Part shown: positions 1-38,127 of the stretch, one piece after another
Layout of the letters: every line of letters begins with the position of its first letter
How positions within the stretch are numbered: position 1 is the first letter of the stretch
Virus record (IMG/VR): IMGVR_UViG_3300031701_000005
Span: 1-38,127 of that record
Source of the DNA: a virus
Lineage: Duplodnaviria > Caudoviricetes
Strand: one strand, 5' to 3'
Length of the DNA: 38,127 nt
The notes under the pieces: model-generated
What the model was told of the DNA's origin: nothing
What the model saw: only the letters and a program-made list of their open reading frames with translations
The model's database searches: none
Program-made: the position numbers and the translations under genes

Positions 1-127
1 TCGTCATAAAAAACTCCCGCGGTGAAAGGTAGCGCCTCCGCGAAAGTGTGGGAGACGGTTGTAACCGTCGAGGATCCCGCGCCTGGATCTGGTACGAAGA
101 TCGGGAGGACGATCGGCCCCGCGACGG
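1..127. repeat. Terminal direct repeat, copy 1 (circular assembly overlap)
   Basis: tcgtcataaaaaactccc...cgcgacgg at 1-127 is identical to 38001-38127. Confidence 0.97.
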
Positions 128-818
128 TGAGCCCGTCGCGGATCAAAAGTTGACCCAACGAATTCGCGGACTGTTCAACGGTAACGATCATATCAGTGAC
201 GTACAAAGTTTTGCCCGCCGTGACTGTGTATTCAAGGGTCGGGACGGTGATCGCGTTTGTCACGATCTGGATCGGCGTCCTCCCCGGAAGCTGCGACGGA
301 CGGGCGCCAGAGACGACTTGCAAGTTCTGCGAAGTCCCGGCCGCGTTAGTGGTCGGGGCGGTCGAAACGTTATTGTACGCTCCCCCGGTGTCGGTCCCGA
401 CTAGGATCGATCGGTTCAATTGGGCGACCATACCGCCCGCGATAAAAGCCGTGAGTCCGAGGATCTGCGGACTAAGAGAGGTGTGGAGGAATTTCGTCTC
501 AAAGAAGAAATCGCCTTGAGCAGCGCCGCCGTTCGTGTATTCGTATTGCACGAAAGGGGTGAAAGCCGGGGCGGATAGAAGTTGAAAACCGTTCGCGGCT
601 GCATAGGGAATCGTGAGGAGTCGGACTTGATCCGCTCCTCCCGCATCGGAGTACCATCGGACTGTGATCGTGCCGTCCACGTCGCTGACAATGTGCGTGT
701 CAACTTGAGTGAATCCTTGCAAGTCGAGGACTCCCGAGGCATAGACGCCTCCCCCTCCGAGGGTCGCGGTCGTTAGGTACGCTTGAAAAGCTGCGGGTTC
801 TGCTGGTTGGTACGCCAT
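1..818 (-). CDS. Putative virion accessory protein, 5' part; continues across the junction to a stop at 37949 (289 aa total)
   Basis: Read by hand and absent from the ORF track. ATG at 818 gives MAYQPAEPAAFQAYLTTATLGGGGVYASG..., open to base 1, then ...FYDE|ATGTLTMSGTLIGYEE-TAA at 37951-37949. The protein is T/G/A/V-rich. Confidence 0.85.
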   Translation of the reverse strand, partial: MAYQPAEPAAFQAYLTTATLGGGGVYASGVLDLQGFTQVDTHIVSDVDGTITVRWYSDAGGADQVRLLTIPYAAANGFQLLSAPAFTPFVQYEYTNGGAAQGDFFFETKFLHTSLSPQILGLTAFIAGGMVAQLNRSILVGTDTGGAYNNVSTAPTTNAAGTSQNLQVVSGARPSQLPGRTPIQIVTNAITVPTLEYTVTAGKTLYVTDMIVTVEQSANSLGQLLIRDGLTVAGPIVLPIFVPDPGAGSSTVTTVSHTFAEALPFTAGVFYD

Positions 819-827
819 GATTTTCCC

Positions 828-1298
828 TTAATAGATCCACCAATTCGAGCCGTCCGAGATCGCGGTTATCATCTCGAATTGTTCCGCGAGGAGGAGCCCG
901 GTCGCGGAGTAGTCTGTACCATCGATCGTGATCCCGCCCCCACTTGTGCGGACCTCGATCCCCGTGATCGTCGAGGTGATCGCCTTGACTGCGACCCGCG
1001 ATCCCGCGGCCGGGGTGGGGAGGGTGATCACGCAAGCCGCGACATCCACGAGGACAAATTCCCCGTCCACCGCGGACCTCGTCGCGGTCGTTTCGGTGGC
1101 GACGGTCCACACCGCGCCCCCGCCACCCGCGGCGGTCCACGTCGAGGACGACACGCCCACGGTGGTGGCCTGATACAGACCCGGGGCGCCCGACTCGATC
1201 ACGCCAAAGTCCAACGCGGTCAACCCGTTCTCGGTCCCGAGGGCTTGGAGTTCGGCGAGGGATCCACCTTGCCAGAGTTTTGAGGGGCGTTGAATCAT
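828..1298 (-). CDS. Putative virion fibre/accessory protein (156 aa)
   Basis: ATG at 1298 overlaps the upstream stop (ATGA). The C-terminal ITLPTPAAG...ITIDG...ISDGSNWWIY pattern resembles beta-sandwich domains of phage fibre proteins. Confidence 0.6.
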   Translation of the reverse strand: MIQRPSKLWQGGSLAELQALGTENGLTALDFGVIESGAPGLYQATTVGVSSSTWTAAGGGGAVWTVATETTATRSAVDGEFVLVDVAACVITLPTPAAGSRVAVKAITSTITGIEVRTSGGGITIDGTDYSATGLLLAEQFEMITAISDGSNWWIY

Positions 1299-1870
1299 GG
1301 AGCTGGAATCTCTCGGACCTCGACCGCGCGCGCGGTCCATTTGACATTGGTTGCGGCCTCGCCGGTGGCAGTCAAGGTCACGTCGTCACCGACCACCACG
1401 AGGGCCGGGGCGGCGGTCGTGAGTCCGACGCGCGACACGGTGGCCGTGGGGTTGAGGACGAGGACCGCGCCCCCCGTGCGGTAGTACAGGCCGCCCAAGG
1501 TGGCGTCTAGGACTTCACCCCCGCCCGCGGCGTCGGTCTTGCCTTGGGCCTCGACTTGGATCCGGTAGGCGTCGCCGTCGGTGGTGAGAGTCGCCAGGGT
1601 GGCAAGACTCACCGGGACCGCGTCGGCCGTCGTCGTGTCGTAGGACTTCGCGCCTTGGTTGATCCCGTAGAGGGTCAAGATCGCGTCGTCGATCATGTTG
1701 GACCATAGCTGCCCGGCGGCGGTACTGATCGCCGTGGCCGGGGCGGCTTGCCCGGGTTCGTCCACCTTGAGGTCTTGGGCGACGTCGGCCCATGTCCCGT
1801 CCGACACGGCCGAGGCCAGCCAGGTGGAGAGGGGGATCGAGAAGTCGATCACGCTTGTGGGGTTTGCCAT
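1295..1870 (-). CDS. Hypothetical virion-associated protein (191 aa)
   Basis: Coupled ORF in the structural operon; A/T/V/G-rich. Confidence 0.7.
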   Translation of the reverse strand: MANPTSVIDFSIPLSTWLASAVSDGTWADVAQDLKVDEPGQAAPATAISTAAGQLWSNMIDDAILTLYGINQGAKSYDTTTADAVPVSLATLATLTTDGDAYRIQVEAQGKTDAAGGGEVLDATLGGLYYRTGGAVLVLNPTATVSRVGLTTAAPALVVVGDDVTLTATGEAATNVKWTARAVEVREIPAP

Positions 1871-1873
1871 GGC

Positions 1874-2422
1874 TTAGAACGCTTTTCCTTTCGCGGTGAT
1901 TTGACCGCCGATCCTCACGGCCCAAGAGATCGAATCTCTTAGTTTGAGGGTTTCAATTAAGGGGAAATCAAACCCCTTCTTTTTGACCGTCGCCGGGGCG
2001 TTGGGTTTTGCCCAAGACCCCGATGTGCGGATCTTGTCGCGGACCATTCCAACGATCACCGCGCCGACGTTGCCCAACTCGGTGATCGGGTCGCCTCGAC
2101 CGCCGACGGTGAACCCGTCCGCCCCGAAAACTTGGGCCATGGACTTGGCAAACTTGTTTTGTATCTTGTCGCGGTTTTCGAACACCGACGATCGAAGGAA
2201 AGACCGGGCGGGGATCCCCGCGTGCCTCGGGCCGGCCGGGGTTCCGAATTCGTTATACATGGCGACCGAGGCGACGTTAGCCCCCGTGCCCTTGTAGGTG
2301 TCCAATCCGTCTTGCCCTTGTACCCCGACGGTCAAGATCGTGGATTTCATAAACTTGAATCGTCCGGCGATCTCCTCAAGGCCCGACACGTCAAGCGTGA
2401 CCGTTGCCCGGGCGGCGGCCAT
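1874..2422 (-). CDS. Neck/tail-completion (virion morphogenesis) protein
   Basis: Motifs A.xNEFGT...IPARSFLR and PNAPATVKKKG.D.PLIET.KLRDSI are typical of this family. It lies downstream of the head-tail adaptor. The start may instead be GTG 2455. Confidence 0.8.
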   Translation of the reverse strand: MAAARATVTLDVSGLEEIAGRFKFMKSTILTVGVQGQDGLDTYKGTGANVASVAMYNEFGTPAGPRHAGIPARSFLRSSVFENRDKIQNKFAKSMAQVFGADGFTVGGRGDPITELGNVGAVIVGMVRDKIRTSGSWAKPNAPATVKKKGFDFPLIETLKLRDSISWAVRIGGQITAKGKAF

Positions 2423-2451
2423 GGACCCGCGCGAGTCGATCCGCTTGGACC

Positions 2452-3198
2452 TCACCACCCGCGCCCCACCCAACCACGAACCGTGTTAGGGGACACAAGG
2501 AAACGCCGGCCCGCAACGGGGGCGACAAATAGCGATTGTTTAAGTTGGAGATAGAGCCGCCCCCACCTCGTGGTCGCGAACGACGGATCCAGCCCGGTAG
2601 CCGTCCCGACGGCCGCAAAGGACTCTTCGATCTTGTCGATCTTGCGCCGGTTCACCGGGCCGGCCTCGCCGCCGTTGGCAACGGTTAGCATGTGCGCGGT
2701 TAGATATTCGTGGGCACACTGTGCCTTGGTCCCCCAACATTCGAGGTTGATTTGAGAACACGCACAAGCGAGGGCTTGATCGATCAAGGCGGCGCCGCCC
2801 ACGAGGGTGTCGCCGGTGAGGAGTTGGAACGCGCCCACGGGCTTGTCACTGATCGCGTGGAGTCCGTCTACGCCGGTTTGGATCGAGTCGATATATATAA
2901 TGTTCCCCGACACTGAGGCCGTGGCGAGTTGGCCGGCGACGTTGATCGAGGCCGCGAGACTTTCGGCCGTGTCGGTCGAGGTCGCCCCGGCGAGGTACTC
3001 CGATCCGAGAATGGGCGACGCCGCCACGGCGGTGAAAGCAAGAGAGATCACCGGGGAGTCGGACGCCGATCGGATGGAGAATCGATCGCCGGGGGTCGCC
3101 GCGTTGGGGACCACTCGACCCGAGGAGGTCGATCCGTAGGTCGCGAACTCGGGCGCAACGGCGAGAAACTCGGCCCGGGTGGCGCAAGCGGCGGGCAC
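2452..3198 (-). CDS. Head-tail adaptor (DUF4054-like) with an internal inserted domain
   Basis: N-terminal EFLAVAPEFA and C-terminal YLTAHMLT...FATTRWGRLYLQL match DUF4054-type adaptors. About 100 extra residues lie in the middle. Confidence 0.75.
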   Translation of the reverse strand: MPAACATRAEFLAVAPEFATYGSTSSGRVVPNAATPGDRFSIRSASDSPVISLAFTAVAASPILGSEYLAGATSTDTAESLAASINVAGQLATASVSGNIIYIDSIQTGVDGLHAISDKPVGAFQLLTGDTLVGGAALIDQALACACSQINLECWGTKAQCAHEYLTAHMLTVANGGEAGPVNRRKIDKIEESFAAVGTATGLDPSFATTRWGRLYLQLKQSLFVAPVAGRRFLVSPNTVRGWVGRGW

Positions 3199-3200
3199 GG

Positions 3201-3596
3201 TTAGACCTCGCCCCCGGCTTGGAGTTGCACGATCCGGGCCTCGATCGCGGTGAGGATCTTGGGCGCGGTGTGTTCCTGATACAGTGCCGACAACTCGTCG
3301 AGGTCGATCGACTTGCCGATCCGGGTGATCACGGTTCGCCAGTGGGGGCGCTTGGTCGCCTTGATCTCGGTTGGCACCTCGGGCTCAACCTCGGGGGCGG
3401 CTGTTTGTTTTCGGGGGGTGTCGGACGTCACGACGATCAGCCCTTGGGTGATCATCGCGTCGATCGGTTCTTTGCACACCCACGCCTCGGCGACGTCGTC
3501 GGGAGTAGTCACCGACGCGCCGGGGTCCACGATCTCGGTGTACTCCCTCGCGGCTACCACGAGGACGAAAGGGGATCTGTTTTCAATGGACGCCAT
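3201..3596 (-). CDS. Hypothetical protein between capsid and adaptor (131 aa)
   Basis: Coupled ORF at a position commonly occupied downstream of the capsid gene in such phages. Confidence 0.7.
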   Translation of the reverse strand: MASIENRSPFVLVVAAREYTEIVDPGASVTTPDDVAEAWVCKEPIDAMITQGLIVVTSDTPRKQTAAPEVEPEVPTEIKATKRPHWRTVITRIGKSIDLDELSALYQEHTAPKILTAIEARIVQLQAGGEV

Positions 3597-3609
3597 AATC
3601 TTGAAAGGT

Positions 3610-3646
3610 GGCCGCCACCCGGAGAATTGAAGGACGGGCGGCGGCC
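3610..3646 (-). terminator. GC-rich hairpin after the major capsid gene (partial terminator or mRNA stabiliser)
   Basis: GGCCGCCACCCG (3610-3621) pairs with CGGGCGGCGGCC (3635-3646). Only a short T run follows on the minus strand. Confidence 0.45.
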
Positions 3647-3655
3647 GAGGAGGGA

Positions 3656-4603
3656 TTAGATCCCGTCTAGTCGGAGGATCGAACGTGGGCGGGGGACCAT
3701 GACCCCGCCGAAACGCGTTTCAAACGCAAGTTTGAAACACAAGTTTTGCTGCATTGGGGGAAGCGCTTGCATCAGCATGGGGAACACCGCGCGGAGGCGG
3801 GTTGATTCGTTGCGGTAGGCGAGCATGGAGGCGCCGCCCGTGGCCGAGACGTCGTTTAGTCCCGGTTCCCAATCCCAACGGGTGATCATCGGGAACGCCC
3901 GTTGCAGGTATTGCAAGACGGTGATGTCCGACGCGATCGAGTTTTGGAGCGTTGACAAGCGGGTGTAGCTCGCCACGTCCATGATCACGGTGTCGGGCAC
4001 TTCGACGCCGCCCGACGCGTTGATCAAGGCGTTGATCGCCGTGGTCACGTCCTCGACAATATCCGCCGCGATAGCGGTTTGCCAGGTGCCGTTCACCGCG
4101 TTGGCGACGACGATCCCCGAGTGGTTGGTTACACCCTCCAAGGCGGAGGCGGCGTCACCGGTTCGGATCAAGTCGTTGAGGGTTCGATCCATCGCCTCGC
4201 GCGCGGATCGGGCCTTCTCGGTCGCGATGTCGAACAGCCCTTGCATACGGGCCGATCGGATCTCTTGCGTGGAGTAGGTGACGCCCACCGCCACGGTCTT
4301 GATCGAGCGAATGTTGTTTCGCCCGGTCAAGTCCGCCATGGGGATGTCGGTGGAGTGGTCAGACACGATCGAGGCCCGGCCACTTGACTCGGACTCGACG
4401 TAGCTATACTCGGTCGCGCCCTCGTTGAGTGAGGTCGAGATCGGGATCAATCCGCCGTTCATCCACTTGGTTTCGGTGAACTCGAACCGGAACAGTTCGG
4501 CAAACGTCGCCGTGACAAGTTGTTGAGCGAATAGCCCGGTTTGGGTGTCGTGGCGGAACATCGGGAGATCCCGAACGCTATCTGTAATTTGTTTTAGACT
4601 CAT
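3656..4603 (-). CDS. Major capsid protein (DUF2184-like, HK97 fold), 315 aa
   Basis: ATG 4603 with GGAG upstream. Motifs include YSTQEIRSA, PDTVIMD, TVLQYL and RFGGVMVPRP. It follows the protease and decoration genes. Confidence 0.88.
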   Translation of the reverse strand: MSLKQITDSVRDLPMFRHDTQTGLFAQQLVTATFAELFRFEFTETKWMNGGLIPISTSLNEGATEYSYVESESSGRASIVSDHSTDIPMADLTGRNNIRSIKTVAVGVTYSTQEIRSARMQGLFDIATEKARSAREAMDRTLNDLIRTGDAASALEGVTNHSGIVVANAVNGTWQTAIAADIVEDVTTAINALINASGGVEVPDTVIMDVASYTRLSTLQNSIASDITVLQYLQRAFPMITRWDWEPGLNDVSATGGASMLAYRNESTRLRAVFPMLMQALPPMQQNLCFKLAFETRFGGVMVPRPRSILRLDGI

Positions 4604-4610
4604 GATGCTC

Positions 4611-5402
4611 CTATGGGCGGTTGATCTTGATTCGCGCAAGACCGGCGGCGGTGGTTGTAGTTCTGAAAGTGCAAGCGGCAAGGGCGATCGCGTCGCCCCC
4701 GTCCGCGTCGGAGCGTAGGCCCCCGAGGACTTGGCCCACGGCGTTGACAACGATCCGGGCGAAGACTCCGCCACCGGCGGCCACGGCGTCCTCGACGTTG
4801 GCGAACAGTTCGCCCCCGCGCATGATCGCCATGGTGGCGCCGCCAAAATAACCATCGTCCACAACCGGATCGCCTTGGTTCACATTCATGTCGAGCGATC
4901 GGATCGTGATCCCGAGCACGTCGGCGTCTACTGATCCACCGGCCAAGAGCCCGGCCTGATCATCGAGGGCGCCTTGGACGACTGCGACCCCGAGGCCGAT
5001 CGTAACACCGCCCGCGGCGGTGACGGCCGCGACGGTCAAAGCCGAGGGGGCCGAGGGGGCCGTGATCGTGTAGACCGATCCGGGGTGGATGAACGTCAAG
5101 GTGAGGACGTTGGTAGCCGAACTCGCCACGGTGATGTTGAGGAGGTCGGGGTCAAGGTCGGCGGCGGCCTCAAGGCCAGCGGCGATCTGATCGGCCGTGT
5201 TCCCGGCGGCCGTGAAGCTAACCTGAAACGTCCCCTCGGGGCCGTCGATCTGGACGGTGTAAACGCCGTCAGTGGTGCCGCCCACGGTCACGGTTGAGAC
5301 TTGTGATAACAACGGGTTTTCGTAGCTGTCCACGGTCCACGGGGACATGCTCGCGATCTGTCCGTTGATCGCTACGGGTTGGTTATATTGGAATTGGGGC
5401 AC
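4611..5402 (-). CDS. Head decoration/cement protein with an inserted domain
   Basis: Lies between DUF2213 and the capsid gene. Shows the G.AVVQG...GITIRS...MAIMRGGELFANVEDAVAAGGGVFAR pattern of cement proteins. Confidence 0.75.
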   Translation of the reverse strand: MPQFQYNQPVAINGQIASMSPWTVDSYENPLLSQVSTVTVGGTTDGVYTVQIDGPEGTFQVSFTAAGNTADQIAAGLEAAADLDPDLLNITVASSATNVLTLTFIHPGSVYTITAPSAPSALTVAAVTAAGGVTIGLGVAVVQGALDDQAGLLAGGSVDADVLGITIRSLDMNVNQGDPVVDDGYFGGATMAIMRGGELFANVEDAVAAGGGVFARIVVNAVGQVLGGLRSDADGGDAIALAACTFRTTTTAAGLARIKINRP

Positions 5403-5404
5403 GG

Positions 5405-6637
5405 TTAGCCTATAGCCTTAGGGGTTCGGAGGTTGTCAAGATACGCCGCAAAAAGGGCGTCGGGATCGGCCGCGTCGGTTTTCGACTCGGGGTTGGCGGT
5501 CGCGAACAGTGCGGCCATGGTATCGGCCTCGGCGGTGGCGCGGGATCGGTGGAGGTCCACCGCGGCGTCGAACGACGCGCGGAGATAGCCCACGTCGTTG
5601 GCGTTGTTATCGAGGCGAGGCGCGAGGGTCGGGGACACGGCGAGGATCGCCGCGCGCATGATCTCGGAGTCGCTCACTCCGTCGGTCTTGGCGTCGGGGC
5701 CTATGATGTCCCGGGCCGTGGTCACGAGTCGAACGCGGGCGTCAATGCGGGCGGACTCACTCGATCGGGTGTCGTCGAGCTGCGCTTGGAGGGCGTCAAC
5801 TTTGGCGCGTAGGGCGGAGTCGGAATCCATGGATTCGTCTTCGTCTTCGTCTTCGTCCTTGGGTGGAAATGTTGGCGTAGCATCGGCGCGGAGTTTTTCG
5901 ATCTCGGCGGCCACTCGGGTGGCTACCTCGATCGACTCGTCGCCGATCTGGATCGCGCGGGTGTCCTCGCGTTCCGGGGTGTCGGGGGTCGGTGTTTCGT
6001 TCATCGTTTCGATTCCTTGGATGGTTGATCGGCTTGCGCCGGGGGTGTCAAGGATCCGGCACGACGGCCCGGCCCTACCGCGATCAACCACGGCTAAGTG
6101 GTTCCCTCGGATTTCGGTTTGCCTCGCGGCGTAGGTCGCCCCACCGGGCGCGACTCCTTGGTCTTGGATCACGCGGGAGGTGTACCCGCATGACAATTCT
6201 TTTTTGCCGCCGCGGATCGCCTCGATGGCGTCGGCGTCGGTGATCTGGATCGTGGCCCGCACGAACTCGCCGTCCCGGCGAACATCGGTTCCCACCGATC
6301 CGATCTGGACATCTCGGACGGTGGCCGCCGTCACGAACCCCGCGGGGTGATCGTCGGTCACCACGGCGAGGCGGAACGAGTCGAGGGTGTCGACGTTGAA
6401 CACCTGATCGTCGGTTCGTAGCTCGCCCCACGTCTCGCCCCCGGCGTCGGAGTATTCGAAAACCCCGGTCCGAGTTAGGCGGGCGTCAACTCGGAGGAAC
6501 CCCGTCTCGGGGTCCACGGTCGCCAGTGCCCCATCGGTCCTCTCGGGGTCGGTGTGGATCTCGCCCACGATCCGATCGACACGGATCACCGCGTCGGCCT
6601 TGGCCTCGACCTCGGGGGTGGTTGGCGTGTCGGTCAA
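5405..6637 (-). CDS. Prohead protease/scaffold (DUF2213-like)
   Basis: Motifs GFLRVDARLTRTGVFEY, TDDHP, GKKELSCGY and NHLAVVDRGRAG, followed by an acidic coiled-coil scaffold. TTG start at 6637 with GAGGGAG upstream. The 6883 start in the ORF track is an over-extension. Confidence 0.88.
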   Translation of the reverse strand: MTDTPTTPEVEAKADAVIRVDRIVGEIHTDPERTDGALATVDPETGFLRVDARLTRTGVFEYSDAGGETWGELRTDDQVFNVDTLDSFRLAVVTDDHPAGFVTAATVRDVQIGSVGTDVRRDGEFVRATIQITDADAIEAIRGGKKELSCGYTSRVIQDQGVAPGGATYAARQTEIRGNHLAVVDRGRAGPSCRILDTPGASRSTIQGIETMNETPTPDTPEREDTRAIQIGDESIEVATRVAAEIEKLRADATPTFPPKDEDEDEDESMDSDSALRAKVDALQAQLDDTRSSESARIDARVRLVTTARDIIGPDAKTDGVSDSEIMRAAILAVSPTLAPRLDNNANDVGYLRASFDAAVDLHRSRATAEADTMAALFATANPESKTDAADPDALFAAYLDNLRTPKAIG

Positions 6638-6795
6638 CCCCACCGCTCCCTCGGACTCGTGGCGGCGTCGGAGCGATCGACCGTGCGATGTCCCGCGGCG
6701 TCGGTGCGCGGCGTCTCGGGCGACGTGGGGGCGTCCTCGGTGGACGTCTCGGCGTCCTCGCCTCGGGCGGGCGTCTTGTCGCGGGGGTCGGTCAC
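6634..6795 (-). CDS. Small hypothetical leader protein (53 aa, MTDPRDKTPARGEDAETST...)
   Basis: Read by hand. GTG at 6795; its TGA overlaps the TTG start of the protease gene. It is preceded by a -10-like TAGGGT. Confidence 0.55.
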   Translation of the reverse strand: MTDPRDKTPARGEDAETSTEDAPTSPETPRTDAAGHRTVDRSDAATSPRERWG

Positions 6796-6831
6796 GGGTC
6801 CACCCTACCCCCACCCCGTCGCGATATGCAA
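6796..6831 (-). promoter_or_regulatory. Putative late-operon promoter TTGCAT-N18-TAGGGT, leaderless
   Basis: -35-like hexamer at 6831-6826, -10-like hexamer at 6807-6802, and a GTG start 6 nt downstream. Confidence 0.5.
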
Positions 6832-6844
6832 CCCCGCCCCCGAA

Positions 6845-6873
6845 TATGCGGAAAGTATGCGGAATTCTGCATA
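6845..6873. promoter_or_regulatory. Operator-like site: TATGCGGAA twice plus the 18-bp near-palindrome TATGCGGAATTCTGCATA
   Basis: Direct repeats at 6845 and 6856. The palindrome at 6856-6873 has one mismatched pair and is intergenic. Confidence 0.5.
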
Positions 6874-6886
6874 TATCCCGCATGTT

Positions 6887-7354
6887 CTATCGCCTGCGCG
6901 GGCGGCGCGCCCACCGACACCGGCGATCGAGGTCGCCCACCCACCGCCGATCCCACTGGGGCGGGTCGGGGTCGTGACAGATCCGGCGGAGCTTGCCCGC
7001 GGCGATCCACGCCGAGACGGCGGGGACGTCCAAGATCCACGGCGGGAGACACGGGATCCCGAGGTGGTCCACGTGATACGCCGCCACGAGGCCCCACGCG
7101 CCCCGAGACCCCCACGCCCGGGGGTCGGGGGGTTGGCACCCCGGGCGGAGTCGGCCGGCCCTCACGGCGCGAGGGTAGGCGACGAGGGAGATCCACTCGT
7201 CCCGGGCGTGGAGGCCGACCCGGTGGCACCTCGATTCCCTCTGGCAGATCTCGATCAAGGCCGGGGCGGCCTCGGGGATCCCTCGGACGGCCGCGACCAC
7301 CCGGGCCGCCGGGGCGGGGTCGAGGAGGACGAGGGCGATCAGGACTCGGAGCAC
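6887..7354 (-). CDS. Putative secreted lytic transglycosylase (lysozyme-like fold)
   Basis: Hydrophobic N-terminus (MLRVLIALVLL), ICQRES (candidate catalytic Glu), GAWGL, LDVPAVSAWIAA, and six Cys. Confidence 0.55.
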   Translation of the reverse strand: MLRVLIALVLLDPAPAARVVAAVRGIPEAAPALIEICQRESRCHRVGLHARDEWISLVAYPRAVRAGRLRPGCQPPDPRAWGSRGAWGLVAAYHVDHLGIPCLPPWILDVPAVSAWIAAGKLRRICHDPDPPQWDRRWVGDLDRRCRWARRPRRR

Positions 7355-7370
7355 CGCCCGACCCTACCAC
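7355..7370 (-). promoter_or_regulatory. Putative extended -10 leaderless promoter (TGGTAGGGT-N6-GTG)
   Basis: Same hexamer and the same 6-nt spacing to a GTG start as at 6807-6795. Confidence 0.5.
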
Positions 7371-7544
7371 GGCGACCCCCCGGGGCCGGTGGATCCAAAC
7401 CCCCCGGGGCCGATTTGAATCCGGCGCGGATCTGCGCGGTTTCGCCCTCAGTATTCTCTTATTAAAAGACGCACAATAATAGGAAAGAGTGTCCTCAATT
7501 CGCACCGTGGGGGGTTACAGAACACCGTTTTGTCGGGTTTTTTT

Positions 7545-7574
7545 CGGATTCTCCCGGATTCTCCCCGATTCTCT
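7545..7574. repeat. Three tandem 10-bp repeats (CGGATTCTCC, CGGATTCTCC, CCGATTCTCT)
   Basis: Seen directly in the AT-richer non-coding region, flanked by T tracts. Confidence 0.7.
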
Positions 7575-7610
7575 TTTGCGCGGTCCTCGCAATAAAAAGC
7601 ACCCGATACG

Positions 7611-7640
7611 TTGACACCCCCGCACCCGTGGGGGTACGTT
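7611..7640 (+). promoter_or_regulatory. Sigma70-type early promoter TTGACA-N18-TACGTT
   Basis: Perfect -35 hexamer; the -10 keeps TA...T. It lies about 40 nt upstream of the first plus-strand gene. Confidence 0.65.
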
Positions 7641-7679
7641 GCAGGGGTCGGGGCAAGGCGCCCCAAAGGAAAACGAACA

Positions 7680-8243
7680 ATGACAACCGATCAAATCTAC
7701 GCCGCCCTGTCCCCCGTCTCGGGGATCCTCATGTACGCCGCCAAGGCGCCCGACCTCGCCGAGGCGATCACCACCTACGCCCGAGAGATCGGAGCCTCAC
7801 CCCGTGAGGCCGCCGACGAGGTCGAGTGGTACCGGCTACCCGCCGACACCGAGATCGACCATTGGGATCACGTGTGGGACGACGATCAACGCGCCGAGTG
7901 GGACGCCGCCGAGCCTCGCCAGATCCCCGATCATCTCGTGAGGGACGCCACCCGCGAGGCCCTCGCGAGGCGAAACACCCCCGCGAAAAGTGACCTCCAC
8001 TCCGAGGGGCTATACGTGATCAACGGAACAATGCACGGCAAGATCGCGGTGTATCTCGATGAGGCCACGGATCGGTTTTTCCTCGCCGCCGTCGCCGACG
8101 TCATGGAGGCCGGCCGGATCGGTGACTATAGCCTGTGGTGCGCCGTGGGCGGTGGCGTCGGTGAGGACGACGGTTACGAGGACGAGGACGACGCGATCGT
8201 GGACGCCCTCCGCCTCCAAACCCCCGCCGAGGTGGCCTCATGA
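7680..8243 (+). CDS. Acidic early hypothetical protein (187 aa)
   Basis: ATG 7680 follows AAAGGAAAACGAACA. Hand count gives about 39 D/E versus 15 K/R. Confidence 0.8.
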   Translation: MTTDQIYAALSPVSGILMYAAKAPDLAEAITTYAREIGASPREAADEVEWYRLPADTEIDHWDHVWDDDQRAEWDAAEPRQIPDHLVRDATREALARRNTPAKSDLHSEGLYVINGTMHGKIAVYLDEATDRFFLAAVADVMEAGRIGDYSLWCAVGGGVGEDDGYEDEDDAIVDALRLQTPAEVAS

Positions 8244-8707
8244 GTCGCCCCGATCTATCGGGGACATGGACGCCCCTATGGTCTGGCGACACCTCCACGG
8301 GCCGCCCCTTGGTCCTCGTGGCCCAAGGCGACGGCCCCAACCCCCGGATCGCGGTGTGGCCCCGAGACGTCGGCGGGGCCGTCCCGCTGTGGCTTGGATC
8401 GGCCGCCGACCTTGAGGCCGTCGTGGTCCATGGTGAGACGCCGATCACCGGGTGGAGTGGCCACGCCCTGATCGCCGCGTGCCGGGCCGTCTCGGACTAC
8501 GTCGCGGACGTGTGGCACCCCGCCGACCACCTCCACTCGTCCGGGTGGGTCATGTCCGAGGACGATATGTCTTGCCGGTGGGGCGTGTGGGAGTTGGCCC
8601 GCGAGGCGTCCGACGTGCGGATCCTCGGCGCCGCCGGGGCCTCACACGTCGCCGTACCTCGGGACGTCCTCGCCCGCCTCGCCCGAGATCGGAGGACCGA
8701 CCCGTGA
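8240..8707 (+). CDS. Early hypothetical protein (155 aa)
   Basis: ATGA and GTGA overlaps with both neighbours. Confidence 0.75.
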   Translation: MSRPDLSGTWTPLWSGDTSTGRPLVLVAQGDGPNPRIAVWPRDVGGAVPLWLGSAADLEAVVVHGETPITGWSGHALIAACRAVSDYVADVWHPADHLHSSGWVMSEDDMSCRWGVWELAREASDVRILGAAGASHVAVPRDVLARLARDRRTDP

Positions 8708-8928
8708 ACGACTTCGATCGCCAGATCCTCGCCTCCGAGATCGGAGGACTGATCCGCGACGCCCGCGAGGGCTTGGGCCTCTCGGTCGCCGCCCTCGCCG
8801 ACCGCCTCGACGTCTCGCGTCAATGGCTCACCCGGGTGGAGACGGGCGAGACGATCCCCAACATCCGCCGCCTCGTGGAGATCGCCACCGCCCTTGAGGT
8901 CGAGACGGCGAAGATCCTCCCGGACTGA
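8704..8928 (+). CDS. XRE-family helix-turn-helix regulator (74 aa)
   Basis: IRDAREGLGLSVAALADRLDVSRQWLTRVETGETIPNIRRLVEIATAL; GTG start at 8704. Confidence 0.9.
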   Translation: MNDFDRQILASEIGGLIRDAREGLGLSVAALADRLDVSRQWLTRVETGETIPNIRRLVEIATALEVETAKILPD

Positions 8929-8933
8929 TCGCC

Positions 8934-11900
8934 GTGCATGACTGGACCAAATTCGAGGCCCTCCACGCCGCGTGGGGGCCGGCGTGGAACGTGATCCCGA
9001 CGCCCCCCGAGGCCAAGGGGCCAAGGGTTCGAGGGATGAAATTCGGGCACCTCAACAAACCCAACTCGCCCCGCGTGGAGTTGGGCGACGTCGAGGCGTG
9101 GAAGTTGCTTTTCCGTCGATCTCGCGTGCCCTCGGGCACGATCGGCGGATATATCCTGCCCGCCTCGGGGATCGATCACGCCCTCGCGGTGGTGGACGTG
9201 GACGACCCCGCCCAACTCGGGCGGGTGCTCGATGTTTTCGGAGATAGCCCCCTCAAGACCACCCGGGGCGGCAAAGTGAAGCACCTATATTTTAGACTTC
9301 CCCGGGGCTTGCGCCTTGAGGAGATCCGACGGGTCCACCGGATCGGTCTATGGGGCCGGGGATCGGTGGACGTGATCACCACCACCGGGGTGATGTTGCC
9401 GGGGTCGATCCACCCCGACGGCGCCCCCTACGAAACGACGGCCGACGTATCGCCCGAACTGATCGCCGCCCTGCCCGTCCTCGACACCGCCCCGATCGAG
9501 GCCGCCGCCGAGGAGTGGGGCACGCCCGAGCAAGCCGCCGCCGTGGACCTCGCGCCCTACCGGGGCGACACCACCGAGGGCGCGGGGTTCCTCCACCTAT
9601 CGTCCCCGGTCATGCGCGCGACTCAAATTCATTGTGGGTTCGTGTTGCCCGACACCCCGATCCAAGGGGCCGACGGCCGAGAATACGCCGCCGCCTCGGC
9701 CCCCACTTCGATCCGCTACTTCGCGAGCTACCGCCCCGACACCCGCCCCTCGGCGACCGTCTCCGACTACGCCGGCCGCCGCCGGTTCTGCGATTGGAGT
9801 TGTTCGCCCCCGAGGTTTTGGATCGTCCTCCACCCCGGCGAGGAGTCGCAAGACCCCACCCTCCCCGACGGGCCGGGCGACTACTGGCAACGCCTCGATC
9901 ACGCCTTGGAGTCGATCGGCGTCGAAGTGATCCACCTCGACGACGACGGGTGGATCTCCGACCAAGTCCCCGGGATCCCCGACGACACCACGGCCATGAT
10001 CATCGCCGCCCACGGGACCGGCAAGACGCAATATGCGAAACGCGAGGCCGACCGGGCCAAGACGGCGATCAGCGTAACCAATACAAGAGCCCTCACCATC
10101 GCCAACGCCGCGGCCCTCGGACTGCGCGCGGTCTACGAAGGGATCGACCCCGACCCCCGGGCCTCGGTTTGTATCCCCTCCCTCCCCCGGATCGAGGACC
10201 GCCCCGAGTTTTTTCATGTGGACGAGGCCGACGGCGTCCATACCTTCATCCACGCCCGATCCTTCCCCGGCGACCGTTGGGCGACGTGGTGCCAGCTCGC
10301 CCACCTCCTCGCCCGGTCTACGCGCGCCCTCGTGACGTCGGCGGATCTGGAGTTCGCCGACGTGGCGCTGTTCGTCCGGGCCATACGGTCGAGGCACCGG
10401 ACCCGCCGGATCTTGGTCTACGTCCGACGCCCCACCCGCGCCAAAGTCTCGGCCCGCCTCGTGTCCCCGAGGGTCGCCAAGGCCACGATCCACGCCCACG
10501 TCCAAGAGTCGCTACCGTGGGAACCCGCGCCCCTATGGGTCGCCACGTCTCGCCGATCCGACGCCGGGGCGATCGCGATGGGGTACGCCGCCGCCAAGGA
10601 TGACGCCGCGGTGATCAGTCTTGAGGCCGTCGATCTCGCCGTCCTCGATCGACCCGAGCCCGAGGCCGTCGAGGACTTGCGCCGGGAGATCATGCGCAAA
10701 GTCGCCGGGGCAAGGGGCGACGGGGCTTGGTTCGTATCGGGAGAAAACTCGCGATTCGAGGACGTGATCCGGTGGCTCGAACACCCCGATCAGATCGTCC
10801 AAGAGCACGGCCTCGTGGTCGCCTCGCCGGCGATCCAGTCCGGCGTCTCGGTCACCGCCCACGTGGACCGGGTGATCGCGATCCATGAGGCCCGAACGGT
10901 CCCCGCGTCCACCTTGATCCAGATGACTCGCCGAGTCCGGAACCCGGCCAACCCGGAGATCTTGATCGGCCTGCCCGCGTGGACCGAGAAGACGGGGATC
11001 AGGACCGACCGCGCAAGCCTCGACGACCTGATCCACACCCGCCACCGGCGGACCCTCGCGGGGATCGCCGTCGCTTTCCCCGAGGTCCGGGCCGACCACC
11101 CGAGCCGAGACGAGACGGATCCCGATTTCCTTTTAAGTTGGAGGATCGCCGTCCGAAAAAACGCCGCGAGTTTGCGCGACCCCGTCGGCGAGTTGCTCCG
11201 GACTTGCGAGCGCCACGGGATCCCCGTGACCGACGATCGGGGCCGTGACCTCACCCCCCGCGAGGACGCCGACGGGGGGGATTATCAGTTAGTGATCACC
11301 GCGGCAAAAAGGATCCGCGCGGAGATCGACGCGGTACAGATCGCCAGTGCGCAAAAACTCGAACCAGAGGAGCTAGAGCAACGCGAACAATCGCCCGCCC
11401 TCCTCCCCGGTGACCGGCAAGACATCGCCCACACGAGGATCGCCGACTTCTACGATCAACCCGTCACCCCGGCCCTCGTCCGCCTCGATAACCGGGGACG
11501 GTATCGGGCCAAGGTGAGGGCCTACACCCACGCGATCCTCGTGGCCTCGGGCAACGGCGACGCGGTGATCTGGCGTGACCACAAGATCGGCGCCGGCAAG
11601 CGTCGAACGGAGTACGATCACGGCCACGGGTCCGCGCTGATCTTTTGCCACCTTTTCGAGTCGATCGCCGGCCGCCCCTTCGATGGCGCCCCCGTGGCCT
11701 ACTCGGTCGCCGACGTCCGCCCCCTCGTCGTCCGGTGGTGGCGCGCCCACGCGCCCGAGTTCCGGCGCTATCACCCCAAGACCTCGGGGCCGGCCCCCGA
11801 CCGCGAGGCGCAGTGGTTCGGATCGCGACTCCGCGAGACGGGGGCAACTCTCACGACCTCGGGGGCCTCGGCCGACCGAGGAAAAACGGCCTCATGGTCC

Positions 11901-12011
11901 ACGGTGGATCATGCGGCGATGGCATACGGGGATCGGCTGATCCGATCCCTCGAACAACGAACACAAGAAAAGGAAAAACGAGAATGGGAAAAAGACTTTT
12001 TGATGAAGTAA
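8934..12011 (+). CDS. Replication protein: N-terminal Prim-Pol (AEP) domain fused to an SF2 origin-binding-type helicase domain
   Basis: AEP motifs VVDVDD, TTRGGKVKHLYF and MLPGSIHPDG. Helicase motifs AHGTGKT, HVDEAD, SPAIQSGVSV and QMTRRVR. Confidence 0.8.
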   Translation: MHDWTKFEALHAAWGPAWNVIPTPPEAKGPRVRGMKFGHLNKPNSPRVELGDVEAWKLLFRRSRVPSGTIGGYILPASGIDHALAVVDVDDPAQLGRVLDVFGDSPLKTTRGGKVKHLYFRLPRGLRLEEIRRVHRIGLWGRGSVDVITTTGVMLPGSIHPDGAPYETTADVSPELIAALPVLDTAPIEAAAEEWGTPEQAAAVDLAPYRGDTTEGAGFLHLSSPVMRATQIHCGFVLPDTPIQGADGREYAAASAPTSIRYFASYRPDTRPSATVSDYAGRRRFCDWSCSPPRFWIVLHPGEESQDPTLPDGPGDYWQRLDHALESIGVEVIHLDDDGWISDQVPGIPDDTTAMIIAAHGTGKTQYAKREADRAKTAISVTNTRALTIANAAALGLRAVYEGIDPDPRASVCIPSLPRIEDRPEFFHVDEADGVHTFIHARSFPGDRWATWCQLAHLLARSTRALVTSADLEFADVALFVRAIRSRHRTRRILVYVRRPTRAKVSARLVSPRVAKATIHAHVQESLPWEPAPLWVATSRRSDAGAIAMGYAAAKDDAAVISLEAVDLAVLDRPEPEAVEDLRREIMRKVAGARGDGAWFVSGENSRFEDVIRWLEHPDQIVQEHGLVVASPAIQSGVSVTAHVDRVIAIHEARTVPASTLIQMTRRVRNPANPEILIGLPAWTEKTGIRTDRASLDDLIHTRHRRTLAGIAVAFPEVRADHPSRDETDPDFLLSWRIAVRKNAASLRDPVGELLRTCERHGIPVTDDRGRDLTPREDADGGDYQLVITAAKRIRAEIDAVQIASAQKLEPEELEQREQSPALLPGDRQDIAHTRIADFYDQPVTPALVRLDNRGRYRAKVRAYTHAILVASGNGDAVIWRDHKIGAGKRRTEYDHGHGSALIFCHLFESIAGRPFDGAPVAYSVADVRPLVVRWWRAHAPEFRRYHPKTSGPAPDREAQWFGSRLRETGATLTTSGASADRGKTASWSTVDHAAMAYGDRLIRSLEQRTQEKEKREWEKDFLMK

Positions 12012-13534
12012 CAACGCCCGACGAGGCCCAAGGGTGGGTCGTGTCGGCGTCGCAGATCAAGCGGTGGCGCGAGTGTCCCCGCGCGTGGGGGTTCGAATAC
12101 CTCAAGGGCTTGAGGCCACCCCCGAGCAAGGCCGCGGCGTTGGGGTCGGCGGTCCATCGCCTGCTAGAGCTACACTTTAAGGGCGAACCGTGGCCGACTC
12201 ACGAGACGGACGGATTCGGCGATCGATCGGCCGCCGCCGAGAAGTTGGCGCGCGCGGTGATCGACTCGGGCGTCTTGCCCTCGCCGGGGTTTTTCATCGA
12301 CCCGGAAAACGTCGAACGATCTTTCATGCTGCGCACCGGCCCGATCCAGATCCGTGGGTTCATCGATCTGATCGTCCCCCGCGCCCGGCCCCCGTTGGTC
12401 GCGGACCACAAGACGTCCTCGGACCCGGCGAAATACGGCCTCACGGCCGAGACGTTGGGTGACGACATCCAAGCGACGATCTACGCCGCCGCGGTTCTTG
12501 ACATGCTCGGGGTGGACGAGGTAGCTTGTCAATGGACCTATTGCAAAACGCGCGGACGCGCCGAGGTCCACCCCGTCCGCGCCAACCTCGACCGGGAGAG
12601 AATCCGGAAAAACTTGAACCGTTATGTCCTACCGCCCACGCGAGAGATCCTTGACACCGTCGCCCGACACGAGGCCGACGAGGTGGACCCGATCGACCTG
12701 CGACCCGTGCCCGAGTCGTGCGGTAATTGGGGCGGCTGCGCACACTCCGACTACTGCCCGAGGTCAAGAGATCAACTTCTCACGGCCTCGGGGTGGAACG
12801 AAACCGAAACCGAAAACACCGAACAAAAGGAAAACGAAACCATGAGCCTGATCGAAATGTTGAAAGCCAAGAAGGCCGCGCAAGCCGCCACCCCCGCCCC
12901 CACCGAGGCACCCACCCCCGCCCCCACCGAGGCCGCCGTGGCCGCGTCGGTCGCCCCGGTCGCCCCCGAACCGGCGCCCGAACCCAAGCCGCCCAAGGCC
13001 AAAAAGTTGGCGCCCCCGCGGATCAACTCACCCGAGCACGACTCCGAGGAGGGGGCCGAGGCACCCGCCCCCGTCGAGGTCACACCCGAGGCACCCGAGG
13101 ACAAGCCCCCGACCCTCAACCGCGCGGGGATGATCGAGGCCCTCAAGGATCGGGACACCTTAGAGCTGACCAAATCGAGGAAAAAGGCCACAACCGCGCG
13201 GCCTTTCGCACTAAAACGCGACCTCGATCGCCTGATCGCCGACAAGATCTTGATCGAGATTATCGACAAGGGCGATCACCGCCTCGCGATCGGATCTATA
13301 CAAGGCGCCGCCCCCGAGGCACCGGCCGAGGTTGCCCCCATGGAGGCCCACGACGCCGTCGTGGAGGTGACTTTTGACCCCACCCCCACCGAGGCCCCGG
13401 CCGGTCCCGCGCCCGTCACGGCCGCCCCTACGCCGCCCGAGGAGGCCCCCTTGGGTCGCCGCCTCGTGGCCTTGTATATGCGGAAAGACGGCCGGATCAT
13501 CGTGGAGATCGACCCGGCGGGGATCCCCGAGTGA
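11984..13534 (+). CDS. Cas4/RecB-like PD-(D/E)XK exonuclease with a long Pro/Ala/Glu-rich C-terminal extension
   Basis: SASQI..WRECPRAW, GSAVH, GFIDL and DHKT motifs, plus C-x5-C-x5-C (Fe-S-type Cys set). ATG 11984 follows an A-rich RBS. Confidence 0.85.
   Translation: MGKRLFDEVTTPDEAQGWVVSASQIKRWRECPRAWGFEYLKGLRPPPSKAAALGSAVHRLLELHFKGEPWPTHETDGFGDRSAAAEKLARAVIDSGVLPSPGFFIDPENVERSFMLRTGPIQIRGFIDLIVPRARPPLVADHKTSSDPAKYGLTAETLGDDIQATIYAAAVLDMLGVDEVACQWTYCKTRGRAEVHPVRANLDRERIRKNLNRYVLPPTREILDTVARHEADEVDPIDLRPVPESCGNWGGCAHSDYCPRSRDQLLTASGWNETETENTEQKENETMSLIEMLKAKKAAQAATPAPTEAPTPAPTEAAVAASVAPVAPEPAPEPKPPKAKKLAPPRINSPEHDSEEGAEAPAPVEVTPEAPEDKPPTLNRAGMIEALKDRDTLELTKSRKKATTARPFALKRDLDRLIADKILIEIIDKGDHRLAIGSIQGAAPEAPAEVAPMEAHDAVVEVTFDPTPTEAPAGPAPVTAAPTPPEEAPLGRRLVALYMRKDGRIIVEIDPAGIPE
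12842..13534 (+). CDS. Probable in-frame nested product (230 aa, MSLIEMLKAKKAAQAATPAP...)
   Basis: The internal ATG is preceded by AAAAGGAAAACGAAACC, the motif found at other gene starts in this genome. Confidence 0.55.
   Translation: MSLIEMLKAKKAAQAATPAPTEAPTPAPTEAAVAASVAPVAPEPAPEPKPPKAKKLAPPRINSPEHDSEEGAEAPAPVEVTPEAPEDKPPTLNRAGMIEALKDRDTLELTKSRKKATTARPFALKRDLDRLIADKILIEIIDKGDHRLAIGSIQGAAPEAPAEVAPMEAHDAVVEVTFDPTPTEAPAGPAPVTAAPTPPEEAPLGRRLVALYMRKDGRIIVEIDPAGIPE
12888..12933 (+). repeat. 24-bp-period coding tandem repeat (TPAPTEA twice)
   Basis: ccacccccgcccccaccgaggc occurs at 12888 and 12912. Confidence 0.8.
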
Positions 13535-15282
13535 GTCGGATCGAGGACATGAGGCGGCGCGCCCGGGAGGGCGCGATCGCCCGGGGGCCGTCCCTCCCTC
13601 AAGCCCGGGCGATGGCGAGGGTAGAATTGCTATTCGCCGATCGTGCGGTCGCCACGGTCCAAGCGTCGCCAGAGTTGGAGCGGATCGCCCGCCTCCCCCG
13701 GGCGTCGGGCGACCTCGACCCCGAGGCGATCGACCTCCTCACCGACCACCTCAAGACGGCCGAGGGGTCGCAGTCACTCCGTCCGATCCAAGCCGCCGCC
13801 CTCGTGGCCGTGGCCGACTCCCCCGGCGTCCTCGTGTCGGCCCCGGTGGGGTTCGGGAAAACCTTGATCACGATCTTGGCGCCCGTCGTCACCGGGGCGG
13901 CGCGCCCCCTCTTGATCGTCCCCGCCAAACTCCGCGACAAGACGCGCCGTGACATCTCGGCGGCCCGTCTCCACTGGCGAGCCCCCGAGATCGAGATCGT
14001 GAGTTATGAAAAACTCGGCCGGGTGTCCGGGGCGGACTACCTCGCCACCCTCGCGCCGGATCTTGTCATGGCCGATGAATGTCACCGACTCAAGAACCCC
14101 CGCGCCGCCGTCACCCGTCGAGTCCTTCGATACTGTGCCGAGGCGTCGCCCCGGGCGGTGTTTTTGTCGGGCACGATCACCGGCCGGTCCCTCCTCGACT
14201 TCCACCACCTGATCCGATTGACCCACGGCCGCGAGGCGTGCCCGTTGCCTTGGACCCACGCCGAGGCCGCGACGTGGGCCGCCGCCGTGGACGAGGGCGT
14301 GGAGGCCCGGACGCTGCCCGGCCCCTTGGTCGTCTTCTCCGCGGGCGGGTCCGGCTTGTCCGAGATCCGCGAGGGCGTGGGGCGGAGGATCCGCGACACC
14401 GCCGGCGTGGTATCAGCGACGGGCCAAGGGATCGACGCCTCGATCCAGATCTCCACCTTCGATCCCGACACCTCCGACGAGGTCCGCCGAGAACTCGACC
14501 ATGTGATCAAGGGCAAGCGAAACCCCGACGGGTCCGAGGCGAGCCCCTCCGACATCCACCGACACGCCCGGACCCTCGTTCAAGGATTTTACTATCAGTG
14601 GGATCCCGAGCCCCCCGACCATTGGAGGCGCGCCCGATCCGCGTGGGCGCGGTTCGTCCGCGAGATCTTGGAGGAGGAGGATCCGCGCTATGATTCCGAG
14701 CTACAGATCGCGCGCGCTTGCGAGGCCGACCGACTCCCGAGCCACGAGTGGACGCGGTGGGCCGATGTCCGCGGGGACTATGACGGCAAAACGATCCCGG
14801 TGTGGATTTCGGATCAGCCCTTGATCTCGGCCGCGTTGCGGGTGACTCACCCCGCGATCGTATGGGTCGAGCATATCGCCACCGGGCGCAAACTCCACGA
14901 GATCACCGGGTGGCCGTATTTCCACCGCCTCGGGATCTCCGACGACGGCCGACGGATCGACGACGACGCCGACGGGACCGCGCCGATCATCGCCTCGATC
15001 GCGGCCAACGGCGAGGGGCGCAACTTGCAAGCGTTCCACCGAAACCTCGTGATCACCCCGCCGGGGTCGGGCAAGACTTGGGAACAACTGATCGGGCGGA
15101 CCCACCGCCACGGCCAGACCGCCGACGAGGTGGAGATCGAGATCATGATCGGCCACCCGTCGATCGCCCGGACCCTTGACCAAGCGCGCAAGGATGCAGC
15201 CTACATCGGATCGATCACAGGCTCGCCGCAAAAACTAGAGATCGCTGACATGGTGTCGGCACCCGGCCCGGGTAGGGCATAG
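13531..15282 (+). CDS. SF2 (SNF2/DEXH-like) helicase
   Basis: LRPIQ, APVGFGKT, VSYEKL, DECH, LSGT, GEGRNLQ and EQLIGRTHRHGQ. Confidence 0.9.
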   Translation: MSRIEDMRRRAREGAIARGPSLPQARAMARVELLFADRAVATVQASPELERIARLPRASGDLDPEAIDLLTDHLKTAEGSQSLRPIQAAALVAVADSPGVLVSAPVGFGKTLITILAPVVTGAARPLLIVPAKLRDKTRRDISAARLHWRAPEIEIVSYEKLGRVSGADYLATLAPDLVMADECHRLKNPRAAVTRRVLRYCAEASPRAVFLSGTITGRSLLDFHHLIRLTHGREACPLPWTHAEAATWAAAVDEGVEARTLPGPLVVFSAGGSGLSEIREGVGRRIRDTAGVVSATGQGIDASIQISTFDPDTSDEVRRELDHVIKGKRNPDGSEASPSDIHRHARTLVQGFYYQWDPEPPDHWRRARSAWARFVREILEEEDPRYDSELQIARACEADRLPSHEWTRWADVRGDYDGKTIPVWISDQPLISAALRVTHPAIVWVEHIATGRKLHEITGWPYFHRLGISDDGRRIDDDADGTAPIIASIAANGEGRNLQAFHRNLVITPPGSGKTWEQLIGRTHRHGQTADEVEIEIMIGHPSIARTLDQARKDAAYIGSITGSPQKLEIADMVSAPGPGRA

Positions 15283-15320
15283 ACCAAAAAACGAAAACGA
15301 AAACACAAGGAAACAAGACC

Positions 15321-15779
15321 ATGTCCATGAACAAAATATTTGAGGAATTCGACTCCGCCGATCCCGCCGAGGGCGGCGACGGAAAAAACCCGACGATCAC
15401 CGAGGCCGGAAAGCACAAGATCAAGATCCAACGGATCCGCCTCAAGGAGTCGGAGCAATACGACGCGGTTTATTATCTTGTAGATTTCGAGGTGATCGAG
15501 ACTAACGCCGACGGCGTGGCCGTGGGGGCGTCGCATTGTTGGGCGCACAATCTCACTAACAAGTGGTTCGGAGTCTCCAACGCTAAGCAATTTCTCGCGG
15601 CCGTCCTTGGGATGTCGGCGAGTTCGCCCGAGGCAAGGGCGATCGATCGATCTACGTTGGAGCAATCCTACGCCGACGATCAACCGTTGGCCGGGCAGGT
15701 GTTGAGCCTCGCGACGATCCCCAAGGTGTCCAAGACTGGTAACGATTTCACCGTCCACAATTGGAGCCCGTCGGCGTGA
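15321..15779 (+). CDS. Putative single-stranded DNA-binding protein
   Basis: Size, beta-rich pattern (GKHKIKIQRI, YLVDFEVIET, FTVHNW), strong RBS, and position between helicase and polymerase. Confidence 0.6.
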   Translation: MSMNKIFEEFDSADPAEGGDGKNPTITEAGKHKIKIQRIRLKESEQYDAVYYLVDFEVIETNADGVAVGASHCWAHNLTNKWFGVSNAKQFLAAVLGMSASSPEARAIDRSTLEQSYADDQPLAGQVLSLATIPKVSKTGNDFTVHNWSPSA

Positions 15780-17659
15780 CACTTACGGCCCTCGACACCG
15801 AGACGGAATTGATCCGGCCGGGGTGCCTCGCGCCCCGGTGCGTTTGCGTGTCGTGGGCCGACCAAGGCGGGGCCGGGGTGATCCACCACTCCGACCCCGC
15901 CACCTTTCGATTTGTTCGCACGGCGATCGAGGCGGGGCGGACGGTCTACGCGAACGCGCCCTATGATCTCGCCGTGCTGATCGTGCGGTGGCCCGACCTC
16001 GCGCCGGTGATCTGGCGAGCGCTTGAGGAGGGCCGGATCTCCGATGTCCAGACCCGCCAAAAACTGATCGACCTCGCGGGCGGCAAGTTGCGCAAGACCG
16101 GCCCCTACTCTCTCGCCGGACTCGCAAAACGTCACCTCGGGCGGGCGCTCGATAAGGACACTTGGCGGCTACGCTACGGCGAACTGATCGACACCCCGAT
16201 CGCCGAGTGGCCCGAGGGCGCGCGGGCCTATGCAACCGACGACGCCCGCGCCACCCTTGAAGTGTTCAAGGCCCAAGAGCCCCTCGCCAAGTGGGCCGCC
16301 GACGAGGCCGCCCAAGTCCGCGCCCATTGGGCGCTTCACCTGATCTCGTGTTGGGGGGTACGCACCGACGGCCCCCGCGTGGAGGCCCTAGCGTCCACCC
16401 TACAAGGCGAGGCCGAGGGTCTGCTAACTCGCCTCGTCCCCGCCGGCCTCGCCCGTGTGGACGGGTCACGGCTGCCCAAGGGGGCTGCCCGTCGCATGGC
16501 CGAGGTGTGGGGCGAGTCGGCCCCCCTCACGACCAAGGCCCAAAAGGACGAGGGCCGCGGGATGTCCCGGGCGGAGATCATCCGCCGGGCGATCGTGGAT
16601 GGCGTGGGCGTGTCGGTCACCACCGACACCGCCGCCGAGTCGGGCGATCCGATCCTCAAGGACTACGCCCGATACGGGCAGATCCAAAGCACCCTCGCCG
16701 GGCCGGTGTCGGCCCTCGCCAAAGGCGCCGCCGAACCGATCCAGACCCGATTCGAGATCCTCATGGAGACGGGGCGGACCTCGTCAAGCGCGCCCAACCT
16801 GCAAAACATCCGGCGCGAGGTCGGGATCCGCGAGTGTTTCACACCTCGCCCCGGGTGGGTCTACGTCGCCGCCGACTACTCGGCCGCGGAGTTGCACACC
16901 CTCGCCCAAGTCTGTGTCGATCTGTTCGGGGGATCGAAGTTAGCCGACGCCTTGAACCGGGGGATCGACGTTCATGCCCTTGTCGGATCGCAGATCCTCC
17001 GAGTGGACTACGCCGACGCCGTGGCGCTGATCGCCGATGGCGACCGCGAGGCAAAGGACGCGCGGCAACTTGCCAAGGCGGCGAACTTTGGATTCCCCGG
17101 GGGCTGTTCGGCGGCGACGTTTTGCGCGATCGCCAAGGGCTACGGGGTCGAGATCGACACCCGCCGCGCGGCCGAGTTGCGGGCCTCGTGGCTCAACGCG
17201 TGGCCCGAGATGGCCGCGTTTTTCCGGCACGTCTCGGGCCTTGAGGATCGCCGCATGGGCGGCCACTGGGTCCAACAACTCCGCGCCCCCCGGGTCCGGG
17301 GGCGGGCGAGCTACACGGCCGCGTGCAATTCCTTTTTCCAAGGACTCGCCGCCGACGGGGCCAAGGCCGCGCTATACCGGGTCGCCAAAGAACAACACAC
17401 CGATCCGGGCTCGGCGTTGTTCGCGACTCGCTCGGTGTTTTTCATCCACGACGAGATCATTCTTGAGGCACCCGAGGACCAAGCGGCCGACGCCGCCGAT
17501 CGTCTCGTGTCGGTCATGGTCGAGCAGTTCGGGCGGTTCGTCCCGGACGTCCCGCCCAAGGCCGAGGCGGTGATCATGCGGCGTTGGTCCAAGGACGCGA
17601 CGCCGACCCGCGACGAGGTCGGGAGGTTGATCCCGTGGGGTGGTAAGGTGAGATCATGA
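15776..17659 (+). CDS. polA: Family A DNA polymerase with 3'-5' exonuclease (627 aa)
   Basis: Exonuclease motifs LDTET, NAPYD and YATDD. Polymerase motifs TGRTSSSAPNLQN, A (ADYSAAELH), B (RQLAKAANFGFPGG) and C (IHDEI). Confidence 0.95.
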   Translation: MTLTALDTETELIRPGCLAPRCVCVSWADQGGAGVIHHSDPATFRFVRTAIEAGRTVYANAPYDLAVLIVRWPDLAPVIWRALEEGRISDVQTRQKLIDLAGGKLRKTGPYSLAGLAKRHLGRALDKDTWRLRYGELIDTPIAEWPEGARAYATDDARATLEVFKAQEPLAKWAADEAAQVRAHWALHLISCWGVRTDGPRVEALASTLQGEAEGLLTRLVPAGLARVDGSRLPKGAARRMAEVWGESAPLTTKAQKDEGRGMSRAEIIRRAIVDGVGVSVTTDTAAESGDPILKDYARYGQIQSTLAGPVSALAKGAAEPIQTRFEILMETGRTSSSAPNLQNIRREVGIRECFTPRPGWVYVAADYSAAELHTLAQVCVDLFGGSKLADALNRGIDVHALVGSQILRVDYADAVALIADGDREAKDARQLAKAANFGFPGGCSAATFCAIAKGYGVEIDTRRAAELRASWLNAWPEMAAFFRHVSGLEDRRMGGHWVQQLRAPRVRGRASYTAACNSFFQGLAADGAKAALYRVAKEQHTDPGSALFATRSVFFIHDEIILEAPEDQAADAADRLVSVMVEQFGRFVPDVPPKAEAVIMRRWSKDATPTRDEVGRLIPWGGKVRS

Positions 17660-17880
17660 TCCGAGAACTGATCGACTTTGGAAGTTTCAAGCGCGAGGCG
17701 TACACCGCCAAGGGCGGGCGGTATCTCGTATGGTTCACGGGTCGCCTGTGGCGGTGGGCGATCCGAGAATGGCCCGACGACGGGATCGGCCTTCGATCCT
17801 ATGGGTCCGGTGATACCCCGGCCGATGTCATGCGGGCGATCAACGAAGATCACCGAATCAGATCGGGGGGGTTGACGTGA
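17656..17880 (+). CDS. Hypothetical protein (74 aa)
   Basis: ATGA and GTGA coupling to its neighbours. Confidence 0.7.
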   Translation: MIRELIDFGSFKREAYTAKGGRYLVWFTGRLWRWAIREWPDDGIGLRSYGSGDTPADVMRAINEDHRIRSGGLT

Positions 17881-18203
17881 CCGACCCGATCGCCGTCGGG
17901 GCTTGGGCGCGTCTCGGACTCGGGATCGTTCGGGGGCTCGTGACCCTCGACAAGAGGACGCCGCAAGAGCGCCGCCGGGCGTTGGAGCAACGCGCGCAAG
18001 CGCTAGAACAACGCGCGCTAATTCTCTCGGCCGACGCGATCCGACATCGCCAGATCGCAAGGTCCGAGGCCATGACAAAACGCGCGCGGAGATTCCACTG
18101 GCGACGATCGAGGAGGGCCGAACGCAAGCGCGATCGCCTCCTCGGCCGGGCGATGTTTTGGAGGGCCGAGGCGGCCCGGTATCAGCGGAGGTCGCCCCCG
18201 TGA
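17877..18203 (+). CDS. Arg-rich hypothetical protein (108 aa)
   Basis: Coupled overlaps at both ends; hydrophobic N-terminus followed by a very basic helical region. Confidence 0.65.
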   Translation: MTDPIAVGAWARLGLGIVRGLVTLDKRTPQERRRALEQRAQALEQRALILSADAIRHRQIARSEAMTKRARRFHWRRSRRAERKRDRLLGRAMFWRAEAARYQRRSPP

Positions 18204-18319
18204 TCCCGGTCCACCCGATCCAACTCGACGGGATCGATCCGCCGTGGTGGGCGCTCCCCCTTTTTGTGTTTTTGTTTTTGCTTTTTTCAACCGTCGCCGA
18301 ATGGACCAAAAGGAAATGA
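18200..18319 (+). CDS. Small single-TM membrane protein (39 aa)
   Basis: GGAGG then GTG at 18200; WWALPLFVFLFLLFSTVAEWTKRK. Its stop overlaps the endolysin ATG. Confidence 0.6.
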   Translation: MIPVHPIQLDGIDPPWWALPLFVFLFLLFSTVAEWTKRK

Positions 18320-18831
18320 TCAACCTCCACACCCGAGAACCTACCGAGATCGAAACCCTCGACACCTACCTAGTTGCGATGGGGATCGAACACTTCACCG
18401 CCGCCGAACTCTTGACCATGAAGAGGGCGGGGGTCACCGTGCCCGAACCCCCGCGCGAGTGGTGGCCGCGGATCATTCCGACCCTTCGCGCGGCCGAGTG
18501 GTTGCGTGAGAGGATGGGGCACCCCTTGATCGTCGGCAACTGCTACCGCCCCGATCCGTTCAATCGCCAAGTCGGTGGGGCGAGACGGTCCCAACATCTC
18601 TTTTTTCGGGCGATCGATCTAGACCTGCCCAACCGCAAACGGAGCCACGAGAATGAGTCCACGTTCTACTCGGCCGCGGCCGAGTTGTGGATCAGTCACG
18701 GGCGCGAGTTGTCCTTGGGGCTTGGTTTGTATCGCCCCTGGCGAGGGTCACGGGTTCACCTTGACACCGGATTCCGTCGCCGGCATTGGTCGAAAAAATA
18801 CACCGCGCCCCTCTTGGAGTCCTTGCGGTGA
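18316..18831 (+). CDS. Peptidase M15A-family endolysin (Zn peptidoglycan peptidase)
   Basis: LRERMGHPLIVGNCYRP..FNRQVGGARRSQHLFFRAIDL...VHLD (SxH-x6-D...H); AAAGGAA before ATG 18316. Confidence 0.85.
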   Translation: MINLHTREPTEIETLDTYLVAMGIEHFTAAELLTMKRAGVTVPEPPREWWPRIIPTLRAAEWLRERMGHPLIVGNCYRPDPFNRQVGGARRSQHLFFRAIDLDLPNRKRSHENESTFYSAAAELWISHGRELSLGLGLYRPWRGSRVHLDTGFRRRHWSKKYTAPLLESLR

Positions 18832-19445
18832 AAGTCTACGTCGGCCAAACTCGATCCCGAAAGTTGATCGAGGAGTTGGAGGGGTTGGGGTTCGGTGAAT
18901 GTACCCAACGCGGTGAGCTGCCCCCGCGTCGTCGGCCGTGGTTCGCAGATAATGGAGCCTTCCGAGATTGGAAAGCCGATCGCCCTTTCGATCGGGCCAA
19001 ATGGTGGGGCGACGTCCTCCAATACGATCAACACGCCCCGGACTTCGCCGTGGTCCCCGACATGGTGGCCGGGGGGTTGGACTCCCTCGCGTGGAGTCTT
19101 CAGACCGTGCGACCGATGAAGGACGCGACACGGGCGCCGCTGTATCTCGTCGTTCAAGATGGCATGGTCCCGCGAGATATTACTCCTCATCTCCACGATT
19201 TCGCGGGCCTCTTCGTCGGCGGTTCGCTTGAGTGGAAGCTGGAGCACGGGGAACAATGGGTCGAGTTTGCCCACGAGCATCGCAAGCCCTGCCACATCGG
19301 GCGCGTTGGCACAGCGAAGCGCGTGAGGTGGGCAAAGAGGATCGGGGCCGACTCGATCGATTCATGCTTGCCGCTTTTTTCGTCCGAGAACTTGGCGCGG
19401 TTCGTGGCCGCGGTGAACTGTACCCAATTGGAGCTTCCGCTGTGA
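18828..19445 (+). CDS. TGT-fold / DpdA-like (deazaguanine base-exchange-type) protein, 205 aa
   Basis: DNGAF, VVPDMV, VVQDG, LFVGGS..WK, CHIGRV and GADSID are in the motif order of tRNA-guanine-transglycosylase-like phage proteins. Confidence 0.72.
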   Translation: MKVYVGQTRSRKLIEELEGLGFGECTQRGELPPRRRPWFADNGAFRDWKADRPFDRAKWWGDVLQYDQHAPDFAVVPDMVAGGLDSLAWSLQTVRPMKDATRAPLYLVVQDGMVPRDITPHLHDFAGLFVGGSLEWKLEHGEQWVEFAHEHRKPCHIGRVGTAKRVRWAKRIGADSIDSCLPLFSSENLARFVAAVNCTQLELPL

Positions 19446-20899
19446 CCGCGTCGGCCCTTGTGATCTGTTCGGATTGTCTCGCCGGCTTGCGAGACTTGCC
19501 CGACGACTCGGTGGATTCGGTGGTGACCGATCCGCCCTCGGGGATCGCGTTCATGGGCGCGGCGTGGGACAAGGACAAGGGGGGCCGCGACGCGTGGATC
19601 GAGTGGCTTGCCGAGATCATGCGCGAGGTGTGGCGCGTGACCAAGCCGGGCGGGCACGCCCTCGTGTGGGCGCTCCCTCGCACGCAGCATTGGACCGCCA
19701 CGGCGGTGGAGGATGCAGGGTGGGAGGTGCGCGATGTTTTAATGCATGTATTCGGCAGTGGGTTCCCAAAATCAGCATCAGTTCCGATTGGCATCGACAA
19801 AAAACTAGGGGCCATGGGACATCGCGGCAAGGCGCACCACGGACACGCGACCGGCGAAGTGGCGAACGGCCGCGAGAATCTCAACGCGCCCCACGCCATG
19901 CCCGGGCACGATGGAATCACGCCAGAGGCCAAACAATGGGCCGGGTGGGGAACCGCGCTCAAGCCCTCGCATGAGGCGTGGATTCTCGCACGCAAGCCGC
20001 TTGCGGGGACCGTGGCGGCGAACGTGTTAGAGCACGGGACCGGGGCGCTCAACATTGACGGGTGCCGTGTGGGGACCGCGGACAACCTTGGCGGCGGGCG
20101 ATTGAATGGACCGACCGACATGGCCAAGACTTGTGGAGGTGCAGAATGGGACCGCCCGTGGATGCACGACGAAAACAGGCGGGAAGCATACGCGCGCGCG
20201 ACGGCTGAAAAAGTCGCGCGCGCGGAGTCTCTAGGCCGATGGCCCCCGCATCTCCTCCTATCCCACGGTCCCGACTGCGGGGAGACATGCGCGGACGGGT
20301 GCTCGGTCGCGGAGATGGACGCGCAGAGCGGGGTACAAAAGAGCCAGAAGGCAACCAAGCGCCCCGGCGCGGTGGCGTTCTCAAACGGCGACATGGAAGC
20401 GCCCACCCATGATTCTCCGTGCTACACCGACACCGGCGGCGCGTCGCGATTCTTTCCTGTTTTCCGGTACGTCGCAAAACCGAGCACGGCAGAAAAGGGC
20501 GCCGGCCTCGGGCACCGGGCACCGGCGACGGGGGGCGAGGCAACGGGGCGCAAGGACGGATCGGCGGGGTTGGACAACCCCCGCGCCGGGGCCGGTCGCA
20601 ACGGGGGCGCGCTCAACATCCACCCCACGGTTAAGCCTCGGGGGCTAATGGAGTGGTTGGTCAAGTTGATCACCCCGCCCGGGGGCGTGGTCCTCGACCC
20701 GTTCACGGGGTCCGGGTCCACCGGAGTGGCCGCCGTGGGGTTAGGGTTTGATTTTATCGGGTTCGAGATGTCGGCGGATTTCGCCGCGATCGCCCGTGAC
20801 CGGATCGGCCACGCCGTCGCGGGGGTGGAGATCGAGACGGTCGGGATCGAGGACTACGCCCCCAAGCCCGAGGCCACGGGACAAGGGAAATTGTTTTGA
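19442..20899 (+). CDS. N4-C/N6-A DNA methyltransferase, beta class (485 aa)
   Basis: DSVDSVVTDPPS (DPPY variant), GFPK, HPTVKP and VVLDPFTGSGSTG; GTG 19442. Confidence 0.92.
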   Translation: MTASALVICSDCLAGLRDLPDDSVDSVVTDPPSGIAFMGAAWDKDKGGRDAWIEWLAEIMREVWRVTKPGGHALVWALPRTQHWTATAVEDAGWEVRDVLMHVFGSGFPKSASVPIGIDKKLGAMGHRGKAHHGHATGEVANGRENLNAPHAMPGHDGITPEAKQWAGWGTALKPSHEAWILARKPLAGTVAANVLEHGTGALNIDGCRVGTADNLGGGRLNGPTDMAKTCGGAEWDRPWMHDENRREAYARATAEKVARAESLGRWPPHLLLSHGPDCGETCADGCSVAEMDAQSGVQKSQKATKRPGAVAFSNGDMEAPTHDSPCYTDTGGASRFFPVFRYVAKPSTAEKGAGLGHRAPATGGEATGRKDGSAGLDNPRAGAGRNGGALNIHPTVKPRGLMEWLVKLITPPGGVVLDPFTGSGSTGVAAVGLGFDFIGFEMSADFAAIARDRIGHAVAGVEIETVGIEDYAPKPEATGQGKLF

Positions 20900-21306
20900 A
20901 GTTCACGACCGAGATCGACCCCGCCCACTTGAGGATCAACGCGGCTTGGAGGCGAGGCAAGACGCGAGACGGTAAGCCGATCACCTACCTAGCGCCGAGG
21001 TACGCCAAGGCCCGGGCCGTGGTAGCGACGTCGGCGGCCGACGCCTCGGACGGGTGGCAGTTCGTCGGCCCGGTGTCGGTCACGATCGCGATCTATTTTC
21101 GCAAGCTAACTCGAACCGGACCCGCCGACGGTCTCCCATGGGGCGACGTGGACGGGCCGATCAAAGGGATCTTGGACGCCCTCCAACACTCGGGGGTCTT
21201 GGCCGACGACGCGCAAGTCTTGGAGGTCTACGCGATCAAGTTTCGCGACAAGGATCGGCCGAGGATCGAGATCGAGATCACAACTCCGACCCCGGCCCCG
21301 GGTTGA
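20896..21306 (+). CDS. rusA: RusA-family Holliday junction resolvase
   Basis: GPVSVTI, GDVDGPIKGILDAL..GVLADDAQV and PRIEIEI. Confidence 0.88.
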   Translation: MKFTTEIDPAHLRINAAWRRGKTRDGKPITYLAPRYAKARAVVATSAADASDGWQFVGPVSVTIAIYFRKLTRTGPADGLPWGDVDGPIKGILDALQHSGVLADDAQVLEVYAIKFRDKDRPRIEIEITTPTPAPG

Positions 21307-22381
21307 ATTGTTGCGCGCCTTTGCGGCCACGCTCCGAGAATACGGTTCCCCGGTGTTCGGGGTCGTCCACGTTAATGAAATGCGGGATCATTTGTTTTGC
21401 GTCGGTCACCGCCTTAGCCCAACACCGACACGCCACGGGCTCGCCAGGGTAGACCCCGTTCCACCCGTCGTCCCAAGTAAACCGCCGCCCTTGGAGTCGT
21501 CTGTGTGCGGGCCTCACCCGGTTATCTTTCTGAGTCTCCCACACGAATGAATCGATCCCCGCGGCGGTTTGCCTTGCGCGGTTTAGTCCGGCGTTGAGTT
21601 TGGAGATCTGATCGTGGGCGATCATGCGGGCATGGGAGTCCAAAGAATAGAACACGGGTTCGCCGTTGGCCTTGATCCGGCGCGTGGGGATCTTGCCTGG
21701 TACGCCCTTTTTCCTCCACTCGGCGGCCAACCTCTTGGCGAGCTTGTCGGGGTCGCCCTCGCCCAAGACCACCTCGCGGACCACTTGATCGCCGACCGCC
21801 TCGGCGACACCGTCGCGAAGGGTGGAGATATATCGGATGTTCTGATCGACGAATTGATCGGCCAAGATCTCGGGCTCGAAATTGATCCGGGGGATCACCC
21901 GTCGAGGGGCCGCGAGAATACGCCGACCACCCGGGGGCGGCTGAAACACCCGCGCCGTCTTGCCGATCCCTCGTGGCCCGATCGCCTCGGTCGGGCTGAT
22001 CGCCATGGGGGTGATCGAGGTGATCTCCTCCATGCCCAACTCTTCGCCCGGGGCGTCGGTCCCGATCACCTTGGTGCGCATAACGGCCGCGGCGGCAAGG
22101 AAAAACAACCGGCGGTGGTTGGCGTTGATCTGATCGCCCGACTTGCGGGCCTCACGTTCGATCTTGTTGTCGGGTAGGGCGTCGTCGGTGGCGGCCTGTA
22201 GCTTCTCAAGAGACGCCGCGATCCGCCCCCGGTCCTTGGACACGGCCGCGGGTAGGACGTCGGACAAAACAACCGCGAGGGCCGCCCGATTCATCGCCTG
22301 GTATTTCCTCGCGAGGTCGTCCACGAGGCGGACGGGGTCGGGCTGATTCAGCCCCGCGGCGGTTTGGGGTCTAGGTGCCAC
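21278..22381 (-). CDS. Head morphogenesis protein (Mu F / SPP1 gp7-like)
   Basis: ARMIAHDQISKLN...WETQKDNRVRPAH..LQGRRF.W...PGEPVACRC; follows the portal gene. Confidence 0.9.
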   Translation of the reverse strand: MAPRPQTAAGLNQPDPVRLVDDLARKYQAMNRAALAVVLSDVLPAAVSKDRGRIAASLEKLQAATDDALPDNKIEREARKSGDQINANHRRLFFLAAAAVMRTKVIGTDAPGEELGMEEITSITPMAISPTEAIGPRGIGKTARVFQPPPGGRRILAAPRRVIPRINFEPEILADQFVDQNIRYISTLRDGVAEAVGDQVVREVVLGEGDPDKLAKRLAAEWRKKGVPGKIPTRRIKANGEPVFYSLDSHARMIAHDQISKLNAGLNRARQTAAGIDSFVWETQKDNRVRPAHRRLQGRRFTWDDGWNGVYPGEPVACRCWAKAVTDAKQMIPHFINVDDPEHRGTVFSERGRKGAQQFNPGPGSEL

Positions 22382-23678
22382 CCTCGCCCCCGTCGGAGTT
22401 GGGCATCTCGATCGCTTCGATCATACCATCGGACACGAGGCGCGCGCGGATCTCGTCGGCCGAGAGTACCCCGTTCAAAAAGTAGATCTGATCGGCTTGC
22501 GCTTGTCGGAGATAGGTTTGCGATCTTTGATCGGCGGTGGGTTGCCACAAGGGGGGAAATTCGATCGTCCACTCCTCGGGGACGTCCTCGCCCCGGTTAG
22601 ATCGGACGGCCAAAAGGATCTCCATGACTCGGGAAATAACCGGCGCGAGGATCTGTTTTTGTTGACTGGCGACGTGATCGAACCACGCGCGGATCTCCGA
22701 GTCCGACGAGGCGTTAAGGCCCCCGGGTTGTTCACCAAGTAGGATCGTCCGAGGCATGTCCGTAGCTCGCACCAGGGCGTCCACGAACTTGTCGGTTAAC
22801 TCCTTGAGTCCCGAGACGTTGCGCGAAACCTCGGTGTATTCGTCCGCCGAGTCCAAGGCCAAGACGTGGAGGTTGTCCACGCTAAAACGGATCGTTTCGA
22901 GGATCTGTCTCATCTCGGCCTGTGACTGCGCCGACCCGCACAACTGATCGCGGAACCCGTCCAACTTGTAGACCTGGATCGATATGTCGTGCATGATCGA
23001 TCGGCAATATCCCATGACCTCGCCGAGTTGGGCGATCTCGGTGTAGACCCGATCGATCACCGACGGCCCCCACCCGTTCTTTGCGATCATGCGAGTGGGC
23101 GAAACCTTGATCCCGTCGATTCTGATCGTCCTCGACCGATGGACGCGGCGGATCTTGGCCGATCCAAAGGGAACAGTGATGTCGTAGTGTTCGGGGTTTC
23201 GAAACGCCCGCGCCCCGAGTCCGGGGTTATAGCCCGCCGGGAAAACATAAGGGGCCTCGACGACTTGGATCGAACTCAAGCGCGTGGCCGTGTCGAGGTT
23301 GAGTGGTTGATCCATCGGTTGGCCGTCGTTGACCACGAGGATCAAGAGGGCGCCGCCGTAGAGTCGCGACCACCTCCACCCGTCGGCCACGATGTTGAGC
23401 GCGTCCAAGTCCTCGATCTCCGAGTCGATCGATCCAAAGTCGAACCCCGCCGCGTCGGGGCCGGCGACGCGGAACCCCTCGCGGATCGAGTCGTCCACGA
23501 CACGGTCCACAATGCGGGCCGCGAGGGCGTCTTGCTCGTATACGGAATTTAGCTGCTCAACGCCGAGATCGTGGCGGCGGTAATGAAAGCCGGCCGAGGA
23601 CTTATCAGCGGGGGTCGCCAGTCCGGTGATCGCGTTGGCGTAGGAGTCGGCGCGGAATTGTTTCGTTTCGTTTTTCAT
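22371..23678 (-). CDS. Portal protein (DUF1073-like)
   Basis: DSYANAITGL, LAARIVD, WSRLYGGA, MPRTILLGEQPGGLN and FPPLWQ; lies between TerL and Mu F. Confidence 0.88.
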   Translation of the reverse strand: MKNETKQFRADSYANAITGLATPADKSSAGFHYRRHDLGVEQLNSVYEQDALAARIVDRVVDDSIREGFRVAGPDAAGFDFGSIDSEIEDLDALNIVADGWRWSRLYGGALLILVVNDGQPMDQPLNLDTATRLSSIQVVEAPYVFPAGYNPGLGARAFRNPEHYDITVPFGSAKIRRVHRSRTIRIDGIKVSPTRMIAKNGWGPSVIDRVYTEIAQLGEVMGYCRSIMHDISIQVYKLDGFRDQLCGSAQSQAEMRQILETIRFSVDNLHVLALDSADEYTEVSRNVSGLKELTDKFVDALVRATDMPRTILLGEQPGGLNASSDSEIRAWFDHVASQQKQILAPVISRVMEILLAVRSNRGEDVPEEWTIEFPPLWQPTADQRSQTYLRQAQADQIYFLNGVLSADEIRARLVSDGMIEAIEMPNSDGGEGGT

Positions 23679-23682
23679 GGCG

Positions 23683-24993
23683 TCACATGTAGGCCCGGAG
23701 AGGTCCGGCCCGTTTTTCGGAAAGGGCGAGATCGTGGATCGCCCACACGAGGGCGTCCAAGCGGTCGGGAGACTTGCGGGAGTGGACCGGATCCCACTGG
23801 GTCAACTGATCCTCAAGTTTGCGAAACTCGCCGACGTGGTGGATCAACCCGCGTTCGGCAAGGGCTGAGACGGGTTCGGCCCGGGTCACTTTTCCACGCG
23901 AGGCGCGGACGGCCCGGACGTTGGCCCGAGGGTCCACCGCGCGGATCGTTGAGGTCACGAGGTCGCCCCCATTGTTGACCTCGGCCACGATTGAATCAGC
24001 GCTGTGGCGGATACTACAAGCCACCGCCGCGCGTGCCCACTCGACCGGCGCCCCTTTCATGGTCCGATCTTCCAAGATATAACAGTGGCCGAGGTTATCG
24101 ATCCCGGCGACTATGATCCCCGTCTCGTCACTGTCCTCGTGGGCGGTCACCGCCGGATCGACGGCGACCACGACGCGGACAAGATCGGCGGGGGCCTTGT
24201 TCACGCGGTAAGCCTCGATCGTTTCAAGCGACCATAGGGCGCGCTCGTTTGTTGGGAGATAATCCCCCTCTAACTCTTGGCGACCGATCCGCGTGCCCGC
24301 GTAGTGTTCGCGGAACATGTCGCGGACGGACTCGGGCAAAAAAGGATTGTCGAAAGTCGAGGCGCGGGACACAACCGATCCCGGTTTTTCCTCCAACTCT
24401 TTTAGATCGGACGAGGGGACGGGGGTGGTTGTTAGCATCGATCGGGCGACGCCGACACGGATCGCCGGTTCGATCACCGCCCACCACGTCTTCGAAAAGT
24501 CGGGCCAGTGAGCGGGCTCGTCCGCCCACACCCACGCGAAGTTCGGCCCGCGGATCGACTCGGGCTTGTCGGCCGAGTAGATCCTCGCCCTCACCTTGTT
24601 GGGCCAAATTAAAAGGCCGTTCCCCGGTTCCCACGTTGGGATGAAATCGGGCGGCGCCGTGGCGAGGATCCCCGAGGGGCCTTCAACCATTGTGAATCGT
24701 GCATCCGAGTGAGTCCGGGCGATCAAACCGATCTCGCCGGTCTTGATGTTGCGTCTGTGCCTCGCGACCTCGTGGGTGGTCCTCGCGCCGGTGTAGGTTT
24801 TCCCCGTGCCTCGGCCCGCGCGAAACACCCACCGCCGCCACTCGCCGGGGGGTTGGCGTTGGTAGGGTAGACACCACGAATCCCAATCCGACAATAGGGT
24901 GATCATCTCCTCGATCGTCAAGACCTCCAACATCCGATCGACCTTGGCTTGGGTGATCGGTTTAAGTTGTTCGATGATCGCGGGCAAGTTCAC
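23683..24993 (-). CDS. terL: Terminase large subunit
   Basis: AGRGTGKT, RGPNF..VWADE, TTTP, STFDNPFL, VAVDPA, DETGI and SPDRLDA. Likely start is GTG 24993 behind GGAGGA. Confidence 0.95.
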   Translation of the reverse strand: MNLPAIIEQLKPITQAKVDRMLEVLTIEEMITLLSDWDSWCLPYQRQPPGEWRRWVFRAGRGTGKTYTGARTTHEVARHRRNIKTGEIGLIARTHSDARFTMVEGPSGILATAPPDFIPTWEPGNGLLIWPNKVRARIYSADKPESIRGPNFAWVWADEPAHWPDFSKTWWAVIEPAIRVGVARSMLTTTPVPSSDLKELEEKPGSVVSRASTFDNPFLPESVRDMFREHYAGTRIGRQELEGDYLPTNERALWSLETIEAYRVNKAPADLVRVVVAVDPAVTAHEDSDETGIIVAGIDNLGHCYILEDRTMKGAPVEWARAAVACSIRHSADSIVAEVNNGGDLVTSTIRAVDPRANVRAVRASRGKVTRAEPVSALAERGLIHHVGEFRKLEDQLTQWDPVHSRKSPDRLDALVWAIHDLALSEKRAGPLRAYM

Positions 24994-25000
24994 GGTGGGG

Positions 25001-25435
25001 TTAGTCCTCCACAAATTCGGCGAGCTTGTCGGCGAGTTGTGCAAGAAGGTCATTCTTAATTGTCTCGCCCGTTTCGTCGTCGATCTTCGCGTTGGGGTTT
25101 TTGGAGTAGAGTTTGTTCCACCGTCGCTCTAAAAACCACATCTTGCACTTTGGATCCTCGGCCTCGATCACGTCGTGGAGGAGGCGTTGGTGTGCCTTGG
25201 CCTCGGCCTCCTCGATCGCGTCAATGAATCGACAATAGATTGACCCCTCCAACTCGCCGGACTCCCGGAGTTTTCGATCGCGCTTTCCTTTTTCGACCCA
25301 AGAAAAGAACGTCCGCGCACTGATCCCGAGTCGTTGGTGTGCGACGTATCGAAAATTTCCACGCTCCAACACGCCCACGATCTTGGCGATCTTGGCGTCG
25401 TCGAGGGTGAGAAGTTTCCCGGGTTTTTTAGACAT
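25001..25435 (-). CDS. terS: Terminase small subunit
   Basis: HTH-like LGISARTFFSW, IEEAEAKA and WFLERR; immediately upstream of TerL. Confidence 0.8.
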   Translation of the reverse strand: MSKKPGKLLTLDDAKIAKIVGVLERGNFRYVAHQRLGISARTFFSWVEKGKRDRKLRESGELEGSIYCRFIDAIEEAEAKAHQRLLHDVIEAEDPKCKMWFLERRWNKLYSKNPNAKIDDETGETIKNDLLAQLADKLAEFVED

Positions 25436-26630
25436 CGAAAACCCCCAAGGTGGTGATCTGGCAAGACGAAACCTTAACCCCGGATCCGGGTGTTGTCCCA
25501 ACGCTTGCAAATTGGATCGTCGCCACGATGTCGGCCGGGCTCGGGCTCGTGACTTGGGAAAAAACTAACCGACCGCTGATCGTCTTGGCGCCCGTCGTGA
25601 ACGCGGGTGAGAGTCCCGACACCGGGGGGAACAACACCTCGTCCTCGAAAGGGGCGACGACGTCAAGTGTGAATCGAACGTACCCCCGATCGGCGGGGCC
25701 GGGGGCGGGTGCTGGATCGGGCGCGATCTGGCATGACCATTCCACGGCGTAGACTCCTACGGGGATCTCCTTGGGGATCGTCAAGGTCGCCGCGGTGACC
25801 GCTGCATTTGAGACGGTCGCGACCGGACCCGATACAAGGACTTGGAAAAACTCCACCCCCTCGGGGGTCGCCCACGCGCGGAGTTTGCCCGGGCCGGTCT
25901 TGCCCGGCGCCCCGAGATCGTCCTGGTATTCGATCCCGCCGCGTCGATCAAAGGCCGCCGCCGGTTCGTCGGGGCGCCGCCACACGTCCCCCGCCGCCGG
26001 GGCCGTGGGTTCGTCGGTGGCCTGCAACGCGGCGAGGCCCCTCGCCGGCGTCGTGGCGTTGAATTCAAGATCGAGGACTGGACCCCCGGCCACTTGGCCC
26101 TCGCCCTTGAGGGCGGCGCCTGTGGCCCCTGCGAAGACGCGGGCGGTGACCGCGACGCCGGACCCTCGAACCTGCCCGATCAATCCGTCGCAAGTGTCGA
26201 AGACATCCGCGGACATCCCGACCCCGCCGCCCGAGGCGATCGCCGCCACACCTACGCCGCCCGAGCTATTGGTCCCCAAGATCGTGGTGGCCGTCGCGCC
26301 CGAGTTTTCCACTGCGACGATCGCCGACGTCGTGGCCGCGGTGTTCCCGGCGTTGATCGTGGCGATCGAGGCCGTCCCGGTGGCGTCGGTTTCGATCAGG
26401 TGGGCGTCCAAGTCGGCGGCGTTTGTTCCTTGGCTCACCCAATCCGACACCCAAGCGCCCGAGATGTTGAAAAGATAATTCACGGCCTCGGCGTCCACCC
26501 CTTGGCCGGGTATAAATCCTTGGGCCGCCGCGGCGGCGTCCGCGATCTTAGTGTTGAAGCCCGAGGCCGGGCCGGATCCAAAGTTCAGATCGGTTGCGTG
26601 GGTGTAGGTTGTTCCTGGTTTGGTTGGCAT
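25428..26630 (-). CDS. Tail fibre protein (400 aa)
   Basis: Follows the baseplate wedge genes. N-terminal GFIPGQGVDAEAVNYLFN attachment motif, then G/A/T-rich repeats. Confidence 0.75.
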   Translation of the reverse strand: MPTKPGTTYTHATDLNFGSGPASGFNTKIADAAAAAQGFIPGQGVDAEAVNYLFNISGAWVSDWVSQGTNAADLDAHLIETDATGTASIATINAGNTAATTSAIVAVENSGATATTILGTNSSGGVGVAAIASGGGVGMSADVFDTCDGLIGQVRGSGVAVTARVFAGATGAALKGEGQVAGGPVLDLEFNATTPARGLAALQATDEPTAPAAGDVWRRPDEPAAAFDRRGGIEYQDDLGAPGKTGPGKLRAWATPEGVEFFQVLVSGPVATVSNAAVTAATLTIPKEIPVGVYAVEWSCQIAPDPAPAPGPADRGYVRFTLDVVAPFEDEVLFPPVSGLSPAFTTGAKTISGRLVFSQVTSPSPADIVATIQFASVGTTPGSGVKVSSCQITTLGVFDV

Positions 26631-26634
26631 GATG

Positions 26635-27339
26635 CTACTCGCAAGGTTGAGAGCCGATCGGGAAAGCGAAATTCCAAACGGCCGAGGGTGAGACGGCAAC
26701 GGACGACGACGCCCAAATCCCGCCGTCGGGGATCGGTCCAACGGTGGCCGAGTCCCACAAAGAATCAGCACCGACGATGAAGATCACGCGGCCCAAGACC
26801 CCGGCGTATAAGGCCACACAAATGAAGTTCGCGAGGATCCCCAACTCGGCGAGGGTGATCCCGGGGATCGTCAATCTGAAATCATACGGGGGCAAGTTGA
26901 TCAGGTTGATCGTACCCGCCGCCGGGCCGATGAACGTCCGGCAAATTCTCAAGATGTTGTTACTTGTCCCGGTCCAATTTCCGTCCTCGCGCGCGGCGGA
27001 CAATATCAGATCGGTTTGGATCTGCAAGAACACACGATACCGATCGTCGGGGAACCCTTGACGGGGCAAGCCGATCACCGCGCCGATCATGTCGAGTTGG
27101 TCACCGATCGCCGTGGACAGATCGAACCCGTCGCCAACGTCCAAGGCAACGTCGGAGAAGTGGCCGAACCCCTCCGCGAAGTCGCAGAGCATGTCTCGAA
27201 ACTTTCGATTCCCCCCGGCGTCGTCCATTTGAACCAACACCCGATCGTCGGCGAGTTGGCAAAACTCCGCCGGCCCCGACCCCGAGTCCACACCCCACAA
27301 GGATCCAAGCCCCCAAGGCGCCGCGGTTCCGAATCTCAC
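26635..27339 (-). CDS. Baseplate wedge protein (DUF2612-like)
   Basis: FDLSTAIGDQLDMIGAVIGLPR...DDRYR; follows baseplate J. Confidence 0.82.
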   Translation of the reverse strand: MRFGTAAPWGLGSLWGVDSGSGPAEFCQLADDRVLVQMDDAGGNRKFRDMLCDFAEGFGHFSDVALDVGDGFDLSTAIGDQLDMIGAVIGLPRQGFPDDRYRVFLQIQTDLILSAAREDGNWTGTSNNILRICRTFIGPAAGTINLINLPPYDFRLTIPGITLAELGILANFICVALYAGVLGRVIFIVGADSLWDSATVGPIPDGGIWASSSVAVSPSAVWNFAFPIGSQPCE

Positions 27340-28571
27340 AGAGCCACCACCGTGATCGCGATGTTGGGGGATTCAAAGTTAGGGCGTTCACGGATCCCCA
27401 CTTCCACCGGATCGGCGAAGGGGCCGACCGCGGCAACTCGTGAGAGTTGGACGGTGACCGACACCGCCCCGGAAATTTGCCCGCTGTTTTGCAAGTCGAA
27501 CACGATCCCGACGTACTCGAAACCAAGTTGATTTCGGCCGATGTCCGAGAAGTCGGATCGGGCGCGAGACAAGATCGCCTCGGTGACCACGTCGGCGATG
27601 TTGGGCGAGATCACTTGCTCGGTCCCCAAAGTGTTGATCGTGACGTCCACGAAAATATCCACCTGATCCACGAGATCGAACCTCACGAGTTGGGGTTGTC
27701 CCTCGTCGTCCGCCACGGTCACTATGTAGTCGGTCCCGTATGGTTCGCCCCCCGCGCCCGTCGCCGACCATATCGCGTCGCCGATCGATTGTTGAAGGGC
27801 CGCCGGTGGCGGGTTGGGTTGAGTTTCCACAAGAACGTCGAACGCCTTGAAAGGGATCCCGTCGGCGTCGGCGGGTTGGGTGTCGGGGTTGTGATACACG
27901 CGGACGGTTTCAACCCCATCCACCTTGGACACCACCGCCCGGATCGCCGCGAGGCCGCCGACGTTTTGAGAGAACAACTCGATCTGGCGACGGGTTCGAA
28001 AGTCTGGATCCGTCTCTTGGTCCCGGCCTTGATCGGCGTCGTCGGCCGGGTTGGCGAACCCGTCGAGGCCGGCGATCACCGTGACAAGCGCCCAATTCGT
28101 GTTCGCGTTGGCGATGATCGGGCCGGTGTCTACCGCTTGGAAAGTCGCGGCGATCGTCTCGGGGAACGGGCCGGCCGAGGTATACGGACCCCCCACCGCT
28201 TGCCACTGGGTTGAGTTGTCGGAGTTTTCGATCAAGTCTCCGTCGTTGACCGTGGCGATCCCCGAGAACGCGAGGAACCCTTGCACCACCGACGAGGTCG
28301 CACCGTTGCGAGTGGACCCGGTGAGGGTGGCGAGACGGTCGAGGGCCGCGCCTTGGGATGTGTTTGGATCAAATGACCGGTAGACCGCGAGGAGAGTTTG
28401 CTGATCGAGGGCGCGCAACTCCGAAACGATATTGACTAACTGGCCCATGATCGAGGTGGCCGATGTGTTGAGGTTGGTCCCGAACGTGGCGCGAAGTTTC
28501 GCAACCATCTCGGCCACGATCTGATCTTGGGTTTGGGTTTGGAGTCCGGCGGCGGTGAGAGCTAGGGTCAT
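27336..28571 (-). CDS. Baseplate J/gp47-like wedge protein
   Basis: GAALDRLA, GRDQETDPDFRTRR and AIRAVVSKVDGV. Confidence 0.9.
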   Translation of the reverse strand: MTLALTAAGLQTQTQDQIVAEMVAKLRATFGTNLNTSATSIMGQLVNIVSELRALDQQTLLAVYRSFDPNTSQGAALDRLATLTGSTRNGATSSVVQGFLAFSGIATVNDGDLIENSDNSTQWQAVGGPYTSAGPFPETIAATFQAVDTGPIIANANTNWALVTVIAGLDGFANPADDADQGRDQETDPDFRTRRQIELFSQNVGGLAAIRAVVSKVDGVETVRVYHNPDTQPADADGIPFKAFDVLVETQPNPPPAALQQSIGDAIWSATGAGGEPYGTDYIVTVADDEGQPQLVRFDLVDQVDIFVDVTINTLGTEQVISPNIADVVTEAILSRARSDFSDIGRNQLGFEYVGIVFDLQNSGQISGAVSVTVQLSRVAAVGPFADPVEVGIRERPNFESPNIAITVVAL

Positions 28572-28927
28572 GGCGTGGCCTCGATCAAGGTTGAGAAGTC
28601 GATCTCTCCGTCGATCGACGTGGCCGATCCTGAAACGGTGAGGGTTCGATCCTCGCGGTTGAGTTGTAGATCCAGAGCGACCGTCAACACACCGGGCGTG
28701 TTGAGGATCGTCCGTTCGAGAATGAACTGGATCGAATTAAGGTTTGGGTTTCGTTCGGCAAAGATTACTTGGAGATAGGGCACCCCGGCCGATACGTCAT
28801 AGACCGTTTCACCTAACCATGTTCGGAGTCGCATTGTGACGGCTTGCCCGATCGCCTCGGCCCCGTTGACGAACGAGAGATCGCCGTTGGTCAAGTCCAT
28901 GTCGTAGTCGGTTAGTAAAAGGTCCAT
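28568..28927 (-). CDS. Baseplate sheath-initiator (gp25/W-like)
   Basis: AIGQAVTMRLRTWLGE..YD...GVPY and ILNTPGV. Confidence 0.82.
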   Translation of the reverse strand: MDLLLTDYDMDLTNGDLSFVNGAEAIGQAVTMRLRTWLGETVYDVSAGVPYLQVIFAERNPNLNSIQFILERTILNTPGVLTVALDLQLNREDRTLTVSGSATSIDGEIDFSTLIEATP

Positions 28928-28928
28928 T

Positions 28929-29678
28929 TTATTCGGCGCTCACTTTCGGGGAGGCGGACGAGATGATCCCAAAATCCGACGGCGGGATCGGTGGAATGAT
29001 CGCCCCGGTCACGGTCACCACCGCAGTCCCGGGGGGCGGCGCTTGGAGGATCGCCGCGATCGCGGAGATCGCCACGTTCACCGACGTGATCCAAGTGGAC
29101 ATCGACACGTCGGCCGCGGTGGTGTCGGTGAGACGGGCGACCCCGAGGGCGGCAAGTCGCCCAAGTTTGATCGCGTCGGACTCAAGGACGGCCGCGGCGT
29201 CGTCGGTGGGGGGCGTGATCGGATCGTTGTCCGGGTGGATGTTGGGATGAAATACCCCGTCCGCGAGGGCGTGGGTTATAGCCGACACGGGATCGACGGC
29301 GTCGCCGAGTTGGATCCACTGGCCGAGGTTTCGGTCTTGAATGTGAACTTCTCCCGTGTCCCCGGCGGCGAGTGGGAGAGTGAGATAGGACGACCCCGCC
29401 CGCGGCCACGCGACGGGGATCCCCTTGAGTTGTACGGCGGGCAACGTCGCCACCGGGTTGGGGTTGGCGGAGGTGGGTTGGGTGAAGTTGTCGCGCACCA
29501 CTTGGAGGACGTCCACCGAAACGTCGGCGCGTTGGGTGGCGGTGTCGTAGGCGGTCACCGTCCCAACGGTGTGGGTTCGGATCTGTACCTTGAGATTTCG
29601 CAAGGACGCGCGGAACAAGTCGGCGAGTTTTGGGTCTTGGGGGATCTCGAATACCCCGGTTTGATTCTCGCGCGCCAC
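28929..29678 (-). CDS. Baseplate central spike (Gp138/gpV-like)
   Basis: GTVTAYD..TQRADV, IPVAWP, LPLAAGDTG and HALADG (OB-fold N-terminus). Confidence 0.8.
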   Translation of the reverse strand: MARENQTGVFEIPQDPKLADLFRASLRNLKVQIRTHTVGTVTAYDTATQRADVSVDVLQVVRDNFTQPTSANPNPVATLPAVQLKGIPVAWPRAGSSYLTLPLAAGDTGEVHIQDRNLGQWIQLGDAVDPVSAITHALADGVFHPNIHPDNDPITPPTDDAAAVLESDAIKLGRLAALGVARLTDTTAADVSMSTWITSVNVAISAIAAILQAPPPGTAVVTVTGAIIPPIPPSDFGIISSASPKVSAE

Positions 29679-30586
29679 TAGACCCCGCCCCCCTTGGACG
29701 CCGACACGGCCATGGTGGATTCACCGTCGGTGTTTCCCGAAAACGTCACCCGGTCCACGCGGTAGACTACCGCGCCGAACGGCCGATCGTCGTCGTCCAA
29801 GACTTGGACCTGGATCCCCGGTTCGATCTCGGGGTCGGCCAACGCGGTGAAGTCGATCCCCTTATCGTTGCGAGTGGTGTACGCGATCAAGCCGGTGGAC
29901 GGCTTGACGATCGGCCCGGGTCGGTTGATCACCCCGCCGCGGAGGGCGATGAACTGCTCGTTCGTCACGCGCCACTCAAGCCCCAAGGTGTCCATGAATT
30001 CGTCCATGAGTTCGCGCGCGTTGTAGGCCCCTGCGATGTCGATCTTTTTCATCGCCGTGGACTTGGCGGCCTCGGAGACAAGCGCGCGCGAGGACTCGGG
30101 AAACCCCAACCCGAGGCCCCCGCCGTTGGGTGTACCCGGCGCGGCGGCTTGGAGGGTGGCGATCAACTCGACCGCGGCCACGACGGTGATCGCCTTGTAG
30201 GTGGCGGTGAAAACAGAATCACGGTTGGCGGTGTTTCCGTCGCCGATCTTGAGTCTCAAGATCCGATCGGTCGGGGTTCGTTCGTCGGGGATCAGATCCC
30301 ACACGTCCCCAACGATCACCGTCTTGGCGATCCGTTGCCACCCGATCCCGAACGTCACCCGATACCCGGACAACTCGGGCCACGCGGTGATCCACGCCTC
30401 GGCGATCTCGCCGGCCAACACCGGCGCGAGGTTATAGATCGCGACCTCGGCTTGATCGGGGTTGGGCGTGTTATCCCGGGTGATCGTCCACTCGAATCGC
30501 AACCCCGACCCGTCGAGGTTGGCGATCGTCCCTTGCGCGGTGTCGAGCTTGACCGCCGGGATCAAAAACTGATCGAACGTCGCCAC
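29678..30586 (-). CDS. Baseplate hub protein (302 aa)
   Basis: GTG 30586. LRFEWTI...AEVAIYNL, TGLI..., L.DPEI.PG and GNTDG; synteny. Confidence 0.78.
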   Translation of the reverse strand: MATFDQFLIPAVKLDTAQGTIANLDGSGLRFEWTITRDNTPNPDQAEVAIYNLAPVLAGEIAEAWITAWPELSGYRVTFGIGWQRIAKTVIVGDVWDLIPDERTPTDRILRLKIGDGNTANRDSVFTATYKAITVVAAVELIATLQAAAPGTPNGGGLGLGFPESSRALVSEAAKSTAMKKIDIAGAYNARELMDEFMDTLGLEWRVTNEQFIALRGGVINRPGPIVKPSTGLIAYTTRNDKGIDFTALADPEIEPGIQVQVLDDDDRPFGAVVYRVDRVTFSGNTDGESTMAVSASKGGGV

Positions 30587-30588
30587 GG

Positions 30589-30921
30589 TTAGCCCGTCAC
30601 CTCTTGGTAGTACAAGGCCGCGGCGTCGTCGGCCCAAGTGTCGAGCGTGGGATCGAACGGTTCCCCGGTTTGGGTGTTGACAAACAGCGCGCCCGGCGGG
30701 AGGGCGGTGAGATACTGATACGGGAAAAACAGATCCAACCCCGAGGCGATCGCCAGTCCGGTGATCAAGGGGGTGTCGTCGGCGTCGAACACGTCGAGGT
30801 ACCACGACGAATCGATCTTGTTGGTGTAGGTGTCGAGGCGGACCCGGATCCCGTCGAGGATCACGACTTGCGAGGCGTGGGTGGACCCGTTGAATTGCGG
30901 CGTGATCTTGCGGATCGTCAT
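30589..30921 (-). CDS. Small baseplate protein (110 aa)
   Basis: ATG 30921 overlaps the upstream stop. LDG...YTN....WYLDVFD....LITG pattern; synteny. Confidence 0.72.
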   Translation of the reverse strand: MTIRKITPQFNGSTHASQVVILDGIRVRLDTYTNKIDSSWYLDVFDADDTPLITGLAIASGLDLFFPYQYLTALPPGALFVNTQTGEPFDPTLDTWADDAAALYYQEVTG

Positions 30922-31592
30922 GCGAACCCCCCGCCAAGTTGAGAGGGCACGCCCGGCGCGGGCGGTGGCCCGAGTACTTGAGTCCCCACCACCGGGGCCG
31001 ACTGCGATCCGGCTTGGGTTGTGGCGTTGTTCCCCGTGGCCGAGGCGGCGGTGTCGGGGATCACGTCGTTGGCGGTGAGGGGTGACACGATCCGGGCCTC
31101 GACAAGTGACACTGTGATCAAAGTATTCTCGCCTTGATCTGGGTTCCAACTCCGAGAGATCGATTCAATGAACGCGCTAGCCATAGACACGCGGGGCGAC
31201 ACAACCATGATCGGTTGGCGGGCGTCGGCCAACTCCTCAAGGTTGGCGACGCGGATCAAGTCGGCGCGAAGCCCCGCAAACCCGGCCGACCCCACCGGGC
31301 CGAGATCGATCGACGAAACAAGCGTACCCGACACGGTGATCCGTTCGGGGTTCTTGTGGACGTTGGACGTTGCCGAGGTGAAGTCTTGGAGCGCGTTCAA
31401 CGTCACCGAGTAGGATCGATCCACGTCCTCAGAATCAACCACGTCCAACGCGATCCGGTCGGAGGTGAGAGAGGGGATCAAGTCCCCGAGGGGTTCGATC
31501 GGTTGTGTGCCCGTCGAGTCGAGGCGATAAAACGCCATGGTTCGGGCTCCGAGGATCCCGCCGAGTGGTGATTTTATAAACGGTTGGACCAT
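30918..31592 (-). CDS. Tail tube initiator / Dit-like baseplate protein
   Basis: Directly after the tape measure gene; LDVVDSE, NPERITVSG and ITVSLVEARIV. Confidence 0.72.
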   Translation of the reverse strand: MVQPFIKSPLGGILGARTMAFYRLDSTGTQPIEPLGDLIPSLTSDRIALDVVDSEDVDRSYSVTLNALQDFTSATSNVHKNPERITVSGTLVSSIDLGPVGSAGFAGLRADLIRVANLEELADARQPIMVVSPRVSMASAFIESISRSWNPDQGENTLITVSLVEARIVSPLTANDVIPDTAASATGNNATTQAGSQSAPVVGTQVLGPPPAPGVPSQLGGGFA

Positions 31593-31596
31593 GGGA

Positions 31597-33420
31597 TCAC
31601 CTCACGAGGTTGGGTTGGAGTTGTTGACCCGCCGCCGCGAGTCGGGTTTGGAATTCTTTTTTGATCGCCAAGGCGGCCTCGCGTGCGACCTCGCCGGGTT
31701 CGGCGTTGGACCGGATGATCTGATCGATGTCAAAAGAGTAATTGTTATTCGTGATGTCCACCGCCACGGTGGGTTCGATCGCCTTGGTCGAGGGGGTGGA
31801 GGCGGCCATTGATTCAAGTTGCGCGGGGTCGGCTGCTAACACCTCGGCCAACGTCGTGGCGGATTTCGGTTTGGCCTTGGCCTTGGCCCTACCCTTGCCG
31901 CGGGGGGTTTTTTTCTTTTTCTTTTCCTTTTCGGCGCGGTTAAATTCTAGTAGTTCCCTGTCTTCGAAATTCGCGCGCGCCGCGTCGCTCGCCCGGGTTT
32001 TAAATGCCTCCCGATTAGCTGTTGACCCTTCGAGCTTTTTCAGTTCCGCGCGGCTGGCGAGGATTTGACGGCGCTGATTCATGTTCGATTTGTTGAATCT
32101 GAAAGCGCCCGGACCCGCTTGGTTTGTTGCTATCAGCGCCTCCCGTGTTGAGATGTCTTTTTCGATCTTCGCGGCGGCGGCGGCTGTTTTTGGATCTGCG
32201 AATCGATCACTTAAGAATTTAGTCTTGCCCCTCTTTTTTGTGTCGTTGTTCCCCGACGCACCCGCAAGAGCCCCCCCGACCGCGTCCCCGACATCGATCG
32301 CGAGAGGGATCAAGGCGATCAGCGCCCCGGCGATCAATCCGATCGGGCCGAGGGCGCCGGCCGCCGCGATCCCCATAGATGAAAAACCCGTAGCCATGGC
32401 CGCGAACGCTTGGGCCATTTTCGCCCCCGCGAACAAGGCGATCAACTTGTCCACGTTTTCGACTAAGAACTTAAACGCCGACGCGATGGATTCCAACGTC
32501 CCGAGAAAGTCGCCTTGCATGAGGCGGCGAACAGCCCGGATCGCGCTTGTCAATGTGTCGGCTAGGATCTTCGCCAGTCCTTTGGAGTCTCCCCCGGCCG
32601 CGTCTCGGATGTCGGAGATCAAGAGCTTGAACTCCTCAAGCGGCCCCATTTCGGCGACCGTCAAAAAGAACGTGGCGATCGCGTCCTTGGCGTTGGAGAT
32701 GATCCCGTTGAGAGTCCCCATCTGTTCGGCCATGGCGCCGGCGAAATTGTTCTTACTTAGATCGATCAGGTACTTCTCGATCTCCGCCGAGTTTTTCCCC
32801 ACGGTCTTGGTCACACCTCGAAAGGTAAAGGAGACGTTATCCCCCTCCGACTTGGCCTTGATCCCGAACTCTTTTAGCCGTTCGAATTCCCCCGTGGTCG
32901 CGTCGGCCACCGCCTCGATCAGTTGATCAAGTTCTTTCCCCATCGCCGAGGCCGTGTCACCGTAAGCGGTCAATGCCTCCTCGGAGGGGGTGAGTCCGAG
33001 ATTCGTCAACTTGATGAAGGCCCCGGTGATCTCTTCGACTTGGAACGGGGTATTTTTTGCGAACTCGCGAACGAACCCCAACGCCTCCTCGGCGCCCTCG
33101 GCGGATCCCGTCGCGGTCTTGAGTTGGGCGCGCAACTTCTCGAACGTCGCACCCGTCGTGAGGGTCGCAGTACCTAGCGCGGCGATCCCCACGCCCACGC
33201 CCTTGATCACCGTGGCGAGTCCCCCGGCAAGTTTGCCCGCCACCTCGGATGTTTTCCCGAGCTTGTCGATCTCCTTGGTCGTTTTTTCCACGCCCTTGGC
33301 CGCGCCACCGGCCGCGCCCTCCGTCTTTTTTAGTTTTTTCGTGAGGCCGTCCGCGGCCTTTTCGGCGGATCTGGCGTCCACCCCGATCTCAACCAACAAT
33401 TCTGCGACGGTGATCGCCAT
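31597..33420 (-). CDS. Tape measure protein (607 aa)
   Basis: VAELLVEIGVD, FAKNTPFQVEEIT and AVADATTGEFERLKEFGI; Ala/Gly-rich helical; follows the chaperone genes. Confidence 0.92.
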   Translation of the reverse strand: MAITVAELLVEIGVDARSAEKAADGLTKKLKKTEGAAGGAAKGVEKTTKEIDKLGKTSEVAGKLAGGLATVIKGVGVGIAALGTATLTTGATFEKLRAQLKTATGSAEGAEEALGFVREFAKNTPFQVEEITGAFIKLTNLGLTPSEEALTAYGDTASAMGKELDQLIEAVADATTGEFERLKEFGIKAKSEGDNVSFTFRGVTKTVGKNSAEIEKYLIDLSKNNFAGAMAEQMGTLNGIISNAKDAIATFFLTVAEMGPLEEFKLLISDIRDAAGGDSKGLAKILADTLTSAIRAVRRLMQGDFLGTLESIASAFKFLVENVDKLIALFAGAKMAQAFAAMATGFSSMGIAAAGALGPIGLIAGALIALIPLAIDVGDAVGGALAGASGNNDTKKRGKTKFLSDRFADPKTAAAAAKIEKDISTREALIATNQAGPGAFRFNKSNMNQRRQILASRAELKKLEGSTANREAFKTRASDAARANFEDRELLEFNRAEKEKKKKKTPRGKGRAKAKAKPKSATTLAEVLAADPAQLESMAASTPSTKAIEPTVAVDITNNNYSFDIDQIIRSNAEPGEVAREAALAIKKEFQTRLAAAGQQLQPNLVR

Positions 33421-33423
33421 GGC

Positions 33424-33699
33424 CTACGCGTTCCCCCGCGTCTCGTTTGAGTTCATCATAGCCGCACTTTTCCACGACTCGGCGGCGTCGGACATCTCGA
33501 TCAAATCGTAGAGCCCGTTTAGATCGATCGAGGTGTGCAACGCGTGAAACGTGGCCGCGTCGATCCCGTCGCCGTTGGAGCACGCCACGAACAGATCCCA
33601 AGGCACGTTCGGCGGCTTGATCCCCTTGTGTCGCCCGCCCCCCGTCGCGGCCCGAGGCCACGAGGGGATCGCCTTCCGGGTTAGGGGTTCGTGAAATTT
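33424..33699 (-). CDS. Tail assembly chaperone C-terminal extension (gpT-like, -1 frame)
   Basis: Open -1 frame that starts inside the 3' end of the chaperone gene at a slippery heptamer and ends 3 nt before the tape measure start. Confidence 0.72.
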   Translation of the reverse strand, partial: KFHEPLTRKAIPSWPRAATGGGRHKGIKPPNVPWDLFVACSNGDGIDAATFHALHTSIDLNGLYDLIEMSDAAESWKSAAMMNSNETRGNA

Positions 33700-34091
33700 A
33701 CGCGGCCAACCCACAAACAAACCTCCAAGAGGTGGCGATAGCGCCCGGCGAAGTGTTGATCGAAATGAGTGTGAACCGACCCCGGGATCTCGGCGTCGCC
33801 AACCCGGACGAGGTCGGCCGCGGTTGTTTTAAGCATGTCTCGGAGGACCAAGAGGCCGTCGTCCTCGGCGGCGGCCCGTGAGATCTCGGAGATCATCGCC
33901 CCCAAGACCTTGGGGTTTGTTAGTAGCTTGTCGCGGTCCTCCTCGGACGTGGCGAAAAATAAGCCGGTGAGAGAATCACCTAGCAACGCCACGAGGCGGG
34001 GGAGGATCTTGAGTCCGTCCGACGCGGGCATGGTTTGAGTTGTGTAGGCGATCCCGTCGATCGCTTGGGTGTGTTCCCGAATGACTCCCAT
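33681..34091 (-). CDS. Tail assembly chaperone (gpG-like)
   Basis: Between tube and tape measure genes; FDQHFAGRY...VNF end; A-rich RBS. Confidence 0.82.
   Translation of the reverse strand: MGVIREHTQAIDGIAYTTQTMPASDGLKILPRLVALLGDSLTGLFFATSEEDRDKLLTNPKVLGAMISEISRAAAEDDGLLVLRDMLKTTAADLVRVGDAEIPGSVHTHFDQHFAGRYRHLLEVCLWVGRVNFTNP
33693..33699 (-). other. Programmed -1 frameshift site A-AAT-TTC
   Basis: X-XXY-YYZ heptamer in the correct phase (GTA AAT TTC), three sense codons before the stop. The shift enters the 33424 ORF. Confidence 0.8.
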
Positions 34092-34116
34092 TGTTTTGTT
34101 TTCCTTTTCCGGTGGG

Positions 34117-34557
34117 TCATGTTCCCACCCGGTTTGCGTTTTGATCGAGAGGTAATTGGATCACCGTCTCGAAGTTGAAGATCCAAGTGAGGATCGTTGA
34201 GGCCGTCCCGCGTTGGGGATCGGGGATTGTTGATATATAAGATCGCGAAAAGGTTATGATCTCGCGGGCGGAATTGTCGATCAAGATCAACGGGGCGACG
34301 GCGGATCGAACGAACCGATCCGCGGTTGCCAGTGCGACAAGGGCTTGATTCACCCCCGACTCTTGATCGATCAAGACCGCCACCTCGCCGGACGTGTCGG
34401 GGTTGAACATTCGAACAACCCCGCCCACTCCGTTGGGTTTCTGGGTCCACGTTGGCGCGTTTCGTGTCACCGAAATGAACGCCCCTTGAGCTAGGCCCTC
34501 GGACAAGTCGAGGCCAAGCCAAGTAAGCGAAACAAGATCGGGGGAGTACGCGCGCAA
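34117..34557 (-). CDS. Tail tube protein, paralog 2
   Basis: Collinear similarity to 34561-35004 (YS.D.V.LTW.GLD...GLAQG...RNAP...NPD..G.V...DQES...PD..RGT); TTG start. Confidence 0.82.
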   Translation of the reverse strand: MRAYSPDLVSLTWLGLDLSEGLAQGAFISVTRNAPTWTQKPNGVGGVVRMFNPDTSGEVAVLIDQESGVNQALVALATADRFVRSAVAPLILIDNSAREIITFSRSYISTIPDPQRGTASTILTWIFNFETVIQLPLDQNANRVGT

Positions 34558-34560
34558 TGG

Positions 34561-35004
34561 TTAGGTTCCCACGAGGTTGGTCAATTGCGCGGTGTCTTTT
34601 TGGACGTTTTCAAAAGCAAACACCCAAGAGAAAGTCGCCGACTCGGTCCCCCGCGCCTCGTCCGGTTCGGTGGTGATGAACGAATTCTGGAATGTCATCT
34701 TGTAACCGCTTGACGAATCGGTGAGGACCATGCCCCCCACGATCGAACGGGTCGCCGGGTTTTGATCCGCCGCCGCGAGGTCGAGGAGTGATTGATGGAG
34801 TTGGGACTCTTGATCCACCACCACCGAAACGGTCCCGGTTCGGTCGGGGTTGTAGACCCGAACGGCCTTACCTTGGCCCGTCGGCTTGACGGTGAAGGAG
34901 GGCGCGTTTCGTGCCTCGGTGATCGTGGTGCCTTGGGCGAGGCCGGGCTTAAAGTCTAACCCTTGCCAGGTCAACTCAACTTGATCGATGCTGTATTGTC
35001 TCAT
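34561..35004 (-). CDS. Tail tube protein, paralog 1 (DUF3277-like)
   Basis: Follows the sheath gene; AGGAG RBS and ATG; tube-like size and pattern. Confidence 0.85.
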   Translation of the reverse strand: MRQYSIDQVELTWQGLDFKPGLAQGTTITEARNAPSFTVKPTGQGKAVRVYNPDRTGTVSVVVDQESQLHQSLLDLAAADQNPATRSIVGGMVLTDSSSGYKMTFQNSFITTEPDEARGTESATFSWVFAFENVQKDTAQLTNLVGT

Positions 35005-35014
35005 TGGTTATCTC

Positions 35015-36061
35015 CTAAAATGCGAGGTTGATCGTTAGTTCAAGTTTCTGGATCGCCCCGGCGAGTGTCGCTTGGGCGGTGAGGGATAGGACGCGGTTTG
35101 TCTTGTCCGCGGTGGACACCTCGGACACGTCGGGGGCTGAAACCGTCGGCGGGGCGTCGCCCGAGAAGTGACCGAACGACACGCCCTGATCGAGTACGCC
35201 TTGGACGGATCCCACGATGATCGAGATCCCCGCGTTGGTATACGGTACTTTTGTCCCGGCGTTCACGAACGTCTCCAACACGGCCTCCTCGGTTCGGAGC
35301 TTGACCCAATCCACCGTCGTGGTGGTGTCGATGAATCGACCGCTCGCCATGGTCCCCTTTGAGGTGAACGATAGGCCCTTATTTCGGCCGTACAAGTTGG
35401 CGTCGGCGCCATAGATCGAGTTTGCGAACGTACCCGTTACATCGTCAAAGGGCACGCCGGAAAGGGATCGATACGCCCAGATCCCGACGCCCCCGGGCGT
35501 GTCGAGGTTGAGCCCTCCGCCCGACGAGGTCCACGCCCCGTCCAAATATTCGGCGTCGTCGTCGTGGTAGATCAAGGCGGATCGGTTGTATCCCAACGCC
35601 TGCAACGCAAGCGCGGCCACGAGGCCCGCGTCGTCGGATTGGAAGATCGCGATCTTGTCGCGTGACTCGGTCCACGCGGCCACGTCGGCGATGTCGGCGT
35701 CGGCCCTGGATTCAATGTTTGTGATATACCAAGTATCCGATCCCTCCGCCTCGATCGCGTCCATGGTCGTGGTGTAGTTTCCAGCGTCGCCCGCGGTTTG
35801 TTGGCCGATCAAAAGTGAATCGACCCCGTCGCCTTGGGAGAATACGGCCGACGCCCACGCGTAGATCGCCGGTTCTGCGCCCGACGAAAACCCGAACGCG
35901 ACCACCTCGGCGAGAGAGAAAAATGGGCCGTGTTGGCGATCGGAGCTTATGGTGCTCGTGAAAGTGAAGACCCCGATCGGGATCCCAAAGGCGAATTTGT
36001 CGGCGGTAACTCCTCCAACATTCACGGTAACGTCTACGAATTCAATTATTGCGGCTGGCAT
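35015..36061 (-). CDS. Contractile tail sheath protein (DUF3383-like), short form (348 aa)
   Basis: WAYRSLSGV, GTMASGRFID....DWVK, KVPYTNAGI and ATLAGAIQ. Confidence 0.88.
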   Translation of the reverse strand: MPAAIIEFVDVTVNVGGVTADKFAFGIPIGVFTFTSTISSDRQHGPFFSLAEVVAFGFSSGAEPAIYAWASAVFSQGDGVDSLLIGQQTAGDAGNYTTTMDAIEAEGSDTWYITNIESRADADIADVAAWTESRDKIAIFQSDDAGLVAALALQALGYNRSALIYHDDDAEYLDGAWTSSGGGLNLDTPGGVGIWAYRSLSGVPFDDVTGTFANSIYGADANLYGRNKGLSFTSKGTMASGRFIDTTTTVDWVKLRTEEAVLETFVNAGTKVPYTNAGISIIVGSVQGVLDQGVSFGHFSGDAPPTVSAPDVSEVSTADKTNRVLSLTAQATLAGAIQKLELTINLAF

Positions 36062-36068
36062 GATTCCC

Positions 36069-36923
36069 CTATGGTGCGGTGATTGTTGCGGTGACTTGGG
36101 CGGCGGTTGTGCCGTCCGGGTTGAGCACGGCGATCGCCGCGTTTACAGTTTCGATCGTGTCCACTGGATCCACCCAAGCGGCGATCATCGACACGGTGAA
36201 ATCTAGCGAAACTCGGGACTCCCAATGTCCCGAGGTGATCGCCGATAGATCGGTGGGGGCGCCCTTGGCCCATAGTCCGACGCCCCACCCTCGGAGTGTT
36301 TCGACGTAGGATTCTGTTTGCATGGTCGCCAAGGCCGAGGCGGCGATCGACCACGCGCCGTTACGGATCTCGCGGCCTTTCGAGTAGGTCTGCAAATTGA
36401 TCAGAGCGGTCTGTGTGCCTTGGGTCACGAGATAGGCTTGAGGGTCGAGGACGACCGCGCCGGCGGCGAGGGGGCCGACGATCTCCACGGTACGCACCCC
36501 ACCGCCCGACGTGGGGGTGATCTCCACCCCGTCGGCCCCGGTGGGGGCGGCCGTTCCCGTCGCCCCCGTGTCGGCTGCTATGGACGCCGTGAGGGCGTCG
36601 CGAATATCGCCGATCGTGTCGGTCGCCCCGGCCTCGTGGGTGTAGTCGGTCCCGTTGAAACGGATCAGATACAAGGCCCCGGAGGTGGCGGCGGTGACCG
36701 TGACGATCGCCGAGGTGGCGGGCAAGATCGGAGCGCCGCGCTTGCCTGATCGGTTCCACGGTTGAGGGCCGCCGATCATGGTCAAGATCGCGAGGTTGCC
36801 GGGGAGTGTTTCGTAGCTCGCCTCATTGTAGCCCCACGCCACGCCGACCGGGGCGAGGGCCGAGGAGAACACCTCAAAAAGTCCGCGTTGGACTCGGTCG
36901 AGTCTGATCGGGGCGGGGATCAT
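36069..36923 (-). CDS. Tail terminator/neck protein with an inserted domain
   Basis: Upstream of the sheath gene; C-terminal INLQTY...TDLSAI....WESRVSLDF pattern. Confidence 0.7.
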   Translation of the reverse strand: MIPAPIRLDRVQRGLFEVFSSALAPVGVAWGYNEASYETLPGNLAILTMIGGPQPWNRSGKRGAPILPATSAIVTVTAATSGALYLIRFNGTDYTHEAGATDTIGDIRDALTASIAADTGATGTAAPTGADGVEITPTSGGGVRTVEIVGPLAAGAVVLDPQAYLVTQGTQTALINLQTYSKGREIRNGAWSIAASALATMQTESYVETLRGWGVGLWAKGAPTDLSAITSGHWESRVSLDFTVSMIAAWVDPVDTIETVNAAIAVLNPDGTTAAQVTATITAP

Positions 36924-37294
36924 TGTTGGATGTCCTCCAACACGCCGATCGAGATATACACCGCACCTTGAGGGTCATAGTTTTGAGTTTGGGTGATCCG
37001 ATACCGGCGGCCCTGATAGGTGATCACGTCGGCGGCTTGCCCACCGTCGGAAACAAACAACCGGCGGCGGGTGTAAAACTCGGCGCGTTCGGAGTTGCGA
37101 TCCGCCGATCGGTCGGAGTCTAGATCCCGCCCGGTCGAAACGTGGGCGGCGATCGGGTTGATCGAAAACGTCGCCGGGGTTGGGGTGTCGTAGCCCCCCC
37201 ACGCGTTGGCCACGGGCGCGCCCGAACGATCGACCATGAGGGGGCCGACGTTGAGTGAGTCCACGAGGGACGCGACGGTGGACAAGAGCACCAC
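36920..37294 (-). CDS. Head closure / head-tail joining protein
   Basis: FYTRRRL...ADVITYQGRRYRI..QNY; synteny. Confidence 0.72.
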   Translation of the reverse strand: MVLLSTVASLVDSLNVGPLMVDRSGAPVANAWGGYDTPTPATFSINPIAAHVSTGRDLDSDRSADRNSERAEFYTRRRLFVSDGGQAADVITYQGRRYRITQTQNYDPQGAVYISIGVLEDIQQ

Positions 37295-37299
37295 GGCGA

Positions 37300-37500
37300 T
37301 CAGTCCTCGGAGCCTTTCGGCCGGGTTGGGAAAACTTGGGCGGCGTCAACCGCCCCTTGGATCCCGGCGTAGGCGATCCACACGATCGCGAAGTTTTGCC
37401 AGTCCCTCGCGAGGGCGAGGGGGACCGAGGCCGCGACGGCGGCCCAAAACTTGCGCGAGGTGATCGTCTTGTGGATGAATGATTTGATCTCGTTTTTCAC
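37300..37500 (-). CDS. Putative holin (66 aa)
   Basis: GTG 37500 overlaps the upstream stop. SRKFW motif, two hydrophobic segments, YAGIQGAVD and a charged tail. Confidence 0.7.
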   Translation of the reverse strand: MKNEIKSFIHKTITSRKFWAAVAASVPLALARDWQNFAIVWIAYAGIQGAVDAAQVFPTRPKGSED

Positions 37501-37949
37501 TTGCGCAACAACTCCCGTTCTTTGGCCTTGAGCGTTTCGGGTTTTCGGGGCGCGCGGCCACGGTTGCCCCCGGCGATGTGTTCGAGAATATCGCCTTGCC
37601 ACGCGGACGCGTCAATCAGATAGCCCTGGACGTCTTCGATTCTTTCCACGTCTTTTTTAACCGCGCTGAAATCTTCGACGGCGACCTCCACGCGGTTAAC
37701 CCGGTCCTCAACGATCGCGGCTTTTTCCCTGTCCATCTCCGATCCTTCGCGGATCATGGACTCGACCTCGGGCGAGTTCGGCTTGGATTGGACCTCGACC
37801 GCGGCGATCGTGATCGAGGCGACAAGAGCCACACCCCCGCCGACTAGCGCGGCGATCTCTCGGACCGATCGGGCCTTCCGTCCCATGCCCTCAAGATCTA
37901 AGGCCGCGACGATCGAGGCCGCGAGTCGATCATTTTCTTGATCGGTCAT
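37497..37949 (-). CDS. Single-TM coiled-coil membrane protein (150 aa), possibly lysis-associated
   Basis: TM segment IAALVGGGVALVASITIAAV, then a charged coiled coil; adjacent to the holin. Confidence 0.7.
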   Translation of the reverse strand: MTDQENDRLAASIVAALDLEGMGRKARSVREIAALVGGGVALVASITIAAVEVQSKPNSPEVESMIREGSEMDREKAAIVEDRVNRVEVAVEDFSAVKKDVERIEDVQGYLIDASAWQGDILEHIAGGNRGRAPRKPETLKAKERELLRK

Positions 37950-38000
37950 TATTCCTCATATCCGATCAGTGTCCCGGACATCGTTAGCGTGCCGGTGGCC
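37949..38000 (-). CDS. 3' end of the junction-spanning gene that starts at 818
   Basis: The frame continues from base 1 and ends in TAA overlapping the next ATG (TAATG). Confidence 0.85.
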
Positions 38001-38127
38001 TCGTCATAAAAAACTCCCGCGGTGAAAGGTAGCGCCTCCGCGAAAGTGTGGGAGACGGTTGTAACCGTCGAGGATCCCGCGCCTGGATCTGGTACGAAGA
38101 TCGGGAGGACGATCGGCCCCGCGACGG
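38001..38127. repeat. Terminal direct repeat, copy 2
   Basis: Identical to 1-127. Confidence 0.97.

Follow-up and report, generated by a model that had tools for sequence, protein, structure and literature searches.

Two adjacent genes of a phage (Caudoviricetes), here called ORF A and ORF B, encode proteins of unrelated folds that both end in a short peptide resembling the motifs of sliding-clamp clients. Our favoured reading, held with moderate confidence, is that these are two separable accessory genes, and that the family-conserved terminal peptide of each product likely binds the beta sliding clamp (DnaN) of the host, bringing the enzyme to newly copied DNA. Credibly, the locus is an instance of a recruitment device, probably a general one, rather than a dual cassette.

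The window, i.e., the whole stretch of 38,127 nucleotides analysed, is a complete phage genome (direct terminal repeat, 100%), and the features of the locus are given in Table 1. A first-pass annotation had described two genes overlapping in a GTGA and ending in QLELPL-stop and QGKLF-stop, as the sequence and the translations confirm. ORF A starts with a GTG that overlaps the peptidase stop within the GTGA at 18828-18831, ORF B with a GTG within the GTGA at 19442-19445, and both stop at a TGA. Since GTGA/TTGA start-stop overlaps also link the peptidase to ORF A and ORF B to the RusA-like gene, the A/B overlap is ordinary operon packing and not the sign of a special pair, and it was rejected as evidence of coupling.

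Table 1. Features of the ORF A/ORF B locus, in positions of the window.
Feature	Position	Strand	Remarks
Phage family-A DNA polymerase	15761..17659	+	without clamp-like motif by the patterns tested
M15 peptidase (endolysin-like)	18316..18831	+	upstream of ORF A; joined straight to ORF B in relatives
ORF A	18828..19445	+	205 aa; short zinc-free TGT/DpdA-fold protein, predicted DNA guanine transglycosylase; PHROG 15826
614-bp segment	18828..19441	.	precisely missing from relatives; a GTGA at either border
QLELPL	19425..19442	+	hexameric clamp-binding-motif-like tail of ORF A
ORF B	19442..20899	+	485 aa; beta-class N6/N4 amino-methyltransferase fold, motif IV - large insert - motif I
Motif IV of ORF B	19529..19540	+	DPPS, without the usual base-stacking aromatic
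Motif I of ORF B	20702..20716	+	FTGSG, SAM binding, intact
QGKLF	20882..20896	+	pentameric clamp-binding-motif-like tail of ORF B; ends an acidic low-confidence linker of ~20 residues
RusA-like resolvase	20896..21306	+	downstream of ORF B; without clamp-like tail

Terminal peptides and the host clamp

Clamp-binding motifs have a glutamine at position 1, a leucine or methionine at position 4, a leucine or phenylalanine at position 5 or 6, and acidic flanks (PMC11139829, in part). The tails of ORF A and ORF B have Q1, L/M4, L/F at position 5 or 6 and an exposed terminus. Neither is the strict QL[S/D]LF, which only 2/121 ORF A and 1/120 ORF B relatives carry. Moreover, Gly2 and Trp5, both common in the tails of these families, are disfavoured, the former lowering affinity and the latter weakening binding to the E. 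coli clamp (PMC11139829, in part).

Tails were counted with a broad pattern of our own design, widened after inspection of the homologues (within the C-terminal 20 residues, Qxx[LMF][FWLM] or Qxx[LMF]x[LFWM]). Exactly two of the 42 complete proteins of the window examined show it, namely ORF A and ORF B. The first-pass annotation had proposed checking the terminal motifs for conservation in homologs, and this is borne out: the pattern is found at the tail of 78/121 ORF A and 56/120 ORF B relatives, versus about 1% of internal windows (14/1104 and 9/2578, respectively), the maxima of 500 shuffles being 21 and 7. At the cluster level (75% identity), it occurs in 62/94 clusters for ORF A and 39/90 for ORF B, and among distant representatives in 49/150 (shuffle maximum: 17). 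Column by column, the ORF A tail has Q in 68/97 and L/M in 82/99 aligned rows, while that of ORF B has Q in 48/53, L/M in 54/57 and F/W/L in 54/57 of the rows with a residue there (86 rows in all); its linker varies in length and sequence, with Q, L and F retained. Ten ORF B relatives devoid of a C-terminal match have an N-terminal [L/Q]DLF instead. In the neighbourhoods of other loci, a C-terminal match is seen in only 3/19 DNA-modifying proteins, 0/19 soluble Q-pathway proteins and 6/261 unrelated ORFs (19 + 19 + 261 complete ORFs of 320), a weak test giving p 0.017 for the first group against the third and p 0.23 for the first against the second. Judging from these sequences, both tails are family-conserved peptides that likely dock on the host DNA sliding clamp.

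An unlikely alternative is that the tails are inherited remnants, or that their partner is not DnaN but a phage protein, a protease adaptor or the surface of the enzyme itself, with both enzymes working independently of any clamp contact. It draws on motifs that are short and degenerate, that often end in W or PW, and that are missing in one third to two thirds of the relatives (30/103 complete ORFs in the fetched loci), hence dispensable within the family, as well as on an ORF A tail beginning only 3 residues past the last helix. Yet, a Q-x-x-L-aromatic spacing common to two unrelated folds, and present at either end of ORF B relatives, speaks against it.

As the first-pass annotation had stated, the phage has no recognisable clamp gene: the beta-clamp domains PF02767 and PF00712 each have 0/1 matches in this complete genome, with controls positive in 10/14 and 11/14 genomes. 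The phage encodes its own polymerase, primase and helicase, and because the polymerase is of family A and without clamp motif, that the clamp is loaded onto phage DNA is assumed. In the proposed mechanism, while phage DNA is being replicated, the host clamp loader would nonetheless place DnaN rings at its nicks or primer-template junctions. Each tail would occupy the peptide pocket of DnaN (Q: subsite II; L and L/F: subsite I), with a probably tighter binding for QLELPL than for QGKLF. After replication, ORF A would then exchange some of the guanines for a 7-deazaguanine made by the host, either preQ0 or an intermediate of the pathway, and probably at a low density because the phage lacks its own supply genes. 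If its DPPS is still active, ORF B would methylate A or C, perhaps with the invariant F37 in place of the aromatic that DPPS lacks. Progeny DNA would thereby likely gain a partial anti-restriction marking. Palindromes of 6 bp are strongly avoided in the genome (CTCGAG: 0 vs. about 21 expected; GGGCCC: 0 vs. about 20), which argues against a blanket chemical protection.

It is quite improbable that the tails bind the clamp mainly for localisation at the host replisome or for titration of DnaN (i.e., interference with host replication or modification of host DNA), rather than for marking the progeny. MuC of phage Mu, which uses a host-clamp motif, is toxic when overexpressed through clamp sequestration (10.1101/2025.01.04.631326, in part), and a phage with its own replication proteins may have forks that carry no host clamp. 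However, the catalytic residues of ORF A are invariant, and tailed ORF A relatives are also found on 183 plasmid records (e.g., pQBR103, with QADFL), for which their own DNA, replicated with the host clamp, is the natural target.

Folds and catalytic residues of the two proteins

Searches of ORF A against Pfam, NCBIfam and PDB sequences gave no match. Its TGT/DpdA-like identity, already proposed in the first-pass annotation, is supported by the predicted fold (AF2, pLDDT 95.6), by Foldseek (49/50 TGT among the matches listed; best E 2.6e-6; TMq up to 0.67), by invariant residues and by the alignment to DpdA1. A structure comparison (VIA) has an archaeal TGT as its top match (Z 15.5, rmsd 2.8, 202 aligned), but pyruvate kinases tie with it within 1 Z, so the fold alone is generic. 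Residues D41, D78, Q110, G131/G132, H156 and D178 are invariant in 99/99 aligned rows of the ORF A family. D41 and D78 align with the DpdA1 aspartates, while Q110, G131/G132 and D178 correspond to Q187, G213/G214 and D264 of E. coli TGT (hhalign, weak, E 0.006), whose catalytic and base-binding residues we take to be D89, D143, Q187, G214 and D264. Bacterial tRNA TGTs have a C-terminal zinc-binding subdomain, which is missing from ORF A: the protein ends 27 residues past D178, with no CxCxxC and no PF01702 match. H156 aligns with H196 of the 9g DpdA, a conserved histidine that is a feature of phage DpdA (PMC6884629, in part).

Against published DpdAs, a profile of the ORF A family (A1) scores best with the SfI DpdA (25 bits), other DpdA1s remaining below 9 bits and HVTV1_69 (DpdA4) giving no score at all, while DpdA2 and DpdA3 are recovered only as structural matches to ORF A (E 3e-5 and 1e-4). 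The putative minimal DpdA subfamily of ORF A, large and unnamed, has 3034 representatives at E<=0.001. From sequence and structural model, we predict that ORF A is a TGT/DpdA-fold enzyme, a DNA guanine transglycosylase that retains its catalytic residues. According to Pfam (300/320 neighbour ORFs, all but the 20 shortest), queD, queC, folE-like or queT genes lie within two genes of ORF A relatives in 17/113 loci. We use this count because the one obtained by tblastn (29/113) is inflated by likely artefacts, where seeds overlap their own A gene (L017, L082, L123); counts of neighbours are to be read as minima, since a good many of the loci lie on short contigs. QueF is also among the recurrent neighbours, and a Vut_1 transporter adjoins the ORF A relative in three of the five named phages fetched.

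ORF B matches PF01555 (E 6.5e-27), and its best Foldseek matches are M.BceJIV and CcrM. The motif order is IV-TRD-I, with DPP at residues 30-32 and FTGSG (FxGxG) at 421-425, and residues 465-485 have a pLDDT <50. In amino-methyltransferases, the consensus of motif IV is (D/N/S)PP(Y/F/W), the aromatic residue stacking on the target base (PMC7544214, in part). The DPPS of ORF B departs from it, and we thus file the protein as methyltransferase-like, with a putative activity. DPPA (87), DPPS (19) and DPPY (4) are found among the 120 closest ORF B relatives, the first two together accounting for 106/120, and the motif of the subfamily reads DPP[A/S]GIxFMG; a literature search covering few subscription papers returned no paper on DPPA/DPPS motifs.

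We regard it as very unlikely that ORF A is a TGT-fold protein with another job (removal of bases from modified DNA, or a tRNA or protein substrate) and/or that ORF B is a catalytically dead DNA-binding protein. Non-inserting proteins also use the TGT fold (Cap10, 9ntn; Z 13.5, rmsd 3.4, 200 aligned), and both the weak scores of ORF A against published DpdAs and the DPPS of ORF B point in the same direction. Nevertheless, the recurrent queD, queC, Vut_1 and QueF neighbours and the DpdA-type histidine argue against another job for ORF A, as does the invariance of motif I, DPP and F37 in 86 ORF B rows against a dead ORF B.

Separability of the two genes

The linkage of ORF A and ORF B is not conserved: the two genes are separable add-ons, not a fixed cassette. 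ORF A is absent from a relative contig (L027, 87% identical over 5.9 kb) by a precise 614-bp GTGA-to-GTGA indel, from the relative encoding P0124, and from contigs of two other runs (X2 and X10) from two studies, in which 18827 is joined to 19442. Run X2 holds both forms, the one without ORF A at depth 12 and the contigs covering it at 3.6-5.1, and searches with the peptidase and the polymerase for further close relatives gave only the L027 contig. An N6/N4 methyltransferase adjoins the ORF A relative (within 300 bp, same strand) in 4/113 loci, and a tblastn match to ORF A occurs in 0/34 ORF B-relative loci. The methyltransferases neighbouring ORF A relatives belong to three different classes. 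A fusion of ORF A to a methyltransferase was discarded, no such domain being present in the 18 longest ORF A relatives scanned.

With a precise indel of ORF A and a rare N6/N4 methyltransferase adjacency, the replication-coupled dual modification cassette of the first-pass annotation, selected and moved as one unit, fails; it is largely refuted as an obligate unit and retains very little probability, even though the two genes are adjacent, overlapped and both tailed, and DNA methyltransferases of some class occur in 26/113 ORF A-relative loci (17/42 of those of 8 kb or more). The 'dual modification' itself is weakened by the absence of QueC/QueD from the complete phage genome and by the DPPS of ORF B. 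The two genes would instead be neighbours because one accessory slot in the replication operon received both. The locus is less important as a cassette; what it shows is a transglycosylase gene gained and lost cleanly as a 614-bp module.

Comparison with known systems

In DpdA papers, the modification step is called post-replicative; the word 'clamp' is absent from the Cui preprint on DpdA, and our literature search (few subscription papers covered) returned nothing on clamp motifs in DpdA or in methyltransferases of phages. A clamp tail would offer a one-peptide, directly testable answer to the question of how DpdA and other post-replicative modifiers locate newly made phage DNA and attain their levels of modification. 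If true, DNA-modifying enzymes would join the list of beta-clamp clients, and the device would be a prokaryotic counterpart of DNMT1-PCNA, explaining how bases come to be swapped in new genomes after replication but before packaging.

Known clamp clients with terminal motifs include Pol II (QLGLF), Pol III alpha (QVELEF) and Pol IV (QLVLGL) (PMC11139829, in part). Like these and MuC, the tails studied here combine Q-x-x-L with a hydrophobic residue at position 5 or 6 and a free C-terminus, imply the host clamp and, in ORF B, have an acidic flank. In contrast, their carriers are DNA-modifying enzymes, none of which is seen in the accessible part of PMC11139829, and QGKLF differs by its disfavoured Gly2 and its basic third residue.

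ORF B shares its motif order, fold and FxGxG with orphan beta-class amino methyltransferases (CcrM, M.BceJIV, M.RsrI; PF01555), but its motif IV is DPPS rather than DPP(Y/F/W), its insert is large and variable, and its flexible tail ends in QGKLF. As for DNMT1, which has a PIP box on PCNA (PMC9690074), and for the plasmid enzymes M.EcoGIX and M.BceJIII, which are associated with Pol I (PMC7736820), a replication protein would bring the methyltransferase to new DNA. However, M.EcoGIX co-purifies with Pol I, the clamp being only raised as a possible intermediary (PMC7736820), whereas a direct DnaN motif is predicted for the ORF A and ORF B tails.

Finally, ORF A has the TGT barrel of phage DpdA1 and shares its invariant D41, G43, F45, D78 and H156 with 9g, CAjan, SfI, phiSM and Sonali gp87, but it is only 205 aa long, with 12-19% identity and a putative activity. 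Its phage resembles the DpdA-only group (SfI, BTP1, 7-11 and Orion; Hutinet 2019, PMC6884629, in part) in having no precursor genes of its own; within this group, Orion is unmodified and 7-11 barely modified (50 per million nt), which counts against the favoured reading. None of the named phages with a member of the ORF A subfamily (ReqiPine5, Ksquared, R6L, Sonali, Aoka and others) appears in the accessible part of the supplements of PMC6884629 and Cui 2023 (DpdA1-4), although some are labelled 'DpdA-like' in GenBank records, and Sonali has both a canonical DpdA and an ORF A-type protein. The tails of validated DpdA1 enzymes end in LQDLFDE (9g), VMELF (CAjan) and IQELF (Vid5, P09), and 9g, CAjan and Vid5 each have an annotated clamp gene adjacent to dpdA or at most three genes away. 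We tentatively suggest, as a possibility somewhat short of even, that short tails are a general plug-in by which DNA-modifying enzymes of phages and plasmids, unrelated in fold, ride the beta clamp of bacteria, among them the minimal DpdA subfamily of ORF A and possibly the validated DpdA1 enzymes.

Genomic setting and linkage of ORFs A and B

The window is a complete tailed-phage genome of 38,127 bases, with direct terminal repeats and a G+C content of 64%. Its minus strand holds contractile-tail and head genes (43 selected ORFs scanned), and its plus strand carries a replication operon encoding, in order, a primase-polymerase, an exonuclease, a helicase, a family-A DNA polymerase, an M15 peptidase, ORF A (TGT/DpdA-like), ORF B (methyltransferase-like) and RusA. 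The endolysin-like peptidase thus sits away from the virion genes. As the first-pass annotation had it, the phage has no recognisable clamp gene, PF02767 and PF00712 being absent from the window in six-frame searches (0/1 each, controls working). Vut_1, QueC and QueD are likewise missing from it (six-frame searches, 0/1 each, controls working), and no FolE, QueE or QueF was found among the 43 selected ORFs scanned.

The same annotation proposed that ORFs A and B may form a coupled dual-modification cassette, a view that the comparison with relatives does not sustain. In L027, a related locus 87% identical over 5.9 kb, the peptidase stop joins ORF B directly through one GTGA; in the window, GTGA flanks on both sides a 614-bp insert carrying ORF A. 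ORF A is also missing in the relative encoding protein P0124 and in contigs of sequencing runs X2 and X10 (two studies; four runs compared), where 18827 is joined to 19442, and run X2 additionally has contigs spanning ORF A. Since its third-position G+C (0.72) is lower than in the seven neighbours measured (0.76–0.85), a recent gain of ORF A is mildly favoured. Of 113 loci with an ORF A relative, 4 place an N6/N4 methyltransferase no more than 300 bp away from it in the same orientation, and 26 have a methyltransferase of any kind somewhere; in the opposite direction, none of the 34 ORF B-relative loci matches ORF A. Given the precise absence of ORF A in relatives and this rare linkage both ways, the pair is a chance neighbourhood inside DNA-modification-rich regions and not a unit.

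Positions of the features discussed, in the window and in fetched loci of relatives (L-numbers)
Feature	Sequence	Positions	Strand
M15 peptidase	window	18316-18831	
ORF A	window	18828-19445	+
ORF A tail, QLELPL	window	19425-19442	
ORF B	window	19442-20899	+
ORF B motif IV, DPPS	window	19529-19540	
ORF B hypervariable middle	window	19755-20422	
ORF B tail, QGKLF	window	20882-20896	
Actinophage ORF A relative after Vut_1 gene	L063	3367-3924	
Actinophage ORF A relative after Vut_1 gene	L064	3050-3903	
Actinophage ORF A relative after Vut_1 gene	L065	3384-3917	
Sonali short DpdA-like gene	L062	4884-5501	
Sonali canonical DpdA	L062	7871-8761	
ORF A relative, Pseudomonas-group large plasmid	L176	4731-5609	
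ORF A relative, Pseudomonas-group large plasmid	L177	2665-4666	
9g DpdA1, tail LQDLFDE	L174	3007-3960	-
CAjan DpdA1, tail VMELF	L179	1295-2215	
Vid5 DpdA1, tail IQELF	L180	1304-2224	
P09 DpdA1, tail IQELF	L181	1301-2239	

Predicted activities of the two products

In sequence libraries, ORF A matches PHROG 15826 alone, with no function assigned there. Its structure model (pLDDT 95.6) retrieves tRNA-guanine transglycosylases in 49 of the 50 Foldseek matches listed, while a wide structural search places an archaeal TGT on top (Z 15.5), level with other barrels, and bacterial DpdA at Z 13.8. D41, D78, Q110, G131/G132, H156, R159 and D178 are invariant in the ORF A alignment; D41, D78 and H156 align with residues of phage DpdA1 (H156 with 9g H196), and Q110, the GG pair and D178 correspond, in a weak profile alignment, to E. 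coli TGT Q187, G213/G214 and D264, the matched residues having catalytic roles. The zinc subdomain is lacking. Actinophage relatives are labelled ‘DpdA-like’ in 22 GenBank records, and SfI is the best-scoring of the published DpdAs tested against the ORF A profile (25 bits).

A Vut_1 transporter gene precedes the ORF A relative in three of the five named phages fetched, with a QueF-like gene between the two in Aoka, which possibly makes up a precursor-salvage module. At 17/113 non-redundant loci, a Q-pathway gene lies within two genes of the relative (queD 12, queC 3, folE-like 1, queT 1). Based on the TGT fold, the conserved residues and the Vut_1, QueF-like, queD and queC neighbours, the predicted activity of ORF A is most likely the insertion of 7-deazaguanine into DNA, the base coming here from host supply. 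queD is the commonest neighbour, queC is rarer, and the invariant R159 lies beside the base pocket; speculatively, the inserted base may be a carboxy intermediate in some phages. According to the accessible text of PMC6884629, published DpdA-only phages contain small amounts of a base of this kind (50 per million in 7-11) or lack it altogether (Orion). Named carriers of the short ORF A subfamily are absent from the accessible parts of the Hutinet 2019 and Cui 2023 supplements, where control names are present, so this subfamily is likely distinct from the DpdA-only group.

Arthrobacter phage Sonali combines a member of this short subfamily with a canonical DpdA that is accompanied by queC/queD/queE. 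Plasmids carry ORF A relatives too (183 records, most from Pseudomonas), and the pQBR103 homologue has QADFL after its core. In plasmid locus L177, the relative adjoins a PAPS-reductase-like gene whose product terminates in QMAFGF. Some relatives (P0288, P0305, P0309, P0335, P0343) are fused within proteins of 700–1200 aa, two with Imm5-like or DnaJ domains.

ORF B has the beta-class motif order and fold of PF01555, with FxGxG intact. Across the ORF B set (query plus 119 relatives, best of 7997 scored), motif IV reads DPPA in 87, DPPS in 19 and DPPY in 4 of 120 sequences. A non-aromatic motif IV (DPPA/DPPS, together 106) is thus a trait of a large subfamily, in which GIxFMG follows and F37 is invariant. 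In the consensus motif, an aromatic residue stacks against the base that is the enzyme's target (accessible text of PMC7544214); the DPPS of ORF B lacks this residue, so its methyltransferase activity is putative, and F37 may act as a substitute. Close relatives differ strongly in the hypervariable middle of ORF B, where alignments break and segments are replaced, the pattern that exchange of a target-recognition region would produce.

C-terminal tails and the sliding clamp

Re-checking the sequence returned exactly the coordinates and terminal peptides first reported for both ORFs. A broad tail pattern (Qxx[LMF][FWLM] or Qxx[LMF]x[LFWM]), widened after homologues had been inspected, matches the last 20 residues of ORFs A and B only, i.e., 2/42 complete window proteins. 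The conservation of terminal motifs, proposed as a check by the first-pass annotation, is borne out for this pattern, far above internal windows: 78/121 in the ORF A set (query plus best 120 of 795 relatives) vs. 14/1104 internal windows and a mean of 12.1 matches (maximum 21) in 500 shuffles, and 56/120 in the ORF B set, with Qxx[LM]F in 44/120 vs. 1/2578 internal windows. Clustering at 75% identity leaves matches in 62/94 (ORF A) and 39/90 (ORF B) clusters, while distant ORF A representatives match in 49/150 (best 150 of 3034; shuffle maximum 17) and complete ORFs in fetched loci in 30/103. The strict QL[S/D]LF is scarce (2/121 and 1/120, respectively). In the structure models, the ORF A motif begins three residues beyond the last helix, and that of ORF B caps an acidic linker (pLDDT below 50) that varies in length and sequence among relatives, Q, L and F being retained. 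Ten ORF B relatives devoid of a C-terminal match have [L/Q]DLF at the N-terminus.

In the accessible literature (subscription papers and bioRxiv supplements lying outside the search), no description of a beta-clamp motif on a phage methyltransferase or on DpdA turned up; conceptually closest, in the portions examined, are DNMT1–PCNA and Pol I-linked M.EcoGIX (PMC9690074, PMC7736820, PMC7824862). Four of eight DpdAs (9g, CAjan, Vid5, P09) end in xxDLF/xxELF, with no Gln at position 1, and the remaining four (Rosebush, phiSM, Sonali gp87, HVTV1_69) have no such ending. The DpdA1 of 9g and CAjan are validated enzymes. An annotated beta-clamp gene adjoins dpdA or lies up to three genes away in 9g, CAjan and Vid5, and these tails with nearby clamp genes offer a lead toward general clamp-coupled modification. 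Several points weigh against the wider model of clamp recruitment. As the phage polymerase is of family A and has no clamp-like motif, clamp loading on phage DNA is an assumption; DNA-modifying neighbours elsewhere show a C-terminal match in 3/19. Moreover, CTCGAG, GGGCCC and AGGCCT have no site each and GTCGAC one in the window, vs. about 13–21 expected (palindrome counts halved), a strong avoidance suggesting that the phage does not rely on dense DNA modification; GATC is plentiful (787 sites).

Both tails are predicted clamp-docking peptides that probably bind DnaN. As a whole, we lean slightly towards ORFs A and B being separable accessory genes whose tails bind the host clamp and recruit the enzymes to newly copied phage DNA. 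The clamp motif of Hda is QLSLPL, a sequence that does not occur in the accessible text of PMC11139829. That text describes clamp motifs in which Q comes first, the second residue is tolerant of change (Leu is best and Gly is weaker), the third is variable, L/M is fourth, F/L stands at position 5 or 6, and the flanking residues are mostly acidic; its hexameric forms include QVELEF of Pol III alpha and QLVLGL of Pol IV. MuC sets a precedent for a phage protein using the clamp of its host (accessible text of 10.1101/2025.01.04.631326). Against the motif rules in the accessible text of PMC11139829, QLELPL of ORF A is a good fit, whereas QGKLF of ORF B fits at its anchors and is predicted to be weaker.
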